From NCBI GenBank assembly GCA_963677485.1, contig OY781964.1, positions 3,840,001-3,904,000 of the forward strand: 64,000 bases of DNA, given 5' to 3'. The notes beneath the pieces are model-generated. The model saw only the letters and a program-made list of their open reading frames with translations. It made no database searches and had not been told where the DNA came from. Both the position numbers and the translations under genes were made by a program. This document shows, piece after piece, positions 1 through 64,000 of the stretch; the stretch's first letter is position 1, and every line of letters begins with the position of its first letter. This DNA is from Armatimonadota bacterium. GTDB taxonomy: Bacteria > Armatimonadota > HRBIN16.

Positions 1-579
1 CATCAGGTGTACCATGGCTGTCAGGTAATACGGGCCCATGTCATACATAGGACCGCCACCAACCTTGTAGAAGAACTCTGGGTCTGGATGCCAGTTTTCA
101 GGTCCACGGTGCGGGGCAGGCATGAAGGCGTTAGCACCGATGGGACGGCCTATCCAGCCATCGTCAATCACTTTTCGACAAGTTTGTAAGCCTGCTCCCA
201 GGAATGTGTCAGGAGCACAACCGATCCGCAGCCCCTTTTCTTCAGCCAGCGCGAGGATCTTAATGCCGTCCTCGCGGGTCAATGCCAGAGGCTTTTCGGT
301 GTAGACATGTTTCCCCGCCATTAAGGCCGCTGTAGTGACTGCAAAGTGGGCCTGCGGCACCGTAAGATTGATGATGATCTCGATTTCGGGATTCGCGATG
401 AGTTCTTCGGTGCTGCATGCGATGGGGATGTTAAACTCCGCCGCTCTGGCCTTGGCCTTCTCGAGATTGAGATCGGCGCATGCTATGACATCAACCATAG
501 GTAGTTTGGGACCGTTCGTGAAGTAGATGCCGCTGATGTTGCCGCATCCCACTATTCCGACTTTCATTGCACGTATCAC
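1..579 (-). CDS. Gfo/Idh/MocA family oxidoreductase (3' end outside window)
   Basis: Translated by hand from the minus strand: (V)[18 protein letters not shown] Rossmann start, then [18 protein letters not shown] and [18 protein letters not shown] upstream. Not in the ORF track because it is truncated. Confidence 0.88.
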
Positions 580-819
580 GATTATGACCTCGCTGGTGTT
601 TATAGGAATGGTACCGGGTTGAGTATGACTCGAATGGGTGCCGATATGCAAGGCAATATTGACTAATCACAGGATAGTCTGCGAAATATGTATTACCGAA
701 TGATATTTCACCGGTAAGCAGGGAATCACCTTTGTTCTGGCGAAATATTAGGCTGGCAGTAGTATACTGCTCACCAATTTCAGAACAACATGATGTGTTC
801 TTGAGTAAGGATGTTTCCA

Positions 820-1605
820 ATGATCGCTTCACAGATCGTTGCGCAGCTCTATACTGTTCGTGACTATATCAAAACCCCACCGGAAATCGCGAAGTCCCTC
901 AAGAAAATACGGGAGATCGGTTATGATGCCGTGCAGGTCAGCGGAATGGGGCCCATCCCTGAAGCTGAGCTGAAATCCATGCTGGACGGCGAAGGGCTGG
1001 TGTGTTGTGCAACGCACGAGGGTGCAGAACGCATCTTGAACGACACGCAGCAGATCGTTGACCGGCTTAACGCGCTCAACTGCCAGCATACCGCTTACCC
1101 GCATCCGGCCAATGTGGACCTCAGCTGCCTGCAGGGTGTGGATGCGCTGGCCTCTCGCCTTGATGCTGCCGGTAAACTGCTGTATGCCCACGGCATGACC
1201 TTGAGCTACCATAACCACCAGATTGAGTTCCGCAAAGTCGGCGGTCAGACGATTTTGTCGCGGCTGATGGAAAAGACAGATCCCCGGTATTTGAAACTCG
1301 AACTGGACACTTACTGGGCTCAGTATGGGGGCGGTGACCCCGTGACATGGTGCCAACAAAGTAATGGCCGGTTGCCGTTACTGCACCTAAAGGATTACGA
1401 AATCGGTGAGGACAACCAGCCGCGATTCGCAAGCATCGGCCGAGGCAACCTGGACTGGCATCGCATCATCGTCGCTGCTGAGGCATCCGGCTGCCAGTGG
1501 TTTATCGTGGAGCAAGATACCTGTCCTGGCGACCCATTTGATGCGCTAAAGCAGAGTTATGAATATCTATCGGCGACATTCTGTTCAAAAGAGGTGGAGA
1601 TGTGA
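820..1605 (+). CDS. Sugar phosphate isomerase/epimerase (AP_endonuc_2 TIM barrel)
   Basis: AQLYTVRD, YHNHQIEF, ELDTYW, LHLKD and IVEQD motifs. Start at 811 or 820. Confidence 0.88.
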   Translation: MIASQIVAQLYTVRDYIKTPPEIAKSLKKIREIGYDAVQVSGMGPIPEAELKSMLDGEGLVCCATHEGAERILNDTQQIVDRLNALNCQHTAYPHPANVDLSCLQGVDALASRLDAAGKLLYAHGMTLSYHNHQIEFRKVGGQTILSRLMEKTDPRYLKLELDTYWAQYGGGDPVTWCQQSNGRLPLLHLKDYEIGEDNQPRFASIGRGNLDWHRIIVAAEASGCQWFIVEQDTCPGDPFDALKQSYEYLSATFCSKEVEM

Positions 1606-2789
1606 GTATGAAGGAAGTACGTTTAGGTATCATTGGCTTCGGAACGATGGGGCAGGGTCATGCCTGTAATGTGCGCGATGGCAAGGTGGCACGTTGCCGT
1701 ATTACCGCCATATGCGACCTGGTTCCCGAAAAGATGGAGACCTGGGGTGCAAAGCCATACACCCTGCGTACCGCCCGTCAACCCGGCGAAGAAGAGGAAC
1801 TGATTGAAGGGCCTCCCATCAATGCGAAGCACTACACCGACTATAGAGAGCTGATCGCCAGCGGCGAGGTAGATGCTGTGCTGATCGCGACTCCGCATTA
1901 TGACCATACCACGGTAGGCATCGCTGCATTGAATGCAGGTCTTCATGTGATGGTCGAAAAGCCGATCTCAGTCGACAAGTATGATGCTCAGAAGCTGGCG
2001 GCAGCGCACAAGAACCCGAACCAGGTGTTCGCAGCGATGTTCAACCAACGAACCAATCCGATGTACCAAAGGCTTCGCTCGATGATGCAGAACGACGAAT
2101 TGGGCGAATTTGTGCGTGTGAACTGGATCGTATCCAACTGGTTCCGCACAGAGGCCTATTACTCATCTGGGGGCTGGCGGGCCACCTGGGTCGGAGAAGG
2201 CGGCGGCGTGCTGTTGAATCAGTGCCCGCATAACTTGGACTTGCTGCAGTGGATATGCGGAATGCCCAGCGCGTTGACTGCTAATTGCGGGTTCGGCGTC
2301 AAGCATAACATCGAAGTGGAAGATGAGGTGACGGTGAGCCTGGAGTATCCCAACGGGGCCACCGGAGTGTTTGTCACCAGTACCGGCGAATGGCCGGGAG
2401 CTAACCGACTAGAGGTAGTGGGTGACAAAGGCAAGGTGGTAATCGAGGACGGCAAGTTTGATGTCTGGATGAATGAAGTCGGCGCTGCTGAGTTCTCTCG
2501 CACCACCGACCAAGGGTTTGGTGCTCCTCCATGTCACCATGAGACGCTGGATATCCCCTCTAGCGGTGGAGAGCATGTGGAGACACTGACCATCTTCGTG
2601 GATGCGATTCTAGATGGTAAACCGCTGCTCGCTCACGCAGAAGAGGGTATCAACAGCGTGGAACTGGCCAATGCGATGATCTGGAGCGGTTTGACGAAGC
2701 AGCGCGTTGCACTACCAATCGATGCAGACGGATATCATGAGGTGCTTGCTCAACTGAAGGATGGCCGTTTGAAGAGCAAGGAGGCTTAG
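1602..2789 (+). CDS. Gfo/Idh/MocA family oxidoreductase
   Basis: RLGIIGFGTMG, IATPHYDH, EKP and GGGVLLNQCPHNLD motifs. Overlaps the upstream stop (GTGA). Confidence 0.92.
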   Translation: MSMKEVRLGIIGFGTMGQGHACNVRDGKVARCRITAICDLVPEKMETWGAKPYTLRTARQPGEEEELIEGPPINAKHYTDYRELIASGEVDAVLIATPHYDHTTVGIAALNAGLHVMVEKPISVDKYDAQKLAAAHKNPNQVFAAMFNQRTNPMYQRLRSMMQNDELGEFVRVNWIVSNWFRTEAYYSSGGWRATWVGEGGGVLLNQCPHNLDLLQWICGMPSALTANCGFGVKHNIEVEDEVTVSLEYPNGATGVFVTSTGEWPGANRLEVVGDKGKVVIEDGKFDVWMNEVGAAEFSRTTDQGFGAPPCHHETLDIPSSGGEHVETLTIFVDAILDGKPLLAHAEEGINSVELANAMIWSGLTKQRVALPIDADGYHEVLAQLKDGRLKSKEA

Positions 2790-3659
2790 ATGTATTTCAC
2801 CGGTTTTGCCGATGAAGCCTCGTTCGAGCTAGCTGGTCAGATTGCCGTTACAAAGCAGCTAGGCTGGGGAAATATCGAGGCGCGCGGGATCACCCGTATC
2901 AACATCCATGACCTGTGCGACGAACACTTCGAGGCTGTGGCGCAGGCCCTTGATGAAGCGGGCATCAAGGTGAACTGCTTTGGCAGTGCGATAGCCAACT
3001 GGGCTCACAGCATTGAGGAGCCGTTTGAGGTCACCGAGCAGCAGATTGAGCGGACCATTCCGCGTATGCAGCGGTTGAACAGCAAGCTGATACGAATCAT
3101 GAGCTATGCCGTGTTACCGGACCGCGATGTGGATGATCAGATGGAGCAGGAGCGGTTCGCGCGGCTGCGCATTATCACCAACCGCTTCCTTGAGGCTGAT
3201 ATTCAGCCTGTTCACGAGAACTGCATGAACTATGGTGGTATGGGCTGGGTATACACGCTGCGCCTGATACAGAATGTGCCCGGCTTGAAGCTGGTTTACG
3301 ACACCGGTAATCCGGTGTTTACGGTGGATCGAACAAAGCCTCAGCCTTACCCGCAGCAGAGCAGTTGGGATTTCTACCGTCATGTCAAAGATCATATCGC
3401 CTATATCCACATTAAGGATGGCACGTTTGATCAAACCACAGGGCGGCCGGTGTTCAGCTTCCCAGGCGAAGGGTTCGGTGATGTTCGACGCATTCTGGCC
3501 GATCTACTCGCCTCTGGCTACAACGGGGGCATATCTATCGAACCGCACATGGTCAGCGTGGCGCACGAACCGTCTGACGCAGATAATGAGGCGATGTATA
3601 ACAACTACCTGGAGTATGGCCAGCGCATCATGAAGATGGTGGATGAGTTGCAGAGATAG
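2790..3659 (+). CDS. Sugar phosphate isomerase/epimerase (TIM barrel)
   Basis: TGFADE, HEN, YDTGN, HIKD and SIEPH motifs. Abuts the upstream gene. Confidence 0.88.
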   Translation: MYFTGFADEASFELAGQIAVTKQLGWGNIEARGITRINIHDLCDEHFEAVAQALDEAGIKVNCFGSAIANWAHSIEEPFEVTEQQIERTIPRMQRLNSKLIRIMSYAVLPDRDVDDQMEQERFARLRIITNRFLEADIQPVHENCMNYGGMGWVYTLRLIQNVPGLKLVYDTGNPVFTVDRTKPQPYPQQSSWDFYRHVKDHIAYIHIKDGTFDQTTGRPVFSFPGEGFGDVRRILADLLASGYNGGISIEPHMVSVAHEPSDADNEAMYNNYLEYGQRIMKMVDELQR

Positions 3660-3691
3660 GGCTAGTGCGTGTTTGACTATCAGATCGCTAA

Positions 3692-3722
3692 GAGGCCGAG
3701 ATGGGATATCCCACTTGGCCTC
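3692..3722 (+). terminator. Stem-loop after the oxidoreductase/isomerase operon
   Basis: GAGGCCGAG-A-TGGGA / TCCCA-CTTGGCCTC inverted repeat about 30 bp after the stop. No strong U-tract. Confidence 0.45.
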
Positions 3723-3799
3723 AATTCATGCGCTTACGGCGTATACACAAACAAGCACCAGCCCGTGGCGGAACGGCTGCCCAAGCTGCAACTGATACT

Positions 3800-3886
3800 G
3801 TCGTAGGGGCGTCCCTTGTGAGCGCCCTAATCGGTGTCCATTCGATAGTTCATTTTTAGGGCGCCCACAAGGGACGCCCCTACGAC
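3800..3886. repeat. GTAG-family REP doublet (REPIN-like)
   Basis: GTCGTAGGGGCGTCCCTTGTGAGCGCCCTAA followed by its near-perfect inverted copy. Related doublet at 54748-54830. Confidence 0.85.
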
Positions 3887-3909
3887 CAGTCACCTACAAG
3901 AGGTAAAAC

Positions 3910-5043
3910 ATGCAATTGAACGAACTACGGGTTCAGGATGCGGCAACGCGCACCTACCTGGGCAGCCCGAGCCTGGTGAGACTGCCAGATGGCGCACTTC
4001 TGGCGACACACGATTACTTCGGTAAAGGGTGCCCACGGAACCACGAAAATGAGGAGCATCTCACCAGTGTCTACCGGTCAGATGACGATGGACTCAGCTG
4101 GCGGAACCTTACCCATATCGCCAATGCCTATTGGAGCTCGTTGTTTGTCAACCGCAGGGCTGTCTATTTGCTGGGGTGTTCGCAGCAGTACGGCTCGATT
4201 GTGATCCGGCGCAGCGACGATGGCGGTTACACCTGGAGCCACCCGACAGATAGCCATACGGGGTTGTTGTTCAAAGGCGGCTATTTCCATGAGGCCCCTA
4301 ACTACCATTGCGCCCCTGTGCCCATACTGAACCACAAAGGGCGCCTCTACCGTGCCTTTGAAGATTGCGATCCATGCGTGTGGGGCAGCGGCTTCAGGTC
4401 CTGCGTCGTATCCATCGCCGACACCGCAGACTTGCTGGAGGCTGACAACTGGAGCATGAGCAACAAACTGGCCTTCGACCCAGCCTGGCTTCCTAAAGAG
4501 TGGGGCGAGATACCCATACCCGGTTGGCTGGAAGGGAACTGCGTGGCGACCCCGACCGGCGAGATATGGAACATCTTGCGCTTCAATTCGGCACCACACG
4601 ACGATATAGTTGCTGTCATCAACGTGACCGATGCCGGAAAGACAGTTGCATTCAACCCTGAGACAGGATTTATCAGCTTCCCCGGAGGAATGACCAAGTT
4701 TACGATCAGGCGCGATCCCCTCACAGGCAGCTACCTGACACTGACGAATCCGCGGACCGACACGGCCGTTTTTGGTCAGAATCAACGCAACCGGCTGGTG
4801 TTGTGCGCATCAGATGACCTGCTGCAGTGGCGCGAGGTGAAGCTGTTGATGGAGGACGATCTGGGGTATGACGAGAGGCAGTCACGGCGGTCGACAGGCT
4901 TTCAGTATGTGGACTGGCAGTTTGACGGCGAAGATATCATCTACCTGGTTCGGACCGCATATGACGGTGCTCATAACTACCATGATTCTAACAGGATCAC
5001 CTTTCACAGATTGGCGGGCTTTCGGAGGCTTATCGTGCAGTAA
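3910..5043 (+). CDS. BNR/Asp-box sialidase-family beta-propeller protein
   Basis: Asp-boxes YRSDDDGLSW, RRSDDGGYTW and ASDDLLQW, plus GWLEGN and FQYVDW motifs. Confidence 0.8.
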   Translation: MQLNELRVQDAATRTYLGSPSLVRLPDGALLATHDYFGKGCPRNHENEEHLTSVYRSDDDGLSWRNLTHIANAYWSSLFVNRRAVYLLGCSQQYGSIVIRRSDDGGYTWSHPTDSHTGLLFKGGYFHEAPNYHCAPVPILNHKGRLYRAFEDCDPCVWGSGFRSCVVSIADTADLLEADNWSMSNKLAFDPAWLPKEWGEIPIPGWLEGNCVATPTGEIWNILRFNSAPHDDIVAVINVTDAGKTVAFNPETGFISFPGGMTKFTIRRDPLTGSYLTLTNPRTDTAVFGQNQRNRLVLCASDDLLQWREVKLLMEDDLGYDERQSRRSTGFQYVDWQFDGEDIIYLVRTAYDGAHNYHDSNRITFHRLAGFRRLIVQ

Positions 5044-5109
5044 TCGGATGATCTCGTCTTCGTGTGTAATGCACCGGATGTGGACTGTATAGCTGGTAGT
5101 TTTGCGGGG

Positions 5110-5139
5110 TTGACATATTGTTCGATATTCGTTCATAAT
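5110..5139 (+). promoter_or_regulatory. Candidate sigma70 promoter for the IPT/TIG surface proteins
   Basis: TTGACA-N18-CATAAT upstream of the 5224 CDS. Confidence 0.45.
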
Positions 5140-5223
5140 AGGTGCATTAAGGTGATGAAGTGTATGATGGTGTACTCCTAGCTGCCATATAATGCATCGC
5201 TATACACAATACAGGAGATCGAC

Positions 5224-7149
5224 ATGAACAGGATATTGACATCGCTGTCATCAGTATGGCGCATGGTCGTGGCATTATCTGTAATGGTGATGCCTACATA
5301 CGCAGCCAGTCCTGCGATCACCTCCTTCTCGCCAACGAGTGGAGCCGCTGGCGTAGAAGTGATCCTCACCGGCACGAACTTCACGGGAGCGACTTCGGTG
5401 CAATTCCATGGAGTGTCAGCGGGCTTCACCTTGCGTAATTCGACCTCAATTGCCACTGTCGTCCCTGAGAAAGCCACCACAGGGGAGATTAAAGTGATAT
5501 CGCCTAGTGGAACGGCCACTAGCGCGACTAACTTCACTGTCTTGCCGACGATAACTAGCTTTTCCCCATCTTCAGGCATTGTGGGAGATTCCGTCACCGT
5601 ATCAGGAACGGCATTTCTCGGTGCTACGGCAGTGAAATTCAACGGGGTAACGGCCACTTTCAATGTGTCAGACTACAAAACTATACTGGCCACTGTGCCT
5701 GTTGGTGCCGAGACAGGCAAGATATCGGTGACAACACCGAGCGGATCGGCAACGAGCGTAACGAACTTCAAAGTAAAGCCGGTCATCAGTTCGTTTGCTC
5801 CCGAATCTGGCAAAGTAGGGGCTTCCGTCTCGATCACGGGCGCTAGTTTCACCGGCGCGACTGCAGTGAAATTCAATGGTATCACAGCGAGCTTTACCGT
5901 CAACAGTGCTACATCCATCACCAGCACTGTACCACTGGGAGCCACGACCGGGAAGATCACCGTGACCACCGGTAGCGGCACCGCCACGAGCAATGCAGAC
6001 TTTCCCGTGCTGCCGACTATTACCTCTTTTACGCCCTCCAGCGGCCAAATCGGATCAGAGGTAACCATCACAGGTATGAACTTTACGGGAGCGACCGAGG
6101 TGACCTTCCGAGCGTACCATGCGAGCTATACGGTCATCAATGACACAACGATCATTGCTTATGTGCCTGTTCAATCCACTACCGGTAAAGTCGCCGTGAC
6201 TACGCCAGCAGGCCATACCTTAAGCGACATCGAATTTACGGTGGTGGAAGGCACAAAAATCACCTCGTTTACGCCCACTAGTGGTATAGCTGGCCAGTCT
6301 GTGGTCATCACTGGTCTCCAATTCAATGTCGTGACGGGTGTCAATTTCAACATTTACCCAGCTCAGTCCTACACGATTAATAGTGATACTCAGATAACCG
6401 CAGTCGTGCCTGCCAACGCGACGACAGGAAAGATAAACCTGGATATCCCTCATGCTTCTAAATCAAGCCCAGCCACATTCACTGTCTTGCCGACGATCAC
6501 CTCATTTACACCGGCAAGTGGAAAACCGGGTGACACTGTGGTCATACAGGGTACTGCTTTCGTTAATGTACTAGGGGTGAAGTTCAACGATATCGCTGCT
6601 GCCAGCTGGTCGCGTAATAGCAACACTTCTGTCAATGCCGTGGTACCCGTAGGTGCCGGAACGGGTAAGATACAGATCACGACCCAGGATGGAGTGGCTA
6701 TCAGTGATACCGGTTTTGTGGGGTATGATCCCGCGCAGCTTGAACTATCCGTTGATCTAGGAGCCGAATTCATAGGCGCTCCGAACCAGGTCCAACTGAA
6801 CTATATTCTAAGCGGGCCTCAGGAATATAACGGTGTGCTGCCGATGGATGGCGGAGGGATAGCTCTTCTTACGGATCTTCAGCCAGGTAATTACAAACTG
6901 ACGATATTTGGGAACCACTGGCTCAAACGCGTGGTATCTGGCCTCAACATAGATGGGTTCCTCCATGAGAACATCGCCTTAGCGAATGGCGATGCTGACG
7001 GAGATAGTCAAGTGAACCTGTTCGACTTCGTGGTGCTGGATATCAACTTTAACAAGGCTCACGCCATGGCTGATTTGGATGGCAACGGAGCCGTAAACCT
7101 GTTCGACTATGTGATCATCGACCAGAATTTCGGTGCTCAAGGAGACTAG
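5224..7149 (+). CDS. Secreted protein with about six IPT/TIG repeats and a C-terminal dockerin-like module
   Basis: Signal peptide, repeated P-x-ITSFxPxSG...VxFNG...VPxGAxTGKI units, and paired GDADGDSQVNLFD / ADLDGNGAVNLFD Ca-binding loops. Confidence 0.88.
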   Translation: MNRILTSLSSVWRMVVALSVMVMPTYAASPAITSFSPTSGAAGVEVILTGTNFTGATSVQFHGVSAGFTLRNSTSIATVVPEKATTGEIKVISPSGTATSATNFTVLPTITSFSPSSGIVGDSVTVSGTAFLGATAVKFNGVTATFNVSDYKTILATVPVGAETGKISVTTPSGSATSVTNFKVKPVISSFAPESGKVGASVSITGASFTGATAVKFNGITASFTVNSATSITSTVPLGATTGKITVTTGSGTATSNADFPVLPTITSFTPSSGQIGSEVTITGMNFTGATEVTFRAYHASYTVINDTTIIAYVPVQSTTGKVAVTTPAGHTLSDIEFTVVEGTKITSFTPTSGIAGQSVVITGLQFNVVTGVNFNIYPAQSYTINSDTQITAVVPANATTGKINLDIPHASKSSPATFTVLPTITSFTPASGKPGDTVVIQGTAFVNVLGVKFNDIAAASWSRNSNTSVNAVVPVGAGTGKIQITTQDGVAISDTGFVGYDPAQLELSVDLGAEFIGAPNQVQLNYILSGPQEYNGVLPMDGGGIALLTDLQPGNYKLTIFGNHWLKRVVSGLNIDGFLHENIALANGDADGDSQVNLFDFVVLDINFNKAHAMADLDGNGAVNLFDYVIIDQNFGAQGD

Positions 7150-7256
7150 TAGAAATTCTACAAATCCATGGGTGTCATGCATTCATGATCTAGGTGGCAA
7201 GCTGCAGTAGCACTCTTGCCACGATGGCATTATTTGCGTAGTAAAGGAGTGTAATT

Positions 7257-8318
7257 ATGCGTCATATACATTCTGCGGCCTTATCTGGCTTGATAACGCT
7301 GCTGTGCTTGCTTTCTTTTTCGATGGTTACCAGTGCCGTCACCATATATCCTGACCTGACCGGTGTATGGGAAACCACCTGTAACGGCCATTGGGGATAT
7401 ACCAATATCACGTCGCAAAGCGGGGCGTCATTTTCTGGAACGACGCTTGATAACCCCCTAATCAATGGCTTTATCAGCGGCCGAACGGTCTCCTATACCC
7501 GTGACATTGGCACCATACACCAGGATTACGTGGGAACACTGACCATAGATGCAGTTGGTAATGCTGCGATGTCAGGCACCTTCACACAGAATGATACCGG
7601 CCAATGGAACTGGACAGCGGCCAAACGCGACCCAATCCGTGAGGTTACTGCTCCCACGGTATCCTCTTTCACTCCGGGAAATGGAGCGGCTGGTCATACC
7701 ATCACGATCAATGGAACCAACCTGCAATGGGTATTTCGTGTTTCGTTCAATGGCACAGTTTCTTCTTCGGTTTCAATCAACAGCGATACTTCCATCACCG
7801 CAATAGTGCCTACCGGGGCTACGACGGGCAAGATCGCAGTCACATCTGCCGGTGGGACTGGCACTAGTGCAGATGACTTCGCTGTGTATGAGGCCGCTCA
7901 ATTGGAAGTGATGCTCGATCTTGGGGCGGAATACATTGGCGATCCAGGTCAGGTTCAGTTGAACTACACCCTGGTTGGTCCCCAGACTTACAATGGTGTT
8001 CTGCCGATATTTGGCGGAATTGGGTTGCTGGTCGATTTAGAGCCCGGCACTTACACGCTGACACTGTCTGGCAGCCACTGGCTTACGCGGGTCGTTAAGG
8101 ACATCGTTGTTGAAGGCGTCAAGCTGGTGAATGTCTCACTGGTGAATGGCGACTCCGATGGCGACAACCAGGTAAACCTGTTTGACTTCGTGGTGCTGGA
8201 CATCAACTTCGGCAAGGCACACGCCATGGCTGACCTGGATGGCAGCGGCACCGTCAACCTGTTCGACTACGTGATCATAGACACCAACTTCGGGGCGCAA
8301 GCAGACATCTCACCATAG
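7257..8318 (+). CDS. Secreted protein with one IPT/TIG domain and the same C-terminal dockerin-like module
   Basis: Signal peptide and PTVSSFTPGNG IPT unit. The C-terminal ~140 aa are closely similar to those of the upstream protein. Confidence 0.85.
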   Translation: MRHIHSAALSGLITLLCLLSFSMVTSAVTIYPDLTGVWETTCNGHWGYTNITSQSGASFSGTTLDNPLINGFISGRTVSYTRDIGTIHQDYVGTLTIDAVGNAAMSGTFTQNDTGQWNWTAAKRDPIREVTAPTVSSFTPGNGAAGHTITINGTNLQWVFRVSFNGTVSSSVSINSDTSITAIVPTGATTGKIAVTSAGGTGTSADDFAVYEAAQLEVMLDLGAEYIGDPGQVQLNYTLVGPQTYNGVLPIFGGIGLLVDLEPGTYTLTLSGSHWLTRVVKDIVVEGVKLVNVSLVNGDSDGDNQVNLFDFVVLDINFGKAHAMADLDGSGTVNLFDYVIIDTNFGAQADISP

Positions 8319-8354
8319 CCGGTATGGTTCGTGTTTGGCTGATGTCATACGGAC

Positions 8355-8384
8355 ACTGCGCTGGTGTGTGAGCACCGGCGCAGT
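8355..8384 (+). terminator. Probable intrinsic terminator
   Basis: ACTGCGCTGGTG / CACCGGCGCAGT stem followed by ATGTTT. Confidence 0.5.
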
Positions 8385-8521
8385 ATGTTTCAGGACGAAA
8401 CTACAGGCGTAAGGAAACCTTGGCCTACTATATTTTATATAATGTTAATTGACGCAAGTAATGCCGAGTGTAAAATCCACGACGCACGCCGCGTCAGATT
8501 GTTGTTGGAGTGTGCCTTCGT

Positions 8522-8986
8522 ATGAGCGCGGCTGTGTTTTCTGAGATGACCGATCAGCATCGCAGAGGTATCTCAGTCACACTGGTGATGCTCGATCAGA
8601 ACCTTTGCAGAATCGCGCGCTGGGCTGAAGGTCGCGAAGCGCAGTCTGTGATGTTTGAAGAGCGTAACGAATTACGCCCGGAACAACGCACGCTACTGCT
8701 GGAACAGGTCGCGGAACTTCGAACCAAAATCGCTCAGATCAAAGAGTGCTGTGGCCTGAAAGAAGAGGCTGCCAGCGTGGTGAACAGCATATTCACCATC
8801 TGTTTTGGGCTCAGAGATGATCTGGTGGACCTTGAGCCTACTTTTATGAGGCGGTATGGCGAGCTCAGTTCAGAGCTTGCCGAGTTCTTGGATGGTGCGT
8901 CCAAGGAGATTCTACAGAAGATGGACGGGCTAGCCAGCATTGTAAAAAACCGCAGCCTTGTCGAAAACCAAGCTGAGAGGGAATAG
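8522..8986 (+). CDS. Hypothetical helical protein
   Basis: ORF abutting thrB, preceded by a TTGACG-N16-TAAAAT promoter candidate (8449-8476). Start at 8510, 8522 or later is uncertain. Confidence 0.65.
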   Translation: MSAAVFSEMTDQHRRGISVTLVMLDQNLCRIARWAEGREAQSVMFEERNELRPEQRTLLLEQVAELRTKIAQIKECCGLKEEAASVVNSIFTICFGLRDDLVDLEPTFMRRYGELSSELAEFLDGASKEILQKMDGLASIVKNRSLVENQAERE

Positions 8987-9922
8987 ATGATATCAGTACG
9001 AATACCTGCAACCTCCGCCAACCTAGGGCCAGCTTTTGACTGCATGGGTGTGGCACTGGACTTGTGGAACACATTTGAACTTCGGCGGCAAGGCCCGGCA
9101 GGTCAGGTGGCTGTGCGCACCCTGGGCGAGGGCGAAGATCGGCTTCCTGGTGACGAAACGAACCTGATCGTGACCATCATCAAGCACGAACTAGGGGCGA
9201 TGTATAGTCAGCTTCCTCACGGTTTGCACATCGCGTGCTATAACAGCGTGCCCTGTGCCAGCGGTCTGGGCAGTAGCTCGACGGCGGTACTGGCCGGGAT
9301 CATCTTCGCTGAGGCGTTGCGGTTAACCCCGCACAATGAGGATTTCGACCCGGACTGCATCGACATGCAGTTGGTGCTTCAACGCGCCCTTGAGGTAGAG
9401 GGGCACGGCGATAATGTGGGCCCAGCGCTGAAAGGTGGCGTCGCTCTGATCATGCCCGACAAAGAGGGCATTGTGGCGCAGCAGATGGAATTTACACCTT
9501 TCCGAGTGACGGTGTGTGTGCCCGATTTTAACTACCTCACGGAAACGGCACGAGCCCGCCTGCCCAAAGAGATTCCTTACCGTGATGCGGTGTTTAACAT
9601 CGGTCATGCGATGCTGACAGCCCAGGCTCTGCGATTTGGCGACATGGAGCTGTTGCAAAAGGCTATGCGTGACAAACTGCATGAACCATACCGAATCCCC
9701 GACATCCCCGGTGCAAATGAAGCCCGTCGGGCTGCTCTGGATGCCAATGCGGTGGCCGTCGCGTTGTCTGGTGCAGGACCTGGCTTGATCGCATTCGCTG
9801 CCGAAGGCCATGCGGCTATTGGCAAGGCGATGAGCGAGGCGTTTGGCAAGGCCGGCTTGGTGGCTCGCTGGTGGGCTATCGACGCGGTTGAGTCCGGGCT
9901 CAGCGTCCGCAGACTACCGTAA
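8987..9922 (+). CDS. thrB: Homoserine kinase
   Basis: VRIPATSANLGPAFD, GLGSS, EGHGDN, DKLHEPYR and LSGAGP motifs. Confidence 0.95.
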   Translation: MISVRIPATSANLGPAFDCMGVALDLWNTFELRRQGPAGQVAVRTLGEGEDRLPGDETNLIVTIIKHELGAMYSQLPHGLHIACYNSVPCASGLGSSSTAVLAGIIFAEALRLTPHNEDFDPDCIDMQLVLQRALEVEGHGDNVGPALKGGVALIMPDKEGIVAQQMEFTPFRVTVCVPDFNYLTETARARLPKEIPYRDAVFNIGHAMLTAQALRFGDMELLQKAMRDKLHEPYRIPDIPGANEARRAALDANAVAVALSGAGPGLIAFAAEGHAAIGKAMSEAFGKAGLVARWWAIDAVESGLSVRRLP

Positions 9923-9929
9923 GCCGTCG

Positions 9930-10547
9930 TTGAGCCTTCTACAGAGACGGATTCAACAAGCAGCCCCACTGTCACCCTATCTAGCGGTGATGGTGGGGCT
10001 GTTAGCATTCAGGAGCGCCTGGCTGGCCGTGTTGTGCTACCAGATACTGGCGCTGCTGGTGGTGTTGGTCTGCCGTCCTTCGGTTGGAGTGCTCAAGCCG
10101 AAGTCATCGGCAATCACGGGTGTGGCGCTGTTATTTGTGCTCACAGGAGTGCTACTTGCAGTCATCGCACCTTTCATTCTAGAAACCGGACAGTTATCCC
10201 AGCGGATGGGTGCGGTCGGGTTGAATGGCGGGAACTACATAGGATTTGCGGTGTGGTTCAGCCTGATAAACCCTGTTTTGGAGGAGCTGCTCTGGCGTGG
10301 TGTTCTTTTACGGCACGGACTGAGGCCATGTGCCATGGATGCCGGTTTTGGCGGGTATCACGCCGTGGTGATTTTCAGCTTGCTGTCATGGCCATGGGCG
10401 GTGGCTGCATTTGCGGGCTGCAGCATAGCAGGATGGTTGTGGCGGGTGATGTGCCTCAAAAGCGAAGGCCTTGTGCTGCCGATGCTGGCTCATTTCCTGG
10501 CAGACGCCAGCATCATGGCGGCGGTGTGGTGGTTTTGCTACCGGTGA
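9930..10547 (+). CDS. CPBP (Abi/CAAX) family intramembrane metalloprotease
   Basis: Multiple TM segments, NPVLEELLWRG, FGGYH and AHFLAD motifs. Start uncertain. Confidence 0.8.
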   Translation: MSLLQRRIQQAAPLSPYLAVMVGLLAFRSAWLAVLCYQILALLVVLVCRPSVGVLKPKSSAITGVALLFVLTGVLLAVIAPFILETGQLSQRMGAVGLNGGNYIGFAVWFSLINPVLEELLWRGVLLRHGLRPCAMDAGFGGYHAVVIFSLLSWPWAVAAFAGCSIAGWLWRVMCLKSEGLVLPMLAHFLADASIMAAVWWFCYR

Positions 10548-10616
10548 GTGTTATTCGGCGGCACTGCATCGGACGGATTGGTCTCATCCGTCCAGTGCAG
10601 TGCCAACCTTGAACAG

Positions 10617-12791
10617 CTACTTTGCTGACAACTTGAACCAGCGGGTATCACCTTTGATGAAATTCGCGGTGATGATCTGGCCCGACTGCTTCACAATGCT
10701 GCCAGTGAGCGGTTTGGCCTTGATACCTAACGGCAAGTAAATGCTCTTCGGACCGGGTTTGTCGGTATGGATCATCAGCCACTGACCGTCTGTCTGCACC
10801 ACTGAGCCGTCACGTGTCCAGGTGTGTACACCGGCATTGGTAAACAGTTTGGTCAGTAGCTGCGATGTCAAACCCAGGCTGCCTAGGTAGATGCTGGTGT
10901 GTTGGCCTGTCCGTTTGATAGCCGCGCTTGGCTTACCATCAGGATAGTGTCCCACTATTTTCGCTGCTTTGTCTGCGATGACCAGACGGGGCTTAAGCGT
11001 CAAGTCCGGTGCCCACTTCAATCCCTTCAACAACCCTTCACCGATGCTGTTTTGCTTGCCGTTAAGCTGTCGAAGAAATATGCCCGTCAGCCGTGAAGAC
11101 TGCCTGGCGTCGATGGCATTCCCATTCAAGCATCCTGAGGCGTAGTGCCAGATCGCTGTGGCCTTCTCGCGATCCAGCCGTGCATTGATGAGGCTTGTTT
11201 GTTCGGGCGTGACAGCAAATGTGTTGGGGAACAGGTAGAGCTTGCACTTGGGTACCAACCCAGTAATGAAGTCCTGCAGGGTGTAGTATCCCACGGAGGC
11301 ACCCGACCTACCGCACTGGTTACGCAGGTCGATCAATGACCAGAAGAAGGCATCCCAGTCGCTCTTGACATAGAGCTTGGAGTGTTCGTCCAGGATGACA
11401 GCCACTTCAGGCCGGTAGGGTTTGGGGTTGTTGTAGACATCTTGATACATCGGGAGCCGCTTCTTCAACATTGCCCAGGGCGCTGGGTCGTTGAAAGCAC
11501 CAGCGCCCGACAGGTCCATCCACCAGGTGGCCGCGCGGTGAACCAGCAGGTTGCCGAAGTTGCGGTCCAACAAATTGATGGTAGTTTGCGTGCTTTGTGA
11601 GCGCACGCCAAACAGATCGTCCACCAGCCAAGAGGGCACGGCCGTTTGATCAACCAGATTCGTGCGGATGTCATCTTCGTTCAGCCAGAGCTTCTTGTGC
11701 AGCGGGATGGAGTCGACCGGCGACATGAACCCGGCCGGTTCGCCTACGGTTCGACCGTAGTAGGGGACCGGGCTCATCAACACGTCCACATCAGGCGACT
11801 TCATCAGCTTTTGAAGTGCGCTGTGTGCGCCGAAGCTGCCGATCAGCTCAGAGGTGTAGCCGTAACAAAAGATGGAGAGCTTCTTTCGGTTGGTTTCACG
11901 CTTAATCAGTTTCGCCCAGTCCTGCAGCCGGCTGATGGCCAGCTCACTCACATATTCGCTGTAGTCCACCCACGCGCGCTCACGGGGCAAGCTGTAGAAA
12001 ACATTAATCATCTTGCCCGGCCCTTGATAGTGCATCGGGAAGCGGCCTGGCTCACCCACCGGCACCTCGGCGGTGTCAAGCCTGATTGCTCGGTTTGCCC
12101 AAGCCTTTTGCAGCTTCGCATCCGAGCCGTAGCGGGCAATCAGCCACTGCCGGAACCGCACCTGGCTGGGACGGCTAACATCTGGCCCCTTCTCACGGAA
12201 CTGGTAGGGGAACATCTCAAACTCAGGCCCGCCGACATGGTAGCCGACGATGCGGTTGCCATAAGGACCGTCCTCAACATAGCGGATGAGCTCGGAAAGA
12301 CCGCGGTTGGAGAGCTTCCAGTAGTAGTCTGACGCCAGCGATATGGGACCGCGGGTGCCATCGGCGTAGAGCATAGTCTCTTCATTTGGAATGTCCTTCC
12401 ACTCCGGCCAGGAAGGGTTCGGTCCGGGCCAGATGCGTAGGATGAACAGTGCCTTGCTATCCTTATCTACAAACGACTGCATGATCTCGTTCAGGCCGGT
12501 GAAGTCTTTCCCGTTTGGTATAAAGGAGGTTGGGATCAGCATAGAGTATATATGCACACCCGCAATGGCGGAGAGCACCACCTGAGGGTTCTGAAACCGC
12601 TCAATATACCCCGTGCTTTGATGCGTGTTGTAGAAGAACACGAAAGGGAGCGTAGGCTTGTTGTTGATGATCAGTCGCGATACGCCGTTTTGTGTAGACA
12701 CACTCGCCGTTAAGCCTGAAGCTGATTGCGCGATAGACGATACCAGCAATAAGGTGGTTGCCAGCCCGATACATATTCGAAGCTTATTCAC
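10617..12791 (-). CDS. Putative secreted glycoside hydrolase (GH42/beta-galactosidase-like)
   Basis: Signal peptide, FRQWLIARYG..KLQKAW, IVGYHVG, LNEDDIRT and WWMDL motifs, with a trimerisation-like C-terminal domain. Confidence 0.65.
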   Translation of the reverse strand: MNKLRICIGLATTLLLVSSIAQSASGLTASVSTQNGVSRLIINNKPTLPFVFFYNTHQSTGYIERFQNPQVVLSAIAGVHIYSMLIPTSFIPNGKDFTGLNEIMQSFVDKDSKALFILRIWPGPNPSWPEWKDIPNEETMLYADGTRGPISLASDYYWKLSNRGLSELIRYVEDGPYGNRIVGYHVGGPEFEMFPYQFREKGPDVSRPSQVRFRQWLIARYGSDAKLQKAWANRAIRLDTAEVPVGEPGRFPMHYQGPGKMINVFYSLPRERAWVDYSEYVSELAISRLQDWAKLIKRETNRKKLSIFCYGYTSELIGSFGAHSALQKLMKSPDVDVLMSPVPYYGRTVGEPAGFMSPVDSIPLHKKLWLNEDDIRTNLVDQTAVPSWLVDDLFGVRSQSTQTTINLLDRNFGNLLVHRAATWWMDLSGAGAFNDPAPWAMLKKRLPMYQDVYNNPKPYRPEVAVILDEHSKLYVKSDWDAFFWSLIDLRNQCGRSGASVGYYTLQDFITGLVPKCKLYLFPNTFAVTPEQTSLINARLDREKATAIWHYASGCLNGNAIDARQSSRLTGIFLRQLNGKQNSIGEGLLKGLKWAPDLTLKPRLVIADKAAKIVGHYPDGKPSAAIKRTGQHTSIYLGSLGLTSQLLTKLFTNAGVHTWTRDGSVVQTDGQWLMIHTDKPGPKSIYLPLGIKAKPLTGSIVKQSGQIITANFIKGDTRWFKLSAK

Positions 12792-12878
12792 GTTGATCTC
12801 CGGTTGTGGGATGTATCCTAATATTAGGTAGATTCAGTCATACTTCCTGCATACTTTACTATGAGTTTGTGTAAAATC

Positions 12879-12891
12879 GTAAACCGGTAAC
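12879..12891. promoter_or_regulatory. Possible LacI-family operator between divergent glycoside hydrolase genes
   Basis: GTAAACCGGTAAC imperfect palindrome with central CG. Confidence 0.3.
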
Positions 12892-12967
12892 GTTAGGCAA
12901 GCGCATCCTTTAATGAGTGTGATATGATGCTTACAGACAATATTGCTTCGAGTGGAGAATAAACGAA

Positions 12968-14491
12968 ATGCCATTCAAAAATCCCATCATTCCAGGCTTT
13001 CACCCTGACCCCAGCATCTGCCGAGTGGGTGACGATTACTACCTAGTGACCAGCTCATTCGAGTATTTCCCAGGGATACCGATACATCACAGCAAGGACC
13101 TGGTGAACTGGCGGCTGATAGGGCACTGCCTGACGCGCGACAGCCAGCTTGATGTGAATAGATCCGACTTCAACAGCGGCTTGTACGCCCCTGCACTGCG
13201 GTATCACGATGGGTTATTTTATATGGTTTGCACCAATGTGAGCCGACGTCCCCAACGAGCTCACTTCTACGTGACCGCCACCGATCCGGCTGGCCCATGG
13301 AGCGACCCGGTTTGGATAGAGGGGGAGTGTTTCGACCCTGACCTGTTCTGGGACGATGATGGCCGATGCTACTTTTTGCACATGGACCACATCCAGGGCG
13401 GTATCTACATGCAGGAGATCGACTTGCCAAGTGGCGAGCTGCTGGGTGAGGAGCGGCAGGTGTGGGCTGGTTTTGAAGACCCCGCGTGTGAGGGGCCGCA
13501 CCTGTTCAAGATCAATGGCTGGTACTATCTCTTTTGCGCCGAGGGTGGCACCGGGCGGGGACATATGTCTTGTGTCAGCCGCAGCCGCGAGCTGTGTGGG
13601 CCATATGAAGGGCATCCCGATAACCCCATCGTCAGCCATCGCTGCGCCGTGTTTGACTATGTGAAGAACGTGGGCCATTGCGATGTGGTGCAGGCTCAGG
13701 ACGGCCGGTGGTGGGTGGTGACCCTGGGTGTACGCACCCATGGCGAACATCATGTGATGGGCCGTGAGACCTTCCTGTCGCCGATGGAGTGGAACGATGA
13801 AGGCTGGCCAGTGATACCAGGCAAGAGGATGCTTCATGAGTGCGAGTTAACGCCGCTGCCGGAGCATCCCTGGCCGGCCAAACCTGAGCGTGATGACTTC
13901 GATTCCGATCAGCTCGATCTTGAGTTCGTCTTTCGGCGAAACCCGCACCGAGAGGACTACAGTCTGACGGCCCGGCCGGGCTATCTCCGGATCATCCCGT
14001 CTTCATCGGGCTTGAACGGCATGAAAACCGGTCGAGTTAAGAGCGTGAACATGGTGTGCCGGCGGCAGGAGCAGTTCCGGTTCGAGGCGAAGTGTTTGAT
14101 GGAGTTTACAGGCGGCAACCATGATGAAGAGGCCGGCCTGACGGTATTCATGAACGATCATTATCACTACTCGGTGTGCATTCGGTATATGGCTAAAGCG
14201 GCCCGGATATTGGTGCATAAAGAGGTTGGTGATATCTCGATCAATGTCGCAAACAAGGCCGCCCCTGCCAGTCCTGTGACGCTGGTGATCAGGGGTGATG
14301 AGGACGCCTACCATCTGGGTTATGAGCTGGATGGCGAGTTTGTGACGCTTGCCAGCGGGATGACAAAGTGCCTTGCTTCTGAGTTTACTGGTGGCTTTGC
14401 CGGCGTGATGATTGGCATTTACGCCACCAACAACGGTAAGCCGAACTACACACCGGCTGACTTCGACTGGTTTGAGTATCGCAACCTGTAG
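12968..14491 (+). CDS. GH43 beta-xylosidase/alpha-L-arabinofuranosidase
   Basis: NPIIPGFHPDPSICR, TSSFEYFPG, EGPHL, AEGGT, GRETFL and C-terminal ADFDWFEY motifs. Confidence 0.93.
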   Translation: MPFKNPIIPGFHPDPSICRVGDDYYLVTSSFEYFPGIPIHHSKDLVNWRLIGHCLTRDSQLDVNRSDFNSGLYAPALRYHDGLFYMVCTNVSRRPQRAHFYVTATDPAGPWSDPVWIEGECFDPDLFWDDDGRCYFLHMDHIQGGIYMQEIDLPSGELLGEERQVWAGFEDPACEGPHLFKINGWYYLFCAEGGTGRGHMSCVSRSRELCGPYEGHPDNPIVSHRCAVFDYVKNVGHCDVVQAQDGRWWVVTLGVRTHGEHHVMGRETFLSPMEWNDEGWPVIPGKRMLHECELTPLPEHPWPAKPERDDFDSDQLDLEFVFRRNPHREDYSLTARPGYLRIIPSSSGLNGMKTGRVKSVNMVCRRQEQFRFEAKCLMEFTGGNHDEEAGLTVFMNDHYHYSVCIRYMAKAARILVHKEVGDISINVANKAAPASPVTLVIRGDEDAYHLGYELDGEFVTLASGMTKCLASEFTGGFAGVMIGIYATNNGKPNYTPADFDWFEYRNL

Positions 14492-14700
14492 CGGTTCTTT
14501 GCCATATACCCTGGCCTATAGCGATGGGTTCGGTGGCCCGTCCGTGACTTCGTCGCGGTACGGGCACTGTCACCCATCGCTGATCATTACCGGCCTGCGT
14601 TCCGGCAGGCGTTGGGAGCGGCCATGCGTTGGCCGGAGCGAAGCGACGTCGACCTTTACTCAGGAACCCTGTCTAATAACAACAAATCGTTTATTCACCC

Positions 14701-15112
14701 CCGCGCCTTAAAGGACAGTCTATTACCCACAAATATTGCATGGCCAGTAGGTCACCGATTCCGCGACATAAATGTCTCGGCTATTGAACACCAAGACTTC
14801 TGAAGCAGTCTTCATTAACGTTATCTTTGTCGGCAAGGAGCTCCGCAGCCCGGTTTAGCGGGCTTGTTGATCAACAGCCGAGACATTTATGTCGCGGCAC
14901 ATGGTCGATACGATCCCAATCTGGATTTTTGGGTAATAGACTGCCCTAAAGGACGCGGCTTATTATCCGAAAAGCCGGCTCGAAGCCGGCTGCGATACGC
15001 CGTACGTCGTATTTTGGCAAGCCATCCCTTCTCACACCCGGCCACAGAATTCCGGTAGCCGGCTTTGAGCCGGCTTTTCGTCCAATTAGCCGCAGGGCTT
15101 TCAGCCCGCGGC
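14701..15112. repeat. Cluster of two-hairpin REP-like repeats (outer inverted pair interrupted by a MITE)
   Basis: Unit CCGCGCC(T/C)TAAAGGACGCGGCTTATTATCCGAAAAGCCGGCTCGAAGCCGGCT, split at 14715/14944, with an inverted partner at 15056-15112. Confidence 0.75.
14716..14943 (+). mobile_element. MITE-like non-autonomous element, copy 1
   Basis: Terminal inverted repeats CAGTCTATTACCCA / TGGGTAATAGACTG. Flanked by CCTTAAAGGA (14706-14715) and CCCTAAAGGA (14944-14953). Contains an inverted REP pair. Confidence 0.7.
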
Positions 15113-15220
15113 AGGCCATCAATCGATTCATTATCTATGGATGCCTCAGATATATATGTATGGGTAATTGGCTAGTGGCATCATTCACGGTATGTTGCCC
15201 CTGATATCGTTCCGAACTGA

Positions 15221-15355
15221 GCCGGTCTAGTTGCGCATTCCATCATTGGCCCCAGAGTCGCTGCGGCGATTGGATTACAATCACTGCGCGCTGCCTGTTC
15301 CCACTTCAACGAATGGCTCAACAAGCTTGAGGCACTTCCGCAGCAAACTGTCTAG
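15221..15355 (+). pseudogene. C-terminal remnant resembling DUF4276-family proteins
   Basis: Hand translation gives HSIIGPRVAAAIGLQSLRAACSHFNEWLNKLEAL*, with an in-frame stop just upstream and no N-terminal part. Confidence 0.5.
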
Positions 15356-15424
15356 TCCTTCCCCCTCACATCCGCAAGTTGCTATACTGAAAGGGTGAGA
15401 AAATGCCCTGGAGGTCTATCGTTT

Positions 15425-16870
15425 ATGCCCGAATATGAAGCCATTGTGGGGATGGAAGTTCACGCCGAACTCCTGACCGAGAGCAAAATGTTCTGCCGTT
15501 GTGCCAACTCCTTTGCCGGTGAGCCCAACAGCCGCTGCTGCCCTGTCTGCATCGGTTTGCCCGGCGCGCTGCCTGTGATGAACAAGAAGGCGGTGGAGCA
15601 TGTGGTGCGCGCCGCGCTTGCACTCAACTGCGATATCTCGATGATTTCCCACTGGCACCGCAAGAACTATTTTTACCCCGACCTTCCCAAGGGCTACCAG
15701 ATTTCCCAATACGGCCTGACCCCAGTAGGCGTAAACGGGCACCTCGACATTGAGGTGGACGGTGAGGCGACCTGTGTGCGCATCAACCGCGTGCATCTGG
15801 AGGAGGACACCGGCAAGCTGTTCCACGTGGAGGGCAGCGACGAGTCCGCAGTCGACTACAACCGCTCGGGTGTGCCGCTGATGGAGATCGTGACGGAGTT
15901 CCCTCCAGATATCCATACCTCCGATCAGGCGAAGGCCTATCTGCAGAAGCTGCGTCAGGTGCTGGTCTGGGTGGGGGCCACCGATGGCCGTATGGAAGAG
16001 GGCAGCCTCCGTTGTGAGCCCAATATCTCCGTGCGCGTGGCGGGTGCGGAAAAATACGGCACCAAAACGGAGATTAAAAACCTGAACTCGTTCCGGCACG
16101 TTCAGGATGGTGTGGAGTTTGAGGTCAAACGGCACATCGCGCTGCTGGAGGATGGTCAGCGCGTGGTGCAGGCCACCCGCGGCTGGAACCCGGACCGCGG
16201 CGAGACCTTCCCCATGCGGACCAAAGAGAGCGAACAGGACTACCGCTATTTCCCCGACCCTGATCTTCTACCGGTGCAGTTCACCGAAGAGTGGCTGGAA
16301 CAGATACGGTCAACCATGCCCGAAATGCCTGAAGTGAAGATGGCGCGCTATATGTCTGAGCTGGATCTGCCCAAGGAGGACGCGACGCAGTTAACCGCAG
16401 AGCGTGTGCTCTCTGAGTTTTTTGATGCGTGCGTGGCGGCCGGTTGCGATGCGAAGGCGGCGGCCAACTGGATCACCGGTGAGCTTTCCCGGCTGATGAA
16501 CCTGGCGGGCATCGGCATTGCAGACCTGAAGGTGACGCCGGAGCACCTGGCAGATCTTCTTGGGCTGTTGAGTGCCAAGAAGATCACCAGCACCGCAGCC
16601 AAGCAGGTGATGGAGCAGTGTTTCGGCACCGGAGACGCTCCGAAGGTGGTGGTGAAGGCTCTGGGGCTGGGTGCCATCAGCGACAGCGGTGAGGTTGAGA
16701 AGATGGTGGATGATGCCATAGATGCCAACCCTGACGTGGTAGAGAAGATCAAGAGCGGTAAGATACCACCAGTGAAGTTCCTGGTCGGCCAGGTGATGAA
16801 AGCGGCCCGCGGGCGCGCAAACGCAGCCGATGTGGAGACAATGATCCTCAAAAAACTTGGCGTTGGATAG
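15425..16870 (+). CDS. gatB: Asp-tRNA(Asn)/Glu-tRNA(Gln) amidotransferase subunit B
   Basis: [37 protein letters not shown] and [10 protein letters not shown] motifs. Confidence 0.97.
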
Positions 16871-17789
16871 ACGTCGGGTTTCCCACAGCAATTCGCGAGG
16901 TGCGGCCCGAAGCTCCGGCATCGGGCCACCGCCATCACGCAGATCGGTTCAAGACCAAGCCAAGCGAAGGTTCATCAAACGGGCTATCTTCGGTGCGGTT
17001 GGTTTATGGTGTGGATATGAAGCGGTCACATCTCAGCAGATTGATGTCAACAGCTTCAATGTAGTGCTGCCTCAGCTTCCGGCCAATCTCGACGGCTTTC
17101 GCGTGGTGCAACTGAGTGACCTGCACCGTCGGGGGGCGGCCTCTGATATGCAAATCACGACTGCACTCAAAATGGCGGAAGGGCTGAAGCCTGACATTTT
17201 GGTGCTTACCGGCGACTTTGTGGCCTCAAAACCGGAGAACCTACTGCCTGCCGCAAAGCTGTTGGCAACAGCTCAAGCAAAGCATGGCGTGTATGCGGTA
17301 CTCGGTAACCATGACAACTGGATTAACGGCTCCGTTGTGGCGAAGGCACTGCGCTCTGAGGGTATCAACGTGCTGGTCAACCGCGGCACGCGTCCGGTTG
17401 AAGGACTTTACCTTGCTGGTACCGATGACTGGTGGACGGGGCACCCCGATGTCCCTCGCGCTTTTTTGAAGAAGCGGCCAGATGAGGCAGGTATCTTGCT
17501 GGCGCACAGCCCCAAGAGCAGCGAATCGGTGCCTGAAAGGCCTGTGCTGGTGATCTCTGGCCACACTCACGGCGGCCAAATCTGTATTCCGTTCATCCCC
17601 CGCAACTGGCTGCCTGGTTTGATGGGCTCGCACTACATCGCTGGGTGGTACCGCAACGGCCGCAACATGGTATATGTCAACCGCGGCATCGGCATGGCCG
17701 GCCCGCCCGTGCGGTTCTACTGCCGGCCTGAGATCACCGTGTATGTGTTGCGCCACGAGGCAGGTGCGTCTGAGCTGAAGGTCTGGTAG
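16857..17789 (+). CDS. Metallophosphoesterase (YkuE/calcineurin-like)
   Basis: SDLH, TGD, GNHD, AH and SGHTHGGQ motifs. Start uncertain. Confidence 0.9.
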
Positions 17790-17950
17790 GGCAACTCCTA
17801 GTGGTTGCCCTGGTCGGATTCATAACCGCAGATAAACGCAGATGGACGCGGAGGGAGGGAAGGCCAATCGGGAGATTGGCGTGCCCAGGGGGCATCTGGT
17901 AGGGGCAGGCCCCTGTGCCTGCCCTTAACCCTGCGGCCTGTGCCTGCCCC
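17786..17950. repeat. Intergenic cluster of different palindromic and tandem repeats
   Basis: GTAGGGCAACTCCTAGTGGTTGCCC (17786), AACCGCAGATAAACGCAGATGGACGCGGA (17824), GCCAATCGGGAGATTGGC (17863) and GTAGGGGCAGGCCCCTGTGCCTGCCC (17899). Confidence 0.7.
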
Positions 17951-17976
17951 AACGTTGTGGACGCCCCCTTAACCCC

Positions 17977-20778
17977 TTACCGCATGATCCGCAGTGTCGC
18001 AGCGTATTCGGGCACGATCTGCACATCGGTGAAGGCCGCGGCATTGTCGGTCGATGTCTCTGGCGACTTGAAGGTGATGCCGTCGAAGATAATCTTGCTG
18101 CTGTCACCGCTCCAGGGCACGATCCGCACGAACAGCCCGCTCTTGTCGATGCTGTGCTGCCACCGTTTGAGCCCAATCTCCCAGTGCGTGCCGTTGTTGA
18201 AGTTATCCGCCACCAGCTTGCCGTCGATGAAAGCCCAGCCGCGGTCGCCGTTGTAGTTCATCCTCAAGAACAGGTCGTTGATCCCCGCATATTCAGACGC
18301 CGGAAGCTTGATGAGAAGTTTGTCCGGGCTGACCTTCTGCAGCTTTGCCTTCGACTTGTGTTTGGGAAACACCACCGAATAGCGCGTGAAGACACCATCC
18401 GATGTGCCCCTGAGCGCGCCACCGGCTGTATGCAGCACCCCCGATGGGTTGGGGTAGATGCTGACCTCCAGCCTTTCATTGCCGATCGCAGAGACGTGCA
18501 GCGCCTCGCGGGTGCTGATCACCGTGTGGTCAGAGAGCACAAGCCGCTCGGTACCGCCCAGCTCATTCACCTTCAGGCAGTGGCGTGCTTGTTCGTGGGT
18601 CAGAGTAAGTATGCGGAAGGGCTTGCCAGTCACCGGCGTGACGTCTAACACGCAGGACGTGCCTGGCTGTTTCACCGTCACGCGCCATCCACCGCTATCA
18701 CGCGTCACATGCGCTCCAGCACCTGTGACCGCAGTGACCGTGGCGGCATCGAAGAGGTACTCGGTGTTCATGCCTGTGGGCGCGAAGAACACGTAGTTCT
18801 GACAGCCATCGACCATGAGCTTGGTCATGAGCTGTGCCGTGGCGTATTTTAAATTCACGCGGCCGAGAGGCAGGTTGAAGGGCAGGATTGCCATGATGTT
18901 TGACTTCAAGGAAAGGCCTTTGCCGCTTGGCAGCACCAGCTGTTCATCTTTTAGTTGCAGCGTGACCTGCACATCAGTGCGGTCGGGAAGCACCAGTTTG
19001 TCCTGGAAGTTATTCAGGAACAAGAAACCGCTGTCGCCATTGGCTCGCACGATGTAGCGCAGATCCGTGGTGTTGGTAGGCGGGACAGAATCGTCAGGCC
19101 AGACGGTCACCATGGGTGAGAGAGCATCGCCAAAATCCTGCAGGAACTGCTGGATCGGCCGCAGGTGGTAATAACTTGGTTTGGTCTGGCCGTATTCGCC
19201 GATGGGTGCCTGGAAGTCATAGGAGATGATGGGCAACCCCCCGGAGACGTTTAGATAACCGTGTTTGCCAAGCGGATTGCCGCCGCCGTGATACATGTAG
19301 ATACCCGTGATATTGCCTCCGCAAGCCACGCGGGTAAAGACTCCCACTTCCACGCTTTCTGGTGGCACGATCGGTCGCCATGTAGATTGGGCCGGGGTGC
19401 CGCCTCCGAGTTCGCAGAACGCGAGCGGATACTTCCGGGCGTAGTTGCCGAACCCGAATGTCGAGGTATCCGTTGGTCCACCTGGTCCAAGGTAGGCGTA
19501 GCATCCCCATGTAGCGAGGAACTCCCCCTCAGGCACAGGTGACCCCCACGCGGTGCAGGTATAGAGAGGTGCGATTAGACCGGCTTTGATGGCCAGAGCT
19601 TTCAGCTTCATCATGTGGCTTTCGCCGTCGCTGCCCTTGTTACCGCCACCGGCCCCAGGGAATGGGTTATCCCAAAAGGGTGTGGCGTGTTCATACTCAT
19701 TCTCGCATTGAATCGCGATCACAGGCCCGCCGTCTTTGAACATCAATCCTTTGAACTGCTTCCCAAGTTCACGGTAAAGCCGCTCCACATAGAAAAGGTA
19801 GCCCGGGTCGTTGCTGCGTTCCTTCACCGGTTGCCCATATAGCCACGCCGGTAATCCGCCCGCCAGCACCTCGGCGTTGCAGAAGGGACCTACCCTCAGC
19901 CACACCCAGACACCATGCTTTGCACACAGCTTGACGATTTGGCGCAGGTTGCGGTTTTCGGTGAAGTCGAACACCCCGGGGTCCTGTTCGATATGGTTCC
20001 AGAGCACATACATCGAGACGGTATTCAGACCACCCGCCTTCATCTTGAGGATGGACTCCTCCCACGAGGCCTCATCGGTGCGGGTAGGATGCAGTTCACC
20101 AGCGACCAGTATCAGCGGCTTGCCGTTAAACTCCACGCTCTGGCTGGTGACGGTGATACGGTCACCTTTCGGATTGACCCCGCCCCAGGAGTTTTTGCCG
20201 ACTGGCACCACTGGTGGGGGATTGCGCAGATCGAGTTTGGCAGGCATCGTGATGGACCCATCGAGAGCTATTGGAGAGGTGCCGTTGAATTCGATGCGTG
20301 CCTCTGCCCAGTCGGCGTGGTCCATGCCGTTGCCATTTCCGCCATCGCCGATGCGGAGGGCGAGGATCTTTACCCCACGCAGGTCGACATTGACCTCCTT
20401 CGGAGGTTCACCTGCCAGCGTCACTCCTGAGCTCCACAACAGGTTACCGTCGCCAACGATCTTGAAGGTGGCAGAACCTGGTGTTTGCGCATCATCATCA
20501 ATCCCCACCCAAGCTGTAAATCTGGTTGCATGACCGCCCAGATCGATGATGAACGAACCTGGCGTATGGCTGCCTACGCCGTGAGCAAACATCCGTCCGC
20601 CTATCGATATGGGCTGGCCGTTGATGGACTTGTCGACCATCGGCGTGCCGTATCCCTGTTTCATCTTTGTGAGGTCGAGTGCGGAGAGCCAGATGGTGTC
20701 GGCGGAGCACCGCCTGGGCGCCAGCAGCATCGTTGCGCAGATAAGGACTGTGACGAAGGAAAAGAGTTCTGTGTGCAT
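17977..20778 (-). CDS. GH35 beta-galactosidase with N-terminal NPCBM/NEW2 domain
   Basis: NPCBM (FAHGVGSH..GIDD..DHADWAEAR), GELHPTR, RVGPFCNAE, GGLPAW, IQCENE, YMYHGG and SYDFQAP motifs. Confidence 0.92.
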   Translation of the reverse strand: MHTELFSFVTVLICATMLLAPRRCSADTIWLSALDLTKMKQGYGTPMVDKSINGQPISIGGRMFAHGVGSHTPGSFIIDLGGHATRFTAWVGIDDDAQTPGSATFKIVGDGNLLWSSGVTLAGEPPKEVNVDLRGVKILALRIGDGGNGNGMDHADWAEARIEFNGTSPIALDGSITMPAKLDLRNPPPVVPVGKNSWGGVNPKGDRITVTSQSVEFNGKPLILVAGELHPTRTDEASWEESILKMKAGGLNTVSMYVLWNHIEQDPGVFDFTENRNLRQIVKLCAKHGVWVWLRVGPFCNAEVLAGGLPAWLYGQPVKERSNDPGYLFYVERLYRELGKQFKGLMFKDGGPVIAIQCENEYEHATPFWDNPFPGAGGGNKGSDGESHMMKLKALAIKAGLIAPLYTCTAWGSPVPEGEFLATWGCYAYLGPGGPTDTSTFGFGNYARKYPLAFCELGGGTPAQSTWRPIVPPESVEVGVFTRVACGGNITGIYMYHGGGNPLGKHGYLNVSGGLPIISYDFQAPIGEYGQTKPSYYHLRPIQQFLQDFGDALSPMVTVWPDDSVPPTNTTDLRYIVRANGDSGFLFLNNFQDKLVLPDRTDVQVTLQLKDEQLVLPSGKGLSLKSNIMAILPFNLPLGRVNLKYATAQLMTKLMVDGCQNYVFFAPTGMNTEYLFDAATVTAVTGAGAHVTRDSGGWRVTVKQPGTSCVLDVTPVTGKPFRILTLTHEQARHCLKVNELGGTERLVLSDHTVISTREALHVSAIGNERLEVSIYPNPSGVLHTAGGALRGTSDGVFTRYSVVFPKHKSKAKLQKVSPDKLLIKLPASEYAGINDLFLRMNYNGDRGWAFIDGKLVADNFNNGTHWEIGLKRWQHSIDKSGLFVRIVPWSGDSSKIIFDGITFKSPETSTDNAAAFTDVQIVPEYAATLRIMR

Positions 20779-21008
20779 GAAAGCCCCATGTCCTGGTTAT
20801 TTAGGCGCCTGTGTTATAGCAAGAAGCCTATGTTAATACTGTGACCTATGTTGGCATCAGAGGCAAGTGTGTGTAGCCAATGATCACCGGAAATGACATG
20901 GCTCATTTGTCATCGCTTTATGCTTGTGTGCGATGCGCGTGTATCAGTGTGATATTTGCTTTATAATTTACCGTATATAGCATTGTCTACGCTAGTTGGA
21001 GGCATCAT

Positions 21009-21563
21009 GTGATGACGAAATATGAATGGATCATACGCCTTTTTATCACCGCAGGCGTATTAGCACTGTTTATTTCGTTGTGTGTGCCCAATCTATTGGC
21101 AGCCTGGTTCACTTATAATGCCCTCACTGGCGACGGTTCTATTTCTGGAAAACTGACATGTGGTGATCTTACAACCTACGAATTGTGTGAACCAAGCCAT
21201 GAAAAAGAAAGCATTTGGGGGCAAAGGCACCAGTCTAGTGGATCGAACTCGATCGACCGATTCTTCACTATCGATGAACATGGGAGAAAGCTGTTAGTCA
21301 ATGATCTTTCTGTGGAACGCATCGCCGGTTATCGCAGTCTTCCCCGCATGTTGATTGGCGCCAGCCGAAGCGGGTATTTTATATTTGACAATGCCGCGAG
21401 AACAGCAACCGTATATGCCCACCACGATCATTGGATGAAGGACCTGAAAAAACTGAGTATCGCTCCCAATACACTGTTGCTTCCAGGGCCTATTCGCGAG
21501 AGCTACGAGGGCCGTGGATGGTTGGGAGCCCATATCAATCCCGATAAGGAGTGGTACCAATGA
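21009..21563 (+). CDS. Hypothetical membrane-anchored protein (paralog A)
   Basis: N-terminal TM helix and a GYFIFDN...W...RGWL pattern shared with the next ORF. Confidence 0.65.
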   Translation: MMTKYEWIIRLFITAGVLALFISLCVPNLLAAWFTYNALTGDGSISGKLTCGDLTTYELCEPSHEKESIWGQRHQSSGSNSIDRFFTIDEHGRKLLVNDLSVERIAGYRSLPRMLIGASRSGYFIFDNAARTATVYAHHDHWMKDLKKLSIAPNTLLLPGPIRESYEGRGWLGAHINPDKEWYQ

Positions 21564-22093
21564 GACTGCGGTGGCTTAAGGCTAATGTCGCGATTTTTGG
21601 GATACTCCTTCTGATCCCTTGGCTGTTTGTGGCCGGTAAGGGGCTTCGTGTATTGTGGTCTAATTGCTTTGACCCACGAATCACCGCGACCATCTCTACG
21701 CCGTCAGGTGATAGGTTTTGGTATCAGAACCCAGATACCGCGTGGAATATGATAGCACCGGCAAGTGCCGATACATTCGGATATGCAGTGGTCAATCATT
21801 CGAAATCCCTGGATACCCAGCTGAAAACGGATATTGAACAAGCAGGCTGTTTGTGGAGGGTGCCATACCCGATCAACTACTGCGTGGTTCGAAAGGGCAT
21901 AATCGGACGCGCTAAGGACGGATATTACATCATCGATACAGCGCAAAGACAGGTGCATCTCAATCTGTCAAAATCCGATTGGCTTCGGCAGGTTCGTGGA
22001 CTTGGTGGTGGTGCCAGCTATAAACTGCATTGGTTTCCATTACATCGCAGCCACGCGAAACGGGGATGGCTGCATTACAGCGGTGCCCAGTAA
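21560..22093 (+). CDS. Hypothetical membrane-anchored protein (paralog B)
   Basis: ATGA overlap with the upstream stop, N-terminal TM helix and a GYYIIDT...W...RGWL pattern. Confidence 0.65.
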   Translation: MRLRWLKANVAIFGILLLIPWLFVAGKGLRVLWSNCFDPRITATISTPSGDRFWYQNPDTAWNMIAPASADTFGYAVVNHSKSLDTQLKTDIEQAGCLWRVPYPINYCVVRKGIIGRAKDGYYIIDTAQRQVHLNLSKSDWLRQVRGLGGGASYKLHWFPLHRSHAKRGWLHYSGAQ

Positions 22094-22188
22094 TGCGCCA
22101 GCAGAGCAGATAGAACCTATCAGGTGACAGATACATACGTGATCCCGATGACACGGAGCATCGTCGACCGGCCGTGTGCTGAAAGCCC

Positions 22189-22497
22189 CAGTCTATTACC
22201 CACTAGTTTTGCGCGGAGTATTATCGTTGTATATCGATGTATACCTGCCCTACCACGCGCTCAAGCACGTGGCTATTGACCGGCCAAGCCTGCTGAAGCA
22301 GGCTGCAGGGCTTCGCCCTGTTTGTGAAGCTGGCGAATGCAGGCTGTTGTAACGATACTACGGTCGACTCCCGGAACAATTGATACGGTGCGATGTCCCG
22401 TAGGCCGCTTTAGCGGTCTTGATGATCAATAGCCGAGACATTTATGTCGCGGAATCGGCGTCTACTGGCTCCGCAGATATTTGTGGGTAATAGACTG
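22189..22497 (-). mobile_element. MITE-like non-autonomous element, copy 2
   Basis: Same CAGTCTATTACCCAC terminal inverted repeats. The reverse complement of 22400-22497 closely matches 14716-14812. Internal inverted REP pair at 22253-22305 and 22401-22452. Confidence 0.7.
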
Positions 22498-22533
22498 TGT
22501 TTTAGCGCGCGGAAGGGCAGGTGGCATTGCCAC

Positions 22534-25317
22534 TCACCTCACGCCAGCCCGCTGTCCCAGGGCCTGCCATTGCGCCTTCGTGCCGCGGTAGAAGAAGTAA
22601 GTGCTCATCCTCTGCACTGCGACCGAATGTCTAGTGGAAGCTGGATACTCTTTGTTACCGAACACATCGTATAAGCATCCAGATGTAGGCAGACTGATAT
22701 GGATGATGCCTGTTCGTTTGGTGTGTAGCCCGACGAACGTGTTGTTGACATAGCAGATATCATCGGTATCCACATATTCGAAGCTTCCAGCTAGCCTCAG
22801 GGCGTAGCGAAGCAGGTTGGGGGAGAAGTTATCCGATGCGGTGTAGATGCTGGCCCATGTTGGTGTCTGTTTGATGGCAATGCCGACGTCGGGGCTGCCA
22901 GTAAATCGGGCAATGGGTGTTGCTTTGGAATCTGTGATCTTAAAGCTGGGAGCATAGGTGATATTGGCGGCATCTTTGTCGCTGGGATCATAGTATTCCA
23001 GTGTACCCATCTGGTGGTCTGACTGGATGCCCATCTGTTTAACGAACCAATCCTCAGGTGTCAGTTTCCAGTTTTCCGGTGTTTTCGACATTGCGATTTG
23101 AATCCCCGTCAGATCGCTCATGTTAGCTGCACTCATATCTCCATCGATCAATCCGTCGGCCCATGCGAACAAGCCCACCCGTCCATCGCGGCGAACCACC
23201 TTTTTGATCATGGCCCGTTGTCTCGCATTGAGGCCGACCGTGTTGAGGAACAGGTAGACCTTGTAGGGCTTGGCCTTCGGGAGCTGATCAAGGAAGATCA
23301 TGTCATACGGGGCACCTGCCCGGGCGACCGTCTGCCGGATGTAGTCAAACAGTGGAAAACTGCGTGCCGGTGCATCCTTCAGGGGGTCATAGCCGAAGTA
23401 TTTCTGGAAGCCTTTGTCGAACACCAGTGCGATTTCGGCACCGGAGCGGCGGTCGGCATACAGCGAACACATGAAGATATCATCCTGCATTCGGTATTCG
23501 GCAATAAGCTCCGGCATGTCGTAGGAGTAGCTCATCTGCCACAGGTAGGGATACATACCCAGCACCATCGAGTTGACGAAAACCCGCCGCTGGGTAGATA
23601 TCGTCTCCGCCATGTTCTTGGTGGCGCCAAAGCCCATATCGGGGCCGGTGTGCGTGCGGACATCATTTTGGATGACCACTAACTTGTTTGTTTTTGCCAG
23701 ACCGAGGGGCGGGATGATGGGTGCTCCGCTGCCCTCGACGCCGATGGCATTCCTGCCGACATACGGCTCCTGCACATCAAAGAAGTCGAAATACCGGCTA
23801 TCCACCAGCTCATCGATGGGGTTGGTGTCATTCTCCTCAAAACCTCTGGTCCAGCTCCATAGGTTGCCGGTGAAGTCACCCGTCCGAGCGCCCACCAAAG
23901 CGCGATCATGGGTGGCCTCTTTCACCACTTTTCCGAAGTTAATGATGATCTGTTGAAAGACGTGCTCGCGGAACGCCTTGCTGTCCATGTAAGCCGGTCT
24001 GGATTTTGGCACCACAAGCAATGACATCGTGTCGTTCTTGTCGCTAGGGTGTTGGTCATTCAGCAGTGCCTCTGGTTTGGCTGATCCAAACGAAGCGGAC
24101 GAATCATTCCATGCTTTCTTAAGTGCAGATTCGGTCTTGTATTTCGCCTTCAGAAAGTCTCTGTAGCGGCTGATTGCTGCAGGAGTTGAATCATTCACCT
24201 CAAAGTTGCAGTCCATGCTTCGCCCATTGAAGAGCTCATACCCGATCACCATATCGGCATATGGGCCAGACTGGATATGGGCGATCATCTGGCGCAGGGC
24301 GTCGCGGAAGTCCTTTTGCCACTCGGGGGACAGGTAGTCAGGTATACCCAGCTTGGCATCCGTCCCCACAGCATTCGGATGCAGCCGGTTCCACCATCGA
24401 GCTCCATCGCTGGCCAGCATTAGGATCATCTTGCTGTCTGGGTTGGCCTTTTTGAACTGGCCCAACTGCTTATCCAGTTCCCAGAAGTCGAAGTGATCAG
24501 GGCCTAGCCAGTTGGGCGAATAATAAGCACCTATATCACCGCCATACAGGTGCTCACCCAGTGTGTTGACCACTCTTTGGAGTTTATAGCCGGTGTCATT
24601 GGTGAGTGTCTTGAGATACTCCTCAGTGGTGTGTACCATCACGATCACCGACCATCCTTGCCCTGTGATCGGCTGGCCATTCAGATACATGGCTGGCATA
24701 CCGTTGCAGTCGGCGATTTTCGCACTGTATGGCGGAGGGGTGGAGAGTATCTTGTCGGCATCGATGCGGGTATTCATACGCGGTCGGTAGACGTCGAACT
24801 TGTGCAGCCTCATCGTTAAAGTGCCTAGGTCAGGGTTTGAGATGATTATCCAGAGTGCGCAGAGCTGCTTGCCATTAGCGGAAGCGGGCAGCTTGAACTC
24901 GAGGGTGTGCCTGGCTCCGTCGGCGATTAAGTTTGACGCACTGGCGATCTGGAGGTGCTCACCGCCGTAAAACTGGATCGAGAAGGAGGTGCCATCCCAC
25001 AGGGAGGCTGCAGTCGAGATTGAGTAGTCCAGCCGGATGGTCTCGTTACCGTAGGTCTTGAAATGGGGGATATTGACGCCTTCGAGCCCAACATCATAAT
25101 ACCCACGCCAGACGCCAGTGCTCTTTACCGTCACCACGGAGGCACCGTCTTGTTTCGTGCTCTCCACAGACTGAGCCACCGAGGCCAGGTTGTTCACCTC
25201 GGTGATAGGATTGCCGATTTCCGAAAACTCGAAGCCCCTGACCCATATCAGTTCGTCAGCCGCATGGGAGGTGCTTATAACTGCCAGTGCAGCCAATATC
25301 GCTAATAGTAGCTTCAC
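22534..25317 (-). CDS. Putative secreted glycoside hydrolase (GH42-like) with an extra N-terminal domain
   Basis: GTG start overlapping the upstream TAG, signal peptide (VKLLLAILAAL..SHA), FDFWELD, VIGYEL, RDFLKAKYKTESALKKAWN and QNDVRTH. Same family as 10617-12791. Confidence 0.65.
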   Translation of the reverse strand: MKLLLAILAALAVISTSHAADELIWVRGFEFSEIGNPITEVNNLASVAQSVESTKQDGASVVTVKSTGVWRGYYDVGLEGVNIPHFKTYGNETIRLDYSISTAASLWDGTSFSIQFYGGEHLQIASASNLIADGARHTLEFKLPASANGKQLCALWIIISNPDLGTLTMRLHKFDVYRPRMNTRIDADKILSTPPPYSAKIADCNGMPAMYLNGQPITGQGWSVIVMVHTTEEYLKTLTNDTGYKLQRVVNTLGEHLYGGDIGAYYSPNWLGPDHFDFWELDKQLGQFKKANPDSKMILMLASDGARWWNRLHPNAVGTDAKLGIPDYLSPEWQKDFRDALRQMIAHIQSGPYADMVIGYELFNGRSMDCNFEVNDSTPAAISRYRDFLKAKYKTESALKKAWNDSSASFGSAKPEALLNDQHPSDKNDTMSLLVVPKSRPAYMDSKAFREHVFQQIIINFGKVVKEATHDRALVGARTGDFTGNLWSWTRGFEENDTNPIDELVDSRYFDFFDVQEPYVGRNAIGVEGSGAPIIPPLGLAKTNKLVVIQNDVRTHTGPDMGFGATKNMAETISTQRRVFVNSMVLGMYPYLWQMSYSYDMPELIAEYRMQDDIFMCSLYADRRSGAEIALVFDKGFQKYFGYDPLKDAPARSFPLFDYIRQTVARAGAPYDMIFLDQLPKAKPYKVYLFLNTVGLNARQRAMIKKVVRRDGRVGLFAWADGLIDGDMSAANMSDLTGIQIAMSKTPENWKLTPEDWFVKQMGIQSDHQMGTLEYYDPSDKDAANITYAPSFKITDSKATPIARFTGSPDVGIAIKQTPTWASIYTASDNFSPNLLRYALRLAGSFEYVDTDDICYVNNTFVGLHTKRTGIIHISLPTSGCLYDVFGNKEYPASTRHSVAVQRMSTYFFYRGTKAQWQALGQRAGVR

Positions 25318-27224
25318 TAGGAAACTCCTTCTGAAGGCAGTTTTCCGTAGCACCGCACTTCCAGCACTGAGGCGAATGGAGCACCCCAGGTCTCCAGGCA
25401 GTTGATGCGCAGCCGCTGGCATCGCCTGGCAGGGAACTGCACACGCACGAGACGTTGGTAGGTGCCGTCCACTGTGGCGAGTGTTTCCCAGGAGCCATCG
25501 TCCGTTTGCACATCAACAGTGAATAGCTTCAAGGTGACCGCCCGTGGCACCGGGCCAACAGCCTTCTGGTGGCAGGGCTCCTGCGTGAGCATGAGCTGCG
25601 AATCGAAGTCGGTGTCGCACACCACCATTACGGTGTCGATCTCGACCGCTTCATCCCACGCGAGCTCCAACAAGGCTGGTATTGAGGCACTTCGCCAGGC
25701 ATGGTAATTACCATCCAGCACAGGATCAGGGTGGTTATAGCCGTCAATCACTTTGCCTGCTTGCCACTGGCCGTCGTCACCCAGTGTGCTTGACGCGGTC
25801 ACTTTGGCTAGTTGGGCTAGATCATGCGGGTCGGTGTTAAGTATCTCCGGCAGGTAGACGCCATCGGCCAGAAGCTGTTGCTGCAGCAGGGGCATATGCT
25901 GGGCCACGATCTGCTGCGGCGCCAATCCCTGATGAACACCAAGGGCGGCGGCGGTGCCCACGGCTTGGCCGATGGAGGCGCAGCTGGCCATGATGCGCGT
26001 GGAGGCAAAGGCGATATGGCTGGCACTGATGTTGCGTCCGGCCAGATACAGGTTGCTGAAATCGCGGCAATAACAGCTTCGCAGCGGGATTTGGTAGATA
26101 TTGGGCAGCCGTATCTGCTGGCAAGGGGTGTTTTGGGTATCACGAAAGCCGAGTGGCGGGTGGGTGTCGATGGGCCAGCCACCGTAGGCGATCTGGTCAT
26201 CGAAGCTGTGCGCTGTCGGGACACTGCGCAGTTCGTTCTCGGTGAGGATATGGTCACCCAGGAAACGTCGGCTCTCACGCCGGCCGGGCAGGAAGCCGAA
26301 CCAGTTGAGAGCGTAGTTCTCCATAGACTGGGGCTTGCCATCGACGGTGGTCTGCGAGCGGTTCTTCATATAGTCCCAGATGCCCAGTGCCGCTGCGATC
26401 AGCTCCTGGTTGATGGCTTCCGTGTCGGTGACCGTGTCCATCGTGCCACCCCATTCCACCCACCAGAATCCGAAGGAACGGTCCGGCTTGCGGAAGGGCA
26501 GCAACTGCTCGTCATCGAACTTCATCGCCCAGATGGGTGGGGTGAAGGGAACAGGACGGCCCACATCGACCACATCGAACAAGATGGTGTGACCGAGGGT
26601 GCAATCATCGGCCTCAGCAGGAGCCAGGCTCTCACCGAATTCGGCCGATGCTTCGCGGCCCTTGGTGTAAGCGGCTCCCGCGAGGTAGGCGAGGTTGCCA
26701 TCACCTGAGGCATCGATGAACTGCTGCGCCTCAAAACGCAAAATGCGGTCGCTGGTCAACTCCCGGGCAGTGCAGCTTGTGAGCTTGGTGAACCCGCCAT
26801 CATCAGCCGTCTCGCACGAGATGACCTGTGCGTTCAGGAAGAGCTGAAGGCCGGCTTGCGACCGCACCGTATCGTAAAGTGCGAGGTCCATGATGGAGAT
26901 ATTATGTTCGCTGTTATGCGACAGGCTCTTCAGGCGCAGCTCCTCCAGAATGCCCGTCTCGCGGGCGCGCAGCCGCGGGGCGGTTTCGCCCTCGTAATAG
27001 CTGTCGGATCCGCAGATGTGCATCCTTATCTCCGAGGAGGCGTTGCCGCCCAGCATCGGGCGATCCTGCACCAGCGCCACGCTAGCTCCGTGTCGGGCTG
27101 CGGCCAGCGCGGCGCAGACTCCCGCCATGCCTCCGCCCACCACGCAGACATCAACGACGATATTCAGAGATGGGCCTTGCGAGATACTGGCTGCAGCATG
27201 TCTGTAGAGCTTGTGAAACACCAT
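25317..27224 (-). CDS. FAD-dependent oxidoreductase (PF12831-like) with C-terminal discoidin/F5-8C-like domain
   Basis: DVCVVGGGMAG, LGGNASSE, IDASGDG, RESRR, AGRNIS and STRIMA motifs. C-terminal KVTASS...VIDG...W...LRI...LEVRCY. Confidence 0.88.
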   Translation of the reverse strand: MVFHKLYRHAAASISQGPSLNIVVDVCVVGGGMAGVCAALAAARHGASVALVQDRPMLGGNASSEIRMHICGSDSYYEGETAPRLRARETGILEELRLKSLSHNSEHNISIMDLALYDTVRSQAGLQLFLNAQVISCETADDGGFTKLTSCTARELTSDRILRFEAQQFIDASGDGNLAYLAGAAYTKGREASAEFGESLAPAEADDCTLGHTILFDVVDVGRPVPFTPPIWAMKFDDEQLLPFRKPDRSFGFWWVEWGGTMDTVTDTEAINQELIAAALGIWDYMKNRSQTTVDGKPQSMENYALNWFGFLPGRRESRRFLGDHILTENELRSVPTAHSFDDQIAYGGWPIDTHPPLGFRDTQNTPCQQIRLPNIYQIPLRSCYCRDFSNLYLAGRNISASHIAFASTRIMASCASIGQAVGTAAALGVHQGLAPQQIVAQHMPLLQQQLLADGVYLPEILNTDPHDLAQLAKVTASSTLGDDGQWQAGKVIDGYNHPDPVLDGNYHAWRSASIPALLELAWDEAVEIDTVMVVCDTDFDSQLMLTQEPCHQKAVGPVPRAVTLKLFTVDVQTDDGSWETLATVDGTYQRLVRVQFPARRCQRLRINCLETWGAPFASVLEVRCYGKLPSEGVS

Positions 27225-27425
27225 ATGCGAATGTGACCTCTATTAGTGCTCATGGCACCGTGTTGTTTTTAAGTTTATGCCCATGATACCACAGCAATAC
27301 CCTCACAGTTTGGTATTAGTGGCGTTATTGTAATCTGCGGGTGTAATTTACGCAGGATTTCGGTCTGGCGTAGGTCAATTATGAGATGATGACTGTTACA
27401 ATGACATCGTGTTACAAGTTTCATC

Positions 27426-28934
27426 ATGAGGTTGCCTTCCATGCCTGATAACGAAAACGATAATTTGATTGTGCAGGACCAGCCTGTATGTAGCCAGATA
27501 AGCGAACCAATGGGGTTAGGATATAACCCGGATCACGTGATAGGTGGTGTATGGCCGGAGAATGCCGTGGGCCCATATGGGATGCGTGCGCTGGTAGGCA
27601 TCTCCAGCGGGTTAGGCGGACGTGCAGTAGCACCTAAGGCGAGTGAGCTCTGCCTGGATGTGCTGCGGGAGCGCCTTCGTGTGGAGTGCGAGAACGCCAT
27701 CGGTAAGGTCATTGACCGCGGCAGCACGGAGGCCAACGCCGCCTCGCTGCAGGACATTCTAGTCGAGGCATTTGGCGAAGCGAACGGCCTGATGATCGAT
27801 CAAGCGGATGGCACGCCACTCGCCTGCAGTTGCACCAGTGCGATGGTCACCGGCGATGCGCTGATCTGGATACATGTGGGCAACTGCCGGCTGTATTACT
27901 ATCGACAGGGACGGATGCAACAGGTCACACGCGATGACTACCCAGTGATCGAACCTGGCAGCCAGCCTTATGACGCCGATCCTACCTCTAACCCTTCGGA
28001 ATTAACAAAAAGTCTTGGGGTTCAACCCGAGGTAGCTCCTTCAGTTGGTAGAGTGGTGCTGCGTCCTAAGGATGTCATCCTTGTCTGTTCTGACGGTCTG
28101 TGGACCACGGTGAATGACAACCAGATGCGTCATATTTTGATGAACTCCAGCTCCTGCGAAGCGGCAGCCTCTGCATTGCTTGACTGCGCGAAGGAGCGGA
28201 ACGCCCATGATGCCGTCAGTCTGGTGCTTTACTGCCACGGCCGCTGGCCACATGGTGAGCGGGGCATCCGCGACGCGAAAACGGAGAAGTCGGCCGTCGG
28301 CCCCAGTGAGACGGTGGTGATTCGCTCTCAGGTGTCCACCCCGCCGGCATCTGAGGTCTTCGCCGCAGCTTCGTCGGAAACACCGGAGAAGCCGTCCGCA
28401 CCGATAGCTAATACGCTGACTGGACTTCCTGAGCCCAACCGTTTTGCACCAATGCTTGAGTGGCTAAACTCACACAAGATGATAGTGATCATCGTGGCCA
28501 TTCTGCTGGCTCTAGCCACCGGTATGATCCGCAGTGGATGCAAGGCGAGGAAGCCAGAGCCGACCGTCGCCGCCAAGCCTGTGGTGGTAGTCGAGACGAT
28601 GCCTGCGAAGGGTCTGATTATGTTTGCAGCGAAACCGAGCTGGCGATTGACATACCAGCCTGAACCAGGATTGAGTGCCTGGAAGATCGTCAACAGCAAG
28701 CCGAGCTACCGGTTCCAGACCTCGCCGGCTGATCGCATCAACGCCTTGCTGGCGGGTAAACAGACGCTCGTTCTGACAGGCCCACTAGATGGCAAAGCCT
28801 CGACGCTGAACTTCACAGCCTCATCTGGAGCATTATCGGTCAACGCCCCTGGCCCAGGCCGGTATAAGTTGTTCTACAAGGCCAAGAGCAAGGACAAGGG
28901 GCTGCTCATCGGGCGATTTTCGATTGCAAGATAG
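27426..28934 (+). CDS. PP2C-like protein with a TM helix and C-terminal domain, catalytic motifs degenerate
   Basis: HVGNCRLY, QVTRDD, LTKSLG and LVCSDGL motifs, with ISSGLGG in place of VADGMGG. TM segment MIVIIVAILLALA. Confidence 0.75.
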   Translation: MRLPSMPDNENDNLIVQDQPVCSQISEPMGLGYNPDHVIGGVWPENAVGPYGMRALVGISSGLGGRAVAPKASELCLDVLRERLRVECENAIGKVIDRGSTEANAASLQDILVEAFGEANGLMIDQADGTPLACSCTSAMVTGDALIWIHVGNCRLYYYRQGRMQQVTRDDYPVIEPGSQPYDADPTSNPSELTKSLGVQPEVAPSVGRVVLRPKDVILVCSDGLWTTVNDNQMRHILMNSSSCEAAASALLDCAKERNAHDAVSLVLYCHGRWPHGERGIRDAKTEKSAVGPSETVVIRSQVSTPPASEVFAAASSETPEKPSAPIANTLTGLPEPNRFAPMLEWLNSHKMIVIIVAILLALATGMIRSGCKARKPEPTVAAKPVVVVETMPAKGLIMFAAKPSWRLTYQPEPGLSAWKIVNSKPSYRFQTSPADRINALLAGKQTLVLTGPLDGKASTLNFTASSGALSVNAPGPGRYKLFYKAKSKDKGLLIGRFSIAR

Positions 28935-29012
28935 AGGGAAGCTCGAATGTATCATTAACAGGCACCATCACGATGGAGTAGTTGGTGCCACACATATGTG
29001 GGGTGATATGAA

Positions 29013-29609
29013 ATGCAGCCGAAAATTAAGTCGTGTTTGGTCATTATCGGTCTTTTCGTTCTCGCAGGGGTCATCTCCTTGCAGTTTTGGATGAACTACC
29101 AAATGCAGAATAACATTATCTCATACTTCGATAACAGCAAAAATAATAGTAAGATGCCTGCTATATCGATTTGGCAGGACACGGCACCAAACCCACAGTA
29201 CTACTGCACTGATATGCCAAGCCATAATGGACAAATCACACTGAGTGGTCGGTTGTTGAAGCTCGTGACCCGTGTGCCTGACGGCAAGACTGTGTTATAT
29301 TACAGCGACCGAATTCGTTGTGAAGGTGCTGCGTGGCGCAGTTATGGCGGCACGATACGCAGGTACCCGCATGAGCCAGCGCACTACCTGGTTCAACTGC
29401 TAGACGAAGACTACTACTACCTATACAAAATGGATATCTCGGCGAATGGCCAAGCCATTCTCAAGCGAAGACCAGCCTTCATGCCAATGATGGCTACCTT
29501 CTATTTCGCGCTATTTCTGGTTTCCACTCCCATTTTGTTTGCTTTCATGATGCTGCTTCGTGCCATTTGGCTCAAGGTGAAGGCACGGCGGTTGGCACAA
29601 CCGAGTTAA
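29013..29609 (+). CDS. Hypothetical two-TM membrane protein (duplicate 1)
   Basis: N- and C-terminal hydrophobic helices. Clearly paralogous to 29725-30324 (MQPK.KSCL, YKMDIS, WL.VKARR). Confidence 0.75.
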   Translation: MQPKIKSCLVIIGLFVLAGVISLQFWMNYQMQNNIISYFDNSKNNSKMPAISIWQDTAPNPQYYCTDMPSHNGQITLSGRLLKLVTRVPDGKTVLYYSDRIRCEGAAWRSYGGTIRRYPHEPAHYLVQLLDEDYYYLYKMDISANGQAILKRRPAFMPMMATFYFALFLVSTPILFAFMMLLRAIWLKVKARRLAQPS

Positions 29610-29724
29610 GTTGCTTCAATAGACGGGCGATTTTCAATCGCAAGATAGAGGGAAGCCTAACCATACCATACAGGCACCAGCACGATGAAGTAGCTGGTGC
29701 CATACATCAAAGGGGTGATATGAA

Positions 29725-30324
29725 ATGCAACCAAAAACCAAATCGTGTCTGCTCAAGATCGGAATCTTCGTTCTAGCGATGGTCATCTCCTGGCAGTTCT
29801 GGATAAATATCTTACTGCCAGCTTCGCTCCTGAGCCAGTTCGAAAGACGATCTACGTTCAAGAACAAACTACCCGATGTGGAGATATGGCAGACACTCGA
29901 CACAAACCCCCAATACGTGTGTGTAAAAAAGCCAGGGGTTGGTAGCAAAATGTCCATAGGGCCATTGACGTTAAGGCGTGTCGCCATCAAGCCGAACCAC
30001 AAGATAGTATTCATGAGTGATGAAACCATCAGTTGTGATGGCCAAAAATGGGCTAGTTTTGATGGGGAACTGGGTGTTTTTCCGCGCGACCGCGACCACT
30101 TATTATTACAGATAGTGTGGGATGACTACTACCGGTTTTATAAAATGGACATATCGCCCACAGGGCAATCAGTGCTGATGCGCGCGTCGTATTTTCTGCC
30201 AATGACCTATTTTATGTTTGTCAATTGCAGCTTGGTAACCACGCTCATATTGTATGCCGTTTTATTGAGGCTGCATTCATATTGGCTCAACGTGAAGGCA
30301 CGGCGGTTTGCTGCATCGGATTAA
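29725..30324 (+). CDS. Hypothetical two-TM membrane protein (duplicate 2)
   Basis: Paralog of 29013-29609. Confidence 0.75.
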   Translation: MQPKTKSCLLKIGIFVLAMVISWQFWINILLPASLLSQFERRSTFKNKLPDVEIWQTLDTNPQYVCVKKPGVGSKMSIGPLTLRRVAIKPNHKIVFMSDETISCDGQKWASFDGELGVFPRDRDHLLLQIVWDDYYRFYKMDISPTGQSVLMRASYFLPMTYFMFVNCSLVTTLILYAVLLRLHSYWLNVKARRFAASD

Positions 30325-30335
30325 GCCGCTTCATA

Positions 30336-30394
30336 GGACAGATTGGACGGATCGGACCGATGTAATCGATCGGTCGGATTCGTCCGATCCGTCC
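30336..30394. repeat. Inverted array of 9-bp GGAC(A/G/C)GAT(T/C) units
   Basis: GGACAGATT GGACGGATC GGACCGAT ... ATCGGTCGG ATTCGTCCG ATCCGTCC. A related remnant lies at 10568-10593. Confidence 0.6.
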
Positions 30395-30463
30395 AACTAT
30401 GTATTTATACGCTGCTCAGGTAGCTAAACTTGGCGGAGTTATCCGAATATTCCGGAAATTTTG

Positions 30464-30492
30464 TGGACGCCATACATTATTGATCGTATAAT
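30464..30492 (+). promoter_or_regulatory. Candidate sigma70 promoter for valS
   Basis: TGGACG-N17-TATAAT about 45 bp upstream of the start. Confidence 0.55.
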
Positions 30493-30538
30493 GAAAAAAG
30501 AGTTTACCGAGATTTAGTAATACCTGGAGATTTTCACC

Positions 30539-33214
30539 ATGTGCGACTCACCTAACATACCCAAAGTGTACGATCCCTCCGCCAGCGAGGCGAAGTGGTA
30601 TAAATACTGGAACGAAAGCGGTTGTTTCAAACCTCGACCCGCCCGCAACGGCAAAGGCAACTACTGCATCACCATCCCGCCGCCCAATGTCACCGGCTCA
30701 CTGCATATCGGCCATGCGCTGTGCTACACCATCCACGACGTGCTGCTGCGTTGGAAGCGGATGCAGGGCTACGAGGTGCTTTGCGTGCCGGGTACCGACC
30801 ATGCGGGCATCGCCACCCAGAACGTGGTGGAGAAGCAGCTCCGTGCGAAGGGCATCAGCCGCCACGACCTGGGCCGTGAGGCCTTCCAGGAAGAGATTTG
30901 GAAGTGGGTCGATGAGTCGGGCGGCACCATTTTGAACCAGTTCCGCCGGATGGGCTGCTCGTATGAGTGGGATCGCACCCGATTCACCATGGATGAAGGC
31001 TACGTGAAGGCGATCCAGCAGTGCTTCATCGACTGGTGGGAGAAGGGGCATATCTACCGCGGTAAGCGCATCACCAACTGGTGCCCTCGGTGCCTGACCG
31101 CCATCAGCGATATCGAAGTGGAGCATGTGGACGCCAAGGGCAAGCTGTATCACCTGCGGTATCCCTACGCTGACGGCAGCGGTAACGTGGTGGTGGCCAC
31201 CACCCGCCCCGAGACGATGCTGGGTGACACCGCCGTGGCGGCCAACCCGGAAGACGCGCGTTATCAGAGCCTGTTCGGTACGATGGTGAATCTGCCATTG
31301 ACTGGCCGGCAGATACCCATCATCGCGGATGAACACGCCCGGGCGGAGTTCGGCACCGGTGCGGTGAAGATCACCCCGGCTCATGACCCCAACGACTTTG
31401 AGGTGGGTCTACGACACCATCTGCAGCAGATTGTGGTGATCGACCAGCACGGCAATATGTCTCCGGAGGCAGGCGAGGCCTACGCTGGCTTGAGCCGTGA
31501 AGAGGCGCGCAAGAAAATTCTGGTGGACCTGGAAGAGCTTGGTCTGCTTGACCACGAAGAGGACTACACCGTGCCGCAGGGCACCTGCGCACGCTGCCAC
31601 ACCGTGATTGAGCCCAGTATCACCGAGCAATGGTATGTGCGCATGAAGGAGCTGGCCCAGCCCGCCATCGATGTGGTGAAGGAAGGCAAGGTTCGGTTCA
31701 TCCCCGACCGCTTCAACCGGCTCTACCTGGAGTGGATGGAGAACATCCGCGACTGGTGCGTCAGCCGTCAGCTATGGTGGGGTCACCGCATTCCGGTCTG
31801 GTATACGGAGGATGGCGAGGCCTTTGCCGCCATCACCGAAGAGGAAGCACTCGTGAAGTCGGGCGGCCGCGCTGTGACCCAAGACAACGACGTGCTAGAT
31901 ACCTGGTTCTCATCTGGACTGTGGCCGCAGGCTGTTCTCGGCTGGCCTGAACCCACGGAGGATTTGAGGAAGTTCTATCCGACCTCAGTGCTCATCACCG
32001 CGCGGGACATCATCTATCTGTGGGTGGCACGCATGATCATGAGCGGCATGCACTTCATGAATGAGGTGCCCTTCAACGATGTGTATATCTACGCCACAGT
32101 GCTGGACGAAAAGGGCCGACGTATGAGCAAGTCGCTGGGCACCGGTGTTGACCCGCTGGAGTTGGTGGATACCTACGGCGCCGATGCGCTGCGGTATGCG
32201 CTGCTGTCGCGGACGGCCACCGGCCAGGACTTGAAATTCGCCGCGGTGCAGAAAGGCCGTCACAGTCAGACCGAAGAGGCACGGAACTTCTGCAATAAGA
32301 TATGGAACGCCAGCCGCTTCGTGATGATGAACCTTGACGATGAGTTCCTGGCCGTATACAACGGTCAGCTTCCCGCCGTGGAGCAGCGTGATGTTTTGGA
32401 CCGCTGGATACTCAGCCGTCTGAACCAGACCGCAAAGACCGTGAACGAGGCTCTCGAAGGCTACAATATGGATGACGCCGCGCGGGCCATCTACAGCTTC
32501 TTCTGGGATGACTACTGCGACTGGTACATCGAGATGTCCAAACCGCGGTTCAATGGCGATGATCTGGCTCAGAAGCGCACGGTTCAGACGGTGCTGGTGT
32601 ATGTGCTGGACCAGGTGCTGCGGCTGCTGCACCCGTTCATGCCGTTTGTGACGGAGGAGATATGGCAGGCGATCCCACATGTGGGCGAGACCATCATGTA
32701 CTCCGACTACCCTGAGTTTGATGCAGATATGGACTCCGCGGATGCTGAAGCCAAGGTGGGGCAAGCCATCGAGTTCGTGCGCACCATCCGTTCGCTTCGC
32801 AGCGAGATCGGGCTGGATATCTCCAGTAAGGCCCCGGTATACGCTGTGGCCAACGGGCCAGAACATGCGGCCATGCTGGCAGAGATGCTGCCGGTGCTGA
32901 ACCCGCTGCAGCGTGTGCAGCCTGTGAGCTTAGTGCCCGAGCTGCCGTCTGACATCAAGCCCATCATGGATAGCTGCCGGTTGGCTGACATCTACATGGA
33001 CCTGGGGCAGTTCGACGTCAGTAAAGAGATCGCCCGTCTGCAAAAAGAACAGGCGAATATCGAGAACGAATTGACCAAGCTACTGGCCAGGTTGAACAAC
33101 CCCAGCTTTGTAGAACGGGCACCAGCCGAGGTTGTCCAAAAAGAGCGCGAAAACGCCACAGAGCTGCAGGCACGTATTGCCAAGCTTGCCGGGCGCGTCA
33201 CGCAGTTAGCATAG
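30539..33214 (+). CDS. valS: Valine--tRNA ligase
   Basis: PPPNVTGSLHIGHA, GTDHAGIATQ, ATTRPET, SRQLWWGH and RMSKS motifs, with C-terminal coiled coil. Confidence 0.98.
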   Translation: MCDSPNIPKVYDPSASEAKWYKYWNESGCFKPRPARNGKGNYCITIPPPNVTGSLHIGHALCYTIHDVLLRWKRMQGYEVLCVPGTDHAGIATQNVVEKQLRAKGISRHDLGREAFQEEIWKWVDESGGTILNQFRRMGCSYEWDRTRFTMDEGYVKAIQQCFIDWWEKGHIYRGKRITNWCPRCLTAISDIEVEHVDAKGKLYHLRYPYADGSGNVVVATTRPETMLGDTAVAANPEDARYQSLFGTMVNLPLTGRQIPIIADEHARAEFGTGAVKITPAHDPNDFEVGLRHHLQQIVVIDQHGNMSPEAGEAYAGLSREEARKKILVDLEELGLLDHEEDYTVPQGTCARCHTVIEPSITEQWYVRMKELAQPAIDVVKEGKVRFIPDRFNRLYLEWMENIRDWCVSRQLWWGHRIPVWYTEDGEAFAAITEEEALVKSGGRAVTQDNDVLDTWFSSGLWPQAVLGWPEPTEDLRKFYPTSVLITARDIIYLWVARMIMSGMHFMNEVPFNDVYIYATVLDEKGRRMSKSLGTGVDPLELVDTYGADALRYALLSRTATGQDLKFAAVQKGRHSQTEEARNFCNKIWNASRFVMMNLDDEFLAVYNGQLPAVEQRDVLDRWILSRLNQTAKTVNEALEGYNMDDAARAIYSFFWDDYCDWYIEMSKPRFNGDDLAQKRTVQTVLVYVLDQVLRLLHPFMPFVTEEIWQAIPHVGETIMYSDYPEFDADMDSADAEAKVGQAIEFVRTIRSLRSEIGLDISSKAPVYAVANGPEHAAMLAEMLPVLNPLQRVQPVSLVPELPSDIKPIMDSCRLADIYMDLGQFDVSKEIARLQKEQANIENELTKLLARLNNPSFVERAPAEVVQKERENATELQARIAKLAGRVTQLA

Positions 33215-33215
33215 G

Positions 33216-34091
33216 GTGATCAGTATGGGAGTCACAACCCGCCTCTCAGTCACCGCATTGATAGCCAGTTACCTGCCCTCCTTACGGGGGGCAGAGCGCA
33301 CCGTGGCCGAATTTATCCTGAAGTCGCCAGCGGCCGTGAAAGGTGTCTCCATCACCCACCTCGGCTCGCTGTGCGGGGTCAGCCAGACCACGGTCAACCG
33401 GCTTTGCTGCACGCTTGGCTTCACCGGATACGCCGAGTTCAAGCTGAAGCTGGTTGAGGAGCTGGCACCTGACACCGCCGATGGCAGCCATCGAGGCGAA
33501 ATCGACCCTGAGGACAGCAGCACTGAATTGATCAACAAGGTGATCTCAATTGACATCGCCGCACTACAGTCTGTTGCTGATCTGCTGGACATCGACGCGT
33601 TCGACCGGGCTGTGGAGGCGCTGTTTCATGCCAATACGGTGGAGGTGGTCGGCGTCGGCAGCTCCCTGCCGGTCGCGATGGACCTTTACTATCGCTTTCT
33701 ACGCACGGGCTTGAACAGCCGGTTCTCGGTAGACAGCCATATGCAGACCATCAACGCCGCACTGCTGCAGCCGAAAGATGTGCTCATTGCGGTGAGCTAC
33801 AGCGGCACCAGCCGCGAGACCATCCAAAGCACCGCCCAGGCCAAACGGGCTGGTGCCACCACCATCTGCATCACCAACTTCGCGCGCACGCCCTTGTCTG
33901 AAATGTGCGATGTGGTGCTGATGACCCCTGCGAAGAAGATGCAGTTCATCCACGAGGCGATCACTGGCCGGTTGACGCAATACGCCCTGGCTGATGCGCT
34001 TTGCGTGGCGGTGGGGCGCCGGCGCGGCAAATCCGTGCGCGCCCGGCAGAACATCATCGACATGGCCGTCCAAGCCCGCAAGGGCGAGTAG
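33216..34091 (+). CDS. MurR/RpiR family transcriptional regulator
   Basis: N-terminal HTH (VSQTTVNRLC..LGFTGYAEFK) and SIS domain (GVGSS, SYSG). Confidence 0.92.
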   Translation: MISMGVTTRLSVTALIASYLPSLRGAERTVAEFILKSPAAVKGVSITHLGSLCGVSQTTVNRLCCTLGFTGYAEFKLKLVEELAPDTADGSHRGEIDPEDSSTELINKVISIDIAALQSVADLLDIDAFDRAVEALFHANTVEVVGVGSSLPVAMDLYYRFLRTGLNSRFSVDSHMQTINAALLQPKDVLIAVSYSGTSRETIQSTAQAKRAGATTICITNFARTPLSEMCDVVLMTPAKKMQFIHEAITGRLTQYALADALCVAVGRRRGKSVRARQNIIDMAVQARKGE

Positions 34092-34123
34092 GGTTTCAAT
34101 TCTGTCACGCGACACCACAGGTG

Positions 34124-34272
34124 ACGACGCGAAGACGCGAAGGGTATGACAGGTTCGGTTTACCAGATCACCCGGGGTGGGAGTAACTATCTGTGTTGTC
34201 CTACTCGTCTTACTCGTCTTACTCGTCGTACCGGTCCTAGTTGAACCACGAATGCACACGAATGCACACGAA
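34124..34272. repeat. Short tandem repeat cluster
   Basis: GACGCGAA x2, TACTCGTCT x3 (34202-34228) and CACGAATGCA(CA) x3 (34247-34272). Confidence 0.65.
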
Positions 34273-34305
34273 GGGGAGTGGCTGGGACGGTGTGTCGTTT
34301 GGCCG

Positions 34306-34340
34306 CCGCGACATCAATGTCTCGGCTATTGACCAGCAAG
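34306..34340 (+). repeat. Left half of the REP-like unit interrupted by IS110
   Basis: CCGCGACATCAATGTCTCGGCTATTGACCAGCAAG matches the 5' part of the intact units at 14761 and 22452 (minus strand). Confidence 0.8.
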
Positions 34341-34399
34341 CATCCGCCCGTGCCTACCCGGCAGCCCATACTGTAACTGATGCGTTTCAGGTACATTTA

Positions 34400-34590
34400 T
34401 AGCACACATCTCTTGACAGCATCCCCGGACAGTCTTTGGTGCATCATAGCCCGTTAGCAAGCATGGGGCGGAAAGGTGGCTGATCAGCCAGATGGTGTAG
34501 TACTCGGTGGCGAACCCGAGTGAACCCGATTACAAGATTTCCCGCATATGCCTTTCCGGCTCGAGATGTGTTCATATTTCTAAGTGTGAG
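34400..34590 (+). ncRNA. Candidate IS110 bridge RNA
   Basis: Structured 260-bp left end: CGGAAAGG/CCTTTCCG stem, ACTCGG/CCGAGT hairpin and TGGCTGATCAGCCA palindrome. Contains short matches to donor (TTACAAG, ATGC) and target (AGCAAG, CAGTCTT). Boundaries approximate. Confidence 0.55.
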
Positions 34591-34599
34591 GATCAAACA

Positions 34600-36039
34600 A
34601 TGGCACAGCACTCTCGAAAAGACAACGCATCTGTAGAGGCCCAGCCTCCTTCCCACTCCCTGCCGTCGCGCCGCGTACCGGCACCTCGGTTCGTAGCTCA
34701 TTACCCGAAAGAGGATCTCCAGGTGATCCACCGCAATGCAGCGGGCATTGACCTTGCAGGGCGCGGCGCTCACTTCATCGCTCTGGAGATCAGTGAAACA
34801 GAGCTTGAGGTCATAGAGGTGGGGGGAATGACCCCGGATCTGACGGTGTGGGTTGAGTATCTGAAATCGCATGCCGTAACTACGGTGGCGATGGAGGCGA
34901 CCGGTGTCTACTGGATTCCGGTGTTCGATGCTCTGGAGAAGGCCGGCATCGAAGTATTTCTGGTGAACCCAAGCCATGCTAAGAATGTTCCTGGACGCCC
35001 GAAAGATGACAAGTTAGACGCACGTTGGTTACAGAAACTGCATAAATTCGGCTTGCTTGCGGCCTCGTTTCGCCCGAGCGATGACATTCGCCCATTGCAA
35101 GAATTCTGGCACCAACGAATTAAACAAGTGGAATTCTGCGGTGATGCGGTCCGTCGCCAGCAGAGGGCTCTGGATATGATGAATCTACGCCCTCACCAGG
35201 TAATAAGCGACCTGGATGGAGTGACTGGTCAGCGTATCGTGGATGCGATCGTGGATGGAGAGCGTGATCCAGTCAAACTGGCGTCATATCGCGATCATCG
35301 ATGTCACTGCACCGATGAAGAGCTTTATGCGGCTTTGACAGGGTATTACCAACCCCACCTGGTGTTCGCTCTCAAGATAGCCCGAAACGACCATCTTTTC
35401 CATCAGGCTCAAATCGCTCAGATCGATGCTCAGATATTACAGCATCTTACTGCGATCATGCCTGAGGAGGTGGATGAGATCACAGAAGCTGTCAGCTTGG
35501 AAACCCACCCAGTCAACCAAGGAAAACATCCACCGCCATTTAATGCTGGTGCGATGGTGACACTGTTTCTGGGTGTAGACCCAACCCAGCTACCAGGAAT
35601 CGGCGGTCTCACAGCTCTGGGCCTTCTGTCTGTGTTAGGCTACGACATGGATAAGTGGAAAACGGATCGACATTTCGGGTCATACCTTGGTCTTGCGCCG
35701 GTTCAAAAGATCAGCGGAGGTAAACGGCTATCGAGCCGTACCCGGCCTGGCATACATCCTGCGGCCGTTCTGTTTCTACAGTCGGCCGTTGCGACTATAC
35801 GTTCTGATAATGCTTACGGTGCTTTCTATAGACGCTTAGCGGCTCGCATTAGCAAACCCAAATCTCTCTATGCCACGGCATACAAAATTGCCAGGATGTA
35901 TTACCATCTGCTCAAAGACGGCCAGCAATACGTTGATCTTGGGGTTCAGGATTACGAAGCGAGGTATCATGCTCATCAAGTCGCTGCCATGAGAAAGAGG
36001 GCCAAGAAGTTAGGTTTCGATCTGATCGAAGCCGTCTGA
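34600..36039 (+). CDS. IS110 family transposase/recombinase
   Basis: DEDD RuvC-like motifs GIDLA, AMEATGVYW and KDDKLDA. Tnp_20 domain LPGIG...SYLGLAP...SGGK. Confidence 0.95.
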   Translation: MAQHSRKDNASVEAQPPSHSLPSRRVPAPRFVAHYPKEDLQVIHRNAAGIDLAGRGAHFIALEISETELEVIEVGGMTPDLTVWVEYLKSHAVTTVAMEATGVYWIPVFDALEKAGIEVFLVNPSHAKNVPGRPKDDKLDARWLQKLHKFGLLAASFRPSDDIRPLQEFWHQRIKQVEFCGDAVRRQQRALDMMNLRPHQVISDLDGVTGQRIVDAIVDGERDPVKLASYRDHRCHCTDEELYAALTGYYQPHLVFALKIARNDHLFHQAQIAQIDAQILQHLTAIMPEEVDEITEAVSLETHPVNQGKHPPPFNAGAMVTLFLGVDPTQLPGIGGLTALGLLSVLGYDMDKWKTDRHFGSYLGLAPVQKISGGKRLSSRTRPGIHPAAVLFLQSAVATIRSDNAYGAFYRRLAARISKPKSLYATAYKIARMYYHLLKDGQQYVDLGVQDYEARYHAHQVAAMRKRAKKLGFDLIEAV

Positions 36040-36155
36040 CCTTATGATTTTCGATGCTTTTAAGCACAATTTCATCGGAGAAGTGCATAGGCAGCTCCGA
36101 CAGGCATTCTATACCCAATAGGTGGTATGATAGCCGTATAAAAGTTACTTACAAG

Positions 36156-36178
36156 ACTGCTGAAGCAGTCTGCGGAGC
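36156..36178 (+). repeat. Right half of the REP-like unit interrupted by IS110
   Basis: ACTGCTGAAGCAGTCTGCGGAGC matches the second hairpin of intact units (AAGACTTCTGAAGCAGTCT at 14793, and CTGCGGAGC tail at 14841-14849 minus). Confidence 0.8.
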
Positions 36179-36195
36179 CGCGCTCTGGCGCCTTG

Positions 36196-36262
36196 TTGCC
36201 AATGTCCGGGGCGGTCTGGCGGATGGTTAGCGGATTCGGAAGGCTCAAGACCGCGCTGGTCT
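36196..36262. repeat. 67-bp stem-loop repeat, copy 1
   Basis: 58 of 67 positions identical to 38997-39063 by manual alignment. Confidence 0.75.
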
Positions 36263-36266
36263 AGGT

Positions 36267-36290
36267 GTAGGGGCGATTCGCGAATCGCCC
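36267..36290. repeat. GTAG-family REP
   Basis: GTAGGGGCGATTCGCGAATCGCCC. Confidence 0.7.
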
Positions 36291-36465
36291 GCCCCCTGCA
36301 GCGAGTTTACTCACCCCACAGTACTGGCGTCCCTAAGGGATCCCCTCACCACTCGTCTGATGGGTCGCCACCCGTAACCGGGCGCAGAGGAGGGTGCGGG
36401 ATTTAGGCTTCGGAGCCTAACTGAAACGAATATCAAAAGTAACTCCAAATATCCCCCAAAACCCC

Positions 36466-36494
36466 TTGACATATGAGTTCTGAAAGCGTAAGGT
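36466..36494 (+). promoter_or_regulatory. Candidate sigma70 promoter
   Basis: TTGACA-N17-TAAGGT upstream of the DUF1573 gene. Confidence 0.4.
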
Positions 36495-36551
36495 CAAATT
36501 AGTCTGGATAAAAACGGATGCAACAAATCGGACAACTACAGCAAAGGGTAT

Positions 36552-36878
36552 ATGATAATAGTGATAATGGCTAATAGATTATTCTTGGCCACCGGATTAG
36601 TGTTTGGCATGAATAGCTTTCTCTCCGCCGCCCCCAGCGTGCAGGTGACAACCACCAGCGTAGACCTGGGCAAGTTTTACGCCCAGACCAAGCAAAAAGC
36701 AAGCCTTGTATTTAAAAACACCGGTGACCAGCCGCTAAAGCTGGAGCAGGTGACTTCGGGATGTGCGGCCTGCATCACGGTTGTTCTGCCAAAGCAGGAC
36801 ATCCGGCCAGGCGGTAAAGCGACTGTGTCGGTTGGTATAGAGCCGACAGACGACTTCCGGAACACGGGGGTAATATAG
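36552..36878 (+). CDS. DUF1573 domain secreted protein (short, possibly truncated)
   Basis: Signal peptide followed by DLG...FKNTGDQPLKL..V.SGCAACI...I.PG. Confidence 0.75.
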   Translation: MIIVIMANRLFLATGLVFGMNSFLSAAPSVQVTTTSVDLGKFYAQTKQKASLVFKNTGDQPLKLEQVTSGCAACITVVLPKQDIRPGGKATVSVGIEPTDDFRNTGVI

Positions 36879-37499
36879 ATGACAGACCGAATGAAGTTGT
36901 TGGTTGTGGCTGTTGTAGCCACTATGGGGGGGTATATTGGGGCTAGGATAGGTATCAAGGTGGCAATGAGGAATATAACCGAGGTTAAGACAAAACGGCT
37001 CATTATTGTTGACAAAGAAGGCAAGGAACGAGGACGATTTACCGTTAACTTGGATCGACCAAATATACAATTGAAAGACAAGGATGGCAAAATGAGAGGG
37101 CTATTTGCCTTAACTCACGAGGGACCTTTTCTTTCGTTTTTTGATCGTAAAGGCCGTGCGCGAGGGGAATTCGGATTACAAGGTCCTTTTTCATCATTAG
37201 TTTTATATGACGAAAACGGCAAATTACGAGGAGAGTTCAACGCTGATAATGCGGGCTCTAAAATTGTGTTGCGTGACGCAGACGGTCTGTACCGAGGAGA
37301 GTTCAAGGCCTCTCCATTAGATTCCAGACTAACAGTGTTTGGCACAGATGGCAAAATGCGTGGTATGTTCAGCGGTGAACCAAATGGATCTGGAATAAGG
37401 ATATGGGATACAAAAGGGAATAGGATATGGTCATCACCAGATAATCACCTATCGCCAGTACCGGGATTCGAACCCGGAAGTTGGGGCCCGACCAAGTAA
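36879..37499 (+). CDS. Membrane-anchored protein with 22-aa beta-rich repeats
   Basis: N-terminal TM helix and six to seven repeats of L.D..GK.RG.F. Confidence 0.75.
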   Translation: MTDRMKLLVVAVVATMGGYIGARIGIKVAMRNITEVKTKRLIIVDKEGKERGRFTVNLDRPNIQLKDKDGKMRGLFALTHEGPFLSFFDRKGRARGEFGLQGPFSSLVLYDENGKLRGEFNADNAGSKIVLRDADGLYRGEFKASPLDSRLTVFGTDGKMRGMFSGEPNGSGIRIWDTKGNRIWSSPDNHLSPVPGFEPGSWGPTK

Positions 37500-37599
37500 A
37501 GGGACCATTGGCGACCACTGTATAATCCGACCGGTGACGCCCGCCGGATGTTCACCAGTCGGATTACACTACTGTACTAGTGCCTGAGATACATACCCC

Positions 37600-38390
37600 A
37601 ATGACACCGACTCGAAGTATTACCACTTCGACGAACTCGGCAGCACGCTTTTCCTGACGGACGTCAATGGCATACAGACCGACAAATACGTCTACAACGC
37701 CTGGGGCAAGGTGGTGTCGTCCAGCGGCAGCACGGTGAACCCGTATAAATACGTCGGTCAATTGGGGTATTATTCAGATGCTGGCACGGGATTAATGCTG
37801 TTGGGCAGTCGCTTCTATGACCCGGAGGCGGGGGAAATTTACCCAACGCGACACAGTGAAAGATGGTCTCAGCCATTATGCCTACACCAGTGGGCAGGTG
37901 ATGGCCGCTGTAGACCCGTGCGGAAATACTAGTTATGATCCAGATGTGTGGAATGGCATGTTACACTTGACGTTTAATACCTGTTATTCATATGCCATGA
38001 ATGACCCAAGTGTCGGGATACCTGGCTGGATGGATGACGATAAGCCTCAACCTGGTGAAAGTAGGTTGAAGCAATATCAGCTGTACAAAGAAACATGCAA
38101 AGACATACGGAGACACTCAGGTTAAGATTATGACTTGAAGGATGTGTCGAAAGTGGGCTGTCAAAAAGGATGGCATCAAGTTTGTTTGTATCTTAGCACA
38201 AATGACTATCATTGGTTACGACAGGATAACCATGGGTATCCGTCTCATAAGCGAGGTTTGACATATGCTACCAATGTATATTATATAAGCTTATAACAGA
38301 TCCAAATAAGATTGCTAAAGCACTCAAATACACCAAAAATAACTGTGGATGTAGATGTGCAAGAGACAATAATAAAAGGAGAGACGGGTA
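37600..38390 (+). pseudogene. Orphan Rhs module 1: core fragment plus toxin C-terminus, disrupted
   Basis: YYHFDELGS...YNAWG...RFYDPEAG...DPCG core. Frameshift at about 37834, in-frame TAA at 38123-38125 and a second frameshift near 38285. Confidence 0.8.
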
Positions 38391-38852
38391 ATGGGTGTAA
38401 ATAAGATTATTGATGTAAGGTACGAAGAGAAGTCAACAATTCGCTGCAGGAAGGAATATAAATACCGACTAAGTAATTACGCACATGAAATGACTGTGTT
38501 CTCAATTGATTACATTGAAAACATGCCTATGCATCGGGTATTTGAAGTACTCGAGCAAGGTCCTGGATATATCTATACAGTTCATCGGGAATATGGGTTC
38601 ATCCGACGACCATACATTTTAATGGCAATCTCAACTAGCCCGCCAGAAATGAACACAGCATACTCGTCTGTCGTGTGTTTCCTAGGGTCATATGGACATT
38701 ACAATAGTCTGTTCACGTTGTATTCGATTGTAACACGTGTTTCAGGTGGTTACCTAGGAGATCAAGTATCGATAACGCTTGACTCAACGAGGAGATATTT
38801 GCTTGTCACCGATTTGCATACAGGAAAAGTAATGACAAGACGCCCCATATAG
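38391..38852 (+). CDS. Hypothetical protein, candidate immunity for Rhs module 1
   Basis: AT-rich ORF starting directly after the reconstructed toxin stop. Confidence 0.5.
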   Translation: MGVNKIIDVRYEEKSTIRCRKEYKYRLSNYAHEMTVFSIDYIENMPMHRVFEVLEQGPGYIYTVHREYGFIRRPYILMAISTSPPEMNTAYSSVVCFLGSYGHYNSLFTLYSIVTRVSGGYLGDQVSITLDSTRRYLLVTDLHTGKVMTRRPI

Positions 38853-38996
38853 TTTTCCCTGAGCCCAAAAGCAACAAAACATGCAGTTTAACTCAGAAAT
38901 CAGAAATTGGAAAAGAAAGCATGGATGCCATGGAAACGATAATAACACAATCACCCAATTTATCTTTTGGCATATCGGTTCTGCTTGTTGTCTTGA

Positions 38997-39063
38997 TTGC
39001 CAATCTCCGGCGCGGTCTGGCGGGTGATTAGCGGTTGCGGAAAGCTCAAGAACGCGCCGGTCT
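38997..39063. repeat. 67-bp stem-loop repeat, copy 2
   Basis: CCGGCGCGGTCT...AGAACGCGCCGG stem. Matches 36196-36262. Confidence 0.75.
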
Positions 39064-39197
39064 TTTTTACCGGCAGGTTATTATTTGGCACGATTGTAAC
39101 GCCTGTTGACAACCTTGTTGGAAAAAAGGGTACACAAAGTCGGAGGGTATTGTTTCGACAGGTTCATTCAAACCAATGTTGACATTCCTTAGGAGGT

Positions 39198-39956
39198 ATG
39201 GTACATTTGGTTCAGAAAATTGTATATCGCTTCAATGCTGAAGCTTTGGAGGCTTGTCGGAGTCACCATTATATCAGCCGATATCGGTCTGCAATGAGTT
39301 TTCGCGCTAAATACGCCCAAGTTAGGGCAATCAAACCTATAGTCCAGTCTGGATTGGCAGTGCTTGACGAAATGGCATTTCGGCAGCTGATAGCAGTATG
39401 TTACGACTTATTATGTTCAGGTGCTGTCGATGTGAATCATTTGCTAAGCTTGACGCCCACAGGCAAACGAGGATTGGAATTTGGTAAAGCCCTTCAGTTG
39501 TGGCCGTTATTCTGGAACGGTCGAGATAAGCCCCGGGCTTATGGAAAAACTATTAGCGCTATAGAGTTTTCATATGTGTTGTGTTTTCCATATACATACA
39601 TAGCTGGAGTTGGAGATCGCCTTCTTCCGTATTTGTTCGATGCATTAGTCAGTTGGTCAACTACGAAATACGACCAGATACATCCCTTGACAAGCGATTT
39701 AGTTCGACAAGCTATGGTAAGATATACCAATTCTATGGTGTATGACTTCTGTACAGCCTCACCTGAAGCCGAGAATCTACTGTCAATGTACGCAAAATCA
39801 TCCAAGCTGACCACGTGTCGTGCGGGGATCGTGCGGTGCCTTACGAAATACCCGAAAGATTGCACAAATGTCGTAACCGTAATGCGCCATATCGCAAAAA
39901 ATGACCCTGATCCGAAGATTCGGGAGATCGCTAAGCTAAGCGTGAAATCATACTGA
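39198..39956 (+). CDS. Hypothetical helical protein with HEAT-like C-terminus
   Basis: AGGAGG RBS and C-terminal IAKNDPDPKIREIA. Confidence 0.65.
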   Translation: MVHLVQKIVYRFNAEALEACRSHHYISRYRSAMSFRAKYAQVRAIKPIVQSGLAVLDEMAFRQLIAVCYDLLCSGAVDVNHLLSLTPTGKRGLEFGKALQLWPLFWNGRDKPRAYGKTISAIEFSYVLCFPYTYIAGVGDRLLPYLFDALVSWSTTKYDQIHPLTSDLVRQAMVRYTNSMVYDFCTASPEAENLLSMYAKSSKLTTCRAGIVRCLTKYPKDCTNVVTVMRHIAKNDPDPKIREIAKLSVKSY

Positions 39957-39968
39957 AGAATCGAGCGA

Positions 39969-40823
39969 TTGGGCGTCTACACATATGATGCCACAGCCAA
40001 TATTGGCTGTCATAACCGAAGTTCACCCGTGAACCGTGCCTCAAATGCCTTCTACGGGCGTGAACCCAGCGGTGAGCTGGTCATGCGCCAGAACGGCACG
40101 GACTCGAAGTATTACCACTTCGATGAGCTGGGCAGTACGCTTTTCCTGACGGACGTGAGCTGTGTGCAGACAGACAAATATGTCTACAACACCTGGGGAA
40201 AGGTGGTTTCCTCCAGCGGCAGCACGGTGAACCCGTATAAATATGTAGGTCGATTGGGGTACTATTCAGATAGTGGCACTGGTTTACTGCTGTTGGGCAG
40301 CCGCTTCTACGACCCGGAGGCAGGGGTGTTCACGCAACGCGACGCGGCAAAGGACGGGCTGAGCTACTACGCATACACCAGCGGGAAGGTGATGACGGTG
40401 GTGGACCCGTGGGGAGAAAACCCGGTAACAAGCATTGGTGGTACAGTTCTTGTAGCCATGTGTGCTTACAAGGCATTCATATGCCTTAACACAGTTTATG
40501 GCTTTGCCGATAAAATCAAGAAGGTTAACGACAAGATCGCTCACTGCTATGCAGTTTGTGAGGCTCAAGTTACATGTAAAGTATCAGCCCGGTTTATATC
40601 GGAAATAATAAAATCCCCACTTTTTGAAGATGATCCTGAAGACAAAAAAGCTGATGACTTTGGCGTTGATTGTGCTTTCAGGATAGGGTCAGATAAATTT
40701 GGAGAAATACAAAAGATGTTCGGTTTATATCCTAACTGCGTAGCCTGCTGTATTGATAAAACATCTGACCTGAAGATTGACATTGGTGCAAATAGGCGAA
40801 CGAAGTTTAAATTCCACTGGTGA
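39969..40823 (+). CDS. Orphan Rhs module 2: core fragment plus Cys-rich toxin C-terminus
   Basis: Intact frame with core ending in DPWG. C-terminus has NDKIAHCYAVC...D..AD..G and CVACC. No convincing native start. Confidence 0.8.
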   Translation: MGVYTYDATANIGCHNRSSPVNRASNAFYGREPSGELVMRQNGTDSKYYHFDELGSTLFLTDVSCVQTDKYVYNTWGKVVSSSGSTVNPYKYVGRLGYYSDSGTGLLLLGSRFYDPEAGVFTQRDAAKDGLSYYAYTSGKVMTVVDPWGENPVTSIGGTVLVAMCAYKAFICLNTVYGFADKIKKVNDKIAHCYAVCEAQVTCKVSARFISEIIKSPLFEDDPEDKKADDFGVDCAFRIGSDKFGEIQKMFGLYPNCVACCIDKTSDLKIDIGANRRTKFKFHW

Positions 40824-40921
40824 TATCGACGTAAATCAATCATCAGGCAAATACACAGAAGAACGATGTCCTAAAACATGAGCTTACACATAATAATAAC
40901 AACGTACGCAAGGACTTGAAT

Positions 40922-41323
40922 ATGAGCTATAAAACTTGGATCAAAGTTAACAAGAGGTATCTGGAATGTTTCGCGAATGGTGTGGTAGCGTTAGTTGCCG
41001 GGCTGACTGTTGCTTGGATATTTCTCTGTCTTTCCTGGCAAGACTGGGTTATTCAAGTGTATTTGGCTAGTCAAAAAGGAAATACAATAGAGGATGTAAA
41101 GCATATACTTGGTACTGACTACACTGGTGTGTCAATTGCATCCATGTTACGTGATTGTCCACAATGTGAGGAACCGAAGCAAAAAAGTAGTGTCATTGTT
41201 TCTACGCACGTCCACTGGATCCTCAGCTCTACTAAACTCCCCCTGCAAGGTTGGCGGGCATATATTGTGTTTGATGCTCAAGGTAAAGTAGTGGCAAGCC
41301 GAATGTGTCCGTTTCGGGATTGA
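40922..41323 (+). CDS. Membrane-anchored hypothetical protein, candidate immunity for module 2
   Basis: TM helix then KGNTIEDVKHILG...YIVFDAQGKVV, a SmpA/BLIP-like pattern. Confidence 0.6.
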   Translation: MSYKTWIKVNKRYLECFANGVVALVAGLTVAWIFLCLSWQDWVIQVYLASQKGNTIEDVKHILGTDYTGVSIASMLRDCPQCEEPKQKSSVIVSTHVHWILSSTKLPLQGWRAYIVFDAQGKVVASRMCPFRD

Positions 41324-41699
41324 AACACGTGCGGGGCCCTCGATTATAATCGTTGATTAGTGCCTAGCCTACAGTGATGAATTTTAAAAAAACACCTATC
41401 CCAGTAGAGCCTTCTCCCCCCATCGCGAGTGCACAATTAACCGAATACAGTGCTTATAAACTCTGAAGCGGCGATGCCCGACGGTAAATGTGTTTTCTTG
41501 TGTCAAGGTGGAGTAAGAGCCACAGCGGCGGTCTGAATGCTGTCGATGGAAATCCACCAAGGTCACTAAGGGATCATGGCGTGAATTGTAAGTCTGTTCG
41601 GCATATTAATGCCATCAGTATTCGGCGTGTTTATCCCAATTTGTAATTTTCTGCGTTGTGGGCAGCATCTTGACAAGCGCAGCCTTGTTAAAACCTCCG

Positions 41700-42553
41700 C
41701 GCGGTGAGCAGGTCATGCGCAAAAACGGCACAGACCTGAAGTATTACCACTTCGATGAGCTGGGCAGCACGCTCTTCCTGACGGACGTCAATGGCATACA
41801 GGCCGATAAATACGTCTACAACGCCTGGGCAAGGTGGTGTCGTCTTCTGGCACGACGGTGAACCCATATAAATATGTAGGTCGATTGGGGTACTATTCAG
41901 ATAGTGGCACTGGTTTGATGCTGTTAGGCAAGCGCTTCTACGACCCGGAGGCAGGGGTGTTTACTCAGCGCGACAAGGCGAAGGACGGGATGAGCTACTA
42001 TGCCTATACCAGCGGAAAGGTGATGACGGCGATGGATCCGTGGGGGAAGTTTATGGGTGAGGTTATTAACCCCGGGGGATTTAATCCGTTTATAAATCTC
42101 CCTATCGATCATATCCGGGAGACACTTGAAAGTAATAAGAAACGTCTGCGTGATCTATTGCAGGATACCAAAGGCTGTAAACGAACTGACATATATTGCG
42201 TTGCCAAGGGATGGAGAAGTGCCCAAGTACAGGTTGAGCAGTATGCAGGCCTCAAAAATATCCCAGATGGTACTATTTGGAACGCCATAGTGCATTGTAC
42301 AGCCGCATGTAATATATCGAGGTACTGTGGCAGCTCGCTAGCCAAAAATGCCAATGATAACCATGAGTATCTCAGATGGGATGGATGGAATGGGCCTATG
42401 GGTTTATGGAATAATGGCGTGGGTTTATATGTTGCTAATGGAAACGGCTCTTGCTTGGAGGGCTGTGCTGCGAAGGCTAATAGTGGTGAGTTAGCGTGGC
42501 TGAGACCATTACCGTGGATACCGATCGGTTATTGGCCGAGGATTATTTGGTAA
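41700..42553 (+). pseudogene. Orphan Rhs module 3: frameshifted core fragment plus DUF6973-like C-terminus
   Basis: Core homology starts near 41700 with a 1-bp deletion at about 41828 and ends in DPWG. C-terminus has NAIVHC...G..LAK...DNHE...MGLWNNGVG. Confidence 0.78.
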
Positions 42554-42559
42554 ACACCC

Positions 42560-43060
42560 ATGATGACTATAGGTCTAAAATCCACAATAATAGTAGTAGC
42601 TAAAATTATACTGGTGCTGGTATTTGTTTGTATTAGGTACATACTTAATCTCTATCTAGCAGTAAGCGATTTACCAACACATAGTTTTATAGTGAGGCTG
42701 GTATTTCTCTCTATACTCATGCCATGCTTCTTGTTTGGGCTCGCGAGGTTGGTCAGCAGTTCTGTAATCGCATATATCGTCACCTGTATCGCTGTGATTG
42801 CAAGTATTACCATAAGAATTTTCGACAGTGGTCCGATTTCATATTTATGGCCATTTGGATTCTGGCTTCGCATTGAGCCTCCCAGTCAAATAACAGCAAT
42901 TGTCTTGTGTGCATTAGCAGTGCTGTTTGCGTTAAAAAAACTAGTGGAATATGTAAAGCATGATACGCCATTTAGCCTTGTCCTCATCGTTGGCAGTCAG
43001 GTTGTGGAGATTATACTTACGGCTTATTCGTGTGATCCTAGCATTCAATGCGGTGACTAG
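42560..43060 (+). CDS. Multi-pass membrane protein, candidate immunity for module 3
   Basis: About five hydrophobic helices, 6 bp downstream of the toxin stop. Confidence 0.65.
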   Translation: MMTIGLKSTIIVVAKIILVLVFVCIRYILNLYLAVSDLPTHSFIVRLVFLSILMPCFLFGLARLVSSSVIAYIVTCIAVIASITIRIFDSGPISYLWPFGFWLRIEPPSQITAIVLCALAVLFALKKLVEYVKHDTPFSLVLIVGSQVVEIILTAYSCDPSIQCGD

Positions 43061-43099
43061 TTATTAATTACATTCATCCAAAAATGACACACGGTGTGA

Positions 43100-43338
43100 A
43101 GACGGCATGGACTTGAATCACTACCACTCGGAAACACCCTCTTCCTGACAGACATCAACGGCGTGCAGACAGACAAGTATGTCTACAACGCCTGGGGCAA
43201 GGTAGTTTCATCCAGCGGGAGCACGGTGAACCCGTTTCAATATGTGGGTCAGTTGGGGTATTATTCAGACAGCTTCACAGGTTTGATGCTGCTAGGCTGC
43301 CGCTTCTACGACCCGGAAGCGGAGGTATTCACCCAGCC
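43100..43338 (+). pseudogene. Orphan Rhs module 4: truncated core fragment with no toxin
   Basis: LFLTDINGVQTDKYVYNAWG...RFYDPEAEVFTQ, after which homology stops before DPxG. Confidence 0.78.
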
Positions 43339-43376
43339 CGACTCGTCGAGATTCATACACCACCACCGCCCCTTTA

Positions 43377-43389
43377 GGAAATACTTTCC
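43377..43389. promoter_or_regulatory. Candidate RpiR-family operator for the polyol operon
   Basis: GGAAA-TAC-TTTCC palindrome about 110 bp upstream of the operon start. Confidence 0.4.
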
Positions 43390-43496
43390 GTAAACACCGT
43401 GCAATACTGGTAAATCACTCCATAACCGGGTATCATAACCTCGTATGCCTTGTGGGCGGTGTCCACCTGGCCAGATACTCAGCATGGAGACAAATA

Positions 43497-44414
43497 ATGA
43501 CGAAGTTCAGCTTCGGTATCAATATGGGTTTCGCGATCAACCGCTTCCCCGAGCCAAAAGTGTGGGCGAAGCTGGTCAAAGAGGATTTCGGGCTGGACAA
43601 CATCCAGTTCGTGGCCGACCTTCTCAACCCCTTCCTGCCCGACATGGTGATCAGCGCCCAGATGGACGAGATCAAGAACGAGTGTGCGAAGCGCGGCATC
43701 ACCGTCCAGAGCACCTTCACCAGTGCCTTCACCCGTGTCAACCACCTGATGCACCCCGATCCCGTGCAGCGGCGTGTCTGGATCGAGTGGTTCAAGAAGT
43801 GGTTCGCGATCTCCGCGGAGCTGGGAGCCGAGACCACCGGCAGCCATTTTGGCATCATGAGCGTGAATGACGTGAACAACCCCGAGCTCTTCAAACAGCG
43901 CGAAGATGGCTGCGTGGCGGCCTGGCAGGAGCTGAGCCGAACCGGCAAAGAGCTTGGTCTGAAGTATTTGATCTACGAACCGATGTCTTGCCCGCGTGAG
44001 AACGCCTGGACCTGGGAAGAGACCTTGCGTCTGCGTGACCGCGTAAACGAGGACGCGGCCATCCCCATGGAGATATGCCTCGACCTCGGCCATGCACCGC
44101 ACCCCGATCAGCGCGACCCCGTGCTCTGGATACGCAAGACGGGGGCCGTCAGTCCGGTGATTCACCTTCAGCAGACTGAAGCGGGCCATAGCCGTCACTG
44201 GCCTTTCACCGCGCAATACAATGCGCAAGGCGTGGTCCAGCCATATGAGATGCTCAAGGAGCTCGAAGCCACAGGCCGTGAAGAGTTTGCCCTCTTCCTG
44301 GAAATCAGCCATCGCGAGCGCTGGCCTGATGATACCTATGTCATCCCCGAACTGGCCGAATCCGCTCAGTGCTGGAAGGATGCCATCGCCCGCTACGAAA
44401 GCGAGAATAGCTAG
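43497..44414 (+). CDS. Sugar-phosphate epimerase, EryC-like TIM barrel
   Basis: GINMGFAINRFPEP, TRVNHLMHPD, YEPM, LDLGH, HLQQT and RHWPFT motifs. GGAG RBS before ATG at 43497. Confidence 0.8.
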   Translation: MTKFSFGINMGFAINRFPEPKVWAKLVKEDFGLDNIQFVADLLNPFLPDMVISAQMDEIKNECAKRGITVQSTFTSAFTRVNHLMHPDPVQRRVWIEWFKKWFAISAELGAETTGSHFGIMSVNDVNNPELFKQREDGCVAAWQELSRTGKELGLKYLIYEPMSCPRENAWTWEETLRLRDRVNEDAAIPMEICLDLGHAPHPDQRDPVLWIRKTGAVSPVIHLQQTEAGHSRHWPFTAQYNAQGVVQPYEMLKELEATGREEFALFLEISHRERWPDDTYVIPELAESAQCWKDAIARYESENS

Positions 44415-45455
44415 ATGAGGGCACTCACGCTGAAGGCCATTGGCGAGATGGCGATGGTGGAGCTGCCGAAGCCCGAGCCGAAAGAGGGCTGGGCGGTGAT
44501 CCGCGTGGTGGCCTGCGGGGTATGCGGCAGTGATATCCCCCGTGTGTTTTCCAAGGGCACCTATCACTTTCCCACGGTCATTGGCCATGAGTTTTCCGGC
44601 ACGATTGAACAGATCGGTGAGAACACGCTTGGTCTGAGCGTGGGGGATACCGTGGCGGTGTTCCCGTTGATTCCTTGCGGGAAATGTGCGATGTGCGGCA
44701 TCGGGCAGTACCATCTGTGCGACGACTACGACTATCTGGGTTCCCGTCGAGACGGCGCGTTCGCGGAGTATGTCAGCGCACCTGTGCAGAACCTGCTCAA
44801 AGTGCCAGACGGCGTGGATGCTGATCATGCTGCGATGGTGGAGCCATGCGCTGTGGCGCTTCATGCGGTGCGCCGAGGTGGTATCAACGCGGGTGACATC
44901 GTGTGGGTGGCTGGAGCTGGCCCCATCGGACTGCTGATCGCGAAGTGGGCGAAAATCCTGGGAGCCAGCCGCGTGATGATCAGCGATATCGACCAGAAGA
45001 AGCTCGATATGGCCGCCGAGTGGGTGGGTGCGGAGCCCATCAACAGCGTCCAGGTGGATCCTGTCGATTGGGTGATGCAGCAGACCGGCGGGCGTGGTGC
45101 CGATCTGGCGGTTGAAGCGGTGGGCATCGCGCAGACCGCCAACCAGGCGATCATGGTGGCCCGGAAGATGGGCCGCGTGGTGTTCATGGGCAACCCAGCG
45201 GGTGATATGAACTTCCCGCAGAAGGTCTACTGGGAAATCCTGCGCCGTGAGCTCACGGTGGTGGGTGGATGGAACAGCAGCTACGGAAGCTATCCCACCA
45301 ACGAGTGGAAGGTCGTTCTGGAGGCCATGGCGGATGGTCGGCTTGATGTCACCCCACTGATCACGCAGGTTGTTGGTCTGGAACAGGCATACGACACCAT
45401 GGTGGCCATGCGCGACCGTAAGATCGACTACATCAAGGTGTTGGTGAAGCCATAA
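44415..45455 (+). CDS. Zn-dependent polyol(-phosphate) dehydrogenase (galactitol-1-phosphate 5-dehydrogenase-like)
   Basis: GVCGSD, GHEFSG, C..C..C...C, GSRRDG and GAGPIG motifs. Confidence 0.88.
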   Translation: MRALTLKAIGEMAMVELPKPEPKEGWAVIRVVACGVCGSDIPRVFSKGTYHFPTVIGHEFSGTIEQIGENTLGLSVGDTVAVFPLIPCGKCAMCGIGQYHLCDDYDYLGSRRDGAFAEYVSAPVQNLLKVPDGVDADHAAMVEPCAVALHAVRRGGINAGDIVWVAGAGPIGLLIAKWAKILGASRVMISDIDQKKLDMAAEWVGAEPINSVQVDPVDWVMQQTGGRGADLAVEAVGIAQTANQAIMVARKMGRVVFMGNPAGDMNFPQKVYWEILRRELTVVGGWNSSYGSYPTNEWKVVLEAMADGRLDVTPLITQVVGLEQAYDTMVAMRDRKIDYIKVLVKP

Positions 45456-45458
45456 ATC

Positions 45459-46262
45459 ATGTGTGATCACAACGAAGCAAACGTCTCTCGGTTTGATGGA
45501 TTCGCGGAGATATATGATAAGTATCGGCCGCAACCCCCGAAGGTCATACCGGCGATGCTCACCCAGTGGCTTGGTGCCATGCCGAAGCTGGTAGTAGACA
45601 TCGGCTGCGGAACCGGCCTCTCTACGCGGATATGGCAGTCGCAGGCGGATCGGGTGATCGGTATCGAGCCGAACCATGATATGCGCAGCGTGGCAGAACA
45701 ACGCACGCCATCCGAAGCCGGCATCAGCTATCAGTTTGGCACCTCGACACAGACTGGCCTGCCTGACGAATCAACGGACATCGTGTCTGTCTCGCAAGCC
45801 TTTCATTGGATGGAGCCGGTGGCAACCCTCAAGGAAGTGTCACGGGTGTTGCGTCCTGACGGGATTTTGGCTGTGATAGACTGCGACTGGCCGCCGATGA
45901 TGAATTGGCAGGCGGAACAGAAATACCGTGAGCTGATGGCGTTAACAAGCTCGCTCGAGCGTGCACAGAAGAAACTGAACGATGTAAAGAAGTGGCCCAA
46001 GAGCGAGCATATGCATAATATCGAGCGATCTGGCCATTTCCGGTATACCAGGGAGGTCACTCTGCACAACACCGAAACGGGCAATGCCGATCGACTCATT
46101 GGCATGATGTACAGCCAGGGCGGTGTCGAAAGCCTGCTTAAGCTGGGTGTCACACAGTTGGTCGACGCCATTGAGCCGTTCAAACAGGCCATCCATGAAA
46201 TACTGGGTGAAACTCTGCAACCCTGGTATGTGAGCTACCGCGTCCGGTTAGGCGTAAAGTAG
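45459..46262 (+). CDS. Class I SAM-dependent methyltransferase
   Basis: YDKYRP, VDIGCGTG, QAFHW and RVLRPDG motifs. Confidence 0.9.
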   Translation: MCDHNEANVSRFDGFAEIYDKYRPQPPKVIPAMLTQWLGAMPKLVVDIGCGTGLSTRIWQSQADRVIGIEPNHDMRSVAEQRTPSEAGISYQFGTSTQTGLPDESTDIVSVSQAFHWMEPVATLKEVSRVLRPDGILAVIDCDWPPMMNWQAEQKYRELMALTSSLERAQKKLNDVKKWPKSEHMHNIERSGHFRYTREVTLHNTETGNADRLIGMMYSQGGVESLLKLGVTQLVDAIEPFKQAIHEILGETLQPWYVSYRVRLGVK

Positions 46263-46338
46263 GCGCCAGCCTGCCGCCGCCAGATTCGATGAATGATGAC
46301 TACCCGCAGTCACCCTGCGGATATATAGGAGCCGATGA

Positions 46339-47376
46339 ATGAAAGCTGCCGTATTCCATGCGCTCAAAGACATGCGCGTCGAAACCGTCCCCGATCCAGT
46401 CGTGACCGATGATGCCGTTCTGCTGCGTGTGCGCGCTTGCGCGGTGTGCGGGTCAGATATCCGTATCTTCAACTACGGTAACAACCGCATCACACCTCCC
46501 CAGATTCTGGGCCACGAGATCGCCGGTGACGTGGTGGCAGTGGGCAAGAATGTGACCAAGTTCCAGGTCGGTGACCGCGTATGCACCGGTGCGGATATCC
46601 CCTGCGGCGAGTGCAAGCCCTGCGAGGCGGGGATGGGCAACAACTGCCGGACCAATCTGGCCATGGGATACCAGTTCCCGGGCGGCTTCGCTGAGTATGT
46701 GCTGCTGGAGCGGCGTGTGGTAAACTTCGGCCCGGTCCACAAGATACCGGCCCATCTGAGTTATGCAGAGGCCTCCCTGGCGGAACCGCTCGCTTGTGCG
46801 ATCAACGGCATCGAGATGACCGGCATGAACCCCGGTGAGACGGTGGTGGTGATTGGCGCTGGCCCTATCGGCTTGATGCTGGTGGAGATGGCGAAGTTCC
46901 AGGGAGCCGGCAAAGTGATTGTGGTGCAGCGCAGCAAAGCACGCATGGCGATTGCGAAAAGCTTCGGCGCCGATGTAGTGACCAGCCCGCTTGACGAAGA
47001 CCCCGTGCAGCGTGTGATGGCTGAGACCGATGGAGAGGGTGCCGACGTGATCTTCACCGCCACCAGCTCGCTGGAGACCCAGGAGCAGGCTTATCGTATG
47101 CTGGCCTTCCGCGGACGGCTGAACCTGTTTGGCGGTCTACCCGCTGGCAGCGAGAAGCTGTGTATCGACAGCAACCTTCTGCATTACCGCGAGGCGCTCA
47201 TGACCGGCTCACATGGCTCGGTGCCGCGACAGCATGGCCTGGCGCTTGACCTGATCGCGAAGGGTTGCATCGACGCCCAGAAGTATATCAGCGCGAAATA
47301 CGACCTTGACCACATCCTGGATGCTCTGGCCCTTGCGGGAGACCATACGGTGTGCAAAGTGATCATCGAGCCTTAA
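46339..47376 (+). CDS. Zn-dependent alcohol/polyol dehydrogenase (L-iditol 2-dehydrogenase-like)
   Basis: AVCGSD, GHEIAG, structural Zn cysteines, EPLAC and GAGPIG motifs. Confidence 0.9.
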   Translation: MKAAVFHALKDMRVETVPDPVVTDDAVLLRVRACAVCGSDIRIFNYGNNRITPPQILGHEIAGDVVAVGKNVTKFQVGDRVCTGADIPCGECKPCEAGMGNNCRTNLAMGYQFPGGFAEYVLLERRVVNFGPVHKIPAHLSYAEASLAEPLACAINGIEMTGMNPGETVVVIGAGPIGLMLVEMAKFQGAGKVIVVQRSKARMAIAKSFGADVVTSPLDEDPVQRVMAETDGEGADVIFTATSSLETQEQAYRMLAFRGRLNLFGGLPAGSEKLCIDSNLLHYREALMTGSHGSVPRQHGLALDLIAKGCIDAQKYISAKYDLDHILDALALAGDHTVCKVIIEP

Positions 47377-47386
47377 GGAGCGAATA

Positions 47387-48064
47387 ATGAGACCGAATAT
47401 ACTTTCCGCTTCGCTCCAGTGCGCCGATGTGCTGCACCTTGAGCAGGACCTGCAGAGCCTGAAGGCCGCAGGTGTCGAATATCTGCATATTGATGCTGCC
47501 GATGGGCACTTCGTGCCTAATCTGGGTGTGGGGATGGACTTCGCCAAGAAGGTGGCAAAAGCGAGTGACATCCCGCTGGATGTGCATTTGATGGTCAGCA
47601 ACCCCGACTTCTGGGTGCCGAAAGTGATCGACGAGTTGAACCCGGCGATTGTCTGCTGGCACGCTGAGGCCACGAATCACAGCGTCCGGCTGGCTCAGAC
47701 CGCGCGGGCCGCGGGAGCGAAGGCGGGCGTCTGCTTGAACCCAGGCACACCGGTGCATATGCTTGAAAACATCCTTCCTGAGGTCGATTTGGTGCTGCTG
47801 ATGACCGTGAACCCCGGGTTTGCAGGCCAGAAACTAGTGGAGAGCACTCTGCGGAAGATCGAGACACTGGCCGATATGGCCGATGGTCTAGAAGTAGAGA
47901 TCGATATCGCCGTCGATGGCAATGTCAGTTTCGAGGCAGGTCCACGCATGGCCGCCCTTGGAGCGAACTTCTTTATCTGTGGCACCAGCAGCCTTTGGCT
48001 GCCGGGTAATACGATCATGGACAACGCCGCGGCGTTCCGAAAGGCACTGGCCGAAGCCGAATAG
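47387..48064 (+). CDS. Ribulose-phosphate 3-epimerase family protein (possibly AlsE-like)
   Basis: HIDAADGHFVPN, DVHLMV, MTVNPGFAGQ and VDGNV motifs. Confidence 0.9.
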   Translation: MRPNILSASLQCADVLHLEQDLQSLKAAGVEYLHIDAADGHFVPNLGVGMDFAKKVAKASDIPLDVHLMVSNPDFWVPKVIDELNPAIVCWHAEATNHSVRLAQTARAAGAKAGVCLNPGTPVHMLENILPEVDLVLLMTVNPGFAGQKLVESTLRKIETLADMADGLEVEIDIAVDGNVSFEAGPRMAALGANFFICGTSSLWLPGNTIMDNAAAFRKALAEAE

Positions 48065-48078
48065 TGTAAACTATAAGC

Positions 48079-50007
48079 GTGAATAAGAGATTCTATACCG
48101 GGGTGGGGGCTGTGATCGCAGCGCTCATCCCGGCTTTGTGTCAGAGCCAGCCTCTGCAAATCGACTGGTTTGGGCCGTCTCGGGCGTGGTATCCGCAGGC
48201 TGCAGGTGCCATCGAGTGGCGCGCGTGGTGTCGCCTGCTGCCGGAGGGCGGAATCCCCAGCGGTACTAGGATCGCCATCTACCCGGTCAGCGGTTTGGAT
48301 TTTGGCGGAGGAAATGTGGTCCAGCCGTTGGAGTTATCCGCGGCGAAACCCGTGCAAGCCCTCTCGTTCGGATTGAACCTGAAGGGCAACGCCCCACCTG
48401 TTGCCTTCATCGCACCCCAAGACCCCGCCATGGTTCTAGCGAATGCTTCCACAGCCTATGTGGGCGGCACAGAGACCGGCATGGTCAAGCTGGGCAACTT
48501 GGGCGTTGGTCTGGTGGAGACCTCGGTGGGCACGGTGGTACGTTGGATGGTTCCTGAAGCTACCGGTTGGCGAACGGTGGGCGTGAGTGCTCCCTTAGTG
48601 AATGTGAACGCGAGCCTCAACAAGGGCGTGCGTCACAAGAGCAGCTTGAATGATGCCAAAATCAGCATGGTGAAGCCCGGAGTGGCCCGCATCACCGGCC
48701 AATGCGGTGACGGTGCGCGGGTGAGTGTCGATCTTACGGCCGCCTCGCTGACGACCATACGGGCTGATATCAGCTATACCGCCAAGGGTAACATGCAGGT
48801 TTGGGATGCCTGCCTGTTTGACCTGCGCGCGGGCGATGCGGACATCGGTAACGGCATCGGACTGGTGCCCCAGGTGGGCGCCTTCCCCTATAAATACAAC
48901 GACCTGACCGCGGCCACCCCCAATAGCACCGCTACCGAGAAATCTGCACCTGCCGCGAGTTCCTGGATGGCCATGAGCGGGCAGTCGGGTGGTGTGGCTG
49001 TACAGCCGGTGGAGGCCTCGGTTCGGTCCGTGAGCAGTTCTGTGGAGTGGGACTTCGCCTCGCCCAACAACCCGTATCTTCAGAACAATGTGTGGTTTCG
49101 GGTCACGCCCCAACTTCCGGACATCCTTCCAATGAGCCTCAGCACAGGTCAAAGCATCAGCGTGTCGGTTCGTGTTCAGATATGTCCGGATAACCTCAGT
49201 GTGGAGCCGCTTCTATGGCCCTGGCTGAAGAATCGCAGCGTGGCCTGGCAAAACCTGAGCGGTGCCATGACGCCCATCGTGGACACTCCAGCGGAAACCG
49301 CTGTGCTCTCAGGGGACTCCAACGCCCTATTGGCACCTGGTGACACGGGCTTTGACCCGAACCAGATCGATGCTGCTACCGCCCAGAAGGCTGCTGCTGC
49401 TGCCAAAACGGCGCTCTTGACCGCCGATCCTGCCATGCAGATGCTGGCAAGCAGTTGGCTGAACAACGCCACCCAGCGGTTCTACGGGCGTGACGGATTC
49501 ATTGACGCATCGGCGATGCTCTTACCTGAGATGGCGAGTGTGGCGATGAATAGTTGGACTGCGACCGGTAACGAGCAATGGGCTGGCTGCTTGCGCGATG
49601 TGACGGTCACCGGCTGTGCGTTGAACTCTCAAAAGCTGCAGCCCTGGGCTAGCCGGTTTGGTGGTGCCTACTTGCTGCGAAACGGATTGCCGATCAGCGA
49701 CGAGCTGCTGGCGAAGCTTCCGGCAGCTAACGCCATGGGGCGGGTGCAGTCCAAGCGTGTGACGGTCGGCGTCTGGAGCGGGAGTGTGAGCGGCTGTGCG
49801 CCTTTCGGTGTCAGCACTGTCGGGTCCTTTTCCGTCACGCTGACTCGCGACGGTGCTCAGTTGGTGGTGATCAACGGCTGCCCGTTGCCAAAGGGCGTGA
49901 AGTTCGCAGGGGCACCTATGTCCGCAACTGACTGGAGTTATCTGCCCGACCGCAAGCTGCTGGTAGTGCGCCTTCCTGGTGCAGGGAGTCTGAGTGTAGG
50001 ATTTTAG
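48079..50007 (+). CDS. Hypothetical secreted protein
   Basis: 642-aa ORF with a signal peptide and host-like codon usage. No family recognised. Confidence 0.7.
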   Translation: MNKRFYTGVGAVIAALIPALCQSQPLQIDWFGPSRAWYPQAAGAIEWRAWCRLLPEGGIPSGTRIAIYPVSGLDFGGGNVVQPLELSAAKPVQALSFGLNLKGNAPPVAFIAPQDPAMVLANASTAYVGGTETGMVKLGNLGVGLVETSVGTVVRWMVPEATGWRTVGVSAPLVNVNASLNKGVRHKSSLNDAKISMVKPGVARITGQCGDGARVSVDLTAASLTTIRADISYTAKGNMQVWDACLFDLRAGDADIGNGIGLVPQVGAFPYKYNDLTAATPNSTATEKSAPAASSWMAMSGQSGGVAVQPVEASVRSVSSSVEWDFASPNNPYLQNNVWFRVTPQLPDILPMSLSTGQSISVSVRVQICPDNLSVEPLLWPWLKNRSVAWQNLSGAMTPIVDTPAETAVLSGDSNALLAPGDTGFDPNQIDAATAQKAAAAAKTALLTADPAMQMLASSWLNNATQRFYGRDGFIDASAMLLPEMASVAMNSWTATGNEQWAGCLRDVTVTGCALNSQKLQPWASRFGGAYLLRNGLPISDELLAKLPAANAMGRVQSKRVTVGVWSGSVSGCAPFGVSTVGSFSVTLTRDGAQLVVINGCPLPKGVKFAGAPMSATDWSYLPDRKLLVVRLPGAGSLSVGF

Positions 50008-50137
50008 AGCATCAGTGACTGTCTTTTGGGGCATCTGCAGCTATAATGATATATCGACATCGGTCGCTATAGAGGCACAGATGATTAACTTAGTGCTTCA
50101 GTCATGACGGTGGCATTCATCGTAAGGAGGTCTCGAC

Positions 50138-51409
50138 ATGAGTAAAATACTACCCATCAACATTGATGAACTGCTTCATTGCAGAGGTGTGGAGTCGGCT
50201 CGTGTCGAGTTCAAAGGAAGCTGGGATGCAAAAACCACCGGTCACCAGGTCATCAAAACTATATGCGCCTTCGCGAATGACTTTCAGAACCTAAATGGCG
50301 GGTACATCGTCATCGGGGTCAAGGAGGAGAATGGTTGTGCTGTTTTGCCTCCAGTGGGTATTCTTCCAAACAGCCTGGATGTCATCCAAAAGTGGATCAG
50401 AGGGCATTGCAACACCATCGATCCTGAATACCAGGCTGTGTTTTCGCCTGAAGTGGTCGATGGTAAGCAGATTATGGTCATTTGGGTTCAAGCCAGCGAC
50501 ATCCGCCCGCACAGGGCACCCGATGGTGAAAAGGGGAGGCTCAAATTCTACGTTCGTATAGGCTCTGAAAGTGTTGATGCTGAAGCGAACGGCTTACTGC
50601 AGCAGCTATTGCAGCAAACGGCACGAGTGCCATTCGATGACCGTCGATCTTTGCATGCTCGCATTGATGATATCCGCGAGCGTAAAGTGCGTGAGTTTCT
50701 GAATGATATCCGTAGTGGCTTGGTTGATGAACCGGATACTAAGGAGCTTTACCGGAAACTGCGGATAGCCCAGCAGGTAAATGGTCATGATGCCCCAAGG
50801 AATATCGGTCTAATGCTGTTCAGCAATGATGCAGACGAGTGGTTCAATGGTGCCCGCATTGAGGTTGTGCGTTTTGCAGATGATGCATCTGGGAATGTCA
50901 TTGAGGAAAAGGTGTTTCGAGGCGGTATTCAAGAGCAGCTTTCAAGTGTTCTCTCTCATCTAGAAGGCATATCAAGTGCCTATATTGAGAAACAATCGGA
51001 TTCATTTTATGTGAAGGGCTGGGTGAGTTACCCACTACAAGCACTGCGAGAAGCACTAGTGAATGCCGTATACCATCGGTCATATGATGGGGAACCGGAA
51101 CCGACAAAAGTGTATCTTTACCCAGGCCGTATAGAAATCATCAGCTACCCTGGCCCAGTCCAGGGGATTAAAATCGAGCATTTAATGCAGCAGATTCCCA
51201 TGCCACCTGTACCTGCCCGAAACCGCCGGATAGGGGAGTTCCTTAAGGAGCTGAGGCTTGCGGAAGGGCGTGGCACCGGAATCCCCAAACTTTTTAAGGC
51301 GATGCGTGACAATGGTTCCGGTGACCCTCAGTTTGATTTCGATGATGACAAAACCTATTTTAGGGTGACCTTGCCCTCTCATCCAGCCATGCAGCAAAAT
51401 GGTGGCTGA
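50138..51409 (+). CDS. AlbA_2 (Schlafen-like) plus HATPase_c_4 domain protein
   Basis: ESARVEFK, ICAFAN...GGYIVIGV, ALREALVNAVYHRSY, RNRRI and EGRGTGI motifs. Confidence 0.88.
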   Translation: MSKILPINIDELLHCRGVESARVEFKGSWDAKTTGHQVIKTICAFANDFQNLNGGYIVIGVKEENGCAVLPPVGILPNSLDVIQKWIRGHCNTIDPEYQAVFSPEVVDGKQIMVIWVQASDIRPHRAPDGEKGRLKFYVRIGSESVDAEANGLLQQLLQQTARVPFDDRRSLHARIDDIRERKVREFLNDIRSGLVDEPDTKELYRKLRIAQQVNGHDAPRNIGLMLFSNDADEWFNGARIEVVRFADDASGNVIEEKVFRGGIQEQLSSVLSHLEGISSAYIEKQSDSFYVKGWVSYPLQALREALVNAVYHRSYDGEPEPTKVYLYPGRIEIISYPGPVQGIKIEHLMQQIPMPPVPARNRRIGEFLKELRLAEGRGTGIPKLFKAMRDNGSGDPQFDFDDDKTYFRVTLPSHPAMQQNGG

Positions 51410-51483
51410 GCCATTATATACCACTGAAGTATGCAGGAGCCATTGTCGTATCCGCTAATGCGATGTGTTCTGCGTTTGTTGCA

Positions 51484-51513
51484 CAATCGCGCCACTATAC
51501 CGTGGCGCGATTG
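51484..51513. terminator. Hairpin between convergent genes
   Basis: Perfect 12-bp stem CAATCGCGCCAC / GTGGCGCGATTG. Confidence 0.55.
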
Positions 51514-51559
51514 GTCGATGTGTATAGGTATATGCCGTATCTATTGATGAATTGGCGAA

Positions 51560-53737
51560 CTACTTCAACCCCTCCAGCCGTGAGATGACTTCATCCTGCA
51601 GTGTCTTGCCGATGTTGGTGAAGTCGGCACTGTAGCCGGCGATGCGGATCATCAGCCCGTGGTACTGCTCAGGATGGGCTTGGGCGAGCTTCAAAGTTTC
51701 CGAATCCATGAAGTTGATCTGCAACTGACTGCCGCCCATGGCCACGTAGGCCTTGATGAGCGCCACGATGTTGGTTCGAGCTTCACTGGTGCGTGCATCA
51801 GCCGGGGCCAGCCAGATGGTGCTGACATTCCCACCCTGCAGATGTGAATGATCTAGCGTATAAAGTGACCTCAGTGTGTTGGTGACGCCCCGGTTGGCGA
51901 AGCCCTGCGATCCCGCCATCGAGTCCGCGAGTGTGTCGCCATTGCGGCGGCCGTCCAGCGTGTTTCCCATGTATCGCCCGTAGTCGATGTGCATGTTCTG
52001 CCCGCCGGAGAGATGCCCAAGTGCGATCGCCTTCCGTAATGGCGTAGAGCGCGATTCCAGGGCTTCCGAGAGCATCTTGACCAGTTTCGCGGCGAGATGG
52101 TCTACCTCTGGCTCACCTTGTCCAAATTTGGGCATTGCCTTCACCTGTTTTCGGAATGCCTCATCGCCGTCATCTAGCCGTGCTATGATCTCAGCCGGGC
52201 TCTCGTGCTGCTTATACACCAAGGTTGACCAAGAATAGAGCATATCAGCCGCGTTTGGCAGCCCGATGGCGGCGTATTGTGCCATAGTGTTCACCGCACC
52301 GCCTTTGGTCAGATCAAGGCCCTTCTCCAGACAGCAAGGCATGAACATGCTGAAACCCAGATACAGTGGGCTGGTTTCGTCCATCCATATGGTGGTGTCG
52401 CGCACGGCGTCGGCCACGATGTCGATGTGCTGCTGCATTCTGAGCCAGAGGGTTTGCTCCGATGGCTCATCTGACGCGGCGGTTTCGCGGATGACATCGT
52501 CGACAAGCAAAGCCAGGTTGATCCAGCCATTGGGTGATCCCCAGTTGCTTTTCCCCGGGCTAACTACCTCAGTGCATCCGCCAAGAGCATATCCACGTGC
52601 CTGTTCCGTTGGGATACCAACGCGTTCCAGACCCCTGATGATGGGCTCGTCTCCATAGAAGTTAGGCTCTGAAAGGCCCTCCGCCAGCATCTGCACCGCA
52701 AAGTCAATGACCTCGTCCGGTGTGGTGGTGTTCAGGCGGACATATACGGTGGGGCGTGAGAGCCGCACATTGCGGATAGCCTTCAGGTAGAGCATGGTCA
52801 GCTCGTTGCAGGCATCCGAGCCGTCAGGGTGTAGCCCGCCCAGCGTGAGGGTGTGGATGCTGCTGACATTGCTGTCGGCCTCCGAGTAGTCACGGTGCGC
52901 TTTGATGAGCAGGCACTCGATCAGTTCCTGGGCCTCCTCTGGCGTGATGCGGCCCTCGGCAAGGTCTTTGCGGTAGAAGTCGATGAACAACTGGTCATGC
53001 CGTCCCATATCCCAACTGCAGGTATGGTAGAAGAACCAATAGCTCTGCAGAGCCTCACGGAAAGTCCCTGCCGGTTTCGCAGGCACCTTGCTGCAGATGG
53101 CTGCGATCTCCCGCAGCTCCTTCGCTCGTTGAGGATATTCTTCGCAATCAGCCATTCGCAAGGACTCAGTTGCGTAATTTGCGGCCAGTTGCATCACGGC
53201 TTTATGAACTGCGATATAAGCTTGAGTGAAGATTAGCTCCTCACCGCTTCGGTCTTTTGCCAGCTCCTCAGCACGCCCGATGATGCCCTCGCAACCGATA
53301 TTGATCAGGGCTTCATAGTCTGCGATGCGGTGGCAATGGGCGGTCATGGGAGAAATCAGGCTGCGTAGTGCCATCGCCTTCAAGTCCGCACGATCCGGGG
53401 GTACCATCTTGGCGTATTCAGGCACGTAGGCATCGCCGTCAGGAACCCATCCGCCAACCTCAGGACTGTCTTGAGGAGCTCGCAGCCGTGCGCCGACGAT
53501 TAACTCACCCGGTCGGATGTAAGGCGGCAGGTGGCTCCAGATCGCGGAGGTGGCCATTGCGAACTGCTCTATGGGATGTGCCGGAGATACCGCACCATAA
53601 GTCCGGCAGGTCTCAGCCCACTGAATCCATGGGGTGAATTTCATGTTCGCGGCTTCGTGGGCCATCATCTCAGTGCGGGGGGTGATTCCTCTGCGCAGTG
53701 CGCTTTGAAGGCCCCGTGATACTGTTGCTACTGCCAT
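51560..53737 (-). CDS. Glycyl radical enzyme (pyruvate formate-lyase family)
   Basis: TFREALQ, GRHDQ, LTLGG, active-site GGCTE, PKFG, DGR and C-terminal IRIAGYS glycyl loop. Confidence 0.9.
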   Translation of the reverse strand: MAVATVSRGLQSALRRGITPRTEMMAHEAANMKFTPWIQWAETCRTYGAVSPAHPIEQFAMATSAIWSHLPPYIRPGELIVGARLRAPQDSPEVGGWVPDGDAYVPEYAKMVPPDRADLKAMALRSLISPMTAHCHRIADYEALINIGCEGIIGRAEELAKDRSGEELIFTQAYIAVHKAVMQLAANYATESLRMADCEEYPQRAKELREIAAICSKVPAKPAGTFREALQSYWFFYHTCSWDMGRHDQLFIDFYRKDLAEGRITPEEAQELIECLLIKAHRDYSEADSNVSSIHTLTLGGLHPDGSDACNELTMLYLKAIRNVRLSRPTVYVRLNTTTPDEVIDFAVQMLAEGLSEPNFYGDEPIIRGLERVGIPTEQARGYALGGCTEVVSPGKSNWGSPNGWINLALLVDDVIRETAASDEPSEQTLWLRMQQHIDIVADAVRDTTIWMDETSPLYLGFSMFMPCCLEKGLDLTKGGAVNTMAQYAAIGLPNAADMLYSWSTLVYKQHESPAEIIARLDDGDEAFRKQVKAMPKFGQGEPEVDHLAAKLVKMLSEALESRSTPLRKAIALGHLSGGQNMHIDYGRYMGNTLDGRRNGDTLADSMAGSQGFANRGVTNTLRSLYTLDHSHLQGGNVSTIWLAPADARTSEARTNIVALIKAYVAMGGSQLQINFMDSETLKLAQAHPEQYHGLMIRIAGYSADFTNIGKTLQDEVISRLEGLK

Positions 53738-53780
53738 TTTCCGTGCGATCCTCCGGTGTGGTTTGGGTGCGTATGGTTAT

Positions 53781-53844
53781 ATTGTAAAGAGCTATTGGTA
53801 GTCTATCCTTGACGATATGGCCAAAAACCCGCATAATATGGCCA
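53781..53844. promoter_or_regulatory. Divergent promoter with candidate AraC half-sites
   Basis: ATATGGCCA direct repeat at 53815 and 53836 (21-bp period). TTGACG-N17-CATAAT on plus and TACAAT -10 on minus (53781-53786). Confidence 0.55.
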
Positions 53845-53865
53845 TAACACAGGAATGGGGTAACT

Positions 53866-54732
53866 ATGAGCACGGAGATCGTCTACTACCAGTTCCCGGA
53901 TGATGGGTTGCCGATCGATGTGATGATGGTGGACACCCCGGAGTTCAGCTATCCCATCCACACGCACCCTTTCATTGAGCTGGTGTTGATCTTGTCGGGA
54001 CAGGGCACACATGTGCTGGGCGATACGCCGGTGCCGGTGCAGGCGGGGGATGTGTTTGTGGTGGTGCCAGGCAACGTCCATGCCTACTTGAACATGGCCC
54101 GGTTTCGGTATATCAACGTGCTATTCCAGCAGGAGGCACTCAGCGAGGAACTGCCGGACCTGCGCCGAATCCCCGGGTATCACGCGCTTTTTGAACTGGA
54201 GCCGCACCTGCGCCTACAAAACGGCGGGAGAAGCCGGCTCCACCTCAATGCGGAAGACATCCCGTATGTGATCGCCAGGGCGGAACAGATACGCACCGAG
54301 CGGAGAAGCACGGAGCCTGGTTATAAGCTGGTGGTGAAAAGTGCTCTGGTGCAGTTGGTGGTGTTTCTTTCGCGACGCTACGAGCAGATGGAGCACCACT
54401 CAGCGAAGATGCTGGTCAACCTGGGCGAGGTGATCAGCTACATGGAGCGGAACTACAGCTCAGCGATCTCCCTGCCGGAGTTGGCCAGAGTGGGTTGCAT
54501 GTCGCAGCGTAACCTGATTCGGCAGTTCCGCACCGCCACGGGCCATTCGCCCGTGGACTACATGATTCGTCTGCGAATCCGTCATGCGCTGGAGCTGCTG
54601 CGGGATGAGAATCTGAGCGTCTCCCAGGTATCAGCCAGGGTTGGGATAGGTGACAGCAACTACTTCACCAGGCAGTTTGCCCGCGTGATGGGCATGACAC
54701 CCCGACGCTACCGCTCTTCATTGAAGGAGTGA
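53866..54732 (+). CDS. AraC family transcriptional regulator (RhaR/RhaS-like)
   Basis: Cupin HTHPFIELV and C-terminal double HTH (VG..DSNYFTRQF..GMTP..YR). Confidence 0.93.
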   Translation: MSTEIVYYQFPDDGLPIDVMMVDTPEFSYPIHTHPFIELVLILSGQGTHVLGDTPVPVQAGDVFVVVPGNVHAYLNMARFRYINVLFQQEALSEELPDLRRIPGYHALFELEPHLRLQNGGRSRLHLNAEDIPYVIARAEQIRTERRSTEPGYKLVVKSALVQLVVFLSRRYEQMEHHSAKMLVNLGEVISYMERNYSSAISLPELARVGCMSQRNLIRQFRTATGHSPVDYMIRLRIRHALELLRDENLSVSQVSARVGIGDSNYFTRQFARVMGMTPRRYRSSLKE

Positions 54733-54747
54733 TGTTGCTAGTATCTC

Positions 54748-54830
54748 GTCGTAGGGGCGCACCTTGTGAGCGCCTTAAACTAGGACTATCGCAAGAACAA
54801 CGATTAGGGCGCCCACAAAGGACGCCCCTA
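54748..54830. repeat. GTAG-family REP doublet
   Basis: GTCGTAGGGGCGCACCTTGTGAGCGCCTTAA...TTAGGGCGCCCACAAAGGACGCCCCTA. Same family as 3800-3886. Confidence 0.85.
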
Positions 54831-54879
54831 TGGCACTATCAGTTACAGCCTAAGCCGCCATGTCAGCAGGGGAAGATGC

Positions 54880-55671
54880 TTACCCCGGAATTTCGCCAAC
54901 ACCCTTCAGCACGATGCCAGGGTTGTACGGGTAGCGGTTCATGCTGCGTTCGTCGCTGACGCCGCTCAACACCAACACTGTCTCGATTTCGCTTTCTATA
55001 CCCGCAATGATGTCTGTGTCCATACGGTCACCCACAATCACCGTGTCTTCGCGCTTGGCACCCAGCCGTCGCAACGCGTGGCGCATCATCAGCGGGTTCG
55101 GTTTACCAACATAGTAGGCCTTTCGGCCGGTGGCCAGTTCGATCGGGGCCGTCAGAGCACCGCAAGCGGGCACAATGCCACGCTCGGTGGGGCCGGTGAC
55201 ATCAGGGTTCGTGCCGATCAGCTTGGCTCCCTGACGGACCAGGTGGCTGGCTTTTTCGATCTTGTCAAAGCTGTAGCTGTGTGTCTCGCCAATGACCACA
55301 TAGTCAGGGGTGTAGTCGTTCATGGTGAAGCCCGCCTCATAGATGGCGTTAGTTAGCCCTGCATCACCGATGACATAGGCGCTCCCGCCCGGGCATTGGC
55401 TAGCCAGAAAACTAGCGGTCGCAAGCGCACTGGTGTAGAAGTGCTCTTCACCGACCTGCAAACCCATCCGCTCCAGCTTCTGCGATAGCTCACGGGCGGT
55501 TTGCTGACTGCCATTCGTCAGAAAAAGATATTTTTTGTTGCTGAGCTGAAGCCACTCCAACAACTCCTTGGCACCGGGCAGCAGGTTGGGGCCGTGGTAA
55601 ATCACACCGTCCATGTCGCAGATGAAAGCCGGTTTATTTCGGATAGCCTCAATGGTAATGCGTATCTCCAA
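54880..55671 (-). CDS. HAD-IIA family hydrolase (NagD-like)
   Basis: CDMDGV, LTN, TNPD, GKPN and GDRMDTDI motifs. Confidence 0.92.
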   Translation of the reverse strand: MEIRITIEAIRNKPAFICDMDGVIYHGPNLLPGAKELLEWLQLSNKKYLFLTNGSQQTARELSQKLERMGLQVGEEHFYTSALATASFLASQCPGGSAYVIGDAGLTNAIYEAGFTMNDYTPDYVVIGETHSYSFDKIEKASHLVRQGAKLIGTNPDVTGPTERGIVPACGALTAPIELATGRKAYYVGKPNPLMMRHALRRLGAKREDTVIVGDRMDTDIIAGIESEIETVLVLSGVSDERSMNRYPYNPGIVLKGVGEIPG

Positions 55672-55790
55672 GATTTCTCTCCCGTAAGCTGATCTTTACA
55701 ACACCATTGTACTGCACGGATGTTAACAACAGCATTTGGTGTTCCCATATCACGCTGTCGCCGTGTAAAATGATCAAGGAGGGTAATACA

Positions 55791-57128
55791 TTGACTACTA
55801 TCACCAATATTCACGCTTACCAGCTTTTTCAACGAAACAATAACGGCAAGGCGACGGTCTCCGTGGAGGGCACTGGCCAACCCTCATCCTCTTTGGTTGT
55901 GGAGGGAGCCGGATTTACAAGCCAGCAGGCGGTGACCCTCAGTGCAGACCGATGGTCTGCTGATGTGGAACTGCCGACAGGAGGACCATATACACTCTCT
56001 TTAGACGGTGTGATGGTGACCCCGCTGTTTGTGGGTGACATCTGGGTTCTAGGTGGACAAAGCAACATGGAAGGCTGCGGAGATATGGTGGACATGGAGA
56101 CATCCCACCCGCTAGTGGTCTCCTATAATCTGGCCGAAAAGTGGGAGCAGGCCGAAGAGCCGCTGCACTGGCTGATGGACTCCATAGATAGCTGCCACAT
56201 TTCGCAGGAAGAACCGGCGCACAGTGAGGCGATTGCAGAGGCCCGACGCGTGCGCACGAAGGGTGCGGGATGCGGGCTTTCCTTCGCTAAGTATATGGTG
56301 GAAGCCACAGGAGTTCCGATTGCACTGCTTCCCTGCGGTCACGGCGGAACCCGCATGTGGGAGTGGGATCCCTCGATGCTCGAGCTTGGCGGAGCCAGTT
56401 TGTATGGCAGCATGATGCGCCGCATCGACGTGGTCGGTGGAAAAGTAGCCGGGATGCTGTGGTATCAAGGCTGCAGCGATGCCATGACGCCTGGTGACCC
56501 TCCGCTGTTTGCCCAGCGGCTTCGCGATTTTGTCACAGCGGTGAGAACGCATCTGAATATGCCGGAGTTGCCGTTCTACCAGGTGCAGATCGGCAAGGTT
56601 TTTGTAGAACCCAACAAAGATCTGGTGGTTTGGTGGAATCAAATTCAGAACGACCAGCGGGAATCTGAGATGGACATACCGCATCAAGCGATGGTCAGTG
56701 CCATCGACTTGCCCAACGACGACCTGATCCACATCGGCACTTGGGCCCAAAAGCGGCTAGGGTTGCGGTTGGCGAAAATGGCGTTAGGCGAAGTGACCAC
56801 CATCAAACTGGAGCGGGCCTGGCAGTCATCTCCATGCGAAGTGCGTGTGCGGTTCTCTGGTGTGAATGGACGCCTCGTGAGCCCAGGGCAGTTGAGCGGC
56901 TTCAGCCTGCGCACGGTCGATGGCGAGCCTTACCACAGCCTTTATAACCAAAAAGTTGATGAGGCGAATCCTACGGAGGTTCTCTTGAAAATCCAGGATC
57001 CGCTCAGAGAAGATTTGGTTGTGTGGTATGGATGGGGGCTTTATCCGCTATGCAACCTGGTGGACGAACAGGATATGCCAGTGGCGGTGATGGGGCCGAT
57101 TAACATCGAAAGGCTGCCGCTGGAATGA
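55791..57128 (+). CDS. Sialate O-acetylesterase (SASA/CE6-like SGNH hydrolase)
   Basis: VGDIWVLGGQSNM, LWYQG and DDLIH motifs. TTG start after a GGAGG RBS. Confidence 0.88.
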   Translation: MTTITNIHAYQLFQRNNNGKATVSVEGTGQPSSSLVVEGAGFTSQQAVTLSADRWSADVELPTGGPYTLSLDGVMVTPLFVGDIWVLGGQSNMEGCGDMVDMETSHPLVVSYNLAEKWEQAEEPLHWLMDSIDSCHISQEEPAHSEAIAEARRVRTKGAGCGLSFAKYMVEATGVPIALLPCGHGGTRMWEWDPSMLELGGASLYGSMMRRIDVVGGKVAGMLWYQGCSDAMTPGDPPLFAQRLRDFVTAVRTHLNMPELPFYQVQIGKVFVEPNKDLVVWWNQIQNDQRESEMDIPHQAMVSAIDLPNDDLIHIGTWAQKRLGLRLAKMALGEVTTIKLERAWQSSPCEVRVRFSGVNGRLVSPGQLSGFSLRTVDGEPYHSLYNQKVDEANPTEVLLKIQDPLREDLVVWYGWGLYPLCNLVDEQDMPVAVMGPINIERLPLE

Positions 57129-57706
57129 AGATAGGGGTCAGTGCCGTACAAGGCGACTTCCATGCCCATATCGCCGCACTGACACAGTGCGGGGTTGACG
57201 TTGTCGAGGTGCGCCTGCCGGCGCACCTCGACGGTATCGATGGGTTGGTGATACCGGGGGGCGAAAGCACCGCCATCATCAAAATGATGCGGTTGTATGG
57301 TCTAGATAGTGCCATCTGTGAGCGGGCCGGAGCGGGGTTGCCTATCTATGGCACCTGCGCAGGATTGATCGTGATGGCCCGGCAGATCGCTGACTACCCA
57401 GAGCAGCCCTCCCTCGGTCTGTTGGACATCGTGGTGCGGCGGAACGCCTTCGGGCGGCAGGTGGACAGTTTCGAGACCGAACTGAGTATCCAAGGTGTGC
57501 CAGGGGATCCCATGATGGCGGTGTTTATCCGTGCTCCCTACGTGCAGAGCGTGGGTAATGGTGTGGAAGTGCTGGCTGAGGTGAAGGGGCATCCCGTTTT
57601 AGTGAAGCAGGGCAACCTGCTGGGAGGCGCGTTTCATCCAGAGCTAACCAACGACTTGAGGCTGCATGAGCTGTTCCTGCGTATGGTCCAAGATGGCAAT
57701 AAGTAG
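57125..57706 (+). CDS. pdxT: Pyridoxal 5'-phosphate synthase glutaminase subunit
   Basis: PGGEST, GTCAG, RNAFGRQ, FIRAP and FHPEL motifs. Confidence 0.96.
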   Translation: MKIGVSAVQGDFHAHIAALTQCGVDVVEVRLPAHLDGIDGLVIPGGESTAIIKMMRLYGLDSAICERAGAGLPIYGTCAGLIVMARQIADYPEQPSLGLLDIVVRRNAFGRQVDSFETELSIQGVPGDPMMAVFIRAPYVQSVGNGVEVLAEVKGHPVLVKQGNLLGGAFHPELTNDLRLHELFLRMVQDGNK

Positions 57707-57712
57707 CACTCG

Positions 57713-58141
57713 ATGGCCATAATACTGGCAATCGACTTCGGCAAGGCGCGTCTTGGCCTGGCAATCTGTGATGGTCTGGAGATGATGGCGCACCCGTTGC
57801 GCACGATTCATCGTCAAAGCAACCTCAAAGATACGGAGATCATCAAGCATATCTGTGTGGAACGTGAGGTCGATATATTGGTGGTGGGTATGCCGTTCTC
57901 TCTGTCGGGCCAAAAGCAGATCGCAGCGGAGGCAGTCGACCGATTTATCGACTTCCTGAGGGAGAATATCGCATTGCCTATCGACACCGTCGACGAACGT
58001 CTGACCAGTGCGGAGTCGAACAAGCGGCTGATCGAAATGGACATCAGCCGAAAAAACCGGAAGAATGTGGTGGACCAAATGGCGGCAGCCCTGATTCTGG
58101 AAAACTACCTCGCCAGACGGCGATGTGCAAAGGACAGCTAG
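57713..58141 (+). CDS. ruvX: Putative pre-16S rRNA nuclease (YqgF/RuvX)
   Basis: LAIDFG.ARLGLA, VVGMP, DERLTS and VDQMAAALIL motifs. Confidence 0.94.
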   Translation: MAIILAIDFGKARLGLAICDGLEMMAHPLRTIHRQSNLKDTEIIKHICVEREVDILVVGMPFSLSGQKQIAAEAVDRFIDFLRENIALPIDTVDERLTSAESNKRLIEMDISRKNRKNVVDQMAAALILENYLARRRCAKDS

Positions 58142-59149
58142 TTGGCAGCAAAGAAACGGAGACCGAACAATCGAGGATCAGTGATCTTGCTGCTGGTATC
58201 GCTGATCATCGTTTCAGCTTACGCTGTCTACATCGCATTTACACCGGTTGGTGAAGGGCCATCGAAGCTGGTGGCTGTGGGGGAGGGGGCGACCGCTCAG
58301 AGAGTGGCGACTCGGCTAAAGTCACGTGGGGTGATTCGCAGCGAGATCGCCTTCCAGCTGGTGGTTCGCTGGCAAAAGCAGGCTTCCAAGCTTCAACCGG
58401 GCACCTACGAAGTCAGCCCCGCCATGACCTTGGTCGATATCGCCAACATGATCGCATCGGGGCACACGGCGTTGGGCATGGTGACCATTCCCGAAGGCTT
58501 CACAGTTAAACAAATTGCCGGCAGACTGCAGCAAGCGAAGGTCTGTTCGGAGCAGCAGTTTATAGATTTCTGCACCACAAGCGGTAAATCACTGACTGCA
58601 CCCTACAAACTTCCCGCTAACCTTGAAGGGTATCTATTTCCAGACACATATCATCTTCCAGTGGGGTTGGGTGCCCGTGCTTCGGCACAGGAAATGGTCT
58701 CGGCCACAACCCGGCAACTCTATAAGCCCAACCTGAAAGCCATCGTGTCACAGAAGCTGATCTTTCACCAACTTCTAACGGTGGCGTCGCTCATCGAGCG
58801 TGAGGCTAAAGTGGCGGTTGACCGCCCCATGATTTCCGGCGTGATACGCAATCGGCTGGCCAAGGGAATGAGGCTTCAAATTGATGCGACTGTTCTCTAT
58901 GCGAAGAAGCAGCATCAGGCCATTGTATACCGCAAGGATCTGTGGGTAGAATCACCATATAACACCTACAGAAATGCAGGGCTTCCGCCGGGGCCGATCG
59001 CCTCACCAGGCGTCAGCTCATTCAAGGCTGCATTGAAGCCCGCCGGTACCAAAGCTTTGTATTACGTCGCAAGGCTTGATGGATCCCATCTGTTTTCGGA
59101 CACATACGAAAAGCATCTGGCAGCCGTAAAACGCGTCAGAAGGAGATAA
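58142..59149 (+). CDS. mltG: Endolytic transglycosylase MltG
   Basis: TM helix, VTIPEG, LEGYLFPDTY, ASLIERE, LQIDAT and SPYNTY..GLPPGPI motifs. Confidence 0.95.
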   Translation: MAAKKRRPNNRGSVILLLVSLIIVSAYAVYIAFTPVGEGPSKLVAVGEGATAQRVATRLKSRGVIRSEIAFQLVVRWQKQASKLQPGTYEVSPAMTLVDIANMIASGHTALGMVTIPEGFTVKQIAGRLQQAKVCSEQQFIDFCTTSGKSLTAPYKLPANLEGYLFPDTYHLPVGLGARASAQEMVSATTRQLYKPNLKAIVSQKLIFHQLLTVASLIEREAKVAVDRPMISGVIRNRLAKGMRLQIDATVLYAKKQHQAIVYRKDLWVESPYNTYRNAGLPPGPIASPGVSSFKAALKPAGTKALYYVARLDGSHLFSDTYEKHLAAVKRVRRR

Positions 59150-59151
59150 AC

Positions 59152-59739
59152 TTGCCATTCTCGAATAGCACGAAACCGAAAAAGCGAGGATGGATGCGCT
59201 GGTGCCCCGACCAGATGGAAATCAAGGTGACCGATATATCGGCCGATTCGTTGTTAGAGAATGGCTTTCAAGCCGTTTTACTGGACATAGACAACACTAT
59301 CATCCCGTGGCAGGGCATGGTGATTTCGGATGCTGTACACGCTTGGGTAGGCACCTTGCGCAAGGCAGGTATCAAAGTATGCCTGGTGTCTAACACGCAC
59401 AGGCCCAAGCGTTTGTCAGCTCTAGCTCAGTCGCTGGGGGTCGTCCATGTGCCACATGCAGGAAAACCCCGTCGGCGGGGCTTGCGGCAGGCCCTTGAGG
59501 TTCTGGGTGTCGATATCGATCACGCTGTGATGATTGGCGATCAGGTGTTTACCGACATATGGGCAGGCAACCGGATGCGCATGAATACCATACTGGTGCA
59601 GCCTGTAGATGGGCGTGAGTTTTTCGGCACTAAGATCAGCCGTGCGCTGGAGAGGGTTCTGATGTGGGGATATCGCCGTCGGGGCAAGCTGCCTACACAA
59701 AGGAACCTGTCTGCCGATTCTGAGAGTCAAACAAAGTAA
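59152..59739 (+). CDS. yqeG: YqeG family HAD-IIIA phosphatase
   Basis: LDIDNT, VSN, KP and IGDQVFTDI motifs. Start may be 59194. Confidence 0.9.
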   Translation: MPFSNSTKPKKRGWMRWCPDQMEIKVTDISADSLLENGFQAVLLDIDNTIIPWQGMVISDAVHAWVGTLRKAGIKVCLVSNTHRPKRLSALAQSLGVVHVPHAGKPRRRGLRQALEVLGVDIDHAVMIGDQVFTDIWAGNRMRMNTILVQPVDGREFFGTKISRALERVLMWGYRRRGKLPTQRNLSADSESQTK

Positions 59740-60591
59740 ATGCATATAGACGGACGCACCAAAATCATAGGGGTGATGGGCTGGCCGGTGGAGCATACGC
59801 TCTCACCCGCCATGCAGAACGCAGCACTTGAAGAGATGGGTATCAACTGGGTGTACGTGCCCATGTCTGTCAACCCAGACGACCTCAGTGATGTGGTGGC
59901 AGGCTTGCGGGCCATCCACTCGCCAGGATGGAACCTCACCATTCCACACAAGCTGAATATCCTCCCACTGCTTGATGTGGTGACGCCTGAGGCGAAAGCG
60001 GTTGGTGCTGTGAACACAGTAGTGCGGCGGGATGATTTGCTGATTGGGTATAACACCGATATTGCAGGTTTTTTACGGTCTGCAGAAAAAGAAGGGTTTA
60101 AGCCAAGTGGTGGCGAACCTGTAATGGTGGCCGGAAGTGGGGGGGTAGCCCGCGCAATTACGTATGCTTTGTCCCACGCCGGTTGCGATTTGACCGTTGT
60201 GAGCAGAAATCTTCAAAAAACCGCCCAGATGTGCGCGGAAATAGAGATAACTGCCAACGTAATAGAGTACCATGATGAACAGGTGCCTTCCATTATGCAG
60301 CGTTCGCAGTTATTAGTTAACGCGACATCACTAGGTATGGGTGCGCAAGCCGATTGCTCGCTGCCCCTGCCGTTGGAATTGCTGAATAAAAGCGCATTAG
60401 TCTTTGATACAGTATATTCACCAGCAGAAACTAGACTGATGAACCAGGCCAGGCAATTAGGGCATCACGCCTGCAATGGGCTTGGAATGTTGCTGATGCA
60501 GGGAGCGGCTGCGTTAGAGTTATGGACACAGAGAGATGTGCCCATAGAATCGATGAACAACGCGATACAGCAAGCGTTTCAGAGCAGATAA
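59740..60591 (+). CDS. aroE: Shikimate dehydrogenase
   Basis: HTLSP, NLTIPHK, GAVNT, NTD, GSGG and NATS motifs. Confidence 0.95.
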   Translation: MHIDGRTKIIGVMGWPVEHTLSPAMQNAALEEMGINWVYVPMSVNPDDLSDVVAGLRAIHSPGWNLTIPHKLNILPLLDVVTPEAKAVGAVNTVVRRDDLLIGYNTDIAGFLRSAEKEGFKPSGGEPVMVAGSGGVARAITYALSHAGCDLTVVSRNLQKTAQMCAEIEITANVIEYHDEQVPSIMQRSQLLVNATSLGMGAQADCSLPLPLELLNKSALVFDTVYSPAETRLMNQARQLGHHACNGLGMLLMQGAAALELWTQRDVPIESMNNAIQQAFQSR

Positions 60592-60697
60592 CAAATTGCT
60601 CCGCGTGACTGCGTGTGATATAATCGCGTTGATGTTGCGTTCTAGCAGCAAGAAACCGGACAGCAATTTACAGTTCGAATAAGGGGTTATCACAACG

Positions 60698-62545
60698 ATG
60701 GCAGTAGTCCGAAAAAGCCTTGCCGACTATCTCGTAGAGAAGGGTTATGTAAGCCGAGACAATATGGCGAACGCCCAGAAGATTCAGAAGAGCACTGGCG
60801 GAGAGCTTGGACGGATCCTCATCGAGAACCAGTTGGCGACACCCGCTCAGGTAGCTGAAGCGAAGGCTCATGAGCTGGGCATTCCCTACGTGGATCTGCG
60901 TGCGTTCAAGATCGATCCCGCCGCTGTGAGCACGATTTCCGAAAGAATTGCACGGCAGCATAAGGTCCTTCCGATTCGTAAAGACGGCAACGTGCTTATC
61001 GTGGCCATGTCAGACACCAACAACGTCGGTGCTTACGATGACCTTAGGCTCGTGACCCGCTGTACTATCCGGCCGGCCCTTGCCAGTCCGGATGCTATCG
61101 AAGAAGCAATCGCCAGAGTATACGCTTCGGCGGTTGTGGGCACTTTGCCCGGAACTCCGGCTACAACTACGGGTCAGCCTGTGGCCCCCGCACCGGCGGC
61201 ACCAGCAGTACCTACCTCTGCAGTGGCCAATGCACCTGCCGTGTCGTCTGGAGCATCGATGTCCAGCGCTATCGGTAATGTGAAGGCTGATGTGGCGACC
61301 TTTGGCTTCGGTGATGATGCTGATGCAGAAGATACAGAAGCGGCTCGCCGTGTGGCTGAAGAAGCCCCGATCGTCCGTATCGCTAACACCATCATTCAGC
61401 AAGCTGTGCGCGAACGTGCCTCTGACATCCATGTGGAGCCTCAAGAGCGCGGCGTCCGGGTAAGGTACCGAATCGACGGTGTGCTACACGAAGTCATGAC
61501 CGTTCCTCGACACGTGCAAAGCCCGCTCATTTCGCGATATAAGATTATGTCCGACATGAACATCGCTGAGCGCCGTGTACCTCAGGACGGACGTATCGCT
61601 GTCCGTGTTGATGGAGCCGACTTCGACCTTCGTGTCAGTTCTATTCCTGTCCACCTTACTTCAGGGCAGTCTGAAAAGATCGTCATGCGTATCTTGGATA
61701 AGAACAGCGTGTTAATCGGTCTTGATAAACTTGGCTTCCTGCCCGATGTTCAAGCCCAATTGGAGGAGCTGGTGATTCAGCCTAACGGAATGGTGCTCTG
61801 CACCGGCCCGACTGGTTCTGGTAAAACCACCACGCTTTACTCAGTTCTCAATAAACTGAACTCCGTTGAGAAGAACATTGTGACCATTGAAGACCCGGTA
61901 GAATACCAGCTTCCTGGTATCTCCCAGGTTCAGGTGAACAAGAAGGCCGGACTGAACTTTGGCATCGCCTTGCGTGCCTTCCTCCGACAGGACCCTGACA
62001 TCATCATGGTCGGAGAGATGCGTGACCTTGAGACCTCTTCTATCGCCATTGAATCTTCACTAACGGGACACCTCGTGCTCTCCACTCTTCACACCAACGA
62101 CGCTCCGTCTGCGGTTATTCGTATGGTAGACATGGGAGTTGAGCCCTTTTTGATCTCCGCGACCGTAATTTGCGTCCTTGCCCAGCGTTTGGCTCGTCGA
62201 ATATGTAAGGACTGCAAAGAAGAGTATCAAGCACCTGCAACTGTTCTTCGAAGATTCGGCTTCCGGCCGGAGAATCCAGACCAGATGGTGACACTCTACC
62301 GTGGACGCGGTTGCGACAGTTGCCGTAATACAGGCTTCCGAGGACGCTTGGGCATTCATGAGATGATGCGTATGAACGACGAAATTGCTGAACTCATTGC
62401 CCGACGTGCACCATTGGCCGACATCCGTGATGCGGCTAAAGCTTATGGCATGATGGAGCTCCGCGAAGATGGTCTGAAGAAGGTTCTTTTGGGATATACC
62501 ACTCCAGAAGAGGTTATGTCCGTCGTATTCACCGCGGGACGCTAA
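60698..62545 (+). CDS. pilB: Type IV pilus assembly ATPase PilB (GspE/PulE family)
   Basis: MshEN-like N-terminus, ASDIHVEP, PQDG, GPTGSGKTT, LRQDPD and Zn tetracysteine motif. Confidence 0.93.
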   Translation: MAVVRKSLADYLVEKGYVSRDNMANAQKIQKSTGGELGRILIENQLATPAQVAEAKAHELGIPYVDLRAFKIDPAAVSTISERIARQHKVLPIRKDGNVLIVAMSDTNNVGAYDDLRLVTRCTIRPALASPDAIEEAIARVYASAVVGTLPGTPATTTGQPVAPAPAAPAVPTSAVANAPAVSSGASMSSAIGNVKADVATFGFGDDADAEDTEAARRVAEEAPIVRIANTIIQQAVRERASDIHVEPQERGVRVRYRIDGVLHEVMTVPRHVQSPLISRYKIMSDMNIAERRVPQDGRIAVRVDGADFDLRVSSIPVHLTSGQSEKIVMRILDKNSVLIGLDKLGFLPDVQAQLEELVIQPNGMVLCTGPTGSGKTTTLYSVLNKLNSVEKNIVTIEDPVEYQLPGISQVQVNKKAGLNFGIALRAFLRQDPDIIMVGEMRDLETSSIAIESSLTGHLVLSTLHTNDAPSAVIRMVDMGVEPFLISATVICVLAQRLARRICKDCKEEYQAPATVLRRFGFRPENPDQMVTLYRGRGCDSCRNTGFRGRLGIHEMMRMNDEIAELIARRAPLADIRDAAKAYGMMELREDGLKKVLLGYTTPEEVMSVVFTAGR

Positions 62546-62589
62546 CCAGCGTTCCGCATCCGTATCGAACCATCTAGGGAGTAATTAGT

Positions 62590-63786
62590 TTGGAAAGCAA
62601 TCAGCCCGATGCCCAGACTCCAATAGGAGCTCCAGGCGCTGCCTCTTCTCGTACGAATAAACTCGACGACACGCATCTCGATGAGTTGCTGCGAATCCTG
62701 GTAGAAAAGAATGGTTCTGACCTTCATCTGTGTGTGGGTGTTCCGCCTATCCTTCGTGTAGATGGTAAGCTTCAACCCACTAACTATGATAAGGCGACCG
62801 CTCAGTTATGCCAGCGTCTGGTTTATGACATTCTATCTGACGAGCAGATTCAACGTTTTGAGTCCTCTATGGAGCTTGACTTTTCCTATCAAATGCAGAA
62901 GATTGCACGCTTTCGTGTAAATGTCTTCCGCGATCGTGGCTCGGTAGCTGCTGCATTCCGACTGATTGCTACCCGTATTCCTACGATCAAAGACTTAAAG
63001 CTGCCGGGTATTCTTGAGGACTTAACTCGAATTCCCCGTGGATTGATCCTGGTGACAGGGCCTACAGGTTCTGGTAAGTCCACCACATTGGCCGCTATGA
63101 TCAACCAGATCAATACGGAACGAAGCTGCCACATCGTGACAGTCGAGGACCCTATTGAATACCTTCACCAGCACAGATTTAGTGTCATCAACCAGCGTGA
63201 GTTGGGACAGGATACCAAATCTTTCACCAATGCTCTGCGCGCCGTTCTTCGAGAAGACCCAGATGTCATTCTGGTTGGAGAAATGCGTGACACAGAGACG
63301 ATCCACCTGGCCATTACCGCTGCCGAAACCGGACACCTTGTGATGGCCACCCTACACACCAACTCTGCCGCGCAAACCATCGACCGTATGGTTGACGTGT
63401 TCCCTCCTGGGCAGCAGGAGCAGGTGCGTGTGCAGTTGTCAAACTCACTACAAGCGGTTGTGTGCCAGCAGTTGCTGCCAAAAGCAGGACAGCCGGGACG
63501 CGTACCCGTCAACGAGATCATGATTGTGACCCCGGCCATCCGAAACCTCGTCCGCGAGGCCAAGGCTCACCAGATCACATCCATGATCCAGACTAGCGGC
63601 GCCATGGGGATGATAACCATGGATCAATGCTTGCGTGACCTGTATCAAAAGGGCTTGATCACTATGGAAGTGGCCATGAACGCAGCCATATCACCTGACG
63701 AACTAAAGAAACTCATTAGCTCCGATGCCTTGACTGGACAATCCGGTACTACAAACACCGGTTCGTCTCGTCCTGGTGCTCGGTAA
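62590..63786 (+). CDS. pilT: Type IV pilus retraction ATPase PilT
   Basis: GSDLHL, RFRVN, GPTGSGKST, LREDPD and AIRNLVRE motifs. Confidence 0.95.
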   Translation: MESNQPDAQTPIGAPGAASSRTNKLDDTHLDELLRILVEKNGSDLHLCVGVPPILRVDGKLQPTNYDKATAQLCQRLVYDILSDEQIQRFESSMELDFSYQMQKIARFRVNVFRDRGSVAAAFRLIATRIPTIKDLKLPGILEDLTRIPRGLILVTGPTGSGKSTTLAAMINQINTERSCHIVTVEDPIEYLHQHRFSVINQRELGQDTKSFTNALRAVLREDPDVILVGEMRDTETIHLAITAAETGHLVMATLHTNSAAQTIDRMVDVFPPGQQEQVRVQLSNSLQAVVCQQLLPKAGQPGRVPVNEIMIVTPAIRNLVREAKAHQITSMIQTSGAMGMITMDQCLRDLYQKGLITMEVAMNAAISPDELKKLISSDALTGQSGTTNTGSSRPGAR

Positions 63787-63806
63787 GGCAACTAGGAGGC
63801 TAAACT

Positions 63807-64000
63807 ATGCCAGCATTTGCCTATTCATTCCGCGATTCCCAAGGTGTTGTACGACAGGGAACAAGTGAAGCGGAAACTCCAGATGTACTAAAGCAGCGTC
63901 TGGAAGAGCAAGGGTTTACCGTTGTCGAAATCAAACAGGTTCGCACACGCCCGAAATTCCAATTTGGACGAGTGAACCTGAAAGACTTGTCGCTATTCTG
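63807..64000 (+). CDS. pilC: Type IV pilus platform protein PilC (GspF family), partial
   Basis: AGGAGG RBS, then MPAFAYSFRDSQG...G..EA...L...G...VNLKDLSLF, directly after pilT. Runs off the window. Confidence 0.8.
   Translation, partial: MPAFAYSFRDSQGVVRQGTSEAETPDVLKQRLEEQGFTVVEIKQVRTRPKFQFGRVNLKDLSLF

Follow-up and report, generated by a model that had tools for sequence, protein, structure and literature searches.

An IS110-family element in a REP linker of an Armatimonadota genome, with a predicted guide RNA and gene-less mini-elements

In ISPpu9 of Pseudomonas putida KT2440 a REP target and an AG crossover are found together with an associated MITE, and the guide RNA is reported upstream of the gene (PMC12288879). 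The associated MITE (MITEPpu9) is gene-less, carries near-copies of both ISPpu9 boxes, and forms minicircles, as shown experimentally (PMC12288879). It is also the one IS110-linked MITE found in a non-exhaustive literature search. A REP target and a DEDD/Ser recombinase are likewise described for IS621 of E. coli (PMC11208160, PMC11208158), and both recur at the locus presented here.

This locus lies in the window, i.e. the whole stretch of 64,000 nucleotides of Armatimonadota DNA that was analysed (contig OY781964.1). The element in it is very probably an autonomous IS110-family insertion sequence with RNA-guided integration at an AG core. Elements of this type (REP-targeting IS110 elements with a MITE) are already described, and the finding is ordinary for genome biology. 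New here are a predicted 156-nt structured RNA with flank-matching guides, the presence of the same RNA in 61 relatives, and some 90 mini-elements.

The element and its insertion site

An IS110-family element occupies positions 34341-36151, carries an intact gene for a 479-aa DEDD/Ser recombinase, has CAAG on both sides, and is seated in the linker of a REP unit, the insertion point being between the two hairpins. Its anatomy is as follows:

34306..34338, + strand: left half of the occupied REP unit (left target, LT), hairpin 1 (34306-34325) and linker up to the core
34339..34340, no strand: left AG core copy, final two bases of CAAG 34337-34340
34341..36153, + strand: the mobile element itself, with a length of 1813 bp for an AG core (the limits 34341-36151 count CAAG as flank)
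34341..34384, + strand: left-end module, 44 nt, common to the mini-elements, with a conserved hairpin (34344-34364) and subterminal GTAACTG (34373-34379)
34600..36039, + strand: intact recombinase gene (479 aa), with GAGGA 8 nt ahead of its ATG
36142..36153, + strand: right-end module AAGTTACTTA plus CA (left donor, LD), with AGTTAC, inverted relative to GTAACT of the left end
36154..36171, + strand: right AG core copy (36154-36155) and REP hairpin 2 (right target, RT)

The two junctions are as given in the initial annotation. On the left, the REP hairpin and a linker ending in CAAG (34337-34340) are followed by CATCCG from 34341; on the right, the element end ...AAAGTTACTTA at 36151 is followed by CAAG (36152-36155) and the hairpin ACTGCTGAAGCAGTCT. 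GTAACT(G) at 34373-34379 is 32 nt from the left end and its inverted counterpart AGTTAC (36143-36148) is 3 nt from the right end. In the left-end hairpin (34344-34364) 75% of stem cells are paired, compared to 23-37% with slid partners, and a hairpin matching it is absent from the right end. The noncoding length around the gene is 259 nt upstream versus 112 nt downstream. As is characteristic of IS110, insertion is site-specific, a short core stands on both sides, and there are neither long terminal inverted repeats nor a long duplication.

The protein, too, belongs where the initial annotation had placed it: the Pfam domains DEDD_Tnp_IS110 and Transposase_20 both match, and NCBIfam NF033542 scores 192.5 bits (cut-off 140). 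The N-terminal RuvC-like DEDD domain (PF01548, E = 6e-17) spans profile positions 1-152 of 155, and the C-terminal Tnp domain with the catalytic serine (PF02371) matches at E = 1.4e-12. Local alignment to the IS621 recombinase (8wt6) puts E99, D137, D140 and S372 on its E, D, D and S, the last being the serine of YESGSS, and D51 (in GIDLAG) is assigned from its position in the domain only. These five residues are candidates for the catalytic ones.

Three copies with 97-100% identity over query positions 1-1811 are present in this genome (G000). Precise insertion into one repeat, as originally claimed, is borne out by the mapping of all three full copies and their flanks, which have identical ends and the same position in the same repeat. 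In the sister genome (G001) two of the three close copies occupy this position as well; the remaining one is directly next to a mini-element in the same repeat. The orthologous G001 locus demonstrates the empty site inferred earlier by excision, since its left and right flank matches overlap by exactly four bases, a single CAAG. In four of 23 public runs, all available as assembled contigs only, skips of about 1818 nt with other letters between represent other REP copies. A search of genome contigs for closer relatives returned none above 44% identity, and a metagenome scan returned one at 68% identity, cut within the left end. For the host lineage the ValRS protein was uninformative, its best named match, in a Blastocatellia MAG, having 60% identity.

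The target had been called a REP, which agrees with about 140 short palindromic extragenic units in the genome and one RAYT-like Y1 transposase gene flanked by inverted units (C1:2992049-2992381, two + units upstream and two - units downstream). At up to four mismatches to a 26-mer we count 140 REP units, and 104 of the 140 are empty, in line with the several unoccupied targets claimed for the window. The right-hand 20-mer alone has three matches in the window at up to three mismatches, versus 0.00 expected (100 shuffles). For the four units named as empty, the flanks of the element were joined by script into a 51-nt reconstructed site and compared:

14761..14811, + strand: empty REP unit, 47/51 identities to the reconstructed site
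14847..14897, - strand: empty REP unit, 41/51
22402..22452, - strand: empty REP unit, 44/51
22253..22304, + strand: variant unit, 25/51 ungapped; first hairpin differs, linker and second hairpin alike

With 47, 44 and 41 but, in the fourth, only 25 identities, three of these units are therefore true empty copies and the one at 22253 is a variant.

The predicted guide RNA and the core

The noncoding region upstream of the gene holds the following predicted features:

34405..34560, + strand: guide (bridge/seek) RNA, 156 nt, target-binding module 34423-34468, donor-binding module 34469-34558
34428..34436, + strand: right-target guide; the right flank AAGACTG is reverse-complementary to CAGTCTT (34430-34436)
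34454..34463, + strand: left-target guide; AGCAAG (34456-34461) is identical to the left flank's final 6 nt, and the CA behind it to the element's first 2 nt
34530..34536, + strand: left-donor guide TTACAAG, equal to the last right-end bases plus the core

The RNA was defined by a consensus fold and a covariance model (R1) built from four local sequences, and this model finds the same RNA beside the recombinase gene in 61 distant relatives. In four of these (L071, L072, L079, L099) the RNA lies downstream of the gene. Covariation supports the fold: across 64 distinct RNA sequences 93.1% of cells pair (72.0% shuffled), and compensatory changes affecting both sides are seen in 31 of the 34 pairs. 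The score for covariation, 0.496, is reached by 0 of 500 shuffles (0.163 shuffled) and compares to 0.05-0.10 with slid partners; the count was made on an alignment fitted to the RNA model, which favours the structure. The single-sequence fold is no more stable than shuffles (z = 0.89). An Rfam search with the element (E up to 1) matched no family, and by these scans the RNA family is without a counterpart in Rfam 15. Orphan guide-RNA genes were sought with the model, which returned only the seven element copies in G000 and G001, and none in genome G002. A promoter scan gave no sigma-70-like site on the + strand, its sole promoter-like site being on the minus strand across the right junction; inspection by eye of the would-be RE-LE junction gave none, and a terminator scan of the element likewise found none.

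Two loop segments of the RNA match the flanks, the right one antisense and the left one in sense orientation, and co-vary with them in four natural variants, as compared in the seven local copies (G000, G001). The left-target guide reads TTAGCAAG in the window copy (left flank ..CCAGCAAG), TTAACAAG in copies b and c of this genome (..AAACAAG), TCAACAAG in the G001 copies (..ATCAACAAG), and AAAGATAG in L120, a relative with 71% identity (..GGAGATAG). Copies b and c, which are identical, have a stop at codon 410 (predicted product of 409 aa) and a left-target guide variant of their own, and their flanks match that variant. The right-target guide co-varies with the flank in three variants. Read as the reverse complement, it is AAGACTG in G000, where the flanks are AAGACTG, and AAGGAGG in L120, where the flank is AAGGAGG; in G001 it is AAGACCG, with the flank AAGACCG in L119 and AAGCCCG in L112 and L117, i.e. 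two of the three G001 copies have one mismatch to their own guide. Its register drifts by 1-2 nt among the variants.

The distant relatives extend this covariation of guides with flanks and ends. Their left-target segment matches the left junction over at least 8 nt in 41 of 52 cases, versus 1.7% in shuffled pairings, and most of these matches are found 60-90 nt upstream of the RNA (range 24-110). For the donor segment, agreement with the right end of the same element extends over at least 7 nt in 54 of 61 (4.5% in controls), and these matches comprise 15 different 7-mers, all ending in AG. Right-target complementarity is weaker, yet above control (mean longest match 3.73 vs 2.99 +/- 0.12). 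A right-donor guide was sought in the element and none was identified. The candidate GGGCGGA (34466-34472), which complements element bases 3-9, was rejected, being located in predicted stems and showing no co-variation in L120. Differences between L066 and L067 were also discarded as guide markers; they cluster near the right end, and both copies are in one palindromic repeat.

The left-target and left-donor guides of the 61 relatives match their junctions and all end in AG; therefore the shared core is AG, as had been proposed for the AG within CAAG. L120, with ATAG on the left and CAAG on the right, agrees with this, its flanks having only AG in common. The AG core is thus supported, but it has a published precedent among REP-targeting IS110 elements, the AG crossover of ISPpu9 (PMC12288879). 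We consider it unlikely that the shared or duplicated sequence is the whole CAAG, either as a 4-bp core or as a target duplication. Such a reading draws on the CAAG found on both sides in all six close copies and in most mini-elements, and on one recently moved mini-element with CGAG on both sides. However, the left-target guide of L120 ends in ..GATAG and its donor guide in ..ACAAG, so positions -4 and -3 are the target's on the left and the element's on the right. In the mini-elements left position -4 varies (C 29, T 10, G 5, A 4 of 48) and the first right base is C in 46 of 48, and in the 61 relatives the left-target and donor guides have only AG in common.

With AG as the core, the following mechanism is proposed. 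The left end would encode, and be transcribed into, a two-module guide RNA upstream of the recombinase gene, and in the second module a 3' single-stranded stretch would pair with the element end (TTACA plus AG). The DEDD/Ser recombinase would then exchange strands at AG between a circular, RE-LE joined donor and the REP linker, which would leave AG on both sides. Changes of one or two guide bases may suffice to retarget the element to another REP linker or hairpin variant.

Gene-less mini-elements and REP specificity

Some 90 gene-less mini-elements in the genome carry the element's 44-nt left end and a right end of roughly 10 nt, and most of them are located outside REPs, after RRYAAG. One is in the window:

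3756..3896, + strand: mini-element, 141 bp, with like ends; non-REP site between ...ACAAG and CAAG; also at the orthologous site of G001

The left-end motif has 106 matches, versus about 1 expected by our own estimate. In 45 mini-elements both end motifs are present (the right-end motif up to 600 nt away), with lengths of 71-489 bp and size classes of about 140, 234 and 283 bp. Parent-like ends, the lack of a transposase gene and the many copies correspond to the definition of a MITE. The possibility that mini-elements have flank-matched guides of their own was rejected, as none carries them: the longest matches of their bodies to their own flanks equal those to swapped flanks (5.11 vs 5.21; 5.14 vs 5.12). 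An Rfam search on 20 mini-element loci gave only a 28-bit chance match to a viral microRNA family. Most mini-elements match the left-target side only. Keeping only the donor ends (44-nt left module and AGTTACTTA), they were most likely moved in trans.

For the assumption of REP targeting this has a consequence. It holds for full copies, but the REP specificity of these ends is not absolute, because most mini-elements with them sit outside REPs. Together the two target guides specify a 10-nt word that is present at 12 unoccupied sites outside REPs but in only three empty REPs; therefore, pairing alone fails to explain why full copies are found in REPs only. Purifying selection against gene insertions could be an alternative reason.

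An alternative in which another enzyme moves the mini-elements, as a repeat family of greater age and independent origin whose ends the insertion sequence only shares or has borrowed, appears quite unlikely to us. Most of them are indeed diverged (median identity of 81% within the 140-bp class), REPs harbour only 7 of the 48 paired elements and 11 of the 58 left ends without a partner, and the mini-element of the window is older than the split of G000 and G001. On the other hand, among 18 IS110-domain matches in the genome the left-end motif adjoins only the three copies of the window element and none of the remaining 15. It is abundant only in the two genomes with the element (93 in G000 and 47 in G001, compared to 2 in G002 and 0-1 in 18 other relatives). 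Furthermore, the mini-elements retain exactly the 7 nt matched by the donor guide, their left flanks follow the left-target guide (A-A/G-C-A-A-G), and three of them, at different loci, are 98.6-99.3% identical. The near-identical copies at three loci and the co-occurrence with the element point only indirectly to a putative mobilisation by its recombinase.

It is very improbable that the flank-like segments of the left end are REP remnants gained by recombination, with no guide function. Positions 34430-34453 do resemble a REP linker region in reverse complement, beyond the stretch of the 7-nt guide, at about 20 of 24 positions in a by-eye alignment. L120, however, targets a sequence other than a REP, and it is this sequence to which both of its segments correspond. 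Relatives from further phyla, whose targets are unrelated, show such correspondence at equivalent positions: their left-target and left-donor segments fit the junctions of their own element, and the right-target segment fits less well but still above control. Equally improbable is movement of element and mini-elements by a Y1 (IS200/IS605- or RAYT-type) transposase inserting 3' of CAAG, for which the three Y1_Tnp genes of the genome, the left-end hairpin and the insertion next to a fixed tetranucleotide without long duplication might be cited, as the three full copies lack a Y1 gene (the only ORF of the window copy is the IS110 gene, and the others match it over 1811 bp), the right end has no matching hairpin, and the co-variation of guide segments with flanks is not predicted by such a model.

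Comparison with known systems

The locus is a complete natural example, with donor ends, occupied and empty targets, and four target-tracking guide variants in two genomes. The RNA family gives predicted left-target and left-donor guides for about 60 further AG-core recombinases, which are candidates for bridge-recombinase engineering with a non-CT core. REP-bound full copies next to mostly non-REP mini-elements may serve as a test case for the roles of target hairpins and one-sided pairing in specificity.

Like ISPpu9, the element is of the IS110 family and uses one fixed position in REP sequences (PMC12288879). The left-end box described for ISPpu9 is about 43 bp long and includes an inverted repeat, and its right-end box is short (16 bp), both resembling the end modules found here; in both systems the guide RNA is upstream of the gene. 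Small RNAs of the Asr9/Ssr9 type are a feature of the ISPpu9 side of the comparison. Pseudomonas loci among our matches, which may or may not include ISPpu9, encode proteins with 35-37% identity and are unmatched by the RNA model. Compared to MITEPpu9, there are about 90 mini-elements here rather than 8, and most are outside REPs.

As described for IS621 (PMC11208160, PMC11208158), the predicted left-end RNA has a target module of stem, guide, stem-loop and guide, followed by a second, donor module; left guides are in top-strand sense and right guides antisense, the 2-nt core is within the pairings, and the bases that follow a guide agree with the other partner, as in the handshake-like CA behind the left-target guide. 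In contrast, the core is CT there and AG here, the order of left-target guide (nt 50-58) before right-target guide (77-80) is reversed here, and the donor module is here a multi-branch loop. The protein is 479 aa long versus 326-328 aa, and only two local stretches align. Hence, of the features of the narrow, IS621-like IS110 group, the long noncoding region upstream of the gene is present, whereas the left-target guide (34456-34461) is not 5' of the right-target guide (34430-34436).

In its guide order the RNA resembles IS1111 elements, despite its position upstream of the gene. In IS1111-type seekRNA elements (ISEc11, ISPa11, ISKpn4), too, the top-strand complement is 5' of the bottom-strand complement (PMC11187229). 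Common to both are also subterminal inverted repeats, here followed on the right by 3 nt (TTA) when CAAG is counted as flank, and natural reprogramming among close relatives. On the other hand, the noncoding RNA is upstream of the gene here, for which rare exceptions are noted in PMC11187229, and the inverted repeat has 6-7 bp instead of 11-13 bp and is separated from the left end by 32 nt instead of 7 nt. Thus, IS1111 guide order occurs without the 11-13-bp subterminal repeats and the downstream RNA region.

These mixed features suggest, as a possible though on balance doubtful reading, a distinct class of bridge recombinases together with a half-match burst of mini-donors and defective copies that have their own RNA and a borrowed protein. 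A clade-wide AG core, an RNA of IS1111-type order relocated to the left end (a few members keep it downstream) and the 479-aa recombinase may be features of the clade. If true, about 90 guide-less mini-donors would have inserted where only the 6-nt left-target guide plus the core match, their burst in the genus would be a natural record of 'half-match' insertion, and the copies with a stop at codon 410 would supply their own RNA and borrow the protein.

Two recent reports offer parallels, which at our locus are drawn from sequence alone. The target stem-loop of ISPpu10 (bioRxiv 10.64898/2026.03.19.712850) may be compared to REP hairpin 1, which is 5' of the paired target stretch here, and to the occurrence of all full copies in REPs despite matching 10-mers elsewhere. 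Half-match recombination of IS621 (bioRxiv 10.64898/2026.08.31.748434) finds its likeness in mini-element flanks that match one target guide, and in the one G001 copy that stands beside the right end of a mini-element.

Insertion site, copies and recombinase

The studied IS110-family element interrupts a REP unit, which is composed of hairpin 1, a linker, CAAG and hairpin 2. The sequence at both ends agrees with the junctions described in the initial annotation:

34306-34325: REP hairpin 1, followed by the linker up to CAAG
34337-34340: CAAG, left of the element
34341-36151: foreign block, starting with CATCCG, last bases AAAGTTACTTA
34600: ATG of the recombinase gene (479 aa), with GAGGA 8 nt upstream
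36152-36155: CAAG, right of the element, followed by a 16-nt hairpin

In the window, the right-hand 20-mer has 3 matches with up to three mismatches (0 expected). Joining the flanks by script yields a 51-nt sequence, which was aligned to the four REP units previously proposed as unoccupied targets. Three of them hold, at 14761 (+; 47/51 identical), 22452 (-; 44/51) and 14897 (-; 41/51); the unit at 22253 (+) does not, with just 25/51 identical positions ungapped, a different first hairpin, and only the linker and second hairpin in common with the reconstructed site. The unoccupied REP units (14719-14945 and 22192-22500) occur as inverted pairs within longer MITE- or BIME-like blocks bordered by inverted CAGTCTATTACCCAC / GTGGGTAATAGACTG.

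A 26-mer of the REP unit matches the genome 140 times at up to four mismatches. CAAG and hairpin 2 follow in 104 cases, which are thus empty, the element's left-end motif in 15, and some other sequence in 21. Of the genome's three Y1 transposase genes, one (C1:2992049-2992381) is preceded by two units and followed by two more in inverted orientation, which is the arrangement of REP-associated tyrosine transposases. The target of the element is a true REP family.

Three full copies, with 97-100% identity across all 1811 bases, are present in the window's own genome (G000, a single contig of 5.22 Mb). Mapping of the copies and their flanks, as suggested by the initial annotation, places all three at the same REP position, with ...GGCTATTGA-NNNN-CAAG on the left and CAAG plus hairpin 2 on the right. 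In the same-genus sister genome (G001) there are three copies with about 94% identity, besides a relative at 71% (L120). Two of the three close copies occupy the same REP position; the third (L117) is bordered on the left by a mini-element's right end (mini-elements are gene-less copies with the same ends) and on the right by REP hairpin 2. At L117:1093-1240, mini-element and full copy stand in tandem within a REP and have one CAAG in common. The sister-genome locus orthologous to the window copy is without the element; there, the stretch matching the left flank and the stretch matching the right flank have exactly four bases in common, which read CAAG once. This shows a precise insertion that took place after the two genomes had split.

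The 479-aa protein carries the domains DEDD_Tnp_IS110 and Transposase_20 and scores 192.5 bits with NCBIfam NF033542 ("IS110 family RNA-guided transposase"; cut-off 140). Two local stretches align with the IS621 recombinase (PDB 8wt6), whose catalytic E, D, D and S correspond to E99, D137, D140 and S372; D51 is a putative catalytic residue, assigned from the domain start. The nearest proteins outside the genus are 42-44% identical (genome contigs, plasmids), besides one at 68% on a truncated metagenome contig. Only the window copy has an intact recombinase gene in its genome. The other two copies (0/1811 differences between them) both have a stop at codon 410.

An unrelated second IS110-family element of about 1821 bp is present outside the window in ten near-identical copies (G000:C1, e.g. 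722038, 1067416, 1660886). Its left end abuts or includes the palindrome GGGCG-N-TTCGCGAA-N-CGCCC in 8/10 copies; every right flank is unique. The same palindrome occurs at 36262-36290, just right of the studied element.

Predicted guide RNA and crossover core

The stretch from the left end to the gene contains two short segments related to the flanks. One, CAGTCTT (34430-34436), gives the right flank AAGACTG when reverse-complemented. The other, AGCAAG (34456-34461), is identical to the last bases of the left flank, and the CA directly following it matches the first two bases of the element. In the seven local copies, these two target segments of the predicted 156-nt RNA vary together with the flanks.

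Target segments and flanks of the local copies (left-target segment; left flank; reverse complement of right-target segment; right flank)
Window copy: TTAGCAAG; ..CCAGCAAG; AAGACTG; AAGACTG
G000 copies b and c: TTAACAAG; ..AAACAAG; AAGACTG; AAGACTG
G001 L119: TCAACAAG; ..ATCAACAAG; AAGACCG; AAGACCG
G001 L112: TCAACAAG; ..ATCAACAAG; AAGACCG; AAGCCCG
G001 L117, beside mini-element: TCAACAAG; ..CTTACAAG (5-nt match); AAGACCG; AAGCCCG
L120 (71%): AAAGATAG; ..GGAGATAG; AAGGAGG; AAGGAGG

The stop-carrying copies (G000:C1:1100548-1102358 and 137577-139387) have their own left-target variant, AACAAG, which agrees with their own flanks and differs from that of the intact copy. This suggests one of two things: a defective copy is guided by its own RNA and receives the protein in trans, or its 409-aa product is still active.

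In a consensus fold of four sequences, the two target segments face each other across an internal loop with the closing stem CCCCG/UGGGG and a small stem-loop inside. The predicted loop follows the plan of stem, guide, stem-loop and guide described for the target-binding loop of IS621 (PMC11208158). A second module has a 9-bp closing stem and, unpaired, the segment TTACAAG (34530-34536), identical to the element's final bases with the core attached. The register of the right-target segment shifts by 1-2 nt among variants, and a right-donor guide was not identified in the predicted RNA. No promoter is predicted for the element, and no Rfam family matches the element or the mini-elements. Past the 7-nt right-target guide, 34430-34453 resembles the reverse complement of the ACACC-type REP linker; aligned by eye, about 20/24 positions agree, with an additional T. 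The scaffold part TGGTGCAT is retained in L120, whose target is unrelated. The likeness may reflect chance, ancestry or extended pairing.

A covariance model built from the 156-nt left-end region matches only the seven element copies in the two genomes, and additionally 61 relatives from other phyla. In these the RNA mostly lies directly upstream of the recombinase gene; it lies downstream in four (L071, L072, L079, L099), of which only L099 is above the threshold for the 65-row alignment (64 distinct sequences). This alignment was fitted to the covariance model, which favours the structure; in it, 93.1% of cells pair (72.0% shuffled), 31/34 pairs have changes on both sides, and the covariation score is 0.496 (0.163 shuffled, with 0/500 shuffles reaching 0.496; 0.05-0.10 for slid partners). 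The left-target segment recurs upstream of the RNA over at least 8 nt in 41 of the 52 loci with enough flank (1.7% in a swapped-pairing control), mostly 60-90 nt away (range 24-110). The donor segment recurs over at least 7 nt in 54/61 relatives, where it ends a motif conserved downstream of the gene, ...AGTTTCTT-NNN-AG (15 different 7-mers; 4.5% with guides of loci having a different 7-mer). Right-target complementarity is shorter than these matches, yet above control (mean longest match 3.73 versus 2.99 +/- 0.12; control maximum 3.49 over 200 shuffles). Several relatives (L066/L067, L088/L090, L155/L162/L169, L073, L094, L194) sit after ...TGTCAT(T/C)NCGAG, apparently within a different family of palindromic repeats. 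A 15-bp inverted repeat at L066/L067 was considered as terminal repeats and rejected, as it is formed by the flanks and not by the element.

The left flank of L120 ends with ATAG and its right flank starts with CAAG, while its left-target segment ends with ..GATAG and its donor segment with ..ACAAG. In all relatives, both segments end with AG. The bases common to donor and target are therefore AG, in support of the "AG within CAAG" proposed initially, and the mobile unit is accordingly 34341-36153 plus one AG. Judging from these sequences, the preceding CA is the target's on the left and the element's on the right.

Mini-elements

Well beyond the three full copies, the genome contains repeats of the element's first 44 nt. 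The 23-nt core of this left module has 106 matches with up to five mismatches (about 1 expected by chance, by our own estimate), 45 of which are followed by the right-end motif at a distance of no more than 600 nt (about 0.6 expected from motif density). Size classes are about 140 bp (13), 234 bp (7-8) and 282-285 bp (15). Mini-elements contain neither a recombinase gene nor the RNA module, which in the full element begins 64 nt from the left end, and no internal segments matching their own flanks were found. The left module forms a hairpin whose stem is conserved and whose loop varies (pairing in 75% of stem cells, versus 23-37% for slid partners), with two pairs compensated in the L120 type.

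Mini-element flanks read R-R-Y-A-A-G on the left, following the left-target guide (A-A/G-C-A-A-G), and C-A-A-G-(C/A) on the right, with little past the core. Within REPs lie only 7/48 paired elements, including the three full copies, and 11/58 unpaired left ends. The module stands beside 0/15 of the other IS110-domain hits of the genome. Matches number 93 in G000, 47 in G001, 2 in the draft genome of a further relative (which has no recombinase hit), and 0-1 in the 18 other relatives searched (reversed-pattern control 0-2). Recent movement is indicated by three 140-bp elements that lie at separate loci, one of them outside REPs, and share 98.6-99.3% identity (class median 81%); the mini-element at 3756-3896 in the window is old and also present in the sister genome.

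The genome is rich in modular short repeats (36190-36400 in the window, and many loci), among them an inverted repeat of 31 nt, GTCGTAGGGGCGTCCCTTGTGGGCGCCCTAA, and GTCCGGGGCGGTCTG...CAAGACCGCGCCGGTCTGGCGG. The mini-elements of the 140-, 234- and 283-bp classes have bodies made of these repeats, which are also found without the element's ends and have no Rfam match.

Target choice and relation to known systems

The reading best supported by the observed anatomy, empty site and covariation is that the recombinase, together with the left-end RNA, would pair an RE-LE joined form of the element with the REP linker; the donor guide would pair with TTACA plus AG, and strands would be exchanged at AG. 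Transcription, the circle, catalysis and trans-mobilisation are here inferred by analogy with IS621, ISEc11 and ISPpu9.

Together, the two target guides specify a 10-nt word with 15 unoccupied sites, 12 of them non-REP (17.8 expected by composition). All full copies nevertheless lie in REPs, and a hairpin follows the core in target (hairpin 2) and donor (left-end hairpin) alike, which suggests that pairing is not the whole story of target choice. Palindrome mimicry between donor and target is likewise described for ISPpu9 (PMC12288879), and ISPpu10 is reported to be gated by a target stem-loop (bioRxiv 10.64898/2026.03.19.712850). Alternatively, the REP bias of full copies may reflect selection against insertions in genes. 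The mini-element flanks and the copy abutting a mini-element in the sister genome fit one-sided ("half-match") recognition as described in bioRxiv 10.64898/2026.08.31.748434.

The closest system described is ISPpu9/MITEPpu9 as presented in PMC12288879, with a REP target, AG crossover, short right box and MITE in common; the 43-bp left box of ISPpu9 with its inverted repeat also has a counterpart here. In contrast to IS621, the core is AG instead of CT, and the order of the two target guides is reversed, which is the order reported for IS1111-type seekRNAs (PMC11187229). Multi-branch donor loops like the one predicted here are also noted for IS1111-type elements (PMC11208160). Unlike in these, the RNA lies upstream of the gene, and the subterminal repeat is only 6-7 bp long, 32 nt from the left end. 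The element belongs to the IS110 family and combines features of different subgroups; the downstream RNA in four relatives suggests that the RNA has moved between element ends within the clade. REP-targeting IS110 elements with a MITE are already known; useful additions are the RNA model that covers the clade and the mini-element family with its many members.

Follow-up and report, generated by a model that had tools for sequence, protein, structure and literature searches.

The locus described here prompts one to ask whether the non-coding DNA in front of a recombinase gene encodes an RNA that guides the recombinase, and how the guides of such an RNA would be arranged. Within the window (the whole 64,000-nucleotide stretch of DNA that was analysed) the original prediction placed a candidate bridge RNA at 34400–34590, with guide-like matches to both donor and target. 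From the evidence presented below, positions 34404–34571 (+) very probably encode the bridge RNA of an IS110-family element at 34341–36155.

The insertion sequence is 1815 bp long (+ strand, the shared CAAG being counted once, on the right), its assignment resting on three copies, an empty-site joint and protein families, and its boundaries on three genomic copies, 73 empty target repeats and one empty-site contig. The genome of the window (G000) carries three full copies at 96–97% identity, and their alignment breaks exactly at the element start at 34341 (..CCAGCAAG|CATCCGCC) and at the element end at 36155 (..GTTACTTACAAG|ACTGCTG), with CAAG common to the two junctions as the same core in target and donor. 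A contig from the assembly of a public metatranscriptome library joins 34336 to 36152, skipping 1815 bases with four ambiguous letters, and represents the empty site. The junctions assumed in the original prediction are thus correct. There are 259 non-coding nucleotides at the left end (34341–34599), of which the terminal ~45 nt (34341–34385, CATCCGCC...) form the donor right side, and 116 at the right end (36040–36155), which terminates in the left donor and core (..GTTACTTACAAG). The window copy has the sole intact recombinase gene of the three, those of the other two (c2 and c3, at C1:137553-139426 and C1:1100510-1102379 of the same genome) each containing one in-frame TAA.

The target left half (34306–34340) is a REP-like repeat (..ATGTCTCGGCTATTGA..) that ends in the left target and core, AGCAAG at 34335–34340, and the right half is a hairpin, ACTGCTGAAGCAGTCT, at 36156–36175, as seen in the three-copy alignment and at empty sites. 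Eighty-six genomic copies of the left repeat half, ATGTCTCGGCYATTGA, are present; 73 are empty, 11 are followed by the element left end, and two are unclassified. The empty sites run straight into ..CAAG and the hairpin, 57 of them with CTGCTGAAGCAG and 16 with the variant CCCGCTAAACCGGG. The occupied repeats comprise the three full copies and eight miniature elements (~150–165 bp), all of which retain the left ~45 nt of the insertion sequence together with a REP-like palindrome (GTAGGGGCG..CGCCCCTAC) and occupy the same target repeat; in seven of them an RE-like end (..CAGTTACTTACAAG or variants) is present too, with a right-target-like hairpin after it. One miniature lies at G000 C1:3299283-3299478 (- strand) and seven elsewhere, none of them within the window. 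They resemble non-autonomous derivatives that could be moved in trans by the intact copy. The local genome picture is of a REP-like repeat family colonised by one intact element, two copies with stop codons and eight miniatures.

Other repeats are found around the insertion site. Directly upstream of the target repeat, window positions 34200–34275 contain two short tandem repeats with CTTACTCGT and CACGAATGCA units, and a second repeat family of ~68 nt adjoins the insertion site (36195–36262), recurring at 38992–39063 and in about 40 more genomic places at 79–90% identity; it is also arrayed with a period of ~380 bp at C1:1614464-1615796, alongside empty target sites. In the sister genome (G001), one element (L099, C1:5160805-5165241) has a left junction preceded by the element right end (..GCTAGTTACTTACAAG|CACCCGCC) and not by the usual left target, and this is the donor junction of a circle or tandem arrangement located in the chromosome.

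The recombinase gene (34600–36039, +) codes for a 479-aa protein with matches to DEDD_Tnp_IS110 (PF01548, 5.1e-17) and Transposase_20 (PF02371, 1.3e-12), and scores 192.5 bits against NF033542, 'IS110 family RNA-guided transposase' (cut-off 140). It is distantly related to the IS621 recombinase, two local stretches aligning (E 4.8e-11) that span the catalytic E, D, D and SG, and the motifs GIDLA, MEATG and DDKLDA and the serine motif G..P....SG were located by eye in the translation. The protein combines the N-terminal DEDD RuvC-like domain and the C-terminal Tnp domain with G..P....SG by which the IS110 family is defined. Matches in a plasmid search were all labelled 'IS110 family transposase'.

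The predicted RNA gene, at about 34404–34571 (+) in the 5′ non-coding end, is structured and conserved upstream of related recombinases. Its closing stem, P0, pairs ACACATCTC (34404–34412) with 34563–34571, as seen in a single-sequence fold and in compensatory changes (G..C in G001, and a 12-bp GCGTATCTCATG/CATGAGATACGC helix in the 71% relative L102). Inside P0, stem P1 (CCCCG at 34423–34427 with TGGGG at 34464–34468) forms the base of the putative target-binding loop, whose distal stem-loop (34437–34453) has the conserved form UGGUGC ... GCCCG. Stem P2 (CGGAAAGGTG at 34469–34478 with 34549–34558) forms the base of the putative donor-binding loop, which has its own distal stem-loop at 34493–34528 (UGGUG ... 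hairpin 34502–34521 ... CCCG). P2 contains the stem noted in the original prediction (CGGAAAGG at 34469–34476 with CCTTTCCG at 34551–34558), which is real and lengthens to 10 pairs, two of them G.U. Both loops are built alike, with a basal stem followed by ~10 nt of variable strand, then UGGUG(C), a hairpin, (G)CCCG and finally 8 nt ending in AG.

RNAalifold, applied to 52 sequences, recovers P1 and both distal stems, with 21 pairs in total and changes on both sides in 11 of these. Three of the five P1 pairs are changed on both sides (e.g. GC 22, AU 19, GU 7, CG 4), as are six of eight in the donor-loop distal stem (e.g. AU 30, GC 17), and pairs in the target-loop distal stem are either invariant or co-varying (e.g. 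CG 38, UA 10); in most relatives, not in the lineage of the window, a 3-bp helix closes the donor loop. P0 and P2 were missed by this alignment, and their co-variation was seen by inspection and by comparison with shuffled partners, the longest helix averaging 8.05 vs 6.24 for P0 and 7.91 vs 6.93 for P2; helices at the P2 position differ in sequence between relatives (e.g. TCCGATGT/ACGTCGGG and CCTTTGGAC/GTCCAAAGG). An Rfam scan of 33000–37500 with E up to 1 gave no family match, and the energies of single-sequence folds were no better than those of shuffles (z 0.02 and −0.17). Conservation and co-variation point to a structured non-coding RNA gene beside the recombinase gene. The target-loop motif is also found in Pseudomonas elements with 36% identity. 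It is present as well in an IS110-family element (43.6% identical) that is carried by enterobacterial plasmids, among them one of Citrobacter freundii (L184, NZ_CP098333.1, 71733-73073), with 60 other Citrobacter records; the L184 element seems to have entered a run of A's (..ATATTAAAAAA|).

Four G.U pairs are conserved in 51–52 of the 52 sequences and would be C.A mismatches if read on the other strand, which favours transcription of the + strand, and the target-loop motif is tied to the gene strand, on which it lies in 96 of 160 relatives' loci against two with the motif on the other. Although the RNA-library contigs carry no strand information, synthesis of the RNA from the opposite strand is extremely improbable. 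One such contig of 369 nt covers 34353–34721 in a G001-type variant, giving neither strand nor ends, and is weak evidence of expression since such libraries can contain DNA; metatranscriptome runs X4 and X6 cover parts of the recombinase gene, and the uncovered stretches count for nothing either way. A promoter and terminator scan gave no sigma-70-like promoter on the + strand and no terminator. TTGACA at 34414–34419 was considered as the −35 box of an RNA promoter and excluded, the 5′ guide lying only ~10 nt downstream. By eye, an extended −10-like site (TGgTATGAT, 36123–36131) is present in the right end and would read outward, and we speculate that once the element is a circle this site would face into the RNA gene. 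A comparable outward promoter reading into the RNA in the circle is reported for IS621 and ISPpu10 in the available text of PMC11208160 and of a preprint (10.64898/2026.03.19.712850).

The original prediction proposed four guide segments, CAGTCTT (34430–34436), AGCAAG (34456–34461), TTACAAG (34530–34536) and ATGC (34548–34551), and these, like the two strands of the stem, are all present at those positions. CAGTCTT, on the 5′ side of the target loop, is complementary to the core and right target (AAG|ACTG). On the 3′ side, TAGCAAG (34455–34461) has the same sense as the left target and core, with AGCAAG matching the flank, and the two nucleotides that follow it, CA at 34462–34463, are identical to the first two bases of the element left end and form a handshake-like extension.

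Between closely related copies the guides change together with their flanks. Position 34457 is G in the window copy, where the flank reads AGCAAG, and A in c2 and c3, where the flanks read AACAAG. Five matches to the recombinase protein are found in the sister genome G001, where the guide TCAACAAG is identical to the flank TCAACAAG; copies in this genome at 93% have GTCAACAAG in place of the window GTTAGCAAG, with a flank that reads ATCAACAAG, and CGGTCTT in place of CAGTCTT, complementary to AAGACCG. The right flanks there are AAG|ACCG in one copy (L101) and AAG|CCCG, with one mismatch, in two others. In L102 the corresponding comparison is AAAGATAG vs the flank GGAGATAG.

Beyond the genus, the closest relatives are 42–44% identical, and an nhmmer profile of the close non-coding regions located the homologous stretch in front of the gene in many of them. 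A motif-anchored pipeline yielded 64 loci with both junctions and skipped 105 loci, many of them on cut contigs. Removal of redundancy left 57 loci, in 13 of which the left junction rests on a guide match with two mismatches, for which we estimate a chance of about 50% in a 130-nt window. Complementarity of the target-loop 5′ strand to core and right flank, a test independent of the route by which junctions were found, is 4.51 of 8 vs 3.34 ± 0.13 in 2000 shuffles (maximum 3.93). An unbiased offset scan for this complementarity peaks at −9 from UGGUG, with z 7.6, a value to be read with the fact that shuffles ignore relatedness between loci, so that all such z values overstate independence. Right-target positions 1–4 are paired in 29, 28, 27 and 32 of the 57 loci (shuffle means 15–19, maxima 25–28); the core G is paired in 43, an invariant column and therefore uninformative, and the core A in just seven.

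On the 3′ strand of the target loop, bases 2–8 after CCCG are those of the left flank in 49–57 of 57 relatives, which is partly by construction. When the left-end motif is used to set the junction independently, agreement over the five variable bases is 3.87 of 5 in 15 distinct pairs, including three evident false or shifted motif hits that were kept in, compared with 1.84 ± 0.29 (maximum 3.33) in 5000 shuffles. The first base of the extension is that of the element left end in 51 of 57 loci (shuffle mean 28, maximum 38) and the second in 37 (mean 18.6, maximum 33); extension bases 3 and 4 give no signal against the left end in these loci, and the first two equal the right flank in only 11 and 13 of 57. 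The strands of the first loop co-vary with the insertion sites, in an order that is the reverse of that in IS621. The original prediction had already remarked that the right-target match lies 5′ of the left-target match, and this order (34430–34436 before 34455–34461) is correct and is identical across the family.

When a 191-nt stretch was simulated 200,000 times by a first-order Markov model, at the composition found in this non-coding end, TTACAAG occurred at a frequency of 0.008, AGCAAG at 0.050, CAGTCTT at 0.011, and all three together at 5e-6, and ATGC at 0.71, such that ATGC carries no weight alone. We weighed an explanation in which the matches are chance or relics of descent (for instance copied junction sequence) and the region is merely the promoter and leader of the recombinase gene. 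The segments are short (4–7 nt), ATGC is expected by chance and the fold energy does not exceed that of shuffles, but the joint frequency of the three longer matches is very low, the stems co-vary, and the guide positions vary among relatives and follow their own flanks, as was found when co-variation was followed across homologous elements. This explanation is already disfavoured, and we regard it as very unlikely. The proposal of a bridge RNA is borne out in that three guides, left-target, right-target and left-donor, co-vary with target flanks and element ends both in the genus and among the 57 non-redundant relatives; these comparative data confirm the three as real guides.

In the second loop the left-donor guide TTACAAG (+) is identical to the last seven bases of the element (36149–36155). 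The last seven of the eight bases after the donor-loop CCCG are those of the right terminus in all 57 relatives, partly by construction, the terminus having been located with this match; a conserved GTTTCTTAGGAG terminus and consistent element sizes support its placement. Both same-sense guides end in AG in 55–57 of the 57. When the left-donor guide is prolonged into the right target, no signal appears (18 and 17 of 57 vs shuffle means of 16.2 and 12.1).

The fourth proposed segment, the candidate right-donor guide ATGC (+), is not supported. Three of its four bases (T, G and C) lie within P2, there is an A.C mismatch at this position in G001 and a matching GTGC in L102, and no contiguous family-wide signal is found in the 57 loci. 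The donor-loop position homologous to the right-target guide gives one significant column (30 of 57 vs 15.9, maximum 27), and in the lineage of the window this position is occupied by a hairpin at 34478–34489. Two further candidates were tried and dropped. Windows of 4–6 nt relative to the P2 base give z ~5 at one offset, the source being a conserved CCGC of one subfamily, and L112 and L130, which have a changed left end, have no compensating change. GGGCGGA (34466–34472, across the P1/P2 junction) is complementary to left-end bases 3–9 (TCCGCCC, 34343–34349), with an estimated ~0.09 such matches expected by chance; a similar relation in the largest subfamily (GCGTGGCCCG vs CGGCCCACGC) is without compensating changes, and the complementarity is probably due to chance or shared descent. 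The lineage of the window may have a donor loop without a conventional right-donor guide.

These observations bear on an alternative in which the first half alone acts as a short, seekRNA-like target-seeking RNA, while recognition of the ends depends chiefly on the target halves beside them or on the protein and not on a true two-sided donor loop. The failed search for a right-donor guide and the hairpin in the donor-loop 5′ strand would both fit this, as would the finding of Siddiquee et al. 2024 that, in the available text of that study (PMC11187229), a short RNA with target matches is the predominant form and flanking target bases are needed for circle formation. Set against it are the agreement of the seven bases after the second CCCG with the right terminus in every one of the 57 relatives, the repetition in the second loop of the UGGUG..CCCG layout of the first, with stems that co-vary, and P0, which encloses both loops and co-varies and hence argues for a single RNA holding both. 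We consider the short-RNA alternative unlikely.

In the bridge RNA we favour, P0 would close a fold with two internal loops. One, the target loop, would read a REP-like repeat with ~86 genomic copies, and bases 34462–34463 agree with the left end of the element itself. The other would read the ends of the excised element where they are joined, and the 3′ strand of this loop (34530–34536) corresponds to the right terminus and core. Through this RNA the recombinase would align donor and target at their shared core (CAAG here, AG in the family), and the element would insert just 5′ of the target hairpin. The complementarity, the structure and the co-variation are direct observations, from which we infer transcription of the RNA, its binding by the protein, strand exchange, and which bases read the donor right side.

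In several respects this arrangement is like that of IS621, ISPpu10 and ISEc21 as set out in the available text of PMC11208160, PMC11208158, PMC11187229 and 10.64898/2026.03.19.712850, in which the RNA gene lies upstream of that for a DEDD/Tnp recombinase and shares its strand, and the target is a REP-like repeat beside a hairpin. The described IS621-type RNAs, too, have a pair of internal loops lying between a basal and a distal stem, with one loop for the target and the other for the joined ends, and in each of them one strand has the same sense as the left side and core and the other is complementary to the core and right side. The 2-nt extension resembles the IS621 handshake guide described in PMC11208158, and here matches non-cognate DNA adjoining the core. 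The differences concern order and polarity. In IS621 and ISEc21, as described, the left guide, of the same sense, comes 5′ and the right guide, which is complementary, 3′, whereas the window element has them reversed; the core on the gene strand is AG in this family (CAAG in the window element) and CT in the published IS621 and ISPpu10; and unlike IS621 as reported, the long, well-matched guide is the 3′ one and it is the same-sense guide that carries the extension. At 479 aa the protein is also longer than the 326–341 aa given for IS621-type systems.

Apart from guide lengths, these differences from IS621 as described vanish when the element is read on the opposite DNA strand. The 5′ strand then turns into a left guide of the same sense whose last base is the core C, the 3′ strand into a complementary right guide across CT, and the next two nucleotides pair with the donor beside the core, which is the place and length of the target-loop handshake guide in the available text on IS621 (PMC11208158). 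We infer that RNA and DNA meet in the same geometry as in IS621, with the genes turned round with respect to the crossover polarity.

The IS1111 seekRNAs described in the available text of PMC11187229 (ISEc11, ISPa11 and ISKpn4) are alike in having the segment complementary to the top strand 5′ of that complementary to the bottom strand. IS1111 elements differ as described there in having a long non-coding region downstream of the gene; in the window element it is upstream, and the long downstream region was not found (259 nt at the left end vs 116 nt at the right). The subterminal inverted repeats of IS1111 are given as 7–17 bp, and here a 6-bp pair was seen by eye (GTAACT at ~34374 and AGTTAC at 36143–36148, 33 and 7 nt from the ends); the transposases are given as 330–350 aa, compared with 479 aa.

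We take the RNA to be a true bridge RNA that varies the architecture of a known system. For IS110 and IS1111 elements, bridge and seek RNAs have been known since 2024, and a large survey reports, in its available text, many structural variants (10.64898/2026.10.21.760802). The large bridge RNA surveys (Durrant 2024; 10.64898/2026.10.21.760802) probably contain this clade, such that the present description refines a known system. In a literature search that covered running text, we found no passage on a left-end-encoded bridge RNA with this guide order or an AG core; Extended Data Fig. 10c of Durrant and Fig. S12 of the 2026 preprint may show one.

We put forward tentatively, as a possibility we would rate somewhat below even, a joint reading of these features. 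A widespread clade of left-end-encoded RNAs would keep the IS621 geometry on the other strand (same-sense guide 5′, complementary guide 3′ with a 2-nt handshake, and a CT core), while the genes for RNA and recombinase would run opposite to the polarity of the crossover site; in the lineage of the window the donor loop may do without a conventional right-donor guide, and the eight miniatures, which carry only the two ends, may be moved in trans by the single intact copy. If this is true, the evolution of IS110 elements would have separated the orientation of the genes from the polarity of the crossover, and first cutting would fall on the non-coding strand. Programmable recombination tools are being developed from bridge RNAs, whose mechanism has been studied almost entirely on IS621-like RNAs. 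The clade described here offers a natural family of RNAs in which the guide order is reversed relative to the genes, a case of natural retargeting in which one guide base and one flank base change together between copies of one genome, and a 3′ guide that is strongly matched and has its own 2-nt extension reaching into the donor. It would put directly to the test whether the enzyme fixes guide order, core polarity and handshake position or lets them vary.
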